Positions 1-40,391 of a DNA stretch of 40,391 nt are shown here, piece by piece. How positions within the stretch are numbered: the stretch's first letter is position 1; every line of letters begins with the position of its first letter. The notes under the pieces were generated by a model. That model was given only the letters and a program-made list of their open reading frames with translations, made no database searches and was not told where the DNA came from. This stretch comes from a virus. Its lineage: Duplodnaviria; Caudoviricetes. The DNA lies in IMG/VR virus record IMGVR_UViG_3300030100_001240, positions 1-40,391 of that record; one strand, given 5' to 3'. The position numbers and the translations under genes are program-made.

Positions 1-96
1 ATCTTCAATTGCTGCGCTCATAAATCACTCCGTAGTTAGTTGCCGTATAACAACAACAGGCAGCGCGACACTGCGTGCGCCTGCTGTAAGGGTTAT
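1..96 (+). repeat. Exact copy of 39970-40065 (end of cassette C plus its attC)
   Basis: Identical through ...TAAGGGTTAT, then diverges (AACTCC vs GTGCGC). Confidence 0.95.
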
Positions 97-98
97 AA
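45..98 (+). other. attC-like site of cassette C (second copy, joined to cassette E)
   Basis: GTATAAC-AACAA-CAG[G]CAGC...CCTGCTG-TAAGG-GTTATAA. Confidence 0.85.
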
Positions 99-101
99 CT
101 C

Positions 102-344
102 CTATCGGGCGCAAACAAACTTGTCGCCAGCTTTAAGTATTTTCACAGGCTGGTTCATATCCCGCCGCTCGGTGTATTGGTCGTGCAGATTGTTCAGGTC
201 TAATATCACCTTCACGTTCTGCTTTTTGAGCGTGTCATAGTGATGCCCGCATACAAAAAAGCTCTCACGATCTTTGGATGTTGCGGTGTCGCCTTCGCGC
301 ATATCTGACAGCTTTTCGTACTTTTCAATAAATTCTACATTCAC
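102..344 (-). CDS. Cassette E hypothetical protein (80 aa)
   Basis: 3' part of ORF 102..485; GTG start at 344 preceded by AAGGAG; lies inside cassette 93-405. Confidence 0.7.
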   Translation of the reverse strand: MNVEFIEKYEKLSDMREGDTATSKDRESFFVCGHHYDTLKKQNVKVILDLNNLHDQYTERRDMNQPVKILKAGDKFVCAR

Positions 345-363
345 AGCTTGTCTCCTTAATGCG

Positions 364-411
364 TTATAACAATCACAGGCACGGGACAGGCCCGTGCTGT
401 GGGGGTTAGGC
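364..411 (+). other. attC-like site of cassette E (48 bp, very short)
   Basis: TTATAAC-AATCA-CAG[G]CACG-GGACAGGCC-CGTGCTG-TGGGG-GTTAGGC. Confidence 0.85.
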
Positions 412-735
412 GTGATTTCTACCGGTTTCGCAGTGGTGGCATTGCTTTTCGCCGCCCCTGAATTTGTATCGTTGGTGTATGCCAAGCCAGCGGCACAGTT
501 TGGGATTAATGTGCACGTAGGCGAAGTTGGTCACGGCGGTATGCCACTTCTTGCTGCGGTTAAAGGTGATGGATTTGGAGTACTGCATCCAACCGCGAGG
601 GCGCACTGTAATTTCATAGCGCAACGGGTTTAGCCACCACTTCAACGGCACGCATCGTCTTGGTATGTCCGCATCGCCAATCATGTAGATCAGGATGGCG
701 CGGGTATTCAAAACCATCTGTTCTGGGCAATTCAT
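406..735 (-). CDS. Cassette F hypothetical protein with C-terminal CxxC
   Basis: ORF 406..801; likely ATG at 735 after GAGAGG; stop TAA overlaps the GTTA core at 405. Confidence 0.65.
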   Translation of the reverse strand: MNCPEQMVLNTRAILIYMIGDADIPRRCVPLKWWLNPLRYEITVRPRGWMQYSKSITFNRSKKWHTAVTNFAYVHINPKLCRWLGIHQRYKFRGGEKQCHHCETGRNHA

Positions 736-756
736 ATTTTCAACCTCTCTAAAAAC

Positions 757-827
757 GCCTAGCAACGGTAGGCTGTCGGACTTCGTTACGCTGCGCTTCA
801 CTGCGCAGTTGCTATTGGGGGTTAGTT
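757..827 (+). other. Degenerate attC-like site of cassette F
   Basis: R'' is GCCTAGC (AAC changed to AGC) and L' pairs poorly; 5' ~45 nt nearly identical to the attC at 39585. Confidence 0.7.
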
Positions 828-998
828 GCCTTCCTTAATTTTTGCTTTGAGTTTCGCGTTCTCAATACGTAGCCGCTTGTTCTCTGCTTCCAGCTCGCGC
901 TTTTGCTGTCGGCGCTCGTAACGGCTGCCCCATACTTCAGTCGCAGCCGTGGAACTTTCATTGCATTGCCGGTTTATCGGCATCGGCGGGTATCTCAT
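822..998 (-). CDS. Cassette G small coiled-coil protein (58 aa, MRYPPMPINRQC...KIKEGN)
   Basis: Translated by hand (below the ORF-track cutoff); GAGGA RBS; stop overlaps the GTTA core at 821. Confidence 0.7.
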   Translation of the reverse strand: MRYPPMPINRQCNESSTAATEVWGSRYERRQQKRELEAENKRLRIENAKLKAKIKEGN

Positions 999-1033
999 AT
1001 TGTAAATCCTCTATTCACGTTCAAGTTTTTGGC

Positions 1034-1101
1034 AACTAACAACACGCTATTGCCGGACTGCCTACGCTTCGCTTCGGCAGCCGCAAAGCTGGGGGTTAGC
1101 A
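1034..1101 (+). other. attC-like site of cassette G
   Basis: AACTAAC-AACAC-GCT[A]TTGC...GCAAAGC-TGGGG-GTTAGCA. Confidence 0.85.
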
Positions 1102-1353
1102 GGCCAACTGTGCCCGGCAAATTTCAAGCTGGCGCCCTATCGAAAGGCCAGTCTTTTCTTTGTGCGCAACGAGCTGATCAGCAAGTATTTGTGGTGTCAG
1201 GTCGCACGCCTCCATGGTCAGTTTCATAAATTCCTTTTTGTCTTTCTCATCCATCCATGACTCGAACATCGGCTCAAAGATCAGTTTCGCAATCTCATCA
1301 GGCCGCGTTAACAACTCGGTCAAATCGGACTCACTACGCTTCGCTTCGTTCAC
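1096..1353 (-). CDS. Cassette H hypothetical protein (start codon lies inside its attC)
   Basis: GGAGG-6 nt-GTG inside attC 1306-1373; stop overlaps the core at 1095. Confidence 0.7.
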   Translation of the reverse strand: MNEAKRSESDLTELLTRPDEIAKLIFEPMFESWMDEKDKKEFMKLTMEACDLTPQILADQLVAHKEKTGLSIGRQLEICRAQLAC

Positions 1354-1373
1354 CGTTCACCTCCGGGTTATGG
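1306..1373 (+). other. attC-like site of cassette H
   Basis: CGTTAAC-AACTC-GGT[C]AAAT...GTTCACC-TCCGG-GTTATGG. Confidence 0.8.
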
Positions 1374-1649
1374 GGCTTGCAGTATCCGGCCAAGCCGCAA
1401 TATGTGTACCGCTTCGCCTTCAGGCGCGCCCCATTCAGTTATTCCAGGTCCACCCAGGTGCTCGCCCAGTTCGATCAGCATAGTTGGCGAGGTCGGGCTG
1501 TAGCCGTTGCGAAATTGGATCGCGTCAAACTTTTTATTGTTCAGCCGGCGATTCCAATACGGCTTCATCTCGCGGTATTCCTCTTTCTTCTCGCCGCTGG
1601 CTATCATGTCAAACCAGCGCTTTTTCAATGTAAGGTGTAGCACTTTCAT
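1368..1649 (-). CDS. ASCH/PUA-like domain protein
   Basis: LHLTLKKRWFDMIASGEKKEEYRE...FRNGY motif. Confidence 0.8.
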   Translation of the reverse strand: MKVLHLTLKKRWFDMIASGEKKEEYREMKPYWNRRLNNKKFDAIQFRNGYSPTSPTMLIELGEHLGGPGITEWGAPEGEAVHILRLGRILQAP

Positions 1650-1658
1650 ATTTCGACC

Positions 1659-1979
1659 CTACGCTGTTGGATGCGGCGCAATCACGCTCAGGTCGATCTG
1701 AGCGCCGTTGCCAATATTAAAATTCCAGGCCACGCGCCCGTGAGGCTTCTGCTCTGCTTCGCTGAGTTCGGCGCCCGGAAAAACCAGCGTTATATAACTT
1801 TCAAGCCTTTTCAGGAGCTGGTCGAGGCTTGCAGCCTGTTTCGTCCAAGCGACTGCGATGCAATCCATATCTGTTGCTAAGCTGCCGTGCAGTGCGAGTG
1901 CATACCCGCACTCTCTGGCTACCTCGCACATGCCGGGATAGAGCGTCACGTAAGCTGGGGCAATATTTGGTGCTTTCAT
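1659..1979 (-). CDS. Conserved phage protein with nucleotidyltransferase-like motif
   Basis: GYALALHGS...DMDCIAVAW; ATGA overlap with the upstream gene. Confidence 0.5.
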   Translation of the reverse strand: MKAPNIAPAYVTLYPGMCEVARECGYALALHGSLATDMDCIAVAWTKQAASLDQLLKRLESYITLVFPGAELSEAEQKPHGRVAWNFNIGNGAQIDLSVIAPHPTA

Positions 1980-2401
1980 CGCAGCGCTCGCGCCTCTTCC
2001 ATCTGAATCGCTCTGCTTATAGCATCCGCCGCTTCGCTTAAATCCTGAGCCGTATCGCCCTTGCCGCGAATACCTGAGCACAACAGCTTTTTGATGGCAT
2101 GCTGTCTGGCGGGGCAGGTTACGCTGAATGCGTCAAGCACTGCATAAACATCAGCTTTGCCGTCTACAAGGCAGCGCATGGGGCGGAGGTATTTTGAGCC
2201 GCTGGAATTGAACGGTTCGCTGAGGCTCGTGATGCGGCGCGTGTTCCAGTGTTCGAGGCGCGCGCAGGTGTCACAGTCAAGGCATTCGATGCCTGCGTGC
2301 TCGCCGTCATCATCAGAAAACATAATTTCGGAGTGCCTGATGTTGGTGCTGCTGCAAAATGGGCATGGCAACAGAGTTGAGGTTTCAGTTGCATTGTTCA
2401 T
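1976..2401 (-). CDS. Lar-like zinc ribbon fused to DUF3310-like domain
   Basis: LLPCPFC...CLDC at the N-terminus; DVYAVLDAF...QHAIKKLLCSGIRGKGDTAQDL at the C-terminus. Confidence 0.6.
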   Translation of the reverse strand: MNNATETSTLLPCPFCSSTNIRHSEIMFSDDDGEHAGIECLDCDTCARLEHWNTRRITSLSEPFNSSGSKYLRPMRCLVDGKADVYAVLDAFSVTCPARQHAIKKLLCSGIRGKGDTAQDLSEAADAISRAIQMEEARALR

Positions 2402-2658
2402 GGCAATAGGCCCGCCGGTGGCCAGGGCAGGCCACGCCATCGCGTGTGTCCTCGGCTCATGAGCCAGTTGCGGCTCTGCCGGCGAAGCTCGTAGGGAATC
2501 ACTGTTAGTTCAACGCGCACCTGATGCATTGATATTTCCAGAATCTCATCGCTGGTGTTGCGCGCGCTAGCGTAGCCCTTTTCAATTAAGGCTTGCCGGT
2601 AGGCGGCGACGTCGAGGTCTATCACGGCTTTATGCCGTGGTGGCACTGTTACGTTCAA
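2398..2658 (-). CDS. Hypothetical phage protein
   Basis: ATGA-coupled ORF in the leftward operon. Confidence 0.6.
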   Translation of the reverse strand: MNVTVPPRHKAVIDLDVAAYRQALIEKGYASARNTSDEILEISMHQVRVELTVIPYELRRQSRNWLMSRGHTRWRGLPWPPAGLLP

Positions 2659-3254
2659 TGGTGTTCCTCCTGCGCAATTGTTTCGGCGGGTGGTCCCACT
2701 CGCATGGTGGTGTTCTGTCCGGTCGCATTGGCAAACCAGTTGAGGCAGGCGGCACCGCAGGTGATGATGTGGTGGCGGTACTTTTCTGTATCGCCGTAGC
2801 GTTCTGCCTGGGTGGCTTTGGTGGCGAGGTAGCCGATCAGCCAGAGCCAGTTGTCGGGGCTTTTGCCTTCGTCGTGTTCGGTGCCCCAGCGGTAGCGTTG
2901 ATGCCGCGCCTCGTTGCTGATGGCGGTTAAAAAATCCTCTATTTCTGGCGTGTTAATCCGCTCCAGTTGTGAGCGCAGCAAATCAAGTTCGCAGTAGGGG
3001 CAGCCGGTGGCGCCCTTGCCGCCAGACTCAAGATGCTCGTGTGAGCTGCACCACTGGCTGCGTGGCTTGTGCTGTTCGTTTGGTGTACGCGTGTCTTGAG
3101 GCAGGGCATGCCAGCGCTTTTCGGTGAACCACAGGCGGTCGCCGCACGTGTCGCATCGGGCGTGTACGATTGGCTCTGGATACATCTTGGGGTTTAGCTG
3201 AAAGTCGGGTTGGCCTTCGGCATTTTTGCTGGGTATCCAGTAGTGCTTGTGCAT
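2655..3254 (-). CDS. Hypothetical protein: Cys/His motifs plus possible MazG-like helical C-terminal domain
   Basis: CDTC and CPYC; EARHQRYRWGTEHDEGKSPDNWLWLI...HIITCGAACLNW; AGGAG RBS. Confidence 0.55.
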   Translation of the reverse strand: MHKHYWIPSKNAEGQPDFQLNPKMYPEPIVHARCDTCGDRLWFTEKRWHALPQDTRTPNEQHKPRSQWCSSHEHLESGGKGATGCPYCELDLLRSQLERINTPEIEDFLTAISNEARHQRYRWGTEHDEGKSPDNWLWLIGYLATKATQAERYGDTEKYRHHIITCGAACLNWFANATGQNTTMRVGPPAETIAQEEHH

Positions 3255-3284
3255 GTGATTTCTCCTGCTGCGGTGTTTGTTAAT

Positions 3285-4919
3285 TTACGCGGGCACGGGC
3301 TCCTTCTTTTTGGCGGACGCCTTTTTGCGGGGTGCAGCCTTTGTCTTGGTGGCGGATTTTGGTTTCGCCTTCGCCTTCGGTTTGGCTTTAGGTTTGGGCG
3401 CCGGCGGGTACAGCTCGTTCTCTACCTCCTCGCGAGTCGGTCGATTTTTTTCGAGCTTGATGTTGTAGGTTTCCAGGAGTGCATCGATTGGAAAATGGGA
3501 TGCACTCCAGTTTGATAGCCCGAGTGGGTGTCTGTGGAATTCGTCTCCGTCCTCGGGTACTAGGCAGGCTTTTAGCAGTTCGGAAATTTTAATGGCGGGG
3601 TGCTCGCGGGCGGGCTTCTTCAGGTCTACCGTTGTCACGCACAGCAGCTTGAATATCGCGCGTATTTTTTTCTGTGCGACCTGCACTTCTTTGGCGCTGT
3701 ATTCGTCGGGATCATCAACGATATCGAAAATGCCGGACTCTCGAATAGCGAACATTGCCATGATGTGCGTTGGCTCGTTAAGCGGCAGCGCTTTATTGAT
3801 TTCCTGCATGGCCTCTTCTACCCAGGCGCGGTGCCGCTGGCCAAATTCAGAATGAATTTTCATGTCGCGGTCGTAGCTATCCTGCCCGCGTAGTTCGCCG
3901 TTGGTTTTTTCCTTCGGCTCCTGCCTGCGTTTAGCGGCTTCTGCGACGGCCTTGGGCTGCACGAAGTCAACCTCTCGCTCTGCGATCGCGGCTGTGAAAT
4001 GTTTTACAGTCGGCTTCTCGTTGGTTTTAAATGCGGTGTTTGTCGCTTTCTGCACGGCACGGCTGGCGAGTTTGTTCTTTTCCTTGTAGCAGCTTGCCTG
4101 CAGGCACTGCGGCTTTTTTGGCTGGTCGTCGCTGAAGAGGTCCATGCGGTTGGCAGAGTTCTGCGGGCAGCTGCTGCAGGCGGGCTTGCCGGCAAACTCT
4201 GCATCGAGCTTCCAAGGGACTGCGCTCAGATCCTGCAGGCGAGACTCTACGGCGCGGCGGGTTTCGGCAATGGTTTTGGGTGGCGCTTTGGATTCGGTTC
4301 GCTCTCGGCCATTGAGCCAGCTGCACTCGCGGGCAGCCACTATGCCCAGCACTTCCTCCTGGGGCTCGTGCCCTGCCAAGCGGGCAATCAGTTGTGCATG
4401 CTGCAGATGAATGTCGCCATCCATAAAGGCCTGCTTTACGCGATCGGAGAGGCGGGCCATAGCCAGGCGTTTGTCTACCCACGTTTTGCTGCGGCCGATG
4501 CGTTGAGAAATTGCTTCCACCATGTCGAACTCGGTGCCGTTGCCCTGTTCGTCATGCTCGGTGCGGATGGTTTCGGCGAGATCCTCGCAAAAGCGAGCTT
4601 CTTCCAGCGGGTGAAGTTCTTTGCGTTCGAGATTCTCAATGGCCTGCAGGGCGCGAATCTCTTTCGGGGTAAGGCCTTTTACGATGAGCGCCGGGACCTG
4701 GCTGAGTCCTGCCATCAGTGCGTTGGCTTTGCGGCGAAAGCCAAACACCAGTGTGTAGCGGCCGTCGTCTTTCTGATTGACCTTTACGGGCTGCTGCACG
4801 CCGTTGGCCTGAATTGAGGCCTGCAGCTGTTCGTCGGCTGCCTTGTCGGTTACCAGGCGGTGGTTGTCTACGTCTTCGTCGATGAGGGCGATATCGATGT
4901 ATTCAAATTGTTCGGCCAT
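3285..4919 (-). CDS. ParB/RepB/Spo0J family protein with Lys/Ala-rich tail
   Basis: LQASIQANGVQQPV...GFRR...AIENLERKELHPLEEA, HTH, CxxC motifs, PKPKAKPKAKAK tail. Confidence 0.85.
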   Translation of the reverse strand: MAEQFEYIDIALIDEDVDNHRLVTDKAADEQLQASIQANGVQQPVKVNQKDDGRYTLVFGFRRKANALMAGLSQVPALIVKGLTPKEIRALQAIENLERKELHPLEEARFCEDLAETIRTEHDEQGNGTEFDMVEAISQRIGRSKTWVDKRLAMARLSDRVKQAFMDGDIHLQHAQLIARLAGHEPQEEVLGIVAARECSWLNGRERTESKAPPKTIAETRRAVESRLQDLSAVPWKLDAEFAGKPACSSCPQNSANRMDLFSDDQPKKPQCLQASCYKEKNKLASRAVQKATNTAFKTNEKPTVKHFTAAIAEREVDFVQPKAVAEAAKRRQEPKEKTNGELRGQDSYDRDMKIHSEFGQRHRAWVEEAMQEINKALPLNEPTHIMAMFAIRESGIFDIVDDPDEYSAKEVQVAQKKIRAIFKLLCVTTVDLKKPAREHPAIKISELLKACLVPEDGDEFHRHPLGLSNWSASHFPIDALLETYNIKLEKNRPTREEVENELYPPAPKPKAKPKAKAKPKSATKTKAAPRKKASAKKKEPVPA

Positions 4920-4941
4920 AAAATTCTCCGTTGGCGACAGG

Positions 4942-5208
4942 TCAAATGCTGTTGGTAAAAATCACGTCCAGCGCGGACGCAACCACAAAGCCCCAGATGA
5001 ACGGAAAGAGCCATGGCAGTTCCGGTTGCTCGTCAGTGTGCTGGTGGTTCTGGTCGGCGCGGCTCGGTGATATCGGCGCTCGGCACGATGGCGAAACGTG
5101 AATGACGATTCGTTCTTTGGCAGGCCGTGGTTTAAGCGGTAGCGGCGTGACATTGTGGGCGCACGGGCTTTTTACTACGCTGAGCTTGGGGCGGCGCTTG
5201 TTGTTCAT
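4942..5208 (-). CDS. Hypothetical protein with C-terminal TM helix
   Basis: WLFPFIWGFVVASALDVIF; coupled to the upstream gene. Confidence 0.5.
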   Translation of the reverse strand: MNNKRRPKLSVVKSPCAHNVTPLPLKPRPAKERIVIHVSPSCRAPISPSRADQNHQHTDEQPELPWLFPFIWGFVVASALDVIFTNSI

Positions 5209-5420
5209 GACAGGCTCCTCTGGCGCTGCTGGGTGCGGTTCAGCGTGGTGTCGCTAAGGGGCACAAAGCCCCTGCTGAATTCGCTGTCGATCTGTTTGAT
5301 GTGCCCGCCGGTGCGCAGGTACGCTTCAACATCTTTTTCAATCAAAGCTCGGCGCCTGGCTGAGCTGGTCGTTGTCGGCAGTTGGTCTGCATGGTTTGGG
5401 CGTAGCTTGGTCCAGTTCAT
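5205..5420 (-). CDS. SutA-like RNA polymerase-binding domain protein
   Basis: RRALIEKDVEAYLRTGGHIKQI resembles the SutA core motif. Confidence 0.55.
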   Translation of the reverse strand: MNWTKLRPNHADQLPTTTSSARRRALIEKDVEAYLRTGGHIKQIDSEFSRGFVPLSDTTLNRTQQRQRSLS

Positions 5421-5439
5421 GGCGTGCCTCTCTTTGTGG

Positions 5440-5604
5440 TTACCAGTGGTTCAGGCCGGTGCACCAGCCGGTGATGAAACTTTGCATTTGCCTGCTGCTT
5501 TCCTGCAGTTGTGCTGCGCAGGCGGCTTTGGTTCTATGCTCCACGCTGACAACCGCATGCCCGTTTGAGGTTTGCAGCAATACCAGCAGGAGCCAGGTGG
5601 TCAT
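5440..5604 (-). CDS. Small exported protein (54 aa, MTTWLLLVLLQ...two Cys)
   Basis: Translated by hand; GGAG RBS; hydrophobic N-terminus. Confidence 0.5.
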   Translation of the reverse strand: MTTWLLLVLLQTSNGHAVVSVEHRTKAACAAQLQESSRQMQSFITGWCTGLNHW

Positions 5605-5616
5605 GATTGCTCCGTT

Positions 5617-5638
5617 AAAAAAGCCCGGTTACCCGGGC
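5617..5638 (-). terminator. Intrinsic terminator
   Basis: GCCCGG-GTAA-CCGGGC-TTTTTT on the minus strand. Confidence 0.7.
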
Positions 5639-5853
5639 GACCCTGGATGGTTCTGTTGGTAGTGGTCATTGCACAGTGCCGCTGCCTCGGCCGGATCGTC
5701 GGTAACGTCGAGCATCTGCCACGGTGTTGCTCGACCCTTCGCCGGCGCCCACGCCATGTACATCGGTTGACCCAGCACGAGCGACTTGCTCACTCGGTAG
5801 CCCTTGTCGCTCTGGCTGTACCACTTGGTTTTTCTCGTCCATTTCATCTGCAA
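5629..5853 (-). CDS. Hypothetical phage protein
   Basis: MKWTRKTKWY...YRVSK...YMAWAP; ends at the terminator. Confidence 0.55.
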   Translation of the reverse strand: MQMKWTRKTKWYSQSDKGYRVSKSLVLGQPMYMAWAPAKGRATPWQMLDVTDDPAEAAALCNDHYQQNHPGSPG

Positions 5854-6091
5854 TTTCCTGCAGCAACGCCATGCCTGGTTCTGTTACCAGCGTGACGGCG
5901 TAGTAGCGCTGTATGGTGGTGCCCTTCAGGTTGTAGCTGCGCTGCTCTACCCGAAAATATCCCGCATCGATGTAGCGCGTGAGGGCGATGTTTTTGCCCC
6001 CAAGAATTCGGCGCTGGCGCAGCTCTCGGTACAGTTTTTTGCTGCCTATGCCGAGCCGTTGTGCGGCTTCATCAATCCGGATATTGGTCAT
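5666..6091 (-). CDS. Antirepressor KilAC (ANT) domain protein
   Basis: IDEAAQRLGIGSKKLYRELRQRRIL...YIDAGYFRV...TLVTEPGMALL; GGGGAG RBS. Confidence 0.8.
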   Translation of the reverse strand: MTNIRIDEAAQRLGIGSKKLYRELRQRRILGGKNIALTRYIDAGYFRVEQRSYNLKGTTIQRYYAVTLVTEPGMALLQEIADEMDEKNQVVQPERQGLPSEQVARAGSTDVHGVGAGEGSSNTVADARRYRRSGRGSGTVQ

Positions 6092-6102
6092 GGCTCCCCC
6101 TG

Positions 6103-6285
6103 TCAGGTGAGTGTGTGTTCCATGTTGGCCAGTGCGCGCAGCACGGCTTCCCGGTGCCGTATCCACACCGCCCCGCTGTGGTTGGCATGCAACCAGAGCA
6201 TGACTTTGAGCGCGGCCAGGCACTGATACCGGTGGCCGGGTATGCGCTCGGCTCTGTAAATTTGCGAGGGTGTGGTGTGCATCAT
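6103..6285 (-). CDS. Hypothetical protein (MMHTTPSQIYRAER...)
   Basis: Coupled to the Lar gene; 5' end is duplicated at 6899-6938. Confidence 0.5.
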   Translation of the reverse strand: MMHTTPSQIYRAERIPGHRYQCLAALKVMLWLHANHSGAVWIRHREAVLRALANMEHTLT

Positions 6286-6497
6286 CAGACGCATCTCCTT
6301 TCCCATCCCTCTTCGGCTTGCTGGTCGGCATGCTCATGGCCGCTCGGGTATTCATCGGGCGGGTACACAAAAACCGGGCCGCCAGCGCCGCAGGTCGAGC
6401 ATGTTATTCTTACTATGTTGTGCCCATACGGATGGCTGCCGTAAGCAGGGCCAACGTTGTGGCTATTGCAAAAGGGGCAGGGCTTCATGACGAGCAC
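6285..6497 (-). CDS. Lar family restriction-alleviation protein
   Basis: MKPCPFC...RITCSTCGAGGP...AEEGW. Confidence 0.7.
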   Translation of the reverse strand: MLVMKPCPFCNSHNVGPAYGSHPYGHNIVRITCSTCGAGGPVFVYPPDEYPSGHEHADQQAEEGWERRCV

Positions 6498-6876
6498 CTC
6501 TTGGAAAAACGAAATTAATTATCCTCGGCGGGCCTGCTCTAAGTGCGCAAAGACAGCGTGGAAAGTAGGGTTCTACGTTGATGCCGGTGGCCAGCCTAAA
6601 TACCCATTCATATGCGCCGCGTGTGGTCACAGAACTGCGCAATTTGCAAAGCGTAGGGCTGTTGAGCGCTCCGGGCTGGACGTAGACACGGGGCACCCGA
6701 GGCAGCTGCCCCGAGTATGCGAAGTTTGCGGGTGTGCCGGGGCTGAGAGACATCACTGGGCGCCCAGTGCGCTTTTTGGTGTCGAGGCTGAGCGCTGGCC
6801 AACATCCTATTTGTGCCAGAGTTGCCATGCGCGATGGCATACCCTCGTTACGCCGAACATGCGATACGACGACTGA
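6487..6876 (+). CDS. Zinc-binding HNH-like protein, antisense to the operon
   Basis: CSKC, CAAC, CEVCG...ERHHW...LCQSCHARWH. Confidence 0.6.
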   Translation: MTSTSWKNEINYPRRACSKCAKTAWKVGFYVDAGGQPKYPFICAACGHRTAQFAKRRAVERSGLDVDTGHPRQLPRVCEVCGCAGAERHHWAPSALFGVEAERWPTSYLCQSCHARWHTLVTPNMRYDD

Positions 6877-6935
6877 TTCCGTGCGCTGCCGGGTTGTTCG
6901 CTCGGCTCTGTAAATTTGCGAGGGTGTGGTGTGCA

Positions 6936-7238
6936 TCAGGCTGTCTCCAGCTTGAAATCTGGTGGGGCTGTGGCTATCGGTCCGTTTGCTTTCAGTTGCG
7001 CCAGCTGAATTTCGATGGATTGGAGTTTGAAGTCAGCGTCCGGAGCGTCGAGGTAAACGGTCCAGTCCAGCAGGCGGGGTCTTTTTGCGCCGAGGCGGTA
7101 GTCTGAGCCAGCAGGGTGTGCGTAAACGGTGAGCCCATCGATGTGCCCGAGATAGGTGACCATTACATCGGCGATCCGGGCCTGACTGATTTCCATGGCA
7201 GCGGCTGTGATCTTCAGTGCTCGCTCGGTGGGTGTCAT
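6936..7238 (-). CDS. Hypothetical early protein
   Basis: GGAGG RBS; ATGA-coupled. Confidence 0.6.
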   Translation of the reverse strand: MTPTERALKITAAAMEISQARIADVMVTYLGHIDGLTVYAHPAGSDYRLGAKRPRLLDWTVYLDAPDADFKLQSIEIQLAQLKANGPIATAPPDFKLETA

Positions 7239-7393
7239 GCTTTGCCTCCGTCGGGTGCTGTGTCTGTACCGTTCTGGGCGGCAGTCGCCAGCGTGATTTG
7301 CTCTGCGTCGGCACTCATGAGCTTCAGGCCTGCGTCGGCTGCAAAGCGCAAGATGGTGATGACGGGTGTGTTGTCGGGGATTTTTATGAGCAT
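7235..7393 (-). CDS. Hypothetical protein, first gene of the leftward early operon
   Basis: ATG just downstream of the PL-like promoter. Confidence 0.5.
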   Translation of the reverse strand: MLIKIPDNTPVITILRFAADAGLKLMSADAEQITLATAAQNGTDTAPDGGKA

Positions 7394-7424
7394 TTCGCGG
7401 TTCTCGCAGCGCGTCGTTTTGCAA

Positions 7425-7465
7425 ACGCTACACAATACGTGTTCGCATGTCAACACGAAATGTGT
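7425..7465 (-). promoter_or_regulatory. PL-like promoter overlapped by two operators
   Basis: TTGACA-17 nt-TAGCGT on the minus strand; ACAC-N5-GTGT palindromes at 7430-7442 and 7453-7465. Confidence 0.7.
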
Positions 7466-7547
7466 AGTTCGGGTGCGAGCGTATTTCGATTTGCGAATTT
7501 ACAGGGGTTTCGCGGGGAGGTTTTGGTTCAGGGCGGTGCCGGTGCTT

Positions 7548-7772
7548 TTAGCCCCAGCCGCCGCTTTCTTCGGCAGAGCTATGTCGAGTATCAGGTGCTG
7601 GCTTGCCGGTAAGTTGTTCGAGTTGACGGCTGAGTCGGTTTGATTGTTCCAGCATCTGATCCAGTCGCCCCTTTATGCCGAATACAGCAAACGGCAACAG
7701 CGCCCATAAAATTACCAGGGCGAATATGAAAAGCACCGCGATGATGTTCATGCCTTCGATAGCGTTAGTCAT
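7548..7772 (-). CDS. Small membrane protein downstream of cI (lysogeny-expressed, possibly exclusion)
   Basis: Long hydrophobic helix followed by coiled coil; GGGAGA RBS. Confidence 0.55.
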   Translation of the reverse strand: MTNAIEGMNIIAVLFIFALVILWALLPFAVFGIKGRLDQMLEQSNRLSRQLEQLTGKPAPDTRHSSAEESGGWG

Positions 7773-7804
7773 TGTGGTCTCCCGTGATTTTTTGGGTTTT
7801 TATT

Positions 7805-8152
7805 CTAGCTTGCATCCTTCTTGATTTCAGGCTGCGCCCCGTATGCGGGCGGTTGAGACTCAGCAACGCGGTGGAGCGTGTCCTTTCCCCGTGAATCCAT
7901 GCGCACATATTTCCGTGCAAGGGCCTCCAGTGACGGGTCATCGTCCAGGCCACCAAGGTAAGAGGCGGGCTCTTTGAGTATTTTTGAAAGCGCCACGAGA
8001 ATGTCTGGTGGTGGGTATCGGGTGCCTTGTTCGAAGTTCCCCAGGCGAGACGGGGTCAGCCCGGGGACATGGCCGGCCACGGCGACTTGCGTGAGGCCAA
8101 TAGCCTCTCGCGCCGCCTTTATTCTTTTACCCGCCAGTTTCTTGTAATCCAT
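7805..8152 (-). CDS. CI-like XRE-family repressor without an S24 peptidase domain
   Basis: GKRIKAAREAIGLTQ...SRLGNFEQGTRYP HTH; divergent from cro. Confidence 0.85.
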   Translation of the reverse strand: MDYKKLAGKRIKAAREAIGLTQVAVAGHVPGLTPSRLGNFEQGTRYPPPDILVALSKILKEPASYLGGLDDDPSLEALARKYVRMDSRGKDTLHRVAESQPPAYGAQPEIKKDAS

Positions 8153-8167
8153 GGGGCGGAATTTTAG

Positions 8168-8240
8168 ACACGTATCGTGCGGTGACGTACTTACGTTTTG
8201 TGGGCTTGTTGTTGCCTTAACTACACGATATGTGTTATTC
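8168..8240. promoter_or_regulatory. OR-like operators in the cI/cro intergenic region
   Basis: ACACGTATCGTGC (8168-8180) and ACACGATATGTGT (8223-8235) share the PL operator consensus. Confidence 0.6.
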
Positions 8241-8247
8241 ATATTGC

Positions 8248-8448
8248 ATGAACCTACGTGATTACATCAAGAGTGTTGGCGATTCGCGAGCTGCAGAGCT
8301 CTTTGGGGTCGAGGAGAGAACTGCAGCCTCGTGGCGTCGTGGTGAGCGAAGCCCGCGCCCCAAAACGGCCGCAACGATAGTCTCTGTAACGCAAGGGGAA
8401 GTCTCCTTTGCCGAGGTTTATCAAGCTGATTCAGCCGAAGTCGCCTGA
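8248..8448 (+). CDS. Cro-like HTH protein
   Basis: AAELFGVEERTAASWRRGERSPR; divergent from the repressor. Confidence 0.8.
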   Translation: MNLRDYIKSVGDSRAAELFGVEERTAASWRRGERSPRPKTAATIVSVTQGEVSFAEVYQADSAEVA

Positions 8449-8475
8449 ACCTCGCTCTGGTAGCGAGGTTTTTTT
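8448..8475 (+). terminator. tR1-like intrinsic terminator
   Basis: AACCTCGCT-loop-AGCGAGGTT followed by a T tract. Confidence 0.75.
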
Positions 8476-8522
8476 ATTGTCCGCTAGCGGTGTTACCACC
8501 GCTTACCACTACGGGGTAGCCA

Positions 8523-8915
8523 ATGGCAAACGCGCAGCATGAGTTGTTCCACGAAGACTTAAGCGATGCTCTCAAGCACTTGGTTGCAGCGCTGGGAGGG
8601 CCAAAGATTGTTGGGGTGGAGCTATGGCCAACGCTGGCTCCGGATACTGCAGGGCGGAAGATTAATCATTGCCTTAACGATGAGCATGCCCAGCAGTTCC
8701 ATCCGCAGGACATTATGTGGCTCCTGACAGAAGGGCGTCGGCGCGGTGTTCATTCCGCTATGGCGTACATCACCCGTGAGGTCGGGTATGCGGATCCGCA
8801 GCCAGTCGAGCCGGAAGATGAGCAAGCCAAGCTGCAGCGAGAATTTTGTGAGGCCGCGAAGAATCTTGATCAGATTATGGTTCGGATCGAGCGCATTCAG
8901 GGTCGGCAAAAGTGA
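8523..8915 (+). CDS. CII-like phage regulatory protein
   Basis: Position after cro; ALGGPKIVGVELWP...INHCLN helical pattern. Confidence 0.55.
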   Translation: MANAQHELFHEDLSDALKHLVAALGGPKIVGVELWPTLAPDTAGRKINHCLNDEHAQQFHPQDIMWLLTEGRRRGVHSAMAYITREVGYADPQPVEPEDEQAKLQREFCEAAKNLDQIMVRIERIQGRQK

Positions 8916-9235
8916 GCAAGATACCCCTGCCAACCATGCGCTTCGACAAAGGCCGCTCGGAAAAGTATCACCGGGCGATGCGGTTGTTGGCGGATGCTGC
9001 TGGAGATTTGCCGGTTGAACAGGCAGAGGCGTTGCTCATTTTTTTGCAGGCATCATCTGTGTCAACTCACGTTTTGGTGCATACCCATAGTTCGGGCCCG
9101 GTTCAGGGCGTTATTCAAGTGTGGCTTGAGCCTACACATTTTCTTTTATCACTTATCGATGCCACGGAGCGCAAGCAGCTCGACGCGTTTTTTGCCGGGC
9201 GCGATGTGGCGGCTGCGTCGGCTGTGGCGCATTAG
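8912..9235 (+). CDS. Hypothetical protein
   Basis: GTGA-coupled ORF. Confidence 0.5.
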   Translation: MSKIPLPTMRFDKGRSEKYHRAMRLLADAAGDLPVEQAEALLIFLQASSVSTHVLVHTHSSGPVQGVIQVWLEPTHFLLSLIDATERKQLDAFFAGRDVAAASAVAH

Positions 9236-9266
9236 GGGGTGGTTTTGAATAAGTCTGGATTTTGTG

Positions 9267-9509
9267 TCAGTGCTTCGGATCTCCGTTGTTTGGAGGCGAG
9301 GCGCTTCCCAGCTTCTGAAGTGCCCTCTGTATTTGTTGTATCAGGCTCTCGGCTTGTGTGCGTGTCAACGCGTAGTTTCGACCAGGGTTCGGTCTATCGG
9401 GGCTCTGCATCGGCGACGCCAAAAAGTCGAACTTAAGCAGGATCAGGCCCTCATCTTCGATCATGCGTGTAGTGGTTTGTGCAACAGGGAAAATATCAAT
9501 ATCAGACAT
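9267..9509 (-). CDS. BssS-like small protein (antisense moron)
   Basis: IFPVAQ...LILLKFDFLASP...YALTRTQAESLIQQIQRALQKL pattern; AGGAG RBS. Confidence 0.5.
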   Translation of the reverse strand: MSDIDIFPVAQTTTRMIEDEGLILLKFDFLASPMQSPDRPNPGRNYALTRTQAESLIQQIQRALQKLGSASPPNNGDPKH

Positions 9510-9631
9510 AGTGAATCTCCTGGTTGATTGGTTGGCGCCTCAACTATAGCGGAGATCCCGTCACCTGGGCAGTGGTGAGGCGGCCGGGGCAGACCGGCAT
9601 TCAATAATAGCGTTAGCAGAGGTAGGCAGGT

Positions 9632-9808
9632 ATGGGGAAGATCAAAAGAACCATTGCGGGTAAACACCTTGTGAAGCAATCCATTGAGCGATCGCGCGAG
9701 CGGTTGTCTCGTCTTGTAAACCATATTGGCTGCGCGTATCCATACGCATCGTTTTCTGATGCGGCTGCAGCTGAAAGGCAGGTCATAAAAACACTGCAGT
9801 CGCTGTAG
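9632..9808 (+). CDS. Small basic hypothetical protein (58 aa)
   Basis: Translated by hand (MGKIKRTIAG...); ends 2 nt before the primase. Confidence 0.45.
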   Translation: MGKIKRTIAGKHLVKQSIERSRERLSRLVNHIGCAYPYASFSDAAAAERQVIKTLQSL

Positions 9809-9810
9809 TT

Positions 9811-10647
9811 ATGCAGGATGTGATGCAGCAGCTCGCACAGGGTGGCCTTGTGATTGACGGCGCGCTCGAATACGGCCGTCTGGTGCGATGCAAGGTCGAG
9901 GGTGATACAGGCCGTAAGCAAAGCGGCTGGTATGTGTTGCATACCCTTGTGCTCGATAACGGTCAGGATGTTGTGGTTGGCCGCTACGGCAACTGGAAGC
10001 GTTACGGTGGTGAAGGGCAGAAGGTTGAGCTGGATTTGCCTGAGCTTACTGCCGAGCAGAAAAAGGCCTTTGCAGCCGAGCAGAAGCGGCTGAGCGATGC
10101 CGCGCGACGTGAGCGCCTGGCTCGGGCCGAAGAGGCTGCGGAGCGTGCGAAGAAACTATTTCCCAAACTGCCTGACTCGGGAAAATCTCCTTATCTTGAT
10201 AGAAAAAAGGTGCGCGCTTTTGGTGTGCGCTTTTCCCGTGGTTCGATTGTTGTTCCTCTCAGAAATTCGGAATTAAAGCTGGTTGGTCTGCAGTTTATTG
10301 CGCCCGACGGCAGTAAAAAATTTTTGACGGGTACCGCCAAGATGGGTGCTTTTCACATGGTGGGGGTTCCGTCGGAAAAATCACCTTTGTGTATTGCTGA
10401 AGGCTATGCCACGGCGGCGACTGTTCATATGGCATCGGGTTGGGCATGCCTGGTTGCGTTTGATGCGGGCAATCTTAAACCCGTCGCGCTGGCGGCTCGG
10501 AAAATGTATCCAGATATCGAGCTCGTAATCTGCGGCGACGACGATCACGCGACGGATGGTAACCCGGGTGTTACGAAGGCGACAGAGGCTGCCGCTGCTG
10601 TTGGCGGTTGCGTTGTGATTCCCCAGTTCGAGAAGGGGGCGTTGTGA
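9811..10647 (+). CDS. DNA primase, Toprim domain
   Basis: LQFIAPDGSKKFL; IAEGYATAAT; AFDAGNL; ICGDDD. Confidence 0.9.
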   Translation: MQDVMQQLAQGGLVIDGALEYGRLVRCKVEGDTGRKQSGWYVLHTLVLDNGQDVVVGRYGNWKRYGGEGQKVELDLPELTAEQKKAFAAEQKRLSDAARRERLARAEEAAERAKKLFPKLPDSGKSPYLDRKKVRAFGVRFSRGSIVVPLRNSELKLVGLQFIAPDGSKKFLTGTAKMGAFHMVGVPSEKSPLCIAEGYATAATVHMASGWACLVAFDAGNLKPVALAARKMYPDIELVICGDDDHATDGNPGVTKATEAAAAVGGCVVIPQFEKGAL

Positions 10648-11051
10648 CGGCTCGCAAGGCAAAGTGGATGGGCATGAATTGGTGCAGGCCGTCAACGCGG
10701 CTTGCGGTTTATCTGCGCGATGAGGTGGTCTGTTTGTGGTGCCAGAACGATTTTGATTCTGACGATAGAAAGCCAAGCCTCGACCATCTTGTGCCGGTTT
10801 CTCGCGGTGGTAGCAATACCCCGTGCAATTTGTTTACAGCGTGCCTGGGCTGCAATAGGCGGCGGGGTAATTTGAGCATACCGGCCTTTGCTGCATCGTT
10901 TCCGGATCCGCAAGGCGTGGAGAGGCGCATACGCAATGCGGTCAGGCGGCGGCTGCCTCGTGAGCGCGCTATCGAAATTCTTAATGATCACCTAACGATT
11001 ACAGGCGCGCTGTTGGCGTTGATTCGGTCTGCTCGGGAGTGCGAGTTGTAA
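10644..11051 (+). CDS. HNH endonuclease
   Basis: RD..CLWC...SLDHLVPVSRGGSN...NLFTACLGCNRRRG. Confidence 0.9.
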   Translation: MTARKAKWMGMNWCRPSTRLAVYLRDEVVCLWCQNDFDSDDRKPSLDHLVPVSRGGSNTPCNLFTACLGCNRRRGNLSIPAFAASFPDPQGVERRIRNAVRRRLPRERAIEILNDHLTITGALLALIRSARECEL

Positions 11052-12460
11052 TGAGCGATGCTTTGACTGATTTCAACGATCTGCATTGCGCTCACGGGCT
11101 CGATACTGTTCGAGACCAGGTGGAGCGCGCATATCATAATTTTGTTGAGACGCGCAGCGTTGAATCAGCGCCGCCAGAGCCTGAGCAGGAAGAGCTGCCT
11201 TCACCGCCGGACCTTGATTGGCTGCGGCAAATGCAGAAAACGCGGCAGGGCGCGTTCATGGCCAATATTTATAACGCGCATATGGTGTTGTCTCACGATT
11301 CAGACTGGCAGGGTGTGTTGGGGTACTGTGAGTTCAGTTATCGCATTATCAAGCGTCGGGTGCCGCCGTGGTTTGGTGGCGTGGTGGGTGAGTGGACAGA
11401 CGCCGATACGGCTCGTCTGCGAATCTGGATTTCAAAAAAATACGGTTTCTCGCCGAAAAGCGCTGACGCGGAAGACGCGATACTGGTAGCTGCTCAAGAC
11501 AAAAGTTTTCACCCTGTTACTGAATATCTGGATGGCCTCGTGTGGGACAGGCAGCCTCGTGTTCGCTCCTGGCTAAAAACCTACATGGGTGCGGAGTCGT
11601 CGGCGGAAGATGCGGGTGAGCGTGCGCGGTACGAGCGCTATGTGTCTCTGGTGGGCACGATGTGGCTGATTGCTGCAATTGCTCGCGTTGTTCGCCCGCC
11701 GGTGAAGTCGGACTGCGTTTTGATTTTGGAAGGGCTGCAGGGGCTGGGCAAGTCAACCGCGCTCGAGATTCTCGGCGGCAGTTGGTTCTCGGATACGCAC
11801 TTTGCTCTGGGTGAAAAAGACGGCTACCAGCAAATGCAGGGTGTGTGGATCTGTGAGCTGGCAGAACTGGATTCTTTCAACAAGGCTGAGTCGACTCGCG
11901 CGAAGCAATTTTTCGCGAGTTCTGAGGATCGATACCGCCCTGCGTATGGTCGTCGCGCTCATGCCTTTGCGCGGCAGTGTGTGTTCGCCGGTACCACCAA
12001 TCAGGACAGCTACCTGAAAGACCCAACGGGCAACCGGCGCTATTGGCCGGTGTTTTGTTATCGGCTCGACGCGGTAGCGTTGGCTCGCGATCGGGATCAA
12101 TTGTGGGCTGAGGCCTACCAGTTGTATTGCCTGGGTGAAAAGTGGTGGGTGCAGGAGCATGACAAGCATCTGTTTGAAGAGCAGCAGGAGGCGCGGTTCG
12201 CATCCGATGTTTGGGAAGATTTGATTGTGGAGTACCTACGCGATCCGATGAATAACGCAGAGGTTTATTTCACTACCAATGATCTGATGGCTGGGGCGTT
12301 GCGGCTTGAGCCTGCACAAATGCGCCAGCCTGAGCAAACGCGTGTAGGGCAAATCATGACGCGCCTGGGGTGGCGCAAGTCTCGGCGCGCAGTGCTTGAG
12401 AGTAGCGGTAAGCAGGTGAGGAAGTGGGTTTATGAGCGGCCGCCTGACTGGAAGGGCTGA
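11051..12460 (+). CDS. VapE/VirE family P-loop helicase
   Basis: LILEGLQGLGKST; ELAEL; RPAYGR; GTTN; GNRRYWP. Confidence 0.9.
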   Translation: MSDALTDFNDLHCAHGLDTVRDQVERAYHNFVETRSVESAPPEPEQEELPSPPDLDWLRQMQKTRQGAFMANIYNAHMVLSHDSDWQGVLGYCEFSYRIIKRRVPPWFGGVVGEWTDADTARLRIWISKKYGFSPKSADAEDAILVAAQDKSFHPVTEYLDGLVWDRQPRVRSWLKTYMGAESSAEDAGERARYERYVSLVGTMWLIAAIARVVRPPVKSDCVLILEGLQGLGKSTALEILGGSWFSDTHFALGEKDGYQQMQGVWICELAELDSFNKAESTRAKQFFASSEDRYRPAYGRRAHAFARQCVFAGTTNQDSYLKDPTGNRRYWPVFCYRLDAVALARDRDQLWAEAYQLYCLGEKWWVQEHDKHLFEEQQEARFASDVWEDLIVEYLRDPMNNAEVYFTTNDLMAGALRLEPAQMRQPEQTRVGQIMTRLGWRKSRRAVLESSGKQVRKWVYERPPDWKG

Positions 12461-12462
12461 AA

Positions 12463-12729
12463 TGTCCAACCTGTCCAACCTGCCGCGTGGAGGTTGGACG
12501 CGCTGAAAGCCGCGTCATTACTGGGCGTGTCCAACCTGTCCAACCTGTCCAACCTTTTGCGCGCACGTGTATGTGTTTTTACATGCGCGCTGTAAGGCCG
12601 AAACGAAAACGATTAATCGTCTTGTGTGTACGAATAAGGTTGGACAGGTTGGACAGGTTGGACAAAGCCAGTAGCTATAAGGGTTTCAGAGTGTCCAACC
12701 TCGCCAAAGGTTGGACAGAGGTTGGACAT
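12463..12729. repeat. Iteron-like TGTCCAACC / GGTTGGACA repeat cluster (putative replication origin)
   Basis: About a dozen direct and inverted copies, including tandem triplets at ~12528 and ~12638, right after the helicase. Confidence 0.75.
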
Positions 12730-12746
12730 AGCAGTGGGGGATAGCA

Positions 12747-13103
12747 ATGAGCATAGGCACAACCAGAGAAAGACTTACCGCGTGGGGCCGATGGCAGCGT
12801 CACGGTCAGAACTTGGGGTTGAGTTACAAGTCGCCTGCAGAGGCGATGATACGATTGAAGCTGGGTGCAGGCGTTGGTGAACCACCAGTGTGTGACGACG
12901 ATGCATTGTTTGTTGATCGTGCTATTGCTCGGCTTAAGCATCGGGATGGTGATTTGTATGAGGTGCTTTTCCTGTCTTACGTCTACAGCCTGGGTAGTAG
13001 AGAGATTGGAAAGCGCCTTCATCGAGATCACAAGTGGGCTCAGCGAATGCTGTTCAGTGCCGAGTGCTGGGTCGATGGCAGGCTGGACTTAGTGGCTGCC
13101 TAA
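12747..13103 (+). CDS. Late antiterminator Q-like protein
   Basis: RLTAWGRW...CDDDALFVDRAIARL...SAECWVDG. Confidence 0.8.
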   Translation: MSIGTTRERLTAWGRWQRHGQNLGLSYKSPAEAMIRLKLGAGVGEPPVCDDDALFVDRAIARLKHRDGDLYEVLFLSYVYSLGSREIGKRLHRDHKWAQRMLFSAECWVDGRLDLVAA

Positions 13104-13110
13104 ATATTTG

Positions 13111-13139
13111 TTGACTGGGGCCCCGGCTTTCTGTACAAA
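13111..13139 (+). promoter_or_regulatory. pR'-like late promoter
   Basis: TTGACT-17 nt-TACAAA immediately after Q. Confidence 0.6.
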
Positions 13140-13169
13140 AAGCTCAAACTGCGGTTTTACCGACTCAAC

Positions 13170-13198
13170 AAAGCCCGGCCACTGAGCCGGGTTTTTTT
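13170..13198 (+). terminator. tR'-like terminator
   Basis: AAAGCCCGGC-CACTGA-GCCGGGTTT followed by a T tract. Confidence 0.75.
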
Positions 13199-13222
13199 AT
13201 GCGCAAATCTTGTGGAGTAGAT

Positions 13223-13516
13223 ATGGGCCTGCACATGCAGCAAGCGGCGGAACAAGTCGCAGACGTGGCGCAAAAAGCTGGTAGTGGTGTCGCGGTTGCC
13301 TCTGGTGTTTGGGCTTGGGTCGGCACGAATCATCAGGTCATCAGCACCATCGTTGGGTTTATTGCTTTGCTTGTGACTATCGCGGGCATCGTATTCAACA
13401 TCAGACATAAGCGCCGCGTTGAAGCCATCATGGCTGAGCAGCTTGATCGGCGCCGCCAGCAACTGAATCCAGATTCCGACATCGTTACTCCGTACCCCGG
13501 CAGCCAGCAGCAATAA
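13223..13516 (+). CDS. Holin-like membrane protein
   Basis: First late gene; TM helix followed by a basic C-terminus. Confidence 0.5.
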   Translation: MGLHMQQAAEQVADVAQKAGSGVAVASGVWAWVGTNHQVISTIVGFIALLVTIAGIVFNIRHKRRVEAIMAEQLDRRRQQLNPDSDIVTPYPGSQQQ

Positions 13517-13541
13517 TAAAATCTCCATGTGTGCTGTTATT

Positions 13542-13566
13542 GCCCGTCCAGACGACGGGCTTTTTT
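13542..13566 (+). terminator. Intrinsic terminator
   Basis: GCCCGTC-loop-GACGGGC-TTTTTT. Confidence 0.7.
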
Positions 13567-13582
13567 AATTGCATAGGCCCTC

Positions 13583-13885
13583 ATGCCGAAACCTTACAAT
13601 CGACGTTGGCAGAAAGCGCGGCAAACTTACCTGCGCAATAACCCGTTGTGTGTTTGGCACAAGCGTGATGGCAAGGTGGTCGCGTCAAGAATCGTTGACC
13701 ACATCATTCCTCATCGTAATGACATGAAACTGTTTTGGGATACCAGCAACTGGCAGGCGCTGTGCAAGTCTTGCCATGACTCGCACAAGCAGCGGCTTGA
13801 GAAGAGCGGGGTGATTCTGGGCTGCGATGAAGACGGTATTCCAACAGACCCGGGCCACCACTGGTCAAGGGGAGGGGCGGGGTAA
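13583..13885 (+). CDS. Terminase-associated HNH endonuclease (HK97 gp74-like)
   Basis: YNRRWQKAR...PLC...VDHIIPH...NWQALCKSCHDSHK; upstream of terS, implying cos packaging. Confidence 0.9.
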   Translation: MPKPYNRRWQKARQTYLRNNPLCVWHKRDGKVVASRIVDHIIPHRNDMKLFWDTSNWQALCKSCHDSHKQRLEKSGVILGCDEDGIPTDPGHHWSRGGAG

Positions 13886-14017
13886 ATTCCTGGCACCTCT
13901 CTGGATGTAGACCGGCGGGTTCTCACTTTTTCTGCAAGCGGGAGTTTTGGGGAGGGGGGGAGTATCAATGTGCAGACTTAATATAGGTCAGGATTTTGAA
14001 TCCTGCAAGTGACTGAG

Positions 14018-14557
14018 ATGGGACAACGCGGACCGAAACCACTGCCCGATAATGTTCACCGGCTCAATGGTAATCCTAGTAAGAAACGCTTGGGTGCAGT
14101 TGGTGCTGGTACTGACGTTCCGGTGGAGGTGCCGGACGCACCGGAACACCTGAACAAAGCTGCGCTGGCTGAGTGGAATCGAATCAGTTCTGAGCTCTAC
14201 AAACTTGGCCTGATTGCAAAAATCGATCGCGCCATGCTGGGCGCATACTGCCAGGCATTCGCTCGCTGGGCCGAGGCCGAATTGAAGATCGCCGAGCTGG
14301 GTGAAGAAGGGCTGGTGCAGAAATCGCCCAACGGTTATTTGCAATATAGCGTCTGGCTTCAGATCAGCAACCGCGCCCAGGAACAGATGAAAACCTTCGG
14401 CGTAGAATTTGGGATGACACCATCAGCTCGGGTCCGAGTTAACCCCAACCCGCAGATGGGATTGTTTGACGATGGCGAAGAAAGCGGCAACGACAAAAAC
14501 CAGGGCAAGGCCAAAGGAAAGTCTGCCCGCTCGCCCGAGAGCTATTTCACGAAGTAG
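14018..14557 (+). CDS. Terminase small subunit, P27 family
   Basis: GPKPLP...GNPSK...APEHL...EFGMTPSARVR. Confidence 0.9.
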   Translation: MGQRGPKPLPDNVHRLNGNPSKKRLGAVGAGTDVPVEVPDAPEHLNKAALAEWNRISSELYKLGLIAKIDRAMLGAYCQAFARWAEAELKIAELGEEGLVQKSPNGYLQYSVWLQISNRAQEQMKTFGVEFGMTPSARVRVNPNPQMGLFDDGEESGNDKNQGKAKGKSARSPESYFTK

Positions 14558-16238
14558 AGACCCGGTTACCAATTATGCGCAGCGCGTTGTTGCCGGCAGG
14601 ATCGTAGCTGGCCCTCACGTTCGAGATGCCTGCGCCCGGCACTTGCGCGATTTGGAGGAGGGGCCGAAAAGGGGTTTGGTCTGGAGGGTAGACCAGGCAA
14701 AAGACGCGATCGGGTTTTTCCGTGATGTGCTTTGCTTGAATGGCGGCGACTTTGAAGGCGACCCGTTTATTCTGTTGGACTTCCAAGAGTTCATAGTTGG
14801 CTCATTGTTTGGCTGGTATGACGAAGACGGCACCCGTCGCTTTCGCGTTGCGTATATCGAGACTGGTAAGGGTAGTGGCAAATCACCGCTGGCCGCCGGC
14901 GTCGGTTTGAAAGGTCTGGTAGCAGACGGCGAAAAGCGCGCGGAAATTTATGCTGCCGCGACAAAAAAAGATCAGGCGATGATCCTGTTCCGTGATGCGG
15001 TTGCGATGGTCGATCTGTCGCCGGTACTGGCGGAAAGAATTCGGCGAGCAGGAAGTGTTGGCCACGAATGGAACCTGGCTTATCAGGAAACCATGTCTTA
15101 CTTCAGGCCGATCAGTTCCGACGATGGACAGTCTGGGCCTCGCCCGCACATGGCGCTGCTGGATGAGATTCACGAGCACCGTGATGGTCGCGTTATCGAA
15201 ATGCTGCGAGCTGGCACCAAGGGCCGCAAGCAGGCGATGATCTTTATGATCACCAACAGCGGTGCAAACAAACAGTCGGTCTGTTACGAGTACCACGAAT
15301 ACGCAGGCCAAGTGTGCGCGGGCATGGTGGAGGACGACACCTTTTTTGGTTATGTCTGCGCCCTGGATGAAGGCGATGATCCGTTCAATGACGAGAAGTG
15401 CTGGCTGAAAGCCAACCCATCGCTGGGTATAACCATCCAGAAGAAATATTTGCGCGAGCAGGTTCGTGAAGCGCGAGGCATGCCGAGCAAGGAATCGGTT
15501 GTGCGGCGGCTGAACTTCTGCCAGTGGGTGGAGGCTAACTCGCCGGCGATTAGCTATGACCACTGGATAGCTGCGCAAGACAAAGAGTTTGTTAGCAACT
15601 TCAAGGGCCGGCGTTGTTATGCAGGCCTTGATCTATCCAGCACAACGGATTTGACTTCGCTCGTGTTGTCGTTTGAACCGACAGAAGACGATCCCTACTG
15701 GCGATACCAACCTTTCTTCTGGTTGCCTGAAGAGGGTATGGCGGAGAGGGAGAAGCGCGACAAAGTGCCTTACTCGAAATGGTTGCGAGACGGGCACCTG
15801 GAAGTAACGCCGGGCCGAGCTGTTAGCAAACAGTTTGTACTGCAGCGGCTGGTGCAGTTATTTCAGCCGCTCACTATTGAGGCTCTGGCTTATGACCGGT
15901 GGCGCATTGAAGACCTGAAGGTCATGGCTGAAGAGGGTGGGTTAACACTTCCCGAGATGCACGCGTTCGGGCAGGGCTATCAGTCCATGGGCCCGGCTTA
16001 CGACGAATTTGAATTGCGCTTGCTGAACGATCTGTTCCGGCATCCTGGCAATCCGGTGTTCACCTGGAATGCGGCTAACACGGTTGTTACAACGGATCCG
16101 GCGGGATCGCGAAAGCCAGCCAAAGATAAAGCCATTGGGCGGATCGATGGCATTGTTGCAGCCGTTATGGCCACTGGTGTTTCGATGAAGCGCACAGAGC
16201 AGAAAGCATCAGTTTACGAAGAGCGAGGATTGGTATGA
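14472..16238 (+). CDS. Terminase large subunit
   Basis: GKGSGKS Walker A; LLDEIHEH Walker B; GLDLSSTTD; RIDGIVA. Confidence 0.95.
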   Translation: MAKKAATTKTRARPKESLPARPRAISRSRDPVTNYAQRVVAGRIVAGPHVRDACARHLRDLEEGPKRGLVWRVDQAKDAIGFFRDVLCLNGGDFEGDPFILLDFQEFIVGSLFGWYDEDGTRRFRVAYIETGKGSGKSPLAAGVGLKGLVADGEKRAEIYAAATKKDQAMILFRDAVAMVDLSPVLAERIRRAGSVGHEWNLAYQETMSYFRPISSDDGQSGPRPHMALLDEIHEHRDGRVIEMLRAGTKGRKQAMIFMITNSGANKQSVCYEYHEYAGQVCAGMVEDDTFFGYVCALDEGDDPFNDEKCWLKANPSLGITIQKKYLREQVREARGMPSKESVVRRLNFCQWVEANSPAISYDHWIAAQDKEFVSNFKGRRCYAGLDLSSTTDLTSLVLSFEPTEDDPYWRYQPFFWLPEEGMAEREKRDKVPYSKWLRDGHLEVTPGRAVSKQFVLQRLVQLFQPLTIEALAYDRWRIEDLKVMAEEGGLTLPEMHAFGQGYQSMGPAYDEFELRLLNDLFRHPGNPVFTWNAANTVVTTDPAGSRKPAKDKAIGRIDGIVAAVMATGVSMKRTEQKASVYEERGLV

Positions 16239-16453
16239 AAAATGCGTCGCCCATCACCCGAGTGGCAACAAGTCTGGGTCGGGCCACGGCTGGCTTCTTC
16301 GGTCATTTCTTTTTTGACTTCACCGCTATCGCAGGCCTGGGCATGCTGGGGTTTGGAATCTGGCAATGGAGCCAACCGGCGGCTTATGTAACTGTTGGCT
16401 CCATAATATTTGTCAGCAGTCTTCTGGGTGCTAGGGCCAAGGCCGCGCAGTGA
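16235..16453 (+). CDS. Small two-TM membrane protein
   Basis: Coupled between terL and portal. Confidence 0.65.
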   Translation: MKNASPITRVATSLGRATAGFFGHFFFDFTAIAGLGMLGFGIWQWSQPAAYVTVGSIIFVSSLLGARAKAAQ

Positions 16454-17751
16454 TTATCGAGCAGATGTTTGAAAGACGGTCGCAGTCGGTAAACCCGGCG
16501 CACCCGCGCGATCCTTTATTGGCGTCGCTGTTTGGCTTGTCTGCAAATACGTCTGCGGGTGTATCCATAACACCTGATCGGGCGATGCGAATTGTGGCGG
16601 TCTATGCGGCTGTCCGGATTATTGCAGAGACCGTGGCAAGTCTGCCGCTAAATGTGTATCAGGGCCGGGATGATGGCGGCAAGGAAGTTACGCGCGCTCA
16701 CCCGCTCTATCCGTTGCTGCACGACCAGCCGAACGCCTGGCAAACTTCATTTGAATGGCGGGAAATGATGGTTGGGCACGCGGCGCTTCGCGGCAATGCC
16801 TATAGTGAAATCATCCACAGTAATGGTGGAAGTGTTGAGGCTTTGATTCCGCTGCATCCCGACCGGGTGATTCCGTTCATGCCTCGTGCCGGGACAATGG
16901 CTTATGAATACGCGGCGGCTGATGGCAGGTCGCGAATTATCCTGCAAGACGAAATGCACCACTTGCGTGGCCTCTCTGCGGATGGAGTGAAGGGGTACGA
17001 CCCCGTAGATTTGGCGCGTGACTCTCTCGGTCTAACGGCGGCCAGCGAGGAGTTCGGCGCGCGGTTTTTTGGAAACGGTACGGTCGCTGGTGGCTACCTC
17101 AAGCACCCGCAAACATTGAGCGAAGACGCTCAGAAGCGACTGATTAAATCGTGGGAAGAACGGCACCGAGGTCCGCAGCGTTCCCATCGCCCTGCAGTCT
17201 TGGAAGAGGGCATGGAATGGCAGGCAATCGGGATCGAGCCGGAAAAGGCTCAGTTCCTGGAAACGCGGAAGTTTCAGATTGCCGATATTGCCCGCATGTT
17301 CCGCGTGCCGCCGCACATGCTGGCGGATCTGGATCGTGCAACCAACAACAACATCGAGCACCAGTCGCTTGAATTCTTGATGCACACGATTCGGCCATGG
17401 CTGGTGCGCCACGAGCAGGCAATACGACGGGATCTATTCTCGATCGAAGACCGCCGCAAGCATTTTGCGAAATACCTTGTTAACGCCCTGCTGCGTGGCG
17501 ACGTTAAATCACGGGGAACGTTCTACAAGGAAATGTTCGGCATCGGCGCAATGTCGCCAAATGATGTGCGTGAGCTTGAGGACTTGAACCCGATCGACGG
17601 CGGCGATCAATACTTCATCCAGTCAAACAACGTAGCCCCACTCACCGACCCGGTTCCCAAAGACGATGAAGACGACCTCATTAGAGCGCTCACAGACCTT
17701 GTCAAAAAGAACGGGTCTGACAGCCCTGACGCTGCTACTGACACAAGATGA
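16450..17751 (+). CDS. HK97-family portal protein
   Basis: AVYAAVRIIAETVASLPL; QFLETRKF; IARMFRVPPHML. Confidence 0.95.
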   Translation: MIIEQMFERRSQSVNPAHPRDPLLASLFGLSANTSAGVSITPDRAMRIVAVYAAVRIIAETVASLPLNVYQGRDDGGKEVTRAHPLYPLLHDQPNAWQTSFEWREMMVGHAALRGNAYSEIIHSNGGSVEALIPLHPDRVIPFMPRAGTMAYEYAAADGRSRIILQDEMHHLRGLSADGVKGYDPVDLARDSLGLTAASEEFGARFFGNGTVAGGYLKHPQTLSEDAQKRLIKSWEERHRGPQRSHRPAVLEEGMEWQAIGIEPEKAQFLETRKFQIADIARMFRVPPHMLADLDRATNNNIEHQSLEFLMHTIRPWLVRHEQAIRRDLFSIEDRRKHFAKYLVNALLRGDVKSRGTFYKEMFGIGAMSPNDVRELEDLNPIDGGDQYFIQSNNVAPLTDPVPKDDEDDLIRALTDLVKKNGSDSPDAATDTR

Positions 17752-18394
17752 GCGCTACCGTGGCCCACGGGGCGAACGAGGGGACAAGGGCGAGCGGGGC
17801 GAGCAGGGCCAGGTAGGCGCCAGGGGCGCGCAGGGTCAAGAGGGCGAGCGAGGCCCCAAGGGTTACCGGGGGTTGCGGGGAGATACAGGCGAGAAAGGCA
17901 ATCACGGATCCCGCGGCGCCAGGGGCGAAGCCGGCCCTCGTGGAGTTAAGGGTGAGCCCGGACTTGGCATTGACAAGCAGCGCACTCGGATTAACAACAA
18001 GGGAAATCTCATCCTGGCGTTTACAGACGGCAGCGAAAAAGATCTTGGGCGCGTTCGAGGCGACGACGGCAACAGCCCGTCGCCAGTAATCTCCCGAATG
18101 GGTGGAGGCGGTGGAACCAACGATTTCAATTTTAAAACCGTTGTCGGGAACTACACCGTCGAAACGCGGGTCACCGTGTTGCGCGTCGACACGTCGGGCG
18201 GCGATGTCACCGTCACGGTGCCAGCGGGGCGGCGCAAGTGGCTGCATATAAAACGCGTCGGATCCGGATCGGTCACAGTGTCGACCGATACTGGTGCTGC
18301 TATTGAGGGCGAGACCAGCCGTATTCTCAATCGCGATTTGTGGGCGCTGAGAATCGCCTGGGATGCAGAACATGAAGCGTACTGGGAATTTTGA
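17666..18394 (+). CDS. Collagen triple-helix repeat protein
   Basis: About 22 Gly-X-Y repeats, then GNLILAFTDGSEKDLGRV and a beta-rich C-terminal domain. Confidence 0.8.
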   Translation: MKTTSLERSQTLSKRTGLTALTLLLTQDERYRGPRGERGDKGERGEQGQVGARGAQGQEGERGPKGYRGLRGDTGEKGNHGSRGARGEAGPRGVKGEPGLGIDKQRTRINNKGNLILAFTDGSEKDLGRVRGDDGNSPSPVISRMGGGGGTNDFNFKTVVGNYTVETRVTVLRVDTSGGDVTVTVPAGRRKWLHIKRVGSGSVTVSTDTGAAIEGETSRILNRDLWALRIAWDAEHEAYWEF

Positions 18395-18999
18395 TGGGCA
18401 AAGAAGTTCTACCTGATCCCCTTAACGTCAACCAGCAAATCGGAGACGTTGATGCACCGGGCGGCGCGGGCAATGTCTCTGGGTCAACGCCGCGGATTAC
18501 GCTGGCGACAGACGATCTTGCTATTGCCGCTGCGATCGAGGCGCTGCGAGATAAGTATTCTCAGCACTTCAACGCAGGTCTGATTCGCCACGTTGGCGCC
18601 TCCTTAACGTCGGGGCTCGCCAGTACGCAAAGTTTTCGGCTGGCCAATCCGGCAGCCAGCGGCAAGAACCTATTAGTGCTGCAAACGTTGTTGACGCCAA
18701 CGGTTGATGCAACGTTCACATTGAGCAAAAACGGCACGCTCGCGGGGCCGACAAACCACACACCATGGAACCCTATAATCGATGGTGGCGACACCACGGT
18801 AGCTGTTGCGCAGTCGCAGGCAGTCGCATTCACAGGAGCGACATCGTTGCCAGGCGGCCTCCGCACGGCGGCTAATATTACGCTGTCTCTTCCGCTCTTG
18901 GTCCTGTTGACGCCAGGGAAGAGCATCGGCGCGAGCGTAACCTACGGCACCGGCGCCACCTCGCACGTCAACATCATATACGTAGAGCTGCCGGAATGA
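18394..18999 (+). CDS. Hypothetical beta-rich virion protein
   Basis: Coupled ORF, Ala/Thr/Gly-rich. Confidence 0.55.
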   Translation: MGKEVLPDPLNVNQQIGDVDAPGGAGNVSGSTPRITLATDDLAIAAAIEALRDKYSQHFNAGLIRHVGASLTSGLASTQSFRLANPAASGKNLLVLQTLLTPTVDATFTLSKNGTLAGPTNHTPWNPIIDGGDTTVAVAQSQAVAFTGATSLPGGLRTAANITLSLPLLVLLTPGKSIGASVTYGTGATSHVNIIYVELPE

Positions 19000-19205
19000 A
19001 GATCAACTGCCCGCACTGCGGCACCAGTGCTGCACCAATCTGGGTGCGAGTAAGCGACGAAGCTCGCCCGCACTCTCCGGGCACCATAGATGTGCGTGTT
19101 ATAGGCAAGCACTTCTATGAGAATCAGGTAGCGCTGGGGCCTTGTGAATTCTCCGGCGCGGTGGTGACACCAGACCAATATGAACAGCTGCAATGGCAGG
19201 AGTGA
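18996..19205 (+). CDS. Small Cys-containing hypothetical protein
   Basis: CPHCG; ATGA-coupled. Confidence 0.55.
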   Translation: MKINCPHCGTSAAPIWVRVSDEARPHSPGTIDVRVIGKHFYENQVALGPCEFSGAVVTPDQYEQLQWQE

Positions 19206-19831
19206 TGATGAATAAGAGCATCGAAAAACGCGCATTCACCGCTGATGAAATGCGCGTTGAAACCCGCGACGACGGCAGCAAGCGAATTGTCGGCCATGCC
19301 GCTGTGTTTAACCAGTTGAGCGAGAACCTCGGCGGATTCCGCGAGCAGATTGAGCCGGGCGCCTTTGATGACGTGCTTGACGACGACGTGCGGGCGCTAT
19401 TCAACCACAACCCGGATCACGTGCTGGGTCGCACTTTATCCAAGACCCTGAAAATCGAGCAGGACAAAACAGGCCTGCGTTATGAAATTGATCCGCCGGA
19501 TACCCAAGCGGCCCGCGACCTGATGGTTTCCCTGGAGCGCGGCGATATATCGCAATCGTCTTTTGCCTTTTCTGTGGGCGACGACGACTGGGAGGAAAAC
19601 GATGAAGGCGTGATCATCCGCACGATCAAGACTTTCAAGCGATTGTTCGATGTTTCGCCGGTTACCTATCCGGCATACCCGGATGCCGACGTGGGCTTGC
19701 GGAGCCTGGAAGCCTGGAAGCAATCACGCCGCCCGCATGAAGATCGCGGGCATAACGACAACCATGAGCAGGGAGAGGGTATGCCTATCGACATGCTCAA
19801 ACGCAAATTGGATGTAGAGGTTCTTAGCTGA
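19205..19831 (+). CDS. HK97-family prohead protease
   Basis: GHAAVFNQLSE..GGFREQIEPGAF; LFNHN; SSFAF; DVSPVTYPAY. Confidence 0.95.
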   Translation: MMNKSIEKRAFTADEMRVETRDDGSKRIVGHAAVFNQLSENLGGFREQIEPGAFDDVLDDDVRALFNHNPDHVLGRTLSKTLKIEQDKTGLRYEIDPPDTQAARDLMVSLERGDISQSSFAFSVGDDDWEENDEGVIIRTIKTFKRLFDVSPVTYPAYPDADVGLRSLEAWKQSRRPHEDRGHNDNHEQGEGMPIDMLKRKLDVEVLS

Positions 19832-19855
19832 CGCGGAGGCGTTAGCAAGAAAAGC

Positions 19856-19878
19856 AAGGGCCTGGTGGCCCTTTTTTT
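19856..19878 (+). terminator. Terminator-like hairpin between protease and capsid
   Basis: AAGGGCC-TGGT-GGCCCTT-TTTTT. Confidence 0.6.
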
Positions 19879-19901
19879 ATGTCAGTCGAAAGGAGACTAC
19901 T

Positions 19902-21143
19902 ATGAGCAAGCGACTGCAAAGCCTCCGCGAGAAGCGGAGTAATCTGGTGAAAGCCGCCCGTGATGTTATTGAGCACGCGGAAGGCGAAAGCCGATCTTCA
20001 CTGAATAGCGATGAGCAGCAAAAGTACGACACTATCTGGAGCGAGGTCGAAAGCCTCGGCACAGAGATCAAGCGCGAAGAAGATCTCGATGAAGCGGAGC
20101 GTCGGATGGCGGAGCGCGCTTCTCGCGAGCGCGAGGAAGGCGGTAACCGCAGTGACGAGCAGGGTGACCAGTCTGAGCGTCGAGCCGCCGCTCTGATGGG
20201 TGCCTTCCGTAGCTGGTGTGCCGAAGGTCGCATTGTGGGTCAGGCGGCACGAGAGCTGCGTGATCTGCAGGCGGATGTCGATATCGAGGGCGGTTATATC
20301 GTGCCTCCGGAACAGTTCGTGAACCAACTGATCAAGTTTGTCGACGACATGGTGTTTATCCGTCAGCGGGCCACGGTCATTCAGGTGCCTTCGGCGCAGT
20401 CACTCGGCGCGCCTTCGCTCGATACTGACCCTGCTGATGCAGACTGGACTTCGGAGCTGGATACCGGCAGCGAAGATTCGGCGATGGCCTTTGGTAAGCG
20501 ATCGCTGCATCCGCACCCGCTGGCCAAGCGCATCAAAGTCAGCAACAAGCTCTTGCGCGTTGCCACCATGAGCGCCGAAAACCTGGTACGTGAACGCCTG
20601 GCGTACAAGTTCGGCATCACTGAGGAAAAAGCCTTCCTCACCGGTACCGGAGCAGGTCAGCCTCTGGGCTTGTTCACCGCGTCAAACGACGGTATTTCCA
20701 CTGGGCGCGATGTGTCTGAAGGCAATACGGCAACATCCATAAAGTTCGATGGACTGATCGAGGCGAAGTACACCCTCAAGGGCCAGTACCATCCGAACGC
20801 GGCGTGGATGTTCCACCGCGATGCACTCAAGCAGCTCGCCAAGCTCAAGGATGGTGAGGGTCAGTACATCTGGCGTGAGAGTGTTCGCGCTGGCGAGCCA
20901 GATCGCCTTCTGGGGCTGCCGTTCATCATGAGCGAGTACGCGCCTAACACGTTCACTACCGGTAAGTACGTCGGCATTCTCGGCGACTACAGCAACTACT
21001 GGATTGCCGATTCTCTGGCCATGCAGTTGCAGCGCCTTGTGGAGCTGTACGCTGAAACCAACCAGGTGGGTTTTATAGGTCGCCGCGAGCTGGATGGCAT
21101 GCCGGTGCTCGAAGAGGCCTTTGTTCGCGTCAAGCTGGGTTAA
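19902..21143 (+). CDS. Major capsid protein, HK97 fold
   Basis: Coiled-coil delta domain; GGYIVP; LKDGEGQYIW; LLGLP. Confidence 0.95.
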   Translation: MSKRLQSLREKRSNLVKAARDVIEHAEGESRSSLNSDEQQKYDTIWSEVESLGTEIKREEDLDEAERRMAERASREREEGGNRSDEQGDQSERRAAALMGAFRSWCAEGRIVGQAARELRDLQADVDIEGGYIVPPEQFVNQLIKFVDDMVFIRQRATVIQVPSAQSLGAPSLDTDPADADWTSELDTGSEDSAMAFGKRSLHPHPLAKRIKVSNKLLRVATMSAENLVRERLAYKFGITEEKAFLTGTGAGQPLGLFTASNDGISTGRDVSEGNTATSIKFDGLIEAKYTLKGQYHPNAAWMFHRDALKQLAKLKDGEGQYIWRESVRAGEPDRLLGLPFIMSEYAPNTFTTGKYVGILGDYSNYWIADSLAMQLQRLVELYAETNQVGFIGRRELDGMPVLEEAFVRVKLG

Positions 21144-21222
21144 AGCAAGCCCGATCCATTAGTAGCGCGCGGCTTAGCCGCGCGCACTTAACAAGACAAA
21201 TGGGACAAACAGGAGAAACATC

Positions 21223-21639
21223 ATGAACCTGTCCAAAAATACGAAGCTTGTGCTGGTCAGTCTTGCTGCCGCCAGCGCCGGTACCGCCATCAACTCCGCC
21301 AGCGTCGACATGCAGGGCTTTGACGGCGTTGTGTTCTTCGGGTCATTCGGTAAGGCGAACGCGAGCAATTTTGCAAACGCTGCGCAGTCAGATGACGACA
21401 CGACCTTTACCGACCTGGCTGGCACCAAAGTCGCGCCTGGTGATGACGACGATTCCTTTCTGATCGACATCTATCGCCCGGGTAAGCGCTACGTGCGCTG
21501 CGAGATAGACCGCGGCGGCGCGAATACAGCCACCGGCGACATCTACGCCTTGCTGTACGGTGCTCGCAACATGCCTGTCACGCACGGCAGCACCATCGAT
21601 GCTGAAACGCATGTGTCACCCGCCGAAGGGACTGCCTGA
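21223..21639 (+). CDS. Putative head decoration/accessory protein
   Basis: After MCP; VDMQGFDGV...KRYVR beta-sandwich pattern. Confidence 0.55.
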   Translation: MNLSKNTKLVLVSLAAASAGTAINSASVDMQGFDGVVFFGSFGKANASNFANAAQSDDDTTFTDLAGTKVAPGDDDDSFLIDIYRPGKRYVRCEIDRGGANTATGDIYALLYGARNMPVTHGSTIDAETHVSPAEGTA

Positions 21640-21687
21640 TCAGTCTCCGTGACTGATCATCCCTTTTCATAAATCTGGAGATGAAAC

Positions 21688-22122
21688 ATGACCAGTAGCA
21701 AAGTGCGCATGCTGCAAGGCGGTGACGCGCAGCAAGTTGATAAAGGTGGCAAGTTCGGTCGGATCGGCGGCGCCACGATTACGGTGGGCACAGAAGCGGC
21801 CAACGTAATTAACGTTGCGATTCAGCTGGAGCAGCCCAATGGCGACGCCCTGGACGAGTTCGGCTATGTCACGGCCTACCTGTCGGACGATTCCGGTGGC
21901 GACGGCGTGGCGGGCACGGCACCCAGCGGCACGGTGGTCATCGGCACGGACGGAGCGATTATCGGTGAAATCACGGCGAAAAAGGTTCTGCTGCTGCAGT
22001 CCGAGGCCGACGGTGACATCGATATCAACATCACCGAGACCGGTGCCGACACCTGGTATCTGGTCGTGATTCTACCGAGCGGTGTCAAGGTTGTGTCCGA
22101 CGCCATCACCTTTGCTGCGTAA
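21688..22122 (+). CDS. Hypothetical structural protein
   Basis: GGAG RBS; acidic and beta-rich. Confidence 0.6.
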   Translation: MTSSKVRMLQGGDAQQVDKGGKFGRIGGATITVGTEAANVINVAIQLEQPNGDALDEFGYVTAYLSDDSGGDGVAGTAPSGTVVIGTDGAIIGEITAKKVLLLQSEADGDIDINITETGADTWYLVVILPSGVKVVSDAITFAA

Positions 22123-22133
22123 CGGGTGCTGAT

Positions 22134-22409
22134 ATGGCCGTAACAGCGAAAAAACTGACCAGCACCGGCGTAGTAAACAGTAGCAACGCCAGGGTGCTGG
22201 GTGTCCACATCGAGGCGACAGGAGTGGCCGGCAGCGTCACTCTCAAGGATGGTGGTGGTAGCGGCACCACCAAACTGGATATCGGTCTGGCGGCTGCGGC
22301 CGGTAATCACTACGTACCGGTTACCGGCGGCGGCATCGACTTTGCCACTGATGTCCACGCCATCCTTGCCAACGTTACCTCGATCACTGTGATTTACGAG
22401 GATTTGTGA
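22134..22409 (+). CDS. Hypothetical structural protein
   Basis: In the head-neck operon. Confidence 0.55.
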   Translation: MAVTAKKLTSTGVVNSSNARVLGVHIEATGVAGSVTLKDGGGSGTTKLDIGLAAAAGNHYVPVTGGGIDFATDVHAILANVTSITVIYEDL

Positions 22410-22690
22410 TGCGAGTCAAAATGATCAAAACCGATGCTGGCCCCGATGGCAGTTACACGCAGGGCCATGAATATACCGTGTCTAACGAAAAGGCGCAGGA
22501 ACTGTTCGGTGCTGGCGCTGCTGTGCCTGTGAAGAGTGCGGCAGTTGAGCGGGGCGTTTCCCGGGAAGCGGAAGCGGCGGAAACCCAGCAAGGCGTTGGC
22601 GGCAGCGGCCAGAAAAAAGTTACACCCAAGAAGCGGGCCGCGCGGAAGCGCAAGGCTGAGTCTAAGCGCCCGGGCGGTAACAGCCTCTGA
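22409..22690 (+). CDS. Hypothetical protein with basic C-terminus
   Basis: MRVKMIKTDAGPDG...; typical position before the connector. Confidence 0.55.
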   Translation: MRVKMIKTDAGPDGSYTQGHEYTVSNEKAQELFGAGAAVPVKSAAVERGVSREAEAAETQQGVGGSGQKKVTPKKRAARKRKAESKRPGGNSL

Positions 22691-23277
22691 TGCGCCTGGA
22701 TGGATGGTCGCTTTCCACGGTGGAGGCTCCTGCTGAGGAGCCGGTCACCACTGCGGAGGCGAAAGATCACGCGCGCATTGATATTTCCGACGACGACACT
22801 TTGGTCGACGCGATGGTCGAGTCGGTTCGCCTGCACACCGAGGATTTTCTCGGGCGCGCCCTGGTTACGCAAACGCTGTCGCTGCAGCTGGATCGCTTCC
22901 CGGAAGTAATCGAATTGCCCCGGCCGCCGCTTCAATCGGTGTCGTCCATCACCTATGTGGATGCTGACGGAGCGACGCAGACGCTGGCGGCGTCCAAGTA
23001 CAGGGTGGACAATAAGTCTGCGCCTGCGCGTGTTACGCCGGCCTGGGGTGAGGTGTGGCCGTCTACCCGCGCGGTAACCGGGGCTGTGACCGTGCAGTTT
23101 GTGGCCGGGTATGGCGCCGCAGCCGATGTGCCGCAGCGTATCAAGCACGCCATTCTGATGGCGTTCGGGCATCTGTATGAGAACCGCGAGGATGTATCAG
23201 TGGGCGTCCAAGGGCACAAACTGCCACAAAATTCTCAGTGGCTGCTCTGGCCTCTGCGGGTTAAGTGGTTTCAATGA
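22690..23277 (+). CDS. Head-tail connector (HK97 gp6/phiE125 gp8-like)
   Basis: EPVTTAEAKDHARID...GRALVTQT...HLYENRE. Confidence 0.9.
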   Translation: MRLDGWSLSTVEAPAEEPVTTAEAKDHARIDISDDDTLVDAMVESVRLHTEDFLGRALVTQTLSLQLDRFPEVIELPRPPLQSVSSITYVDADGATQTLAASKYRVDNKSAPARVTPAWGEVWPSTRAVTGAVTVQFVAGYGAAADVPQRIKHAILMAFGHLYENREDVSVGVQGHKLPQNSQWLLWPLRVKWFQ

Positions 23278-23603
23278 TACGCGCTGGCAAATTCCGCAAC
23301 CGCATTACAATCCAGAATTTCACCACCACCCGTGATGCGATCGGCGCGGAGGTAAAGAGCTGGGCCACGTTCGATGCGGTGTGGGCGGCTGTAGAGCCAC
23401 GGTCTGGACGTGAGCTGTTCAACGAGCAGTTCACTGGCGAGGTGGATACGCTGATCCGCATTCGGTACCGCAGCGGCATCAACGAAAAGATGCGCATTGT
23501 TTGGGGTAGCCGCACCTACCAGATCAAGGCGGTGCTGGATCAGCAGGCGCGCCACAAAGAACTGCACCTGATGTGCCGCGAGCTGAACCCGGAGGATAGT
23601 TGA
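23274..23603 (+). CDS. Head closure protein (SPP1 gp16-like)
   Basis: RAGKFRNRITIQ...WAAVEPRSGRE...IRYR. Confidence 0.9.
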   Translation: MIRAGKFRNRITIQNFTTTRDAIGAEVKSWATFDAVWAAVEPRSGRELFNEQFTGEVDTLIRIRYRSGINEKMRIVWGSRTYQIKAVLDQQARHKELHLMCRELNPEDS

Positions 23604-24160
23604 TGGCTGCGAAGTCGCTGAATATTGGCTCGCGCCGGACGAACCCTGCCGGCTTTTCCGGTAGCAGCAGTCAGGGTTTTCGTATCGAGGGTTTTGATGA
23701 TGTTTATAAAACGCTCAATCGCCTGTCTGACAAGGAGCTGCGCAAAGTAGCCCGTGGCATGCCGAATGCGGCTGCCGCCATGTTGCGCAAGGAGATCCGT
23801 GACGAGGCTCCGAAAGTCTCCGGCAACTTATCCAAGGCCATCAAGAACCGGCCTGCATCCGGCGAGGGGAACGATTTCGTCGCGCACGTGTATGTGGAAA
23901 CCGGCAAGCGTGCGCAGAACGATGGCTGGTACTGGCGGCTTGTGGAGTTCGGTACTGCCGCTCACGAGATCAAGCGCCGGCTTAAGAAGGGCTTGAACAT
24001 TGGGGGCGGAGTGTTTCGGGGCAGTGCCCAACACCCAGGCAAAGCGGCCCAGCCATTTATTCGCCCAACCATCGACAGAAACAAGGCTCGCATTCCCGGG
24101 GCGATGGCGGACTACGCTCGCAAGCGCTGGGACAAAGCCGTTAAAAAGGCGCGCCGATGA
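23603..24160 (+). CDS. HK97 gp10-like tail component
   Basis: YWRLVEFGT...HPGKAAQPFIRP. Confidence 0.85.
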   Translation: MAAKSLNIGSRRTNPAGFSGSSSQGFRIEGFDDVYKTLNRLSDKELRKVARGMPNAAAAMLRKEIRDEAPKVSGNLSKAIKNRPASGEGNDFVAHVYVETGKRAQNDGWYWRLVEFGTAAHEIKRRLKKGLNIGGGVFRGSAQHPGKAAQPFIRPTIDRNKARIPGAMADYARKRWDKAVKKARR

Positions 24161-24564
24161 CGGCCAGTGCAGAGAAAGTTATCTACCACCTGCTAAGCAA
24201 TGCCAGCGGCGTAACGAATCTGGTGAGCACCCGCATCTATCCAGCGGTGCTGTCGCAGGGAGCGGCATTTCCGGCGGTCAGTTACTTCCGGGTGTCGGGT
24301 AACCGCCACTGGTTGATGGGTAGCGACGCGGGCATCGTGCACCAGCGTATGCAGGTGTCCAGCTGGTCGCAGGGCGTCGAAAATTACCTGCAGGCTGACC
24401 AGGTGGCGCAGGAAGTACGCAAGGCCCTGCAGCGCCAGCGCGGCACCATTAACGGCGTAGAGGTGATCGACATTCTTCAGGATGGCGACGGCGCCATTAT
24501 TTTCGAAGACGAGATCGAGGTGTATCAAGCGATCTCCGACTACCAGGTAATTTACCGAGAGTAA
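24157..24564 (+). CDS. Tail terminator (DUF3168-like)
   Basis: LVSTRIYP...PAVSY...RMQVSSW. Confidence 0.8.
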   Translation: MTASAEKVIYHLLSNASGVTNLVSTRIYPAVLSQGAAFPAVSYFRVSGNRHWLMGSDAGIVHQRMQVSSWSQGVENYLQADQVAQEVRKALQRQRGTINGVEVIDILQDGDGAIIFEDEIEVYQAISDYQVIYRE

Positions 24565-24568
24565 CGTT

Positions 24569-25288
24569 ATGGCAAAGGTTGTTCTGACTGACGCGCTTCT
24601 CGCCTTTGACGGCGTGAAATTTTCCGACACGGCTAACGAAGTCGCGGTCGATTACGCAGCCGAATCTCTGGACGGCACGGTATTCGGTAACGACACCCGC
24701 GTGCGTTGCGGCGGCTTGTTCACTGCGGCCATGAGCGCCTCCGGCTTCTTTCAGGCGGAAGATCCGGACAAGGCCTTCTTTCAATCCATGGGCGCCGCCG
24801 GCAAGGTGATGACCGCGGCTGCCACGGCCACCGAGGGCGACATTGCCTACACGCTGGCGGCCATCATGGGCTCTTACCAGCCTATCGATAACGAGGTGGG
24901 CGAGCTCGCCGGCTTTTCAATGAGCGTTGGTGCCACCGACAAGTTGATTCGTGGCACGCTCATGGCGAACAAAGAGACGATCACCAGCACCAGCAGCGGT
25001 ACCGCCCGGCAACTCGGCGCTGTTACCTCCGCACAAAAGCTCTACGCGGCGCTGCATGTTTTCAGTGCGGGCGGCACCAGTCCCACGCTGGATATTGAAA
25101 TAGAGAGCGACGACGGCAGCGGCATGGCCTCGCCCGTGTCGCGCATCAGCTTCGATCAGGCCACGGCTGTGGGTAGCCAGTTCAAATCACTCGCGGGCGC
25201 AATCACCGATGACTGGTGGCGCGTCAAGTGGACCGTGGGCGGCACCAGTCCGGACTTCGACTTTCTGGTTGTGGTCGGCATTCTTTAA
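24569..25288 (+). CDS. Tail tube-like protein with extra C-terminal domain
   Basis: N-terminus is paralogous to 25345..25758. Confidence 0.65.
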   Translation: MAKVVLTDALLAFDGVKFSDTANEVAVDYAAESLDGTVFGNDTRVRCGGLFTAAMSASGFFQAEDPDKAFFQSMGAAGKVMTAAATATEGDIAYTLAAIMGSYQPIDNEVGELAGFSMSVGATDKLIRGTLMANKETITSTSSGTARQLGAVTSAQKLYAALHVFSAGGTSPTLDIEIESDDGSGMASPVSRISFDQATAVGSQFKSLAGAITDDWWRVKWTVGGTSPDFDFLVVVGIL

Positions 25289-25344
25289 TCTTTTTCAATC
25301 AGCTGGCTAGCTCCAGCATCAATGCCTTTTAGGAGGGCAACACT

Positions 25345-25758
25345 ATGGCTAAGGAAGTCTTGACAGATGCCTTTGTGGAATTTGACGGCAATGATCTTTC
25401 GGACCATGTCCGCTCGGTCACCGTTAACTACGAAGCGGAAGGTGTCGACGACACCTGCATGGGGCTCGACACTCGCACGCAACAAGGCGGGCTGAAAAGC
25501 TGGTCGATTGAAGTTGAGGCGGCCAACGATTGGGCGGCCAGCCAGATCGACAGCATTATGTTCCCGCTCGTCGGCACTACTGCCACGATAAAAGTGCGCA
25601 AGTCAGCAACCGATTCGGTGGGTGCAACCAACCCCAGCTACCAGGGCACAGGCCTGCTGCGCACCTACAACCCCATTGGGGGTGTGAGTGTGGGCGGGCT
25701 GGCAACTGCGCCGTTCACCATTGAATCGGCCGGTACGCTCAGCCGCGCCACGTCGTAA
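25345..25758 (+). CDS. Major tail tube protein
   Basis: Strong AGGAGG RBS; immediately before the tail chaperone; ATNPSYQG motif. Confidence 0.75.
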   Translation: MAKEVLTDAFVEFDGNDLSDHVRSVTVNYEAEGVDDTCMGLDTRTQQGGLKSWSIEVEAANDWAASQIDSIMFPLVGTTATIKVRKSATDSVGATNPSYQGTGLLRTYNPIGGVSVGGLATAPFTIESAGTLSRATS

Positions 25759-25767
25759 GAGGTTGTT

Positions 25768-26127
25768 ATGTCAGACAGCAAAAAAGAGGTTGCCAAAGTT
25801 CTCTCTCGCTCAGAAATCCTTGAAGCCCAGGATATGTCCAACCGGCTGATTGAGGTACCCGAGTGGGGAGGCAGTGTGTATGTCGGCATGATGCGCGGCC
25901 ACGAGCGCGATGCGTTTGAGCTGGCGATGGCAGGCGGCGCAAAGAATATTCGCGCCAAGCTGGTTGCCGATGTTTGTCAGGATAGCGAAGGTAAACGCCT
26001 GTTCACCGATGCGGATGTTGAATTGCTTGGTGAGAAGTCAGCCAAGGCCCTGCAGCGTGTCTACAATGTTGCCGTTCGCATGAACGGCTTTACCGATCGC
26101 GATATCGACACACTCGAAAAAAACTAG
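25768..26127 (+). CDS. Tail assembly chaperone (gpG-like)
   Basis: IEVPEWGGSVYV...GKRLFT; ends in slippery A AAA AAC. Confidence 0.85.
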   Translation: MSDSKKEVAKVLSRSEILEAQDMSNRLIEVPEWGGSVYVGMMRGHERDAFELAMAGGAKNIRAKLVADVCQDSEGKRLFTDADVELLGEKSAKALQRVYNVAVRMNGFTDRDIDTLEKN

Positions 26128-26354
26128 AAAGCCGTCCTTCCCGTTACTTTTACTTCCTGCTCGCCGAGCACCTCCACATGACAGTGGAGGAACTACTTCA
26201 AAAAACAAGTTCTCGTGAGCTTGCCGAATGGCAGGCCTACCTGCGCTTGAAGCGGCGGCGGGAAGTCGAGGAGCGGCGGCGCGAAAAATTGAAACACGGG
26301 GCTGAAAGCGGAGCTGAACGCATGCGAGCAAAACTGTCTGGGAATCGCAGATAA
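26118..26354 (+). CDS. gpGT-like -1 frameshift extension of the chaperone
   Basis: -1 frame reads LESRPSRYFYFLLAEHLHMTVEELL...SSRELAEWQAY to TAA at 26352-26354. Confidence 0.8.
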   Translation, partial: KKLESRPSRYFYFLLAEHLHMTVEELLQKTSSRELAEWQAYLRLKRRREVEERRREKLKHGAESGAERMRAKLSGNRR

Positions 26355-29300
26355 TGGCCGTAGTAGGTGACCTGCTAGCGGTATTGCGTCTGGATAGCGC
26401 TGGGTTTCAGCGCGGCATTAACCAGTCCATGACCCAGATGCAGCGCATGCGCAAGGAGTCCAAAACGCTGGCGAGCCAGATATTCTCCCTGCGCGGTGCG
26501 ATGCTTGCCACGGGTGGCGTTGCCATGTTCGTTCAAGCCAGCAAGGCGGGGCTGGATTTCGAGCGCCAGCTTAAGCAGATTATTGGCCTTGTGGGCGTGG
26601 CTGAAGAGTCTGTTGCCGGCATGCGCAAAGAGGTGCTGGAGCTTTCCAAGTCAACCGGTAAGGGGCCGCAAGAGCTTGGGCAGGCCTTGTTCTTTATCAC
26701 CTCGGCAGGCCTGCGGGGGCAGGCCGCGCTGGATGCGTTGGAGTCATCAGCCAGGGCTTCAGCCTCCGGCCTGGGTGAAACCAAAACCGTGGCCGATGCA
26801 GTTACCTCTGCGATGAACGCCTACGGCCCGGCTGTGCTCAATGCAGAATCTGCAACAGATGTGCTGGTTGCCACCGTGCGCGAAGGCAAGGCTGAGGCCG
26901 CCAGCTTGGCCGGTCAGTTCGGGCGGCTGCTGCCTGCGGCCAATGAGCTGCACATCAGCTTTGATCAGGTGGGTGCTGGCCTGGCCTTCCTCACGCGCTC
27001 CACCGGCGATGCCTCGCAAGCCTCTACCCAGCTCGGCGGCATTATGAACAAGCTGCTCAAGCCTACCGAGACTGGCCGAAAAGTGCTGGCCGACTACGGT
27101 ATGAGTGTTGACGGCCTGCGCGAAAGCATTCGCCAGAAAGGCCTGCTGGCGGCGCTGGTAGAATTGCGCGAAGGCCTCGGCGGCAATACCGATGCGCTGG
27201 GCAAAATCTTTGAAGATGCGCAGGCTCTCAATGGTGTGTTGCAGTTAACCGGCGAGCAGGCTGGAACTGCGGCCAAGGTCTTCGATAGCCTGGCGCAAAG
27301 TGCGGGCGCTACGGAGAAAACCTTTAAGCTCACCGAAGACGGTTTGCGCAAAGTGCAACGTGCGCAGGCCGAGCTTGATGTTGCCATGGTACGTTTTTCG
27401 GATTCTACGTTACCGCATGTTGTAAGCGGCATGGCGCTCGTGATTACGAAAGCAAGTGAGGTCAGCCAAGATATTCAGATCGCCGCTGAAAACGTAGCCG
27501 CCTTTTTACACGGTCCGGGCGGCGGCAATGAGGACCTCGTACCGCGCCGAATTGAACAAATCAAAAATCGCATACAAGAGCTGCAGGAAGAGATCGATGG
27601 TGCCGGCTTTGCATCTGATTTCTGGTCGGCATTAACCAACCCTATGACAATGGTCGAGGGGCTTGGTGGCGCAGTCTCAAATGTCGAGTCGAAAAGAAAG
27701 GAAATTGCGGATCTTCGCGCTGAGATTGTGAAGTTGCAGGATACCGGCCCTGTCAAGGTTGGTCCGATAGAACTCGGCGGCCATCTAGCCGATGAATTCG
27801 ATCAGTTGATTAAAGACATCAATGCCGTTAACGAATCGGCAGGTGATACGTCGGGCATTGTTAAGCAGAAAGGCGCGCTGTCTGAGCTGCAAAAAGAAAT
27901 TCAGTCAAGCCGCTCCGATTTCGTTTCCCTGCAAAAAGCGATTGAAACCGAACAGCGCGCCATGCAGGCGGAGATTAGCACCGGTCGCGATGCGGCCAAT
28001 GCCATTCGGCTGCGCGCCCGGTTTATGGATCAGCTCAATGCTGTGCTGGCCGACAACAATGATCTGACCGATAAAGAAATTGCAAACCTCAAAAAATCCT
28101 TTGAAGCAAACCAGAAGCTGCGTGAAGAGGTAGCCAAGCAAGCGGAGATGAGAGCAGCTGCGCAGAAGGCCGCTGAGGCAATGCAGCAACCGTTTGAAAA
28201 TGCCTTTGAAAATATTCAGCGCGCCTGGGGCGATACGCTCACCGATATGTTCCGCAATGGCGTTGACGGCTTCAAAGACTTTGGCGACAGCGTAAAAGAC
28301 ATTTTCGCTCGCCTGGCCGGTGAGCTGGTGGCCATGTGGAGCGCCCGTGTAATCCGGCAAATTGCCACCGGCACCAGCGCCGCAGCCTTTGCGGGCTCTG
28401 CGTCTGCTGGCGGCAGCGCGGCTGTTGGTAGCGCGCCGGGTCTGCTGCAGCAGGCTGGGCAATTGCTTGGCCTGCCAAACCTGGGCGGCGGTGCATTGGG
28501 CGCGGGCGCTATGGGTGCAGGCGTTGGCGGTCTGCTTGCGGGCCTTTCCGGCACCAGCACCAGTGCGGGGCAGGTTGGCGCCGGGTTGGGCTCACTCATT
28601 GGGTATTCCGGCAGCACTATGTTTGCAGGCCTTGGTGGCCTCGCTGGAGGCGTTGCAGGCTTTGCGGGTGCAGCTGGCGGTGAGTGGCTGGCTGACGCCT
28701 TCGGCCTGCAAAATCCTGAGCAGGCCGGCATGCTGGGTGGCATAGGGGCTGCCGTTGGCATGGGGTTGGGCGGGCCGCTTGGCGCCCTTGCCGGTGGTGC
28801 CTTGGGCTCGCTGGTAGGGGGCTCGTTTGGCGGCGGTTACGATGACCCCGACTTTATGTTTGGCACGCAAGAAACAGCCGCCGGTTTGCTCGCTGCTCAA
28901 CAAACACCCTTTGGCACCGTAGGCCTGGTTGCGGCCGCCACTGAAAATCTGTCGCCAGAAACGATGCAGCGATTCAGTGACTTCGTCGCGCAGCTCGACA
29001 GGCAGATTGCGACCAATCTCACTCAGGCAGAGATTGAGGCAGCGAAAGAGGCTGCTCAAAATGCTCGGCTTCCACGAGTCAGTGTAGGCGCCACGCTCAC
29101 ACCTGACGAGTTGGTATTTGCCATTCGTGATCGCTACCAGGCCATTATGGAGTCGCTGGGTGTGAGTCGCGGTGGCATTACCTCTGCCGACCCGGGCGAG
29201 TTTGCCCAGCAGATAATGCGCAACTTTCAGAGCTTTACCCAACCGCGCATTGGGGTGCAGCAGCAGCTGGCGCAGTTAATGCCTGCTATCGAGCAAGAGG

Positions 29301-29782
29301 CCAATATGCTGATGCGGCTGCGTGAGGGTGTTGGCGATGCTTCTGCGCGCATATCCGACTTTCTCACCGGTCTCGTTACTGGCCCCAGCTCCGTGTTGGC
29401 GCCGCGTGAGGCGCTGGCCAATACCCGCGCCCGGTTTGAAGAACTGGCAGCGCAAGCGCGTGCAGGCGACATGCAGGCTTTGCAGCAGGTCTCCGGTGCT
29501 GGTCAGCAGCTGCTGGATATTTCGCGCAACCTGTTCGCCTCAAGCCCTGAATTTTTTCAGCGTTTTGATTTTGTGCAGTCAACCCTGCAAGACCTGCAAA
29601 CCAACGCGCAGGCGCAGCAAGATCGCGCCGGCACCTTGCTTTCTGAGATTGGCATACAAATACAGTCTGGCAATCAGGAGCAAGGGCGGCTGCTCACAAC
29701 AGCCACGGATCGGTTAACGGATCTGGTTGATCAAATGCGTGAACTCAACGACAGCCTGCAACGAGAGCTCGGCCTGACATGA
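26354..29782 (+). CDS. Tail tape measure protein (TP901-like)
   Basis: 1142 aa, Ala/Gly-rich, follows the chaperones. Confidence 0.9.
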   Translation: MAVVGDLLAVLRLDSAGFQRGINQSMTQMQRMRKESKTLASQIFSLRGAMLATGGVAMFVQASKAGLDFERQLKQIIGLVGVAEESVAGMRKEVLELSKSTGKGPQELGQALFFITSAGLRGQAALDALESSARASASGLGETKTVADAVTSAMNAYGPAVLNAESATDVLVATVREGKAEAASLAGQFGRLLPAANELHISFDQVGAGLAFLTRSTGDASQASTQLGGIMNKLLKPTETGRKVLADYGMSVDGLRESIRQKGLLAALVELREGLGGNTDALGKIFEDAQALNGVLQLTGEQAGTAAKVFDSLAQSAGATEKTFKLTEDGLRKVQRAQAELDVAMVRFSDSTLPHVVSGMALVITKASEVSQDIQIAAENVAAFLHGPGGGNEDLVPRRIEQIKNRIQELQEEIDGAGFASDFWSALTNPMTMVEGLGGAVSNVESKRKEIADLRAEIVKLQDTGPVKVGPIELGGHLADEFDQLIKDINAVNESAGDTSGIVKQKGALSELQKEIQSSRSDFVSLQKAIETEQRAMQAEISTGRDAANAIRLRARFMDQLNAVLADNNDLTDKEIANLKKSFEANQKLREEVAKQAEMRAAAQKAAEAMQQPFENAFENIQRAWGDTLTDMFRNGVDGFKDFGDSVKDIFARLAGELVAMWSARVIRQIATGTSAAAFAGSASAGGSAAVGSAPGLLQQAGQLLGLPNLGGGALGAGAMGAGVGGLLAGLSGTSTSAGQVGAGLGSLIGYSGSTMFAGLGGLAGGVAGFAGAAGGEWLADAFGLQNPEQAGMLGGIGAAVGMGLGGPLGALAGGALGSLVGGSFGGGYDDPDFMFGTQETAAGLLAAQQTPFGTVGLVAAATENLSPETMQRFSDFVAQLDRQIATNLTQAEIEAAKEAAQNARLPRVSVGATLTPDELVFAIRDRYQAIMESLGVSRGGITSADPGEFAQQIMRNFQSFTQPRIGVQQQLAQLMPAIEQEANMLMRLREGVGDASARISDFLTGLVTGPSSVLAPREALANTRARFEELAAQARAGDMQALQQVSGAGQQLLDISRNLFASSPEFFQRFDFVQSTLQDLQTNAQAQQDRAGTLLSEIGIQIQSGNQEQGRLLTTATDRLTDLVDQMRELNDSLQRELGLT

Positions 29783-31389
29783 TTCCCGGCAATGACATTC
29801 TGGGCGATGTTGCCATTGGCGATACCGCCGCCGATGAGCTTATCGTCGCCGATAAAATCAGTCAGTTGTTGGCTGACTCTGGCGCCAACAGGGTGTACCT
29901 GCTGGAGGCAACGCCGTATGACCCTGGCGCAGAGGCGGAGACCACCGTGCGGCTGTCAGGCCCTATACCGTTTCGCACCAAGCCAACGGATACGCCAGCC
30001 AACGCAAGCTACCAGCCGCGGTTGCGTAACCCGTACAACTATTCGGTGAACTTGTGGCAAAACAACCGGGTGCTGGGTGAGCGCAAGCCCAGCTTTGGAG
30101 CCGTTGTTATCGACAACCCCGACGGCGGGCTGGATAACCTGCTGGATTATTACTGGGATGGTCGCCAGGTAAACATCAAGGTGGGCACACCAGACTTCAC
30201 GTTTGCTGAATTCGAGGTGCTGTTTTCTGGCACGGTCTCTGACATTGAGTGGAGCGATACAGAGCTCAAGCTGAACATTCGCGACCCAGGTGTCAAGCTG
30301 GATAAACCCATCCAGACCACGTTGTACGCTGGTACCGGTAGTGATGAAGGTGGCAGCGAGCTCAAGGGCAAGCCCAAGCCGCTGTGCTACGGCATTGCCC
30401 GGGAAGTGAAAGCAGTGCTGGTTGACAACGTTGACCTGATATATCAGGTCCACGATGGCAGCGTTGATGAGATCACCGCCGTCTATGACAAGGGCGCTAC
30501 GCTCACCGATGAAGGCGACGTGGCCGATCTGCGCGCGGCGCCGGCGCCCAGCGCTGGCGCGTTTAAAACCGATGAAGCCGCAGGCCTGTTCCGGTTGGGT
30601 GCGTCGCCCGATGGGCAGGTAACAGCCGATGTGCGCGGCGACAACAGTGGCGGGTTTGTGTCTGCAGCCGCAGATATAGCCAAAAGAATTTTGACCACCA
30701 AGGGCGCACTGGTGACGGCAGATCTGGATGAGGCCTCATTCAACCGCGTAACGGCCTCAAGCCCGGCGGCTGTCGGTATAGCTATACCCGATGAGCAACG
30801 CCAAATACCTGAAGTGCTCACCGAGTTGATGGCTAACATTGGCGGATTCTGGACTCACCGTCGTAATGGAAAATTGCGTGTAGGTGTTTTGCAGGCGCCT
30901 GGTAGTGCCAGCCTGAAGCTGGGGCAGGCCGATGTGTTCGGTGTGGTATCACGCCGCCATGCGGGCAGGCCGGCAGAAACTGTGCGGCTGGGGTATGACC
31001 GAACCTGGACGGTGCAGCAAGAGGGCGCGCTTGCCGCCTCGCTCTCTGCCGACGAGAAAGCACTGCGCTCCAACCCGCACCGATTTGTTGAAAGCAGTGA
31101 TGCCACCATAGCCAATAAGCATTTGCTGGCAGATGTGGTGGAGCGGCTTACTGCGATCGACAGTGACACCGACGCGCAAGCAGAGGCAGACAGGCTGCTG
31201 GAGCTGCTGAAAACGCGGCGGCACATTTACAAAGTGGGCATCGGCTGGCGCCTGTTCGCTCTTGATCTGGTCGACACCGTTACGCTCGACTTGCCGCGCT
31301 TTGGGCTTGATGGCGGGGTTGATTATCGAATCATCGGCATAACCGAGAACGCCGCCGCAAACTCGGCAGAATTGATTTTGTGGGGATAG
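29779..31389 (+). CDS. Tail tip/baseplate hub protein
   Basis: After TMP; LKGKPKPLCYG...VYDKG. Confidence 0.65.
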   Translation: MIPGNDILGDVAIGDTAADELIVADKISQLLADSGANRVYLLEATPYDPGAEAETTVRLSGPIPFRTKPTDTPANASYQPRLRNPYNYSVNLWQNNRVLGERKPSFGAVVIDNPDGGLDNLLDYYWDGRQVNIKVGTPDFTFAEFEVLFSGTVSDIEWSDTELKLNIRDPGVKLDKPIQTTLYAGTGSDEGGSELKGKPKPLCYGIAREVKAVLVDNVDLIYQVHDGSVDEITAVYDKGATLTDEGDVADLRAAPAPSAGAFKTDEAAGLFRLGASPDGQVTADVRGDNSGGFVSAAADIAKRILTTKGALVTADLDEASFNRVTASSPAAVGIAIPDEQRQIPEVLTELMANIGGFWTHRRNGKLRVGVLQAPGSASLKLGQADVFGVVSRRHAGRPAETVRLGYDRTWTVQQEGALAASLSADEKALRSNPHRFVESSDATIANKHLLADVVERLTAIDSDTDAQAEADRLLELLKTRRHIYKVGIGWRLFALDLVDTVTLDLPRFGLDGGVDYRIIGITENAAANSAELILWG

Positions 31390-31392
31390 TAA

Positions 31393-33051
31393 ATGGCATT
31401 CCGATTGCTCAAAGACGCCTGGGTAGAAATCGACGGCGTTGATATCAGTAGCCAGGTGCGCCGCATCGGCATCCTGTACGAAGAGCCTTTTGTCGACGTA
31501 ACCACCATGGGAGGCGACACCCGCGTTAATCGCGGCTCGCTCAAGAGCTGGCAGTTTCGGCTGGAAGTCGCCAGTGATTTTACCGACGGTGGTGTAGACG
31601 AAACGATCTTTGGCAAAGTTGGTACCGAGGTTCGAATACGCGCCGCCAGCGCGCAATCCGGTGCTCTCGCGGCCAATCCAATTTATGACGGCAAAGGTCT
31701 GCTGCAAAGTTTCACGCCCTTTGGTCAGCAGGTGGGCGAATTCGCCGTTCAGCAATTTCGCATCACACCGCGTGCTGCGCTGTTCCGCTATGCGGAGTCG
31801 TTGCTGCTCAGTTTTGCCACAGACGAATATGAGAGGAAAGGCGTTGTGTCTGGATTTTCTGACCTGATTACGTTCACCCGGGCAAGCACAGCTACCTACT
31901 GGGATGAGAACGGGGTGTTGCAAACCGCGGCTGTCAATGAGGCTCGCTTTGATCATGACCCTGCCGATAACTCCGCGCTGGGGATGTTGGCGGGGGAGCA
32001 GCGTACTAATTTAAAGTTGCATTGTCGTGATTTGACTGCGGCCAGTTGGTCGGGTAGTGCAACGGCGGCACGTGATACTGTGGGCATAGATGGGGAGGCA
32101 AATTCTGCAACAACGTTGACCGATGACGATGGGGCTGTGTCAGAGTTTAGAGTTCAGACTGTCACTATTCCCAATGATTCAAATAGTCATGTTGTTTCAG
32201 CTTTTGTGCTAAAAGACGCCGACGAAACCCGGTTCTCACTTTTTCGTTACCGGCTCCTGCTGGGTTCGACTGAGCTCGATTACAGGGCGTTGTTAAATAC
32301 TAAAACGGGCGCATTCCTTGCTGGTATAGATGCTTCTGCATCTGACGTCACGGTCAAAGATTGCGGCAATTGGTGGCGTCTGTCAGTGGTCGTTACCAAT
32401 AACAGCTCAGGTAACACGACGATCCGCGCAGAAATTTACCCGGCTGCGCGGTCGGACATGGCGGCTACCACCTTCGATGTAACGGCTACGGGTGCGATTG
32501 TTTATGATTTTGGTCAGATAGAGCTTGACTCCGTTGTTCCGACTAGTCCAATAGAAACTGGCGCTAGCACGGTTACGCGATCAGCAGATGCCGTGTCCTC
32601 CGCGATAGGTGATGACTTCAACAGCGCGGCATTCTCGCTTGTTATTGAAGGTGTGGCGCCGCCCGCCTTTGAAGATTTCCAGCCGCTTTTTGAGTATAGC
32701 GACGGCAGTTCGAGTGATTACGTGAGGGGCGCATTTTTTGCCGACGGAACCCTTCGGATTGCAATCGTTTCGGGGTCAGTAACTGTTGCGTCAGCGGTCA
32801 GTTCTGCGATGAGTGGCGATGCCAATTACAAAGTTGCAGTGCGATGTGAAAAAGACAATTTCGGGATATGCTTTAACGGTGGAGCCGTAACCACAGATTC
32901 TGCCGGAGACGTGCCGGTCGGATTGACAACGCGGCGATTTGGGGCAGCTCCCCAGACTTTGACTGGGTCGTTAAATTCTACGATCAGCATAGTGCGCGAG
33001 GAGCCTCGCGGACTCACCGACGCTGAACTGCAGCTGGAGTCTACGCTATGA
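31393..33051 (+). CDS. Tail tube-like domain fused to lectin/LamG-like spike domain
   Basis: N-terminal ~130 aa resembles the tail tube; TFTRASTATY..NG.LQTAAVNEARFD motif; ends LTDAELQ. Confidence 0.65.
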   Translation: MAFRLLKDAWVEIDGVDISSQVRRIGILYEEPFVDVTTMGGDTRVNRGSLKSWQFRLEVASDFTDGGVDETIFGKVGTEVRIRAASAQSGALAANPIYDGKGLLQSFTPFGQQVGEFAVQQFRITPRAALFRYAESLLLSFATDEYERKGVVSGFSDLITFTRASTATYWDENGVLQTAAVNEARFDHDPADNSALGMLAGEQRTNLKLHCRDLTAASWSGSATAARDTVGIDGEANSATTLTDDDGAVSEFRVQTVTIPNDSNSHVVSAFVLKDADETRFSLFRYRLLLGSTELDYRALLNTKTGAFLAGIDASASDVTVKDCGNWWRLSVVVTNNSSGNTTIRAEIYPAARSDMAATTFDVTATGAIVYDFGQIELDSVVPTSPIETGASTVTRSADAVSSAIGDDFNSAAFSLVIEGVAPPAFEDFQPLFEYSDGSSSDYVRGAFFADGTLRIAIVSGSVTVASAVSSAMSGDANYKVAVRCEKDNFGICFNGGAVTTDSAGDVPVGLTTRRFGAAPQTLTGSLNSTISIVREEPRGLTDAELQLESTL

Positions 33052-33368
33052 CCCTGTATTTAAAATCCGGCACCAAGTCTACCCTGGTGTCTGCGCTCGG
33101 CGCAGCTGGTTTGACGTTTGTAGGCGAAGACGACCAAGAGCACGTTGTTGCCACAGCCAGCCCGAACGGTATTCGTGTTGATGTTAAATGGCATGGCCAG
33201 ATCAAGCAGCTGGCGGGTTACGACGAAGAGTTCGAACCTATCTGGACTGAGCATACCGGCTGGCACGCCGATGTGAAAACCGACGACCAGGTTGTTATCG
33301 ATGCGCTGGCCTACGTCACGCTCGATCCGCCGCCGGCAACGCCTTATCACAAATTTGCAGGTGACTAA
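33048..33368 (+). CDS. Tail fibre-associated protein
   Basis: GWHADV...PATPYHKFAG; coupled to the spike gene. Confidence 0.55.
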   Translation: MTLYLKSGTKSTLVSALGAAGLTFVGEDDQEHVVATASPNGIRVDVKWHGQIKQLAGYDEEFEPIWTEHTGWHADVKTDDQVVIDALAYVTLDPPPATPYHKFAGD

Positions 33369-34213
33369 TGGCGTTCCTGATCGCATCACCGAAGATCGGC
33401 GACGACGCAACCATTCAGGCTGCCGGCAGCGAAACCTCGGACCAGCCCGCCACCAACCTGCAGACTATGCAGCCATCGGAAGTTTGGCGTGCCACAACGC
33501 TGGGCAGCGCCTACGTTGAGTATGAGTTGGCCACCTTGCGCACAATTGATCTGGTGGCACTGCTGTACCACAACGGCAGCCCGGACGCGATGGTGCGAGT
33601 GCGTGCCGCCAGCACTCAGGCAGATCTCGCCGCCAATCCGGGTTATGACTCGGGCCCGCTTATGGCTCGCTGCGAGAAAGACTCACGCACGCTGATCTGG
33701 ACAGATGAAGACGACAATCCCGCCGAGGGTGAGTACACCTACCAGCACTTTGTGCTCGACCTGGGCGGCGCCGGCAAACGCTACAGCTGGTGGCGCGCTG
33801 ACGTAATCGACGCGCAAAACCCTGATGGCTACATAGAGGTCGGCCGACTGTATCTGTCGGCTGCTGAGCGCCCGGGAAAAGCGCCGCGCTATGGCTGGGG
33901 CATGGGGTTGTCAGACGGTCAGCAGCGTACCCGCGCTTTCGGGCGGCAGCTATTTACCACAGAGAAATCCACCGGCAAAACCCTTGAGATGGCTTTCGGC
34001 TCTGGTAGCGAAACAGACATGTGGGATTCGCATTTTCGCCTGCAGCGATTGCGTGGCACATCAAAGGATGTGCTCGTGGTGCTCGACACCACCAAGACGG
34101 CCCGTATGCGCGATTGGACGGTGTGTGGCCTGCTAAGCGATCCCCAGCCGTTGGTCAACGAGACCATAGGCTTTTACCAAACCTCACTTACTGTAGAAGA
34201 GCTTATACCCTAA
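33368..34213 (+). CDS. Distal tail-like protein
   Basis: NPDGYIEVGRLY...YGWG pattern; tail module position. Confidence 0.55.
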   Translation: MAFLIASPKIGDDATIQAAGSETSDQPATNLQTMQPSEVWRATTLGSAYVEYELATLRTIDLVALLYHNGSPDAMVRVRAASTQADLAANPGYDSGPLMARCEKDSRTLIWTDEDDNPAEGEYTYQHFVLDLGGAGKRYSWWRADVIDAQNPDGYIEVGRLYLSAAERPGKAPRYGWGMGLSDGQQRTRAFGRQLFTTEKSTGKTLEMAFGSGSETDMWDSHFRLQRLRGTSKDVLVVLDTTKTARMRDWTVCGLLSDPQPLVNETIGFYQTSLTVEELIP

Positions 34214-35101
34214 ATGGCATTTCAACTCGCTGACATGGTTCGGGAGACTACCCAGACCGGCGGTACAGGTACGTATAGCCTGGGTGGCGCCATCGATCGC
34301 TATCAGACATTTGTCGACGGCGTGGGTGATGGTAACTCCACCTACTACAGCGTTATCAGCGACAGCGATTTCGAGATTGGCATAGGTACAGTTGCAGTTG
34401 GCAGCCCGGATACCCTCAGCCGGGATACTGTGCTGGCCAGCTCTAATGCTGATGCCGCGGTGAGCTGGCCTGCGTCAGGTACGCGTACAGTCATTACCTG
34501 TTACCCGACAGGGCGCAACGCCCTGTTTGACAACAATCAGGATCTGACGTTGTTGCGCGATCTGATTCTGGCCCGTCATATTTTGCTGGGCACCACCACA
34601 ACGCAAGTGCAGGGTCAGGCCAGTGTATCGAACATTATCGATTTTATTGCGGGAGCCGGCGGGAGCATAGATGTTCGGGTTGGTGGTACGCCGGTAGACA
34701 GGTTCCCGTCGGGAACTCGCATGCTGTTTCAGCAAACCACGCCACCTACAGGGTGGACTAAAGAAACGGGTGGAACCTACGACGACACAGCTCTTCGTAT
34801 CGTTACCGGGGCGGTTGGCAGTAGAACAGCTACTTCAGCATTTAGTACCGTGTTTGGGAAGACTGCTACAGATGGGCACACGCTCACCGTAGCGCAAATG
34901 CCTGTGCACAATCACACTCAGCGTGCCAATGAGGTGGTCGGTGTCACTCTCGGTACCGGTGCGTCCGCCCTTGATCCAGATCCGGACACTATGATTGTCA
35001 CCGCTGGCTCGACGGCCAATGCGGGTAGTGGCAACGCGCACTCACACAACATGGATATCCGAGTCAATTACCACGACGTAGTTATTGCTGCGAAGGATTA
35101 A
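34214..35101 (+). CDS. Tail fibre protein
   Basis: DMVRETTQTGGTGTYSL at the N-terminus; FPSGTRMLFQQTTPPTGW; HTLTVAQMPVHNH. Confidence 0.75.
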   Translation: MAFQLADMVRETTQTGGTGTYSLGGAIDRYQTFVDGVGDGNSTYYSVISDSDFEIGIGTVAVGSPDTLSRDTVLASSNADAAVSWPASGTRTVITCYPTGRNALFDNNQDLTLLRDLILARHILLGTTTTQVQGQASVSNIIDFIAGAGGSIDVRVGGTPVDRFPSGTRMLFQQTTPPTGWTKETGGTYDDTALRIVTGAVGSRTATSAFSTVFGKTATDGHTLTVAQMPVHNHTQRANEVVGVTLGTGASALDPDPDTMIVTAGSTANAGSGNAHSHNMDIRVNYHDVVIAAKD

Positions 35102-35103
35102 GC

Positions 35104-35409
35104 GTGCTTAAAAGATCAGGCGAAACTGGTGACTATTGCCCGTTTGTCAGGAAGAAATGTCTCGAAGGTCAGTGTGCTATGTGGACCCACGTTCGGGGCA
35201 AAGACCCGCAGACCGGTGCCGATATAGATCACCATGGTTGTTCGCTGGCCTGGCTTCCGGTTCTGCTGATAGAGAACGCCAACGAAACCCGAAAAACGTC
35301 TGCCGATGTTCAAAGCTTTCGCAATGAAGTTGCCGCAACGGTAGAAGCCTTTGTGCCAGGATCTCGCCCCGGGATAGAGCGAGCCCGGCAGCTGGTCGGA
35401 AAGACCTGA
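35104..35409 (+). CDS. Conserved Cys-containing protein after the tail fibre
   Basis: CPFVRKKC...CSLAWLPVLLIEN...SFRNE. Confidence 0.6.
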   Translation: MLKRSGETGDYCPFVRKKCLEGQCAMWTHVRGKDPQTGADIDHHGCSLAWLPVLLIENANETRKTSADVQSFRNEVAATVEAFVPGSRPGIERARQLVGKT

Positions 35410-35441
35410 CCGTCGATTTTGCTAGACCTTCCGGAGGTGCC

Positions 35442-35909
35442 ATGAAAAAAACTGCCATCGCGGTGGGCTTGTTTGTGCTCACCATTATCGCCGCGCTGTA
35501 TTCAATGAACAGCGAAGCGCAGCCACGGGTTGCGCTCGGCACCACGTTCAACAAATCATCGCTCACCTACGGCGAGGTTTCCTACGAGTGGCGCAGCTGG
35601 GAGGCTGCGTTAGGCAGAGTGGGTGAAGGCCGTACCGACCAAGGCAATCAAAGCGTTGTCGATGTCTACTCAGTCTCCTATCTGGTTCGGCCCGCTTGGT
35701 GTGTGGGCAACTTCTGCAGCTACTTCCGTCTGGGCGTCGCCAGGGTAGACACCTCGCCGCTGGTTGGTAGCAGCAACTACCGAACGGGCATCGGCATCGA
35801 GCACAGGCACATTGCGATCGAGTACTTCCATATCTCGTCTGCTGGTATCCACAGCAACAACACCGGCATCGATGGCATTGCGCTGAGGATATACCTCTCT
35901 CCGGACTGA
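35442..35909 (+). CDS. PagL-like lipid A 3-O-deacylase / small outer-membrane beta-barrel
   Basis: Signal peptide; amphipathic strands; YFHISSAGIHSNNTGID resembles PagL HxSNAG...NxG. Confidence 0.6.
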   Translation: MKKTAIAVGLFVLTIIAALYSMNSEAQPRVALGTTFNKSSLTYGEVSYEWRSWEAALGRVGEGRTDQGNQSVVDVYSVSYLVRPAWCVGNFCSYFRLGVARVDTSPLVGSSNYRTGIGIEHRHIAIEYFHISSAGIHSNNTGIDGIALRIYLSPD

Positions 35910-35920
35910 CAGGTGGCACC

Positions 35921-36409
35921 ATGGCTGAACTAATCCTGACACGACACTCCTACTCGCCAACGGAAACCATGGGCCACCTGCGCCTGCCAGACGGCCGCGT
36001 ACTGCACACCATCGAGCGGCCGTGGATTCCCGACAAAGAGGCTGGCTCCAAACCGTTCAAAAGCTGCGTGCCTGATGGGCCCTATGACCTGGTGCCGCAC
36101 CACGGCGATGACTGGACGGAAACTTGGGCGCTGGTCAATCCGGCGCTGAAGGTGTGGCACTACGAGAAAGACATGGACGGCGCCGGTCGCTATGCCTGCC
36201 TGTTCCACCCCGCCAATTGGGTAGAGAACGTTGTTGGGTGCATCGGCCCGGGGCTGGCCCGCACCATCTTTAGAGACCGTGATGAGCTGGGTGTTACCAG
36301 CAGCCAAGCGGCCATGAATATTCTGCGCAATATGCTCCACCCGGGTGCCCGTGGGCACCGGTTGATTATTCAGCCGCATCCAGGGGCGAGGATCAGTCAG
36401 GATGGATAG
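35921..36409 (+). CDS. DUF5675-family putative endolysin
   Basis: TIERPW...SCVPDGPY...LFHPANW...GCIGPG. Confidence 0.7.
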   Translation: MAELILTRHSYSPTETMGHLRLPDGRVLHTIERPWIPDKEAGSKPFKSCVPDGPYDLVPHHGDDWTETWALVNPALKVWHYEKDMDGAGRYACLFHPANWVENVVGCIGPGLARTIFRDRDELGVTSSQAAMNILRNMLHPGARGHRLIIQPHPGARISQDG

Positions 36410-36605
36410 GCCGCTGAGCCAGTTCGGCGGCCGCCGCTTTCTACTCTGCTTGGGCTGCGGTATCGCCTGCACGGGGCTGGTTTTCCTCGGCAAGATAGAT
36501 GCAGGCACATTTCGCGACATCATCATCGCGACGATCGGCGCGTATATCACCGGCAGCACCTGGCAAAAAATTAAATCTCGCGGTGGAGAGGTTGGTGATC
36601 CCTGA
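36402..36605 (+). CDS. Holin-like two-TM protein
   Basis: GRRFLL...; two hydrophobic segments between endolysin and spanin. Confidence 0.6.
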   Translation: MDRPLSQFGGRRFLLCLGCGIACTGLVFLGKIDAGTFRDIIIATIGAYITGSTWQKIKSRGGEVGDP

Positions 36606-36715
36606 TGTTGGCGCCGCAAGATATCACTCCGATCTTCTGGGGTGCGGTCGGCGGGTTATTGCTATTCGCTCTCAGCATCTCGGCTGTCGTCGATTTCTTC
36701 ATCTGGTGGCACTGA
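36605..36715 (+). CDS. 36-aa single-TM protein
   Basis: Translated by hand: MLAPQDITPIFWGAVGGLLLFALSISAVVDFFIWWH; TGATG-coupled. Confidence 0.5.
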   Translation: MLAPQDITPIFWGAVGGLLLFALSISAVVDFFIWWH

Positions 36716-36716
36716 T

Positions 36717-37226
36717 ATGAACATCAAGCTTATTGCAGCATCGGCACTCATAGCGTTTATCGCGGCGTGGCAGGTTCAGGCGTGGCGCTACGGAGGGGCC
36801 ATAGAGAAAATTGCGCATGCGCATACTGAGGCGCTTCGACAGGCTGAGTCAGATGCCAGAAAAGCCGAGAAGGAGCTATCCAGTGTTACGGCGGAGATTG
36901 ACCGGTTGTCCGAACAAGCCCGAGAGAACGTCCGTGTTGTGACCGAGACCGTCGAAAAAGAGGTGATAAGATATGTGGAAACAGATCCTTCAGCTGGCGA
37001 TTGTCAGCTGTCTCTTGGTTGGGTGCGCGCACACGACAACGCCACCCACGCAGAAATGCCCCAAAATCCCGCCCCCTCCGGCGCACCTGATGACGCCGCC
37101 GGCCCGGCTACAGACGTTGACGCCCTTAGAGCCGTCAGCCGCAACTACCGAACCTGCGTCGGAGAGCTACAGCGGCTGAGTGGATTGCAGGCTTATGTCG
37201 AGCAAGTATGTCTGGTTGAGCGGTAA
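36717..37226 (+). CDS. i-spanin (Rz-like)
   Basis: N-terminal TM (AWQVQAWRY), coiled coil, LSGLQAYV C-terminus. Confidence 0.75.
   Translation: MNIKLIAASALIAFIAAWQVQAWRYGGAIEKIAHAHTEALRQAESDARKAEKELSSVTAEIDRLSEQARENVRVVTETVEKEVIRYVETDPSAGDCQLSLGWVRAHDNATHAEMPQNPAPSGAPDDAAGPATDVDALRAVSRNYRTCVGELQRLSGLQAYVEQVCLVER
36973..37179 (+). CDS. Embedded o-spanin (Rz1-like lipoprotein)
   Basis: +1 frame inside Rz; lipobox LVGC; Pro-rich. Confidence 0.75.
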   Translation: MWKQILQLAIVSCLLVGCAHTTTPPTQKCPKIPPPPAHLMTPPARLQTLTPLEPSAATTEPASESYSG

Positions 37227-37239
37227 AGCTGAAACGGCA

Positions 37240-37510
37240 GTGCCTGCAAAATGCCTCCAGTATTTTTATCTCAGCTTTAGTTTATTGATTTAAAAGCGCT
37301 TTATTTTTTGTTTGTACAATCCATCATGGGCGCAACACAGAATCGCCTGTCCAGTCCCTTTCCCACATAACCCGCGCCGTCCGTGGGTTTCCCGCCATTT
37401 TCAGCGTCTTGCAGCATCATTTTGCCTGTTTATTAAATAACCTATTTCGCCCCATAATCTACCATTTCTACCCGTTTTTGCTATTGTAGTGCCTCCAGAA
37501 TGCCCCCAAA
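37240..37510. other. attP region; core around 37320-37336 matches the dusA 5' end
   Basis: Minus strand GTTGCGCCCATGATGGA encodes VAPMMD; arm-type TGCCTCCAG-like repeats at 37240-37260 and 37489-37509. Confidence 0.8.
37301..37420 (-). pseudogene. dusA: Replacement 5' fragment of dusA (39 aa, ...RRFCVAPMMDCT)
   Basis: Translated by hand: MMLQDAENGGKPTDGAGYVGKGLDRRFCVAPMMDCTNKK*. Confidence 0.75.
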
Positions 37511-37528
37511 TTTTTGGAGACACCGAGT

Positions 37529-38587
37529 GTGGCGACGATAACAGCAAGAAAGCGCAAATCCGGCACCCAATATACGGCCCGAATCAGGGTGAAGCGGGAC
37601 GGCCAAATTGTACACCAGGAGTCGGAGACTTTCGCGCGAAAGGCTCTGGCGAAGGCCTGGGCAGACAAGCGGGAAGGGGAGCTGAGAGTGCCTGGTGCGC
37701 TTGAGCGATTAACCCGCGTAGGTGTATCGGTGGGGCAGGTGCTCCAGTGGTATCTCGATGATTATGATGGGGTCAACAAGTTTGGCCGATCAAAGAACAC
37801 CTCGTTGAATCAGCTGATTAATGATCCTGAATTGGCTGGGCTGGATGCGATGTCGCTGACTTCGGGGCAGATGGTTGCGCATGCCAGGCGGCGCCTAGGT
37901 AATGGGGCGGGCCCTGCGACGGTGAATAATGATTTCATCTGGTTGCGCACGGCCATGCGCGCAGTGCGTATTGGTCGCGATCTTCCTCTGGATTTGCAAG
38001 CCATTGATGACGCCGCTTTTATATGTCGCAAAGAGCGATTGATTGCGAAGTCTTCTCAGCGCGATCGTCGCCCGACGCTCTCGGAGGTCGATAAACATCT
38101 CAAGCACTTTTCTGAGCGCGACGGGCGGGCGCAGACTCCGATGGTTGATATTATACAGTTCGCGCTGTTCAGTAGCCGGCGGCAGGAGGAAATTTGCCGT
38201 ATCCGCTGGGCGGATGTGGATCGTGATAAACAGCGGGTTTTAGTGAGGGATATGAAGCACCCGAAACAGTTGGTTGATACCTGGGTGTTTGTACCCGACC
38301 TTGCCTGGCAGGTTTTGCTGAGGCAGCCAGAGAGTGAAGATGGGCGAGTGTTTCCGTACAACAGCAAAACGGTATCTTCTAATTTTACCCGTGCATGCAA
38401 ACTACTGGGGATAAAGGATCTTCGGTTTCACGATTTGCGGCATGAGTGCATAAGCTGGCTGTTTGAGCAAGGCTGGGATATTCCTCGCGTGGCCTCGGTG
38501 ACTGGGCACAAGGCGTGGACTTCGCTGCAGCGGTATACGCACCTGGAGCAGGTGGGGGATAAATACGCGGATTTCACGCTGCGCTAG
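37529..38587 (+). CDS. int: Tyrosine integrase (dusA-associated type)
   Basis: SRRQEEI (R), DMKHP (K), FHDLRHE, TGHK, LQRYTH; GGAGA RBS before GTG. Confidence 0.9.
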   Translation: MATITARKRKSGTQYTARIRVKRDGQIVHQESETFARKALAKAWADKREGELRVPGALERLTRVGVSVGQVLQWYLDDYDGVNKFGRSKNTSLNQLINDPELAGLDAMSLTSGQMVAHARRRLGNGAGPATVNNDFIWLRTAMRAVRIGRDLPLDLQAIDDAAFICRKERLIAKSSQRDRRPTLSEVDKHLKHFSERDGRAQTPMVDIIQFALFSSRRQEEICRIRWADVDRDKQRVLVRDMKHPKQLVDTWVFVPDLAWQVLLRQPESEDGRVFPYNSKTVSSNFTRACKLLGIKDLRFHDLRHECISWLFEQGWDIPRVASVTGHKAWTSLQRYTHLEQVGDKYADFTLR

Positions 38588-38837
38588 ATTTCAGGCGTTT
38601 GTGATCGTGGCGGGCCTGTTCTTTGAGCTGGTCCAGCCATTCTGCCAAATCGTGGGCGTTGATAAGCCATTCGGATTTCTGCGAGCCGCCGCGAAAGCAG
38701 GGCACCGGCAAGTCCTGGTGTCGGGCCTTTGATGCGGCCTTTGCATAGCTGAGCCCAAAGTATTTATCGCAGCATGCCATCAGCGGTATGTCTGCGGTTT
38801 CGTACTCCAGCATCAGTGCCATAAATGTTGACTTCAT
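38574..38837 (-). CDS. PrtN-like protein, probable excisionase
   Basis: STFMALMLEYETADIPL...LPVPCFRGGSQKS..DLAEWLD; convergent with int. Confidence 0.8.
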   Translation of the reverse strand: MKSTFMALMLEYETADIPLMACCDKYFGLSYAKAASKARHQDLPVPCFRGGSQKSEWLINAHDLAEWLDQLKEQARHDHKRLKSSAA

Positions 38838-38860
38838 CGGTCACTCCTGCGTGATAGTGG

Positions 38861-38913
38861 GACAAAGTGGGGTGATATAACGCGACACTTTGTCGTCTAT
38901 TTGGGTGTTATAT
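38861..38913 (+). other. Left boundary of the cassette array (candidate primary insertion site)
   Basis: G|TTATAT core at 38907 with no attC L-box arms; 9-bp inverted repeat GACAAAGTG/CACTTTGTC. Confidence 0.55.
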
Positions 38914-38914
38914 T

Positions 38915-39139
38915 TCAATTCTTCATCGCGTAGTGTTCTGCCCAAATCTCGTCGCACTTGCGTACAGCGTCATAGAAGTGTGTTGGGCCGGTAAACTCAA
39001 CGAACACTTCGTTTTCCTTGGCCAGTGTCGATTTTGTGGCAGTGGTTAGAATCATCATTTCCCTGTCATCATTCATGTATGATTCCTCGCCGCGAATAGT
39101 TGGTCCCTTTCGCCAGCCGTGCATAAATTCAATGCCCAT
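38915..39139 (-). CDS. Cassette A hypothetical protein
   Basis: ORF fills cassette 38908-39216. Confidence 0.7.
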   Translation of the reverse strand: MGIEFMHGWRKGPTIRGEESYMNDDREMMILTTATKSTLAKENEVFVEFTGPTHFYDAVRKCDEIWAEHYAMKN

Positions 39140-39158
39140 CCAGTCTCTCGCTATTTAA

Positions 39159-39222
39159 ATATAACAACTGCCGTCACAGCGACGGCTCATTGCATTCGCC
39201 GCGCGTGCGGCTTGGGTTAGGC
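39159..39222 (+). other. attC-like site of cassette A
   Basis: ATATAAC-AACTG-CCG[T]CACA...CGTGCGG-CTTGG-GTTAGGC. Confidence 0.85.
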
Positions 39223-39564
39223 GTACTCAAACACCTGAGTACTTGGGTTGTCCTCGCCATCGTCATCAGGCAGCAGCGCCACCACTTTCCCAATTTCATT
39301 CAATAGCTGGGCAACGCCGCTTGGATTCCATTCTGTTGCTCGTGCTACGGCACCTCTCCATATGTCGGCGCCACAACCTTGTGACATCATTGATCTGTAA
39401 TATGAGGTGGTTTCGGCTTCCTCTTTTGCCGCCTCTAGATATTCCCCGGTATTGCAACACGGGCACGGCCATGAGTGGTCGTCTGGATCATATCCGTCAC
39501 TATCGGCGTCCCAAACATACCCATCGCCTCTGCATTCAAATGTTCCGTTCTGGTATTCGCACAT
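39217..39564 (-). CDS. Cassette B Cys-rich hypothetical protein
   Basis: C..DGYVWDADSD...PCPCCNT; GAGGA RBS; stop overlaps the core. Confidence 0.75.
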   Translation of the reverse strand: MCEYQNGTFECRGDGYVWDADSDGYDPDDHSWPCPCCNTGEYLEAAKEEAETTSYYRSMMSQGCGADIWRGAVARATEWNPSGVAQLLNEIGKVVALLPDDDGEDNPSTQVFEYA

Positions 39565-39584
39565 TCTTCAATTCCTCAAATCAC

Positions 39585-39654
39585 GCCTAACAACTGTAGG
39601 CTGTCGGACTTCGTTACGCTGCGCTTCACTCAGCCGCAGCTACTTGGGTTATAC
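39585..39654 (+). other. attC-like site of cassette B
   Basis: GCCTAAC-AACTG-TAG[G]CTGT...GCAGCTA-CTTGG-GTTATAC. Confidence 0.85.
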
Positions 39655-39990
39655 GGCCTTCCTATCCAGGCGCTCTATCTCGGCGATTAGTAGCGCAGCG
39701 GCCCGCACCAGGTCGCGCCTTGGGTCTTTTGGTTTCCACCATCTTTCATCCCACGGCCAATCCTGAGGGACTTCTTCCTCCTGGTATCTAGCCAGTGATC
39801 CGCCTAATTTTTTTCGCAATTCACTGTCAGCGTCCAGCAACCATGATCGGCATACATAATGAGAGACGTAGTTTCCGGCCGCCTGTGCCATTTCTCGGTT
39901 TTTATGCTCGTCGTCGTGTTCTGCTGTCCATCCCTCTGATGCTATTTGCCGCTGCCGTTCCTCTAATACATCTTCAATTGCTGCGCTCAT
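39649..39990 (-). CDS. Cassette C conserved phage early-region protein
   Basis: ERQRQIASEGWTAEHDD...WPW..WWKP..RRDLVRAAALLIAEIERLDR, a widespread phage domain. Confidence 0.8.
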   Translation of the reverse strand: MSAAIEDVLEERQRQIASEGWTAEHDDEHKNREMAQAAGNYVSHYVCRSWLLDADSELRKKLGGSLARYQEEEVPQDWPWDERWWKPKDPRRDLVRAAALLIAEIERLDRKAV

Positions 39991-40013
39991 AAATCACTCC
40001 GTAGTTAGTTGCC

Positions 40014-40067
40014 GTATAACAACAACAGGCAGCGCGACACTGCGTGCGCCTGCTGTAAGGGTTATGT
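40014..40067 (+). other. attC-like site of cassette C (joined to cassette D)
   Basis: Same site as 45-98 but R' is GTTATGT. Confidence 0.85.
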
Positions 40068-40232
40068 GCGCTCCCGCATAGCTTCGTCAACTTCAAGCTC
40101 ATCAAGCGCAGCCTGCAATTTGTTCTTCAGCTCTCGCGCAGCGTTTTTTGTAAAATGTTGTTTAATGCCGGAGAACTCCACAATAAATGGGAACACTCCA
40201 GCAGGGTCTACCAGCGTAACTTTGATGCTCAT
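40062..40232 (-). CDS. Cassette D small hypothetical protein (56 aa)
   Basis: GGAG RBS before ATG at 40232; stop overlaps the core. Confidence 0.7.
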   Translation of the reverse strand: MSIKVTLVDPAGVFPFIVEFSGIKQHFTKNAARELKNKLQAALDELEVDEAMRERT

Positions 40233-40250
40233 ATCACACTCCGTATCGGC

Positions 40251-40307
40251 ACATAACAAAGCCAGCAAGCGCGACGGCTGCGCCGCGCCTTCTGGCGGGG
40301 GTTAGGC
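40251..40307 (+). other. attC-like site of cassette D
   Basis: ACATAAC-AAAGC-CAG[C]AAGC...CCTTCTG-GCGGG-GTTAGGC. Confidence 0.85.
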
Positions 40308-40391
40308 GTACTCAAACACCTGAGTACTTGGGTTGTCCTCGCCATCGTCATCAGGCAGCAGCGCCACCACTTTCCCAATTTCATTCAATAG
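40299..40391 (+). repeat. Exact copy of 39214-39306 (start of cassette B)
   Basis: Identity begins at GGG|TTAGGC, the attC crossover. Confidence 0.95.

Follow-up and report, generated by a model that had tools for sequence, protein, structure and literature searches.

The window, by which we mean the whole stretch of 40,391 nt that was analysed, derives from a temperate tailed phage (phage 1) with genes for repressor, primase, helicase, terminase, portal, capsid, tail, integrase and excisionase. Contigs of four runs (X1 to X4; one study, three marine samples S1 to S3, possibly the window's own source) were compared with it, runs X5 to X8 with their small shares being left aside, and in the deepest of them, X1, phage 1 is a circle of 39,969 bp with cassette order A-B-C-E. 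Its integrase gene (37514-38587, plus strand, PHROG 1) encodes a tyrosine recombinase of phage type and no integron integrase. It is followed by the excisionase gene (38574-38837, minus strand, PHROG 1300 and Pfam PF11112), a candidate entry site and an array of short gene cassettes, which runs across the ends of the window. The first gene past the array (1368-1649, minus strand, PHROG 625) has as its stop codon the TTA of the last G|TTA.

The attP core lies at 37320-37350. On the minus strand the core matches the dusA 5' end; the translation, RRFCVAPMMD, is what we take to be the start of DusA. Host-side loose ends join there, and host sequence meets the core in three of the four runs. Core and host join appear to fit the dusA-associated integrases, for which the available text of Farrugia et al. 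2015 (PMC4482086) likewise gives an attP core equal to the dusA 5' end, with the host joining there. This likeness, drawn from the attP core rather than from integrase phylogeny, would account for integration of phage 1 and not for movement of cassettes. Because depth at the attP join is 140.7 in X1 and 5.8 in X2, phage 1 existed mainly in free form in X1, whereas most of it was integrated in X2. Searches for the host through the dusA junction gave no match in the genome collection, homologs of the integrase hint only loosely at marine Gammaproteobacteria, and the integrase itself matched no locus among the viral contigs.

The primase-helicase gene (9811-12460) is interrupted by an HNH endonuclease ORF (10608-11051). 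The ORFs on either side of it cover a single profile, PHROG 2249, in succession (parts 36-294 and 297-778), and the HNH ORF is possibly a homing-endonuclease insertion or an intron. Directly past the helicase, at 12459-12663, 9-bp repeats form direct and inverted arrays which could fold into a 135-nt hairpin; this region is a likely replication origin. A tail-fibre-like gene and an ORF without assignment occupy 17666-18999 between portal and head protease, and a 55-nt direct repeat (89%; 6230-6284 and 6884-6938, 654 nt apart) lies in the early-left region.

Cassettes, attC-type sites and the entry site

Eight attC-like sites, seven in the 39,969-bp genome and one closing cassette D, delimit cassettes A to H (240-432 bp), all read here along the plus strand. 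Cassette A (309 bp, 38908-39216), which is common to phage 1 and a second phage, has an ORF at 38915-39139 (start uncertain) and its attC at 39159-39222. It is followed by B (432 bp, 39217-39648; ORF 39217-39564, attC 39585-39654), C (413 bp, 39649-40061; ORF 39649-39990, attC 40014-40067) and D (240 bp, 40062-40301; ORF 40062-40232, attC 40251-40307). At the start of the window stand E (313 bp, 93-405; ORF about 102-344, short two-bulge attC 364-411), F (416 bp, 406-821; ORF 406-735, degenerate attC 757-827 with AGC for AAC), G (274 bp, 822-1095; ORF 822-998, attC 1034-1101) and H (272 bp, 1096-1367; ORF from 1096 with uncertain start, attC 1306-1373), the last with the weakest R'/R'' match. 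All eight ORFs are on the minus strand, opposite to the attC top strand and like the early genes on either side, so each gene has its own attC in front of it. Six of them use the crossover's TTA as their stop codon.

Most of these genes resist assignment. NCBIfam gave 0/8 and Pfam 2/8 matches, the latter below cut-off; PADLOC gave a single weak one (E 0.003), which was not counted, and a clear PHROG match was obtained for C only (PHROG 6628 and others; 84 phage records). The DNA of the array produced eight short matches in annotated phages, all within gene C. Homologs of three genes occur as ordinary phage genes: of B (45%, in L005), of C (in the 84 records, for example L038) and of F (37.5%, in L037). 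A strict attC scan around these homologs in other phages found no flanking attC, so that the relative of B in L005 lacks the site; cassette B itself is missing from another record, L036. A scan for promoters and terminators in 38500-40391 stayed at chance level.

The definition of attC and the numbering of bulges follow the available text of Nivina et al. 2016 (PMC5027507). The R'' and R' boxes (RYYYAAC and GTTRRRY) carry AAC and GTT in 7/8 sites, F having AGC. A strict pattern (AAC, 5 nt, bulged stem, GTT) matched the window eight times, always on the plus strand and within the array; these are seven distinct sites, as that of C occurs twice and the degenerate one of F is missed. One hundred first-order Markov simulations of both strands gave a mean of 0.41 matches and a maximum of 2. 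Each cassette start was also compared with its own R'' side in complement; past GTTA, 39 of 48 positions agree, a score reached by 2 of 40,320 permutations, and unbroken R'/R'' complements of 8-10 nt are kept in six of the eight cassettes. Stems have 9/9 pairs in A, B, C, D, E and G, eight in H and six in F; bulges stand at 16/20/24 in seven sites and at 16/23 in one, with the 6 bp that the definition asks for from the first bulge to the last, and the final T is present in all.

Two traits depart from the published type. Base 16 is G in two sites (D and H), C in four, A in one and T in one, where G is the "usual" base in the attC sites of the available text of PMC5027507; this weakens membership and still allows it. 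Six sites measure 57-71 nt, within the 57-141 bp given there, while C has 54 and E 48; yet it is the site of C that has two alternative junctions. The opposite polarity, with the attC top strand equal to the gene strand, was considered and rejected: mirrored bulges leave 4-7 of 9 pairs against 6-9, which is worse in 8/8 sites and assigns the top strand to the plus strand, and the attC sites that accompany B and C from junction to junction also contradict it. Minimum-energy folds give the full attC hairpin or the L-box stem for five sites (A, C, D, E, G); since other folds arose for B, F and H, we relied on analysis of boxes. Taken by their sequence, attC-type is the right designation for the predicted sites. 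With at least two neighbouring attC and no intI the array is a CALIN, a call made outside IntegronFinder's own model. A complete integron would have its genes on the attC top strand, a promoter at attI and intI adjoining the array; here all eight genes are opposite and no intI adjoins the array of phage 1.

The sites of F (757-827) and B are about 83% alike over 82 nt (window 567-821 and 39567-39648), and those of G and H share an inner motif with both, as one attC family within the array. The family motif had one match in the viral collection, in the same phage.

Between the excisionase gene and cassette A, at 38872-38910 on the plus strand, lies a candidate attI-like entry site with crossover G38907|TT. 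The 40 nt up to the first crossover are identical at 25/40 positions to those of L004, a contig of the second phage (phage 2), and at 24/40 to those of L031, a low-GC phage; L004 and L031 agree at 32/40. A conserved site which is not an attC thus heads the array in three phages, and in phage 2 it precedes A in S1 and S2 and another cassette, Z, in S3. We regard it as a candidate attI for new cassettes. The motif matched the viral collection seven times, once in the same phage (L030), twice in one low-GC phage (L031, L034) and four times in coding DNA; the latter four, without cassettes, and the single match in the genome collection, also in coding DNA, were dropped as chance. Beside chromosomal intI genes of the genome collection the motif had no match.

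The low-GC phage (39% GC; L031 at 4990-5510, and L034) has behind its near-identical entry site one backward cassette with two ORFs. Both ORFs are on the minus strand, a 10-nt R'/R'' complement is present, and the attC-like site pairs at 7/9 and fails the strict pattern. The cassette adjoins neither an integrase nor an excisionase gene; a homolog of the cassette F gene is found outside it.

Contig ends and a second phage

Both ends of the window repeat internal stretches exactly. Positions 1-96, the last 96 nt of the assembly node of C with its attC (45-98), equal 39970-40065; the first copy continues into E and the internal one into D. Positions 40299-40391, the first 93 nt of the node of B, equal 39214-39306; the former is reached from the attC of D and the latter from that of A. 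The first-pass annotation had noted that the attC of C leads into D at G40061 but into E at G92, and that B is preceded by the attC of A at G39216 and by that of D at G40301. These coordinates are exact, and the run contigs confirm the junctions. Its remark that the repeat boundaries lie near the GTT core also stands, as the start repeat stops 4 nt past the G and the end repeat begins 2 nt before it. In all four runs a single 293-nt contig carries D and bridges the C-D and D-B junctions, which therefore represent real DNA rather than errors in bases. Run contigs break where the repeats of the window do, with B starting at 39214 and C ending at 40065 in 4/4 runs. Physical genome ends and a simple circular overlap were rejected, because each end repeats an internal stretch at which the run contigs branch; no one direct repeat joins both contig ends.

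The foreign sequence that enters cassette A led to L004. This contig encodes a different phage integrase (PHROG 1) and a small divergent ORF of DNA-binding, excisionase-like type; beyond these, its sequence from the same G|TT onward is identical to that of the start of A. Phage 2 is represented by 1,492 bp, and no contig spans its array. Two loose-end patterns and cassette D, used to look for phage 2 in the viral collection, had no match there; its integrase had 21 loci at 30-49% identity, around which the strict attC scan revealed no cluster and one isolated match (L024). At positions 1-30 of L004 the left end of phage 2 branches to two predecessors in X1 to X3. The minus strand ends there in CCA, which presumably resembles the 3' end of a tRNA gene.

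Junctions and depths were read from assembled contigs. In X1, X2, X3 and X4 respectively, depth of the phage 1 backbone is 141.9, 14.1, 9.5 and 9.3, and of the phage 2 integrase 23.2, 14, 7.4 and 8.3. Cassette A has 156, 33, 17 and 17, B 186, 33, 15 and 25, and C 190, 36, 17 and 26, that is 0.88-1.48 times the sum of both phages. The 30-nt C-E piece, unlisted and with depth derived from the bin mean, has 156, 17, 9.6 and 11.9, equal to backbone depth. Cassette D has 34.5, 16.7, 8.5 and 11.7; its ratio to phage 2 is 1.15-1.49 and to phage 1 0.24-1.26, noisy figures of which only X1 separates the two phages. As the depth of D tracks phage 2, D is assigned to phage 2 and likely lies outside the main genome of phage 1. 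The comparison of B, C and D with the backbone that had been suggested beforehand thus gives B and C as the sum of two phages and D as phage 2. We conclude that the contig ends likely arose as the assembler passed through cassettes A, B and C, common to two temperate phages. The best reading of the window is then the 39,969-bp circle of phage 1 plus a 422-bp walk into the array of phage 2. Host-side junctions are of similar depth, with values of about 13 and 10 in phage 1 and of 9.8-14.7 and 6-9.1 in phage 2, which is compatible with one double lysogen holding both phages.

More junctions were present than the window contains: A-C in three of four runs, the attC of B joined to a new cassette X in all four, the entry site of phage 2 joined to A in X1 and X2 and to Z in X3, and a Z-type attC joined to A in X3 and X4. 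The junction graph (entry1-A, entry2-A, A-B, A-C, B-C, B-X, C-D, C-E, D-B) has eight decompositions. In four of them phage 1 exits to E, and among these only A-B-C-E fits X1; it pairs with A-C-D-B-X for phage 2. No A-C contig is listed among those of X1. Assemblers of this kind may prune short low-depth edges, and the missing contig may be such an edge. We infer that phage 1 in S1 is mainly entry-A-B-C-E-F-G-H (39,969 bp). For phage 2, entry-A-C-D-B-X...Z and entry-A-B-C-D-B-X...Z have about even odds; both place D in phage 2 and need whole-cassette events. If the second order is correct, phage 1 must contain B in S1 (A-B-C-E) but not in S2 and S3 (A-C-E). Record L036 has the order A-C-E: its identity with the window is 100% over stretches of 12,217, 646 and 423 bp, and it lacks exactly B; L036 could also be a chimeric assembly.

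The first position of phage 2 differs between runs. In X1 and X2 the entry site continues into A. In X3 it runs into other sequence, and the contig ends exactly 30 letters past the G of GTT, which is the overlap to be expected where two paths enter one node. A 56-nt contig of X3 and X4, at depths of 6.1 and 8.9, connects a new attC with A; GTTA closes the initial 30 letters of this contig, which implies two successors. A single contig in X1 and X2 (depth 24.7 and 15.5) leads from the attC of B across uncharacterised sequence to 33 nt that also occur at the end of C, and then into an attC; the loose end of this attC overlaps that of X3 and X4 by 12 nt. The first 10 nt of the new first cassette are the complement of the R'' side of the Z-type attC (10/10). 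These observations suggest one cassette, Z, of which S1 and S2 have a single distal copy, while in S3 a copy also occupies the first position at the phage 2 entry. Its two ends are linked by the 10/10 complement and the 12-nt overlap, and the entry2-Z junction comes from X3 alone, as X4 has a gap at the entry site.

Alternative explanations and origin of the recombinase

Depth favours our two-phage reading over the three genome forms proposed in the first-pass annotation, none of which proved the main answer, since D follows a second temperate phage. The 39,969-bp A-B-C-E genome itself is borne out, with C-E at 156 against 142 for the backbone in X1; the 1,085-bp B-C-D circle that had been proposed beside it is not needed. 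An excised circle of this kind, with phage 2 then of order A-B-X, is a valid decomposition of the junction graph. In X1 all of B, C and D stand somewhat over the two-phage expectation, where a free-circle term improves the fit somewhat, and D exceeds phage 2 by 15-49% in every run. But a circle without origin would have to keep pace with phage 2, at about one copy to each of its genomes, throughout three samples in which phage 1 shifts from equal depth to six times that of phage 2, and A, which cannot be on the circle, is in excess as well (up to 18%, in X2). We consider it quite improbable as the source of D; a minor free circle might coexist and is not required by the data. The tandem A-B-C-D-B-C-E duplication is the contig unrolled literally, and it predicts D of about 142 and B and C of about 284 in X1, against 34.5, 186 and 190 observed. 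As the main form of phage 1 it is barely credible, and at most it would be a minor subpopulation. An unrelated co-assembled phage had been named beforehand as grounds for abandoning the proposal; this applies in part, since a second phage is indeed present, but at this locus the two are related, with cassette A identical in both and their entry sites alike.

Eleven junction types around A to D, including entry2-Z and Z-A, differ by whole cassettes and all switch at GTT, so the array is likely active. This crossover position agrees with that expected if IntI recombined the attC bottom strand at AA|C. The earlier opinion that it is active rather than a relic is in this way upheld, with the absence of B from L036 and the first-position Z in S3 pointing in the same direction. 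Relic arrays, with mosaics made by homologous or microhomology-driven (Red-type) recombination between co-resident prophages, would find support in the 9 nt around the crossover shared by some attC ends (A-C joint), in the degenerate site of F and in the lack of any IntI found. We hold this very improbable, because 11/11 junction types switch at the same GTT, even in entry-attC joins that share only 4-8 nt, and because six of eight stems are perfect and six of eight cassettes keep the long R'/R'' complements. The recombinase might also be of phage origin: an enzyme of IntI or Xer-like type, encoded by the stretch of phage 2 that lacks sequence or by another co-resident element, with the entry site as its cognate. 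The entry site is found only in phage-like sequences (window, L004, L031/L034), its sole match in the genome collection is in coding DNA, and phage 2 is mostly unseen. Against this stands the geometry of the attC sites, which is the classical one read by IntI, and the search for the enzyme: phage 1 gives scores of 30.7 bits, by its integrase, and 24.7 bits against the integron-integrase profile TIGR02249 (cut-off 265), no match to this profile is listed for the phage 2 integrase, and none of four related records searched, three of them fragments, has an IntI above cut-off. A phage-encoded enzyme is therefore unlikely in our opinion. We favour, with a probability of roughly 0.65, that the contig ends are a walk through cassettes of two temperate phages and that these cassettes are moved by an integron-type integrase supplied from outside.

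Under the favoured reading, the minus strand of each attC would fold into a hairpin, and IntI of the host would excise a cassette by attC x attC recombination. The excised cassette might then enter one or the other prophage, with the entry site or a different attC as target; donor and recipient would probably reside in one doubly lysogenic cell. The backward polarity would keep the inserted gene, together with its own ribosome-binding site, in the leftward early transcript of the phage; because the genes face the entry site, a new cassette would land at the promoter-distal end of the early operon.

Relation to known integrons

Phage CALINs are already published. Qi et al. 2023 (PMC9892861) found 17 of them among 10,705 genomes of temperate and virulent phages, and IntI1 recombined five of six tested phage attC sites. 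Those CALINs and phage 1 alike are clusters of attC without integron integrase. As far as the available text of PMC9892861 goes, it reports neither an array inverted throughout nor a conserved phage entry site, of which phage 1 has the former and a candidate for the latter, and neither cassettes common to co-occurring phages nor natural changes of order, both of which the contigs suggest here. With integrons, in the accessible part of PMC5027507, phage 1 shares R and L boxes, spacers of 5-6 nt, bulges and the final T, as well as the G|TT crossover and gain and loss of whole cassettes. Unlike them it has no intI in cis, its genes face the entry site, and its cargo consists of ordinary phage accessory genes, with G at 16 in two of the eight sites. 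The literature searched, subscription journals being largely outside it, contained no uniformly inverted phage cassettes with an entry site and no cassettes common to co-occurring prophages.

We tentatively propose, at a little under even odds, that temperate phages share a mirror image of the integron: a conserved phage-specific entry site within the early operon, backward attC cassettes, trade between unrelated prophages of one lysogen and a borrowed integrase. If this is true, backward cassettes would be the phages' own accessory genes, out of reach of the promoter of a bacterial integron. The trade would have been caught in progress, as two phages have three cassettes in identical form and as a cassette enters the first position from one sample to another. 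Mosaicism of phage early regions is usually ascribed to homologous or illegitimate recombination; cassette movement would provide a site-specific route to it, gene by gene. The plain operon genes without attC that are homologous to three of the cassette genes bear on the origin of integron cassettes. One 39-nt entry site and eight short attC sites make a small testable system. For assembly in general, contig ends inside such arrays can join two phages falsely.

Copy-and-paste insertion at the first position is the usual outcome in class 1 integrons, according to the available text of Souque et al. 2021 (PMC8024014). The order Z-A...Z, probable for phage 2 in S3, is alike in that a distal cassette is duplicated at the first position and the array is kept. 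The settings differ: a plasmid-borne class 1 integron under antibiotic selection there, and here an uncultured marine prophage whose order is deduced from contig branch points. The 33-nt stretch at 39992-40024, which comprises the ribosome-binding and R'' region of C, and the first 10 nt are both common to C and the presumed cassette Z, which suggests that C or Z may have been built on the ends of the other.

Follow-up and report, generated by a model that had tools for sequence, protein, structure and literature searches.

Inverted attC cassettes in the early region of a marine lambdoid phage and their counterparts in other phages

Clusters of attC sites in phage genomes have been described by Qi et al. 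2023 (PMC9892861), who reported 17 phage CALINs; like the array analyzed here, these are attC clusters without intI. Five of the six phage attC sites tested in that work were recombined with IntI1 and attI1, and the complete integrons it describes are captured ones, of host or class 1 type. The text of that paper, which is the part considered here, treats TJE1 and PH101 as arrays of the typical bacterial kind and makes no mention of inverted genes, early-operon placement, cassette sharing or a phage IntI clade. When the genome annotations were examined, the genes in PH101 and in MW202573 were found opposite to the attC sites and those of TJE1 were normal; the two PH101 sites that had been recombined by IntI1 flank inverted annotated genes. 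PH101 (L293, 75919-77987) has four attC sites, a duplicated pair among them, and its inverted genes are separated by long degenerate stretches, and in TJE1 (L277:244-310 and 1016-1135) a second, imperfect hairpin follows each normal attC before the next gene.

Toxin-antitoxin cassettes of Vibrio arrays are often inverted. Those with their own promoter (PMC13108822) resemble the present cassettes in having an ORF which is not read from Pc, but they are an inverted minority in normal arrays, whereas here the whole array is inverted and follows an outside operon. In the inverted-integrase integrons of Treponema (10.1101/030866), as in the phage relatives described below, intI shares its direction with the cassette genes. 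In Treponema it is intI which is flipped relative to attC; in the phage-borne relatives intI has its usual direction relative to attC, and the flip is that of the genes within their cassettes. Sedentary chromosomal and class 1 integrons agree with our array in attC anatomy, sequence family and extended start-to-R'' match, and with its relatives in an IntI above the TIGR02249 cut-off which is divergent from the attC top strand. Unlike them, our array has bottom-strand genes, stops in R' and not in R'', and no IntI, and in the relatives intI runs in the direction of the cassette genes, lies 34-47 bp away from an attI-like core and has no CTG-N10-CAG box.

The array and its place in the phage genome

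The stretch under study, called the window, is the whole of a 40,391-nucleotide IMG/VR virus record (IMGVR_UViG_3300030100_001240). By PHROG profile search (60 proteins scanned) it is a complete lambdoid temperate phage, circularly permuted, with a repressor-like gene, primase and helicase, Q, terminase, portal, capsid, tail, spanin, integrase and excisionase, and the sequencing runs that match this phage are marine metagenomes. The array, inside which the contig is broken, has xis on one side and the last gene of the leftward early operon on the other. Cassette boundaries were placed at the G/TT cut, and the features are as follows.

37514..38587, + strand: phage tyrosine integrase, not IntI (phrog_1, E 1.8e-40; TIGR02249 30.7 bits against a cut-off of 265)
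38574..38837, - strand: excisionase (PrtN-like), distal end of the leftward operon (phrog_1300, E 1.8e-22; PF11112)
38870..38914, + strand: left array boundary site, G/TT at 38907; 45-bp hairpin with ATATAAC...GTTATAT arms, z -3.0 and -3.8
38908..39216: cassette W; attC on + at 39159-39222, gene on - at 38915-39076 (or to 39139)
39217..39648: cassette Y; attC on + at 39585-39654, 115-aa gene on - at 39217-39564
39649..40061: cassette X; attC on + at 40014-40067 (repeated at 45-98), 113-aa gene on - at 39649-39990
40062..40301: cassette Z; attC on + at 40251-40307, 56-aa gene on - at 40062-40232
40302..40391, + strand: second copy of the start of cassette Y (Z/Y junction, contig end), direct repeat D1
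93..405: cassette A; attC on + at 364-411, 80-aa gene on - at 102-344
406..821: cassette B; attC on + at 757-827 with a TAGC core, 109-aa gene on - at 406-735
822..1095: cassette C; attC on + at 1034-1101, 58-aa gene on - at 822-998
1096..1367: cassette D; attC on + at 1306-1373, gene on - at 1096-1353, likely starting inside its own attC
1368..1649, - strand: first non-cassette early gene (phrog_625), with its stop in the core of the last attC
5623..5638, - strand: terminator-like hairpin within the leftward operon
7425..7467, - strand: candidate leftward promoter among operator-like repeats, TTGACA at 7453, 17-nt spacing, weak extended -10 (sequence match)
7805..8242, - strand: repressor-like HTH gene of the immunity region (phrog_8, phrog_4)

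With eight distinct attC sites 240-432 bp apart and no intI nearby, the array is a CALIN and not a complete integron; the tyrosine integrase listed above is the sole integrase of the window, and tblastn with an IntI gave no match there. The left boundary site has both cores, lacks the full L boxes and matched neither of the two attC models used in this work (R1 and R2). Its GTT core is present, but the site differs from the attI-like motif of the phage IntI clade; by likeness it may be a vestigial attC or an attI-like site. Elsewhere in the genome, tandem AACCTGTCC-type repeats at 12459-12560, directly past the helicase gene, likely form a replication origin, and a 55-bp direct repeat (89%) at 6230-6284 and 6884-6938 lies at the starts of two early genes.

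Polarity of attC sites and cassette genes

The earlier note on this DNA had claimed that the attC polarity is on the + strand while all eight ORFs lie on the - strand, and the inverted orientation of the eight cassettes is confirmed. Model R1 was built from bacterial sites only: from 63 GTDB loci sharing the attC loop motif, the 34 sites with neighbouring ORFs in the usual direction were kept, and the window was not used. In the window R1 gave nine matches at E<=5, all nine on + and none on -; six are at E<=1e-4 and three are weak (E 0.11, 0.19 and 2.4), and two of the nine are the two copies of the X site. The sites keep R'' (RYYYAAC) and R' (GTTRRRY) cores, 5-6 nt spacers and L''/L' boxes with the extra base; site B deviates, with TAGC in place of TAAC. 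Minimum-energy folds of the bottom strand are a long hairpin for A, C, W, X and Z (z -1.2 to -4.7) and other folds for B, D and Y.

In a typical cassette the ORF is on the top strand and ends at its attC; here the genes are on the bottom strand in 8/8 cassettes, each with a GGAG, GAGG or AGGAG motif ahead of the chosen start, and these ribosome-binding motifs lie at most about 30 nt from R''. The genes on - have a coding-type base pattern, and the + frames of Y and Z do not. Six of the genes stop in the GTTA core at 406, 822, 1096, 39217, 39649 and 40062, exactly where the earlier note had placed them, while A and W stop 8-10 nt further in. Of the 100 other GTTA occurrences in the genome, 14 end a minus-strand ORF of at least 50 aa, against 6/8 at the cassettes (p ~1.6e-4). 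Start-to-R'' complementarity, which the earlier note had named among the signs of attC polarity, is found in six of eight cassettes, at 8-10 bp for A, C, X, Y and Z and 9 bp for W; B (TAGC core) and D (4 bp match) are degenerate.

A conserved ORF on + had been named as a finding that would speak against the inversion, and none was found. One + strand ORF has the normal cassette geometry (39243-39590); it had no match in 20/20 Y-family loci and its frame is interrupted in 16 of them. Homologs in normal orientation had been named in the same way, and in 80 and 20 viral loci and three bacterial loci no relative of X or Y was found beside a normally oriented attC.

The gene of cassette D has a GGAG motif and a GTG at 1353 within its attC, and the protein collection has its 85-aa form. 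Genes apparently starting inside an attC, as in the window at 1306-1353, were also seen in L010, L013, L065, L084 and L198; their first 15-20 residues come from the bottom strand of the site, and these N-termini are similar across unrelated phages and could serve as a marker at the protein level.

The cassette proteins were compared with several collections. The earlier note had assigned a typical phage early-region domain to cassette C. A PHROG match was obtained for one of the eight genes, that of X at 39649-39990 (nine families, best E 3.1e-36; relatives named ead/Ea22-like in RefSeq plasmid records), and none for 822-998, the cassette lettered C here; the lettering of the note may differ. 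No curated Pfam match was found for the eight proteins, and searches of Rfam gave no match; when 1-1400 and one attC were compared with GenBank phages by blastn, only chance matches came up. In the 80 viral loci of the X family, attC matches are present only in the sister contig (L001, below) and four others, all opposite to the gene; among 401 genomes from the order of G002, X occurs in two genomes at three places, with no attC at any of the three by structural scan. Protein Y has 26 matches at E<=0.001 in the protein collection, itself included, with relatives 48-75% identical; none of its 20 viral loci has an attC, and the metagenome scan gave no relatives of Y. Protein D matched only itself in the protein collection. 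The structure model of X (pLDDT 95.8) has its best fold match in 2p06 (Z 6.2, rmsd 2.9 over 75) and that of Y (pLDDT 90.6) has a best match at Z 3.8, neither being a clear match, and the X profile found nothing below E 0.25 among PDB sequences.

The order of the cassettes varies at exact cut sites. Within the window the junctions are W/Y, Z/Y, X/A and X/Z, and in the sister contig L001, otherwise 100% identical over 646, 423 and 7300 bases, W is joined to X at G/TT. Contigs from the sequencing runs were examined for the left part of the array; they break at every cassette, W/X is present in two of four runs, and W and Y have other flanks in one run from a second study, at low depth. Mis-joining is unlikely because the bases shared at the variable joints (at most 9) are too few. 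A ninth cassette, absent from the window, was observed in run contigs between Y and W (window positions 39651 and 39992-40024); it has the RBS and R'' flank of X but a different attC. Depths, which do not equal copy numbers, are 14 for the backbone, 33-36 for W, Y and X and 9-17 for the joints in run X2, and 34 for Z against 142 for the backbone in run X1. It may be that a single array holds W, Y and X twice and that the window and L001 are two different assembly routes through it. Since this doubled-array model fits the X2 depths, L001 is not by itself proof of excision, and its use as such was weakened. The reordered copies with exact G/TT ends nevertheless point to IntI activity, judging from their sequences.

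Inverted cassettes and integron integrases in other phages

A first viral sample of 17 loci was obtained by a pattern scan of IMG/VR. In its phage sites the attC 3' ends are mostly GG/TT, and in bacterial sites CG/TT, a difference partly forced by the first search pattern. For the census, cassettes bounded by two sites of model R2 150-1300 bp apart were counted; duplicates (L002, L085 and two L018 rows), six truncated matches and the isolated matches L022, L029 and L066 were left out. The IMG/VR loci L003 and L170, which have classical arrays, were counted as bacterial context, and six GTDB loci with inverted arrays were labelled prophage post hoc and then verified by their neighbours. L003 has a long classical cassette array beside phage tail-like genes and is likely a prophage adjoining a host integron. 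The census gave 51 inverted, 5 normal and 13 unclear cassettes in phage context (n=69) and 5, 43 and 11 in bacterial context (n=59); stops on the bottom strand fell exactly in R' in 45 of the former and 4 of the latter. The counts are noisy because the longest upstream ORF rule miscalls Y and Z, and the loci counted in the samples are not fully independent. Two of the five inverted bacterial cassettes encode PIN toxins. Labelling of IntI loci by the same rule was dropped as unreliable in GC-rich DNA.

A second viral scan, with the bacterial-type end, gave 64 loci, of which 62 were searched with R1 and 49 had matches. At their 103 distinct sites the neighbouring genes were inverted at 64, normal at 17 and unclear at 4, with no ORF at 18; by locus, 26 were inverted, 10 normal-leaning and 13 other. 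Non-prophage GTDB sites were inverted in 11 cases and normal in 76 (n=121). L010 has arrays in two divergent operons, both inverted, and R2 found no match in three further phages of Qi et al. 2023, P12002L, H188 and jenny 12G5. Inversion is common but not universal among phages, the cassettes of TJE1 being normal. The suggestion of the earlier note that these are a phage-specific cassette class is supported to this extent: the genes are inverted in line with the early operon of the phage, and the inversion sets apart a class of cassettes associated with phages. The rate of PHROG matches was tried as a marker of the class and failed, as 17/46 inverted phage and 14/43 normal bacterial cassette proteins, the latter including acetyltransferases and toxins, do not separate the two.

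Cassettes recur between different phages at 56-87% identity, and phages with and without intI have cassettes in common that are 85-87% identical. One cassette, in L002/L019, shows 33% identity to a window gene that lies outside the cassettes (1659-1979), and L005:7588-8066 is an inverted cassette holding a PF13876 gene, a family equated with Acb4 (10.1101/2024.12.30.630793).

Integron integrases, which the earlier note does not mention, were found in 11 related phage or prophage loci and form one clade, with support 96/96 in a tree of 41 rows that includes IntI1, Vibrio, Shewanella and host chromosomal IntIs (L173 was left out as a long branch) and 98 in a quick tree of 100 rows; the search query was built from clade members, so the sampling is biased. 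Two of the 11 members were scanned with TIGR02249 (cut-off 265), prophage loci L047 and L072, and scored 405 and 389 bits. Phage neighbours were detected by PHROG in 10/11 clade loci, Mu-like and serine-integrase phages included, and the single scanned neighbour of L199 had no PHROG match. In the 8/8 aligned phage-borne IntIs, R135, K160, H266, R269, H292 and Y301 are invariant and the 195-219 region is conserved, which we take to be the catalytic R-K-H-R-H-Y residues and the IntI-specific insertion.

In the clade loci a GTT core with a shared AT-rich motif, here called attI-like, lies 34-47 bp upstream of intI, and a bottom-strand gene ends at most 30 nt from it in 8/11. The intI gene is co-oriented with the early operon and is opposite to the attC strand in L047, L072, L083, L084, L165, L167, L198 and L199. 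The LexA-type box CTG-N10-CAG was found in 0/11 clade upstream regions, one of them only 47 nt long, against 5/7 gammaproteobacterial host or mobile intI genes. In three prophage arrays without intI the host has a chromosomal intI, which in one host is split in two pieces.

Some loci are of interest in their own right. At L047:7161-7661 the first cassette at the attI-like site is normal, host-type and antisense to the early operon, with 57% identity to a chromosomal cassette, and an inverted one follows. L167 is a Mu-like phage whose early operon has intI, an attI-like site and inverted cassettes. Divergent IntI-like genes that fall outside the main clade are present in further phages (L169, L171-L175 and L276), and some of these have an attI-like motif. 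A single origin of all phage IntIs is not supported, as five more distant ones fall in three places of the tree.

Explanations for the inverted layout and its meaning

We consider it likely that the eight attC cassettes have inverted genes so that the leftward early transcript reads them, and that an IntI of the host or of another phage shuffles them. In the related loci the attC top strands run away from intI. With intI placed in the early operon, the transcript would cross the array on the bottom strand, and inverted genes alone would be expressed. In the window the leftward early transcript, probably from PL, would read the cassette genes, which under a host Pc would be silent. The earlier note had placed PL at about 7450; what is present is a plausible sequence match at 7453, and the candidate is absent from the output of the consensus promoter scan. 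As the terminator-like site at 5638-5623 lies between this candidate and the array, read-through or a second promoter would be needed. The consensus scan listed no + strand promoter-like site in 37000-40391, and the promoter-like sites within the array, a weak one in its left part and one in its right, are no more than chance. The phage of the window would be an intI-less derivative or client of a phage integron system and be served in trans.

A wider proposal is that phages have an integron lineage of their own, with a dedicated IntI clade and a compact attI expressed together with the early operon, inverted cassettes that form a common pool, and clients such as this phage that lack intI; we hold this tentatively, at somewhat less than an even chance.

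Replication may instead be what mainly selects the inversion: early genes of phages point away from the origin, and with the bottom strand of inverted cassettes on the lagging template there would be more shuffling, the direction of expression being secondary. A bottom strand that lies on the lagging template is more prone to fold and recombine (PMC8946536), the candidate origin at 12459-12560 is to the right of the array, so that for a leftward fork the lagging template would be the - strand, and the doubled and reordered cassettes suggest high activity. Replication and transcription are, however, confounded in every locus seen, replication leaves the position of intI within the operon and the missing LexA-type box unexplained, and the Mu-like L167, which replicates by transposition, has the same layout. 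We judge it rather improbable as the main cause; lagging-template bottom strands may add a high shuffling rate to the expression-driven layout that we prefer.

It is quite unlikely that the arrays are passive debris, left where a host IntI put host cassettes or empty attC sites at secondary GWT (attG) sites; read on the other strand these are often the TAA stops of leftward genes, which would leave phage genes enclosed by attC sites. IntI does insert cassettes at GWT sites (10.1101/2022.09.11.507474), the last core also holds the stop of the non-cassette gene 1368-1649, and the X and Y families in phages are mostly attC-free. Blind insertion predicts a start-to-R'' match of 4-5 bp, against an observed mean of 7.7 bp in phage cassettes and 4.6 in shuffled sequences (maximum 5.0 in 500), and matches of at least 8 bp occur in 70% of observed and 4% of shuffled cases. 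Bacterial cassettes have the same signature (mean 7.4; median 8, and 9 in phages), so the phage cassettes are not blind insertions; the same cassettes also recur as units in different phages. Passive insertion at GWT sites may still explain the first seeding of an array.

Very little weight is given to a third possibility, in which the attC-derived hairpins now act as RNA structures, translation starts or short homology for phage recombinases and are no longer substrates of IntI. It would suit a genome without IntI, the apparent start of gene D within its site and the degenerate cores of B and D, but the neighbours change exactly at G/TT with at most 9 shared bases, the extra base and spacers are maintained, and PH101 sites of the same layout recombined with IntI1 (Qi 2023). 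That the array was captured from a host chromosomal integron, with inverted cassettes that have promoters of their own as toxin-antitoxin cassettes do, is scarcely credible: bacterial arrays do hold inverted cassettes (5/59, with two PIN toxins) and the attI-like site of L047 has its host-type cassette, yet here 8/8 are inverted with the RBS at most about 30 nt from R'' and promoter-like sites at chance level, and the genes with relatives belong to phage families.

Our verdict on the inverted layout is that it is real and general, an integron variant adapted to phage early operons. In the literature searched, which comprises open papers and the text of Qi 2023, no description of inverted phage cassettes or a phage IntI clade was found, and the layout is apparently undescribed in print. 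Dozens of phages have it, and some of them encode an IntI themselves, which suggests that phages run their own cassette-swapping system. Integrons have been treated as bacterial devices, with the orientation of cassettes fixed by attC strand choice, and the phages here reverse the genes.

The origin of cassettes becomes testable on paired genes, since the same families occur with and without attC and the 8-10 bp start-to-R'' match is kept although the matched bases are now coding. Culturable lysogens are available in Neptuniibacter pectenicola and Spongiibacter marinus. The inverted arrays also provide a list of candidate counter-defence genes, because a related cassette has a gene of PF13876 (Acb4 family, anti-CBASS). 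If the phage integron lineage is true, phage genes, including some for counter-defence, would supply its pool, and early operons would be a birthplace of new cassettes, a mirror of the defence cassettes of host integrons. For the phages themselves, inverted cassettes offer a site-specific route to gene-by-gene mosaicism in their early regions.

What the first reader, a model, noticed from the sequence alone, without database searches (positions are those of the whole stretch)
38908..40391. A phage carries its own integron-type cassette array (8 cassettes, continuing at 1-1373)
Seen: eight single-gene units, A 38908-39216, B 39217-39648, C 39649-40061, D 40062-40301, E 93-405, F 406-821, G 822-1095 and H 1096-1367. 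Each ends in a 48-71 bp imperfect palindrome with attC architecture: ..TAAC, 5-nt spacer, 8-nt L'' with one extra base at position 4, variable hairpin, 7-nt L', 5-nt spacer, GTT. The strongest evidence is that each cassette's start complements its own R'' end, as expected for a unit that once existed as a circle: A GTTATATTT/AAATATAAC, B GTTAGGCGT/ACGCCTAAC, C GTTATACGGC/GCCGTATAAC, D GTTATGTGC/GCACATAAC, E GTTATAAC/GTTATAAC, G GTTAGTTGCC/GGCAACTAAC. F has one mismatch and H matches only partly. Known: this is the signature of IntI-mobilised cassettes, normally found on chromosomes and plasmids. Inference: the phage uses attC cassettes as a plug-in accessory-gene platform in its early operon.
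Basis: partly seen in the sequence, partly recalled or inferred. Interest (0 to 1): 0.95.

Follow-up and report, generated by a model that had tools for sequence, protein, structure and literature searches.

The report
Phage integron running on host integrase
A marine temperate phage carries a bacterial-type gene-swapping platform (an insertion site plus a row of small swappable genes that all face backwards) but no swapping enzyme, shares the same gene cassettes with a second phage, and likely borrows its host's enzyme to reshuffle its accessory genes.

Summary
The attC array is real. A model built from bacterial attC sites hits 7 of the 8 distinct sites, all on the + strand, and nothing else in the window. 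The window ends are duplicated; the dominant phage is probably A-B-C-E-F-G-H, with D from a rarer array. (1) All eight genes lie antisense to the attC top strand, in line with the left early operon; integrons of the host's family are sense in 79 of 89 cassettes. (2) A host-type attI sits beside xis (33/42 ungapped to a chromosomal attI-type site), and a second phage with an unrelated integrase carries a homologous attI and the same cassette A. (3) The phage integrase is a dusA-type integrase, not IntI; the likely host genome G408 has an intact IntI. Neighbours change at G|TT in another assembly and in run contigs. Phage CALINs are published (Qi 2023), and this scan found reversed arrays before on other DNA (14 notes). 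I found no paper on reversed polarity with a phage attI. Recombination by IntI is untested.

The parts
37305..37350 (.). attP region; integrates in the 5' end of host dusA
   Evidence: Run contigs leave the phage at 37320 and 37350; G408 contig end matches 37305-37327 23/23 then runs into native dusA
37322..37420 (-). replacement 5' end of dusA
   Evidence: Translates to a peptide ending RRFCVAPMM (DusA identity of the motif recalled); replacement 5' ends described in PMC4482086 passages
37529..38587 (+). phage tyrosine integrase, dusA-associated type; not an IntI
   Evidence: PHROG integrase; TIGR02249 30.7 bits vs cut-off 265; 352-aa form P0012
38574..38837 (-). excisionase, last gene of the left operon
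   Evidence: phrog_1300 E 1.8e-22
38850..38914 (+). attI-type insertion site, crossover G38907|T38908
   Evidence: Homologous to chromosomal attI sites and to the site beside xis of the second phage L085
38908..39216 (+). cassette A; gene 38915-39076 (-), longer start 39139 possible; attC 39159-39222
   Evidence: same cassette start in L085
39217..39648 (+). cassette B; gene 39217-39564 (-), Cys-rich, unknown; attC 39585-39654
   Evidence: absent at G|TT in L002 and skipped in X3, X4
39649..40061 (+). cassette C; gene 39649-39990 (-), widespread phage domain of unknown function; attC 40014-40067 (repeated at 45-98)
40062..40301 (+). cassette D; gene 40062-40232 (-); attC 40251-40307; probably from a rarer array
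   Evidence: (depth)
40302..40391 (+). second copy of the start of cassette B (contig end)
93..405 (+). cassette E; gene 102-344 (-); attC 364-411
406..821 (+). cassette F; gene 406-735 (-); degenerate attC 757-827
   Evidence: no model hit
822..1095 (+). cassette G; gene 822-998 (-); attC 1034-1101
1096..1367 (+). cassette H; gene 1096-1353 (-) whose RBS-like motif and GTG start lie inside its own attC 1306-1373
1368..1649 (-). weak ASCH-like gene whose stop codon is the core after attC-H; no attC of its own; distal end of the array
   Evidence: E 0.031, under the cut-off
1368..8242 (-). left early region from the HTH repressor (7805-8242) down to the array: 13 further - strand genes, mostly abutting
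   Evidence: (gaps -4 to 245 nt); single transcript inferred

Best explanation
This temperate phage carries an integron platform without an integrase: a host-type attI beside xis followed by attC cassettes whose genes all face backwards, so that they are likely read from the phage's left early promoter, and the host's chromosomal integron integrase likely cuts them out and puts them in. The sites have normal geometry, so each attC travels with the unit on its left and exchange is at G|TT (shown by junctions). Each gene carries its attC in front of it and mostly ends on the TAA of the core, so its reading frame survives any move (shown by sequence). New cassettes would enter at attI, next to xis and farthest from the promoter (inferred). 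Phages of one host draw on a common pool that is kept apart from the host's own array (sharing shown for A; separation shown only for the arrays sampled). The reversed polarity would leave host cassettes, many of them anti-phage, silent if inserted in the phage, and phage genes silent in the host integron (hypothesis).
For: Geometry and strand. Polarity: 8 of 8 genes on -, with RBS-like motifs; 6 of 8 stop on the core TAA. Controls with the same scanner: host-order integrons 55 sense, 5 antisense, 11 unclear of 71 cassettes; host-family integrons 79, 2, 8 of 89 (G112 is in both sets); published phage CALIN TJE1 2 of 2 sense. attI: best score against 35 putative attI 61 (window) and 58 (L085) vs maximum 40 and 43 among 5180 GTT-anchored background 66-mers; window site 33/42 ungapped to G411 and 32/42 to G413, L085 site 31/42 to G031; G413 and G031 sites lie directly upstream of intI. 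The two phage sites align with each other (52 vs shuffles 10.5 +/- 6.5, 0 of 2000) though their integrases differ. Mobility: A follows attI-1, attI-2 or another attC; A is followed by B, C or a third unit; B by C or two other units; C by D or E; all diverge within 0-2 bases of G|TTA. Host: G408 holds the dusA junction of this phage and an X3 loose end letter for letter, the att core of phage 2 at a contig end, and an intact IntI, 441.7 bits, with a LexA-box-like motif and its own attI; 28 of 40 genomes of its family have IntI over the cut-off. IntI1 recombines phage attC sites in E. coli (PMC9892861).
Against: No recombination or expression was measured. The window's attI resembles relatives' attI more than G408's own (22/42, score 21), and attI is usually read only by its cognate integrase (PMC2095811 abstract start). 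On a core-only weight matrix the site ranks 26 of 1224 GTT in the window. The equivalent site in phage L003 is not significant (13 background scores as high). All 8 window sites end their R' spacer in GG, bacterial ones never (0 of 82, 0 of 125, 0 of 107), which could mean another enzyme. Bottom-strand folding bias is absent (11 of 23 phage sites vs 67 of 82; confounded by length, median 64 vs 106). The A-to-C joint in runs has only 21 letters on one side, L002 may be a chimera of the two phages, and X1-X4 are one study that may be the window's source. Prophage L105 has such an array but its MAG shows only an internally deleted intI. The phage has no LexA box and its repressor no peptidase domain, so SOS coupling is not shown.
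Confidence: 0.72

Rival explanations
1. The cassettes are real and mobile but are moved by another recombinase (a phage integrase, host XerCD, or an IntI on another mobile element), which would explain the separate GG signature.
For: GG spacer in 16 of 23 phage sites and in no bacterial site; loss of folding bias; window attI unlike G408's own; L105 host lacks a whole intI; XerC/D can act on single strands (PMC5027507 introduction).
Against: Two phages with unrelated integrases share cassette A; only 1 of 80 viral loci with this integrase family has an array by my scanner; the platform is homologous to IntI-adjacent attI.
Confidence: 0.12
2. A relic: host IntI once dropped cassettes at a secondary (attG-like) site or the phage captured an integron fragment, and the array is now largely frozen.
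For: IntI inserts at many GWT sites (10.1101/2022.09.11.507474 passages); sites F and H are degenerate.
Against: Captured fragments are sense-oriented (Vibrio phage 8 sense, 1 antisense of 13; Shewanella prophage 12 sense, 0 antisense of 15); none of the 8 proteins hits 87 host integron loci, 441 kb; identical cassettes have several neighbours in present-day DNA.
Confidence: 0.08
3. The changing orders come from homologous recombination or slippage between similar hairpins, or from assembly errors, with no site-specific enzyme.
For: attC-B and attC-F share 35 bp; window ends are repeats; slippage deletes small cassettes without integrase (PMC5371416 passages); attC-A and attC-B share their last 9 letters.
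Against: A joins two different attI and an unrelated attC with only 2-4 shared letters; attC sites stay whole with their left unit; an assembler cannot join unlike sequences at G|TT.
Confidence: 0.06

Closest known systems
CALINs in phage genomes (Qi et al. 2023, PMC9892861; 17 CALINs in 10,705 phages)
   Same: attC cluster in a phage, no intI; IntI1 recombined 5 of 6 tested phage attC sites.
   Different: TJE1 cassettes are sense (2 of 2) and the paper calls them typical; in the main text I read, attI is reported only in captured host-type integrons (Shewanella M16-3, P1). Here genes are antisense, phage-like, in the early operon, behind a phage-resident attI, and shared between phages.
Sedentary chromosomal integrons of the host's order and family (G413, G031, G408, Gilvimarinus L149)
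   Same: Same attC geometry and loop motifs, homologous attI, G|TT crossover.
   Different: No intI, no promoter upstream of attI (none found on +), reversed gene polarity, GG instead of GC before GTT, no shared genes found.
attG secondary insertion (Loot et al., 10.1101/2022.09.11.507474)
   Same: IntI acting in trans outside its own platform.
   Different: attG is a 3-base consensus; here about 55 bp are homologous to real attI.
dusA-associated integrase prophages (Farrugia et al. 2015, PMC4482086)
   Same: Integration in the 5' end of dusA with a replacement 5' end.
   Different: This only describes the carrier; 79 of 80 viral loci with related integrases show no array.

Membership tests
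Complete integron | intI gene in cis | tested here: not met
   Only Tyr recombinase scores 30.7 vs 265 on TIGR02249; six-frame search of the record finds nothing over the cut-off
Complete integron | attI at the head of the array | tested here: met
   Homology to IntI-adjacent attI; function untested
Complete integron | Pc upstream of attI with genes in sense | tested here: not met
   8 of 8 genes antisense; no + strand promoter match in 38400-40391
attC site / gene cassette | R''-L''(extra base)-L'-R' palindrome | tested here: met
   7 of 8 distinct sites by model; F degenerate
attC site / gene cassette | exchange at G|TT, attC staying with the unit on its left | tested here: met
attC site / gene cassette | bottom strand folds more stably than top | tested here: not met
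   5 of 8 window sites, by 0.2-1.5 kcal/mol; 11 of 23 phage vs 67 of 82 bacterial
attC site / gene cassette | recombined by IntI as a folded bottom strand | not testable with these tools
   needs a conjugation or in vitro assay
CALIN | two or more attC close together, no intI | tested here: met
CALIN | called by IntegronFinder or HattCI | not testable with these tools
   not available; own model used instead
dusA-associated integrase prophage | attachment in the 5' end of dusA with replacement sequence | tested here: met
dusA-associated integrase prophage | integrase falls in the published clade | not tested
   no tree with the published members was built

The most novel reading that the evidence does not exclude
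Temperate phages run a parasitic mirror integron: they keep a copy of the host's attI at the far end of the left operon, use the host IntI in trans to trade a phage-only pool of accessory-gene cassettes among co-resident prophages, and the reversed polarity (with its own GG site signature) insulates them from the host's anti-phage cassettes.
Probability: 0.45. Interest if true: 0.92.

Novelty: new variant of a known kind. Interest (0 to 1): 0.8.

Why it matters
It offers a site-specific, testable route for the gene-by-gene mosaicism of phage early regions, and it would turn the integron, known as a store of anti-phage genes (10.1101/2024.07.02.601686 abstract), into a tool that phages also use. 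Here the parts are all in hand: phage attI, attC sites, two phages sharing a cassette, and a candidate host IntI. A cassette pool with its own polarity and site signature, whose different genes share the same RBS-plus-R'' head, also bears on the open question of how cassettes are made.

Tried and rejected
Host attI at the X1 loose end: it is a second phage (L085). L083 is a chance match in an unrelated gene. Single-protein scans for relatives: integrase 0 loci, Xis 1 locus, same phage. attP-core pattern in 401 genomes of the order: 0; family of G031 has one genome. Phage bodies are not found in G408, only the att junctions. Whether phage 2's attI is followed by a different cassette in sample S3 is unresolved: the X4 contig stops at L085:1408. 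Lagging-strand idea (reversed polarity favours folding during replication): cumulative GC skew rises almost throughout on +, which if anything puts the bottom strand on the leading template; not supported. SOS coupling of the phage: not supported. Inverted middle segment of attI (37/41 to the other strand of G413): not needed, the forward match is 32/42 and the site is near-symmetric. Cassette functions: no PHROG name, no Pfam over cut-off, no PADLOC hit better than E 0.003, Atlas clusters unnamed. Promoter and terminator scans at chance level. Loose patterns were mostly noise. My first three scanners missed D, F or H; thresholds were then relaxed with the window in view, so its counts are not blind.

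Full report
Setting. The window is a whole virus record of a temperate phage: integrase, excisionase, repressor, primase, terminase, portal, capsid, tape measure. The array lies between xis (38574-38837) and the left early genes (1368-7772).

Observation. Boundaries are as stated. A strict scan gave 6 sites, all +, against 0.04 expected. A covariance model from 79 bacterial attC sites, chosen with my scanner, hit A, B, C twice, D, E, G, H on + and nothing else at E<=1. F (R'' CTAGC) failed. The contig ends repeat the end of C and the start of B. D has a quarter of the phage depth in X1 (34.5 vs about 142) and about phage depth in X3, X4 (8.5, 11.7 vs about 9.4). Closing 1-39969 gives A-B-C-E-F-G-H; a member of the Xis cluster sits on a 40,024-base contig, which equals 39,969 + 55; I take this as a hint only.

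Polarity. The extra base is on the left arm of the + strand, so + is the top strand in the sense of Nivina et al. (PMC5027507; abstract, first part of the introduction and section 16 read). All eight genes are on -, with RBS-like motifs; six stop on the TAA of the core; H starts inside its attC. B also has an equally long + ORF, but the - protein is the one on record and has a family. The same loop motif occurs in 92 stretches of bacterial genomes; those with arrays were sense except prophage L105. Upstream of intI in 60 regions from the host's order, all 125 sites pointed away from intI and 55 of 71 cassettes were sense, 5 antisense; in 20 regions from the host's family, 79 of 89 sense, 2 antisense. 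Antisense arrays recur in other phage DNA: L003, L004, L025, L178, L186, prophage L105 and G426 fragments. Of 80 viral loci with a C homologue, five carry sites (L002, the same phage; L003, L004, L009, L025); I modelled 55 of the 80, leaving out L002 and near-duplicate loci.

The platform. The 70 bases between xis and cassette A align with the same place in a second phage, L085, which has a different integrase and Xis-like gene and the same start of A. Both match chromosomal attI: scores 61 and 58 against a background maximum of 40 and 43 in 5180 GTT-anchored 66-mers; 33/42, 32/42 and 31/42 ungapped to G411, G413 and G031. G413 and G031 have intI directly upstream; G411 and G415 do not. Against this: the core alone is unremarkable (rank 26 of 1224) and L003's site is not significant.

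Mobility. L002, another assembly of this phage, lacks B exactly; X3 and X4 show the same joint with a short side. Loose ends give further neighbours: another attC before A (X3, X4), another unit after B (X3, X4), and in X5, a separate study with a small share, other units after A and after B and another site before B. Phage 2 runs into A in X1 and X2. L002 could be a chimera of the two phages; the junction exists either way. Contigs show presence, not rates.

Enzyme and host. The integrase fails TIGR02249 and has the marks of a dusA-associated integrase (PMC4482086 passages). Only 1 of 80 viral loci with related integrases has an array. Phage 2's integrase is on record from a Spongiibacteraceae MAG. 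In the 40-genome family of G112, G408 ends a contig with native dusA joined to 23 letters of this phage and holds an X3 loose end exactly; another contig starts with phage 2's att core. G408 encodes an intact IntI with a LexA-box-like motif and an attI; 28 of 40 family genomes and 107 of 201 order genomes have IntI over the cut-off. G408's attI is only a weak match to the window's.

A separate pool. All eight window sites and 16 of 23 phage sites end the R' spacer in GG; none of 82, 125 and 107 bacterial sites (overlapping sets) do. No cassette protein hits 87 host integron loci. Different genes share the same RBS-plus-R'' head (C with L343, D with L339). Functions are unknown.

Mechanism. Shown: geometry, polarity, attI homology, exchange at G|TT, sharing of A, IntI in the likely host. 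Inferred: IntI is the enzyme; entry at attI; expression from the left promoter. Hypothesis: polarity insulates the two pools (host cassettes are often anti-phage: 10.1101/2024.07.02.601686, abstract only).

Known. Qi et al. 2023 (PMC9892861; main text parts 1-4 of 7 and supplement passages read; figures and their annotation file not seen, which may hold antisense cases) report phage CALINs and IntI1 activity on them. Loot et al. preprint and PMC5371416: passages only. Searches for reversed phage cassettes or a phage attI found no such paper; the library lacks most subscription journals. This scan noted reversed phage arrays in 14 findings, one with an insertion site and a proposed host integrase; no look-alike of this stretch. 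Verdict: new variant of a known kind, with unusually complete natural evidence; interest 0.8.

Noticed in passing
window 9811-10647, 10608-11051 and 11039-12460: Primase-helicase appears in two pieces matching consecutive parts of one PHROG profile, with a 147-aa ORF between them.
   Followed up: no
window 6245-6284 / 6899-6938 and 12463-12482 / 12528-12547: Exact direct repeats of 40 and 20 bases outside the array.
   Followed up: no
L105:2780-6260: Oceanospirillaceae prophage with antisense cassettes, one a DNA methyltransferase-like gene, on both sides of int-xis, so that int-xis itself lies between attC-like sites; its MAG shows only an internally deleted intI.
   Followed up: partly
L343:65-620 and L339:437-1008 (G426): The same small cassette occurs in two fragments, and in L343 sites lie on both strands, as if part of an array were inverted.
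   Followed up: no
window 39994-40025 and 40233-40260; L339:673, L343:44, L003: Different genes share nearly the same RBS-plus-R'' head while the attC behind it differs; may record how cassettes are made.
   Followed up: partly
window 39049-40391 and 1-2084: Cumulative GC skew falls only over the array and its flank; the array is 51% GC against 57% for the rest.
   Followed up: no
L338 (G415) and L389 (G411): Chromosomal attI of the same type with no intI beside it.
   Followed up: no
window 39622-40024 in runs X1, X3, X4: The junctions can be chained into a loop (unknown unit, A, C, D, B, unknown unit); orders in phage 2 are unresolved.
   Followed up: partly
L003:4990-5350: An extra gene on the integrase strand sits between the integrase and the array in this related phage.
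   Followed up: no
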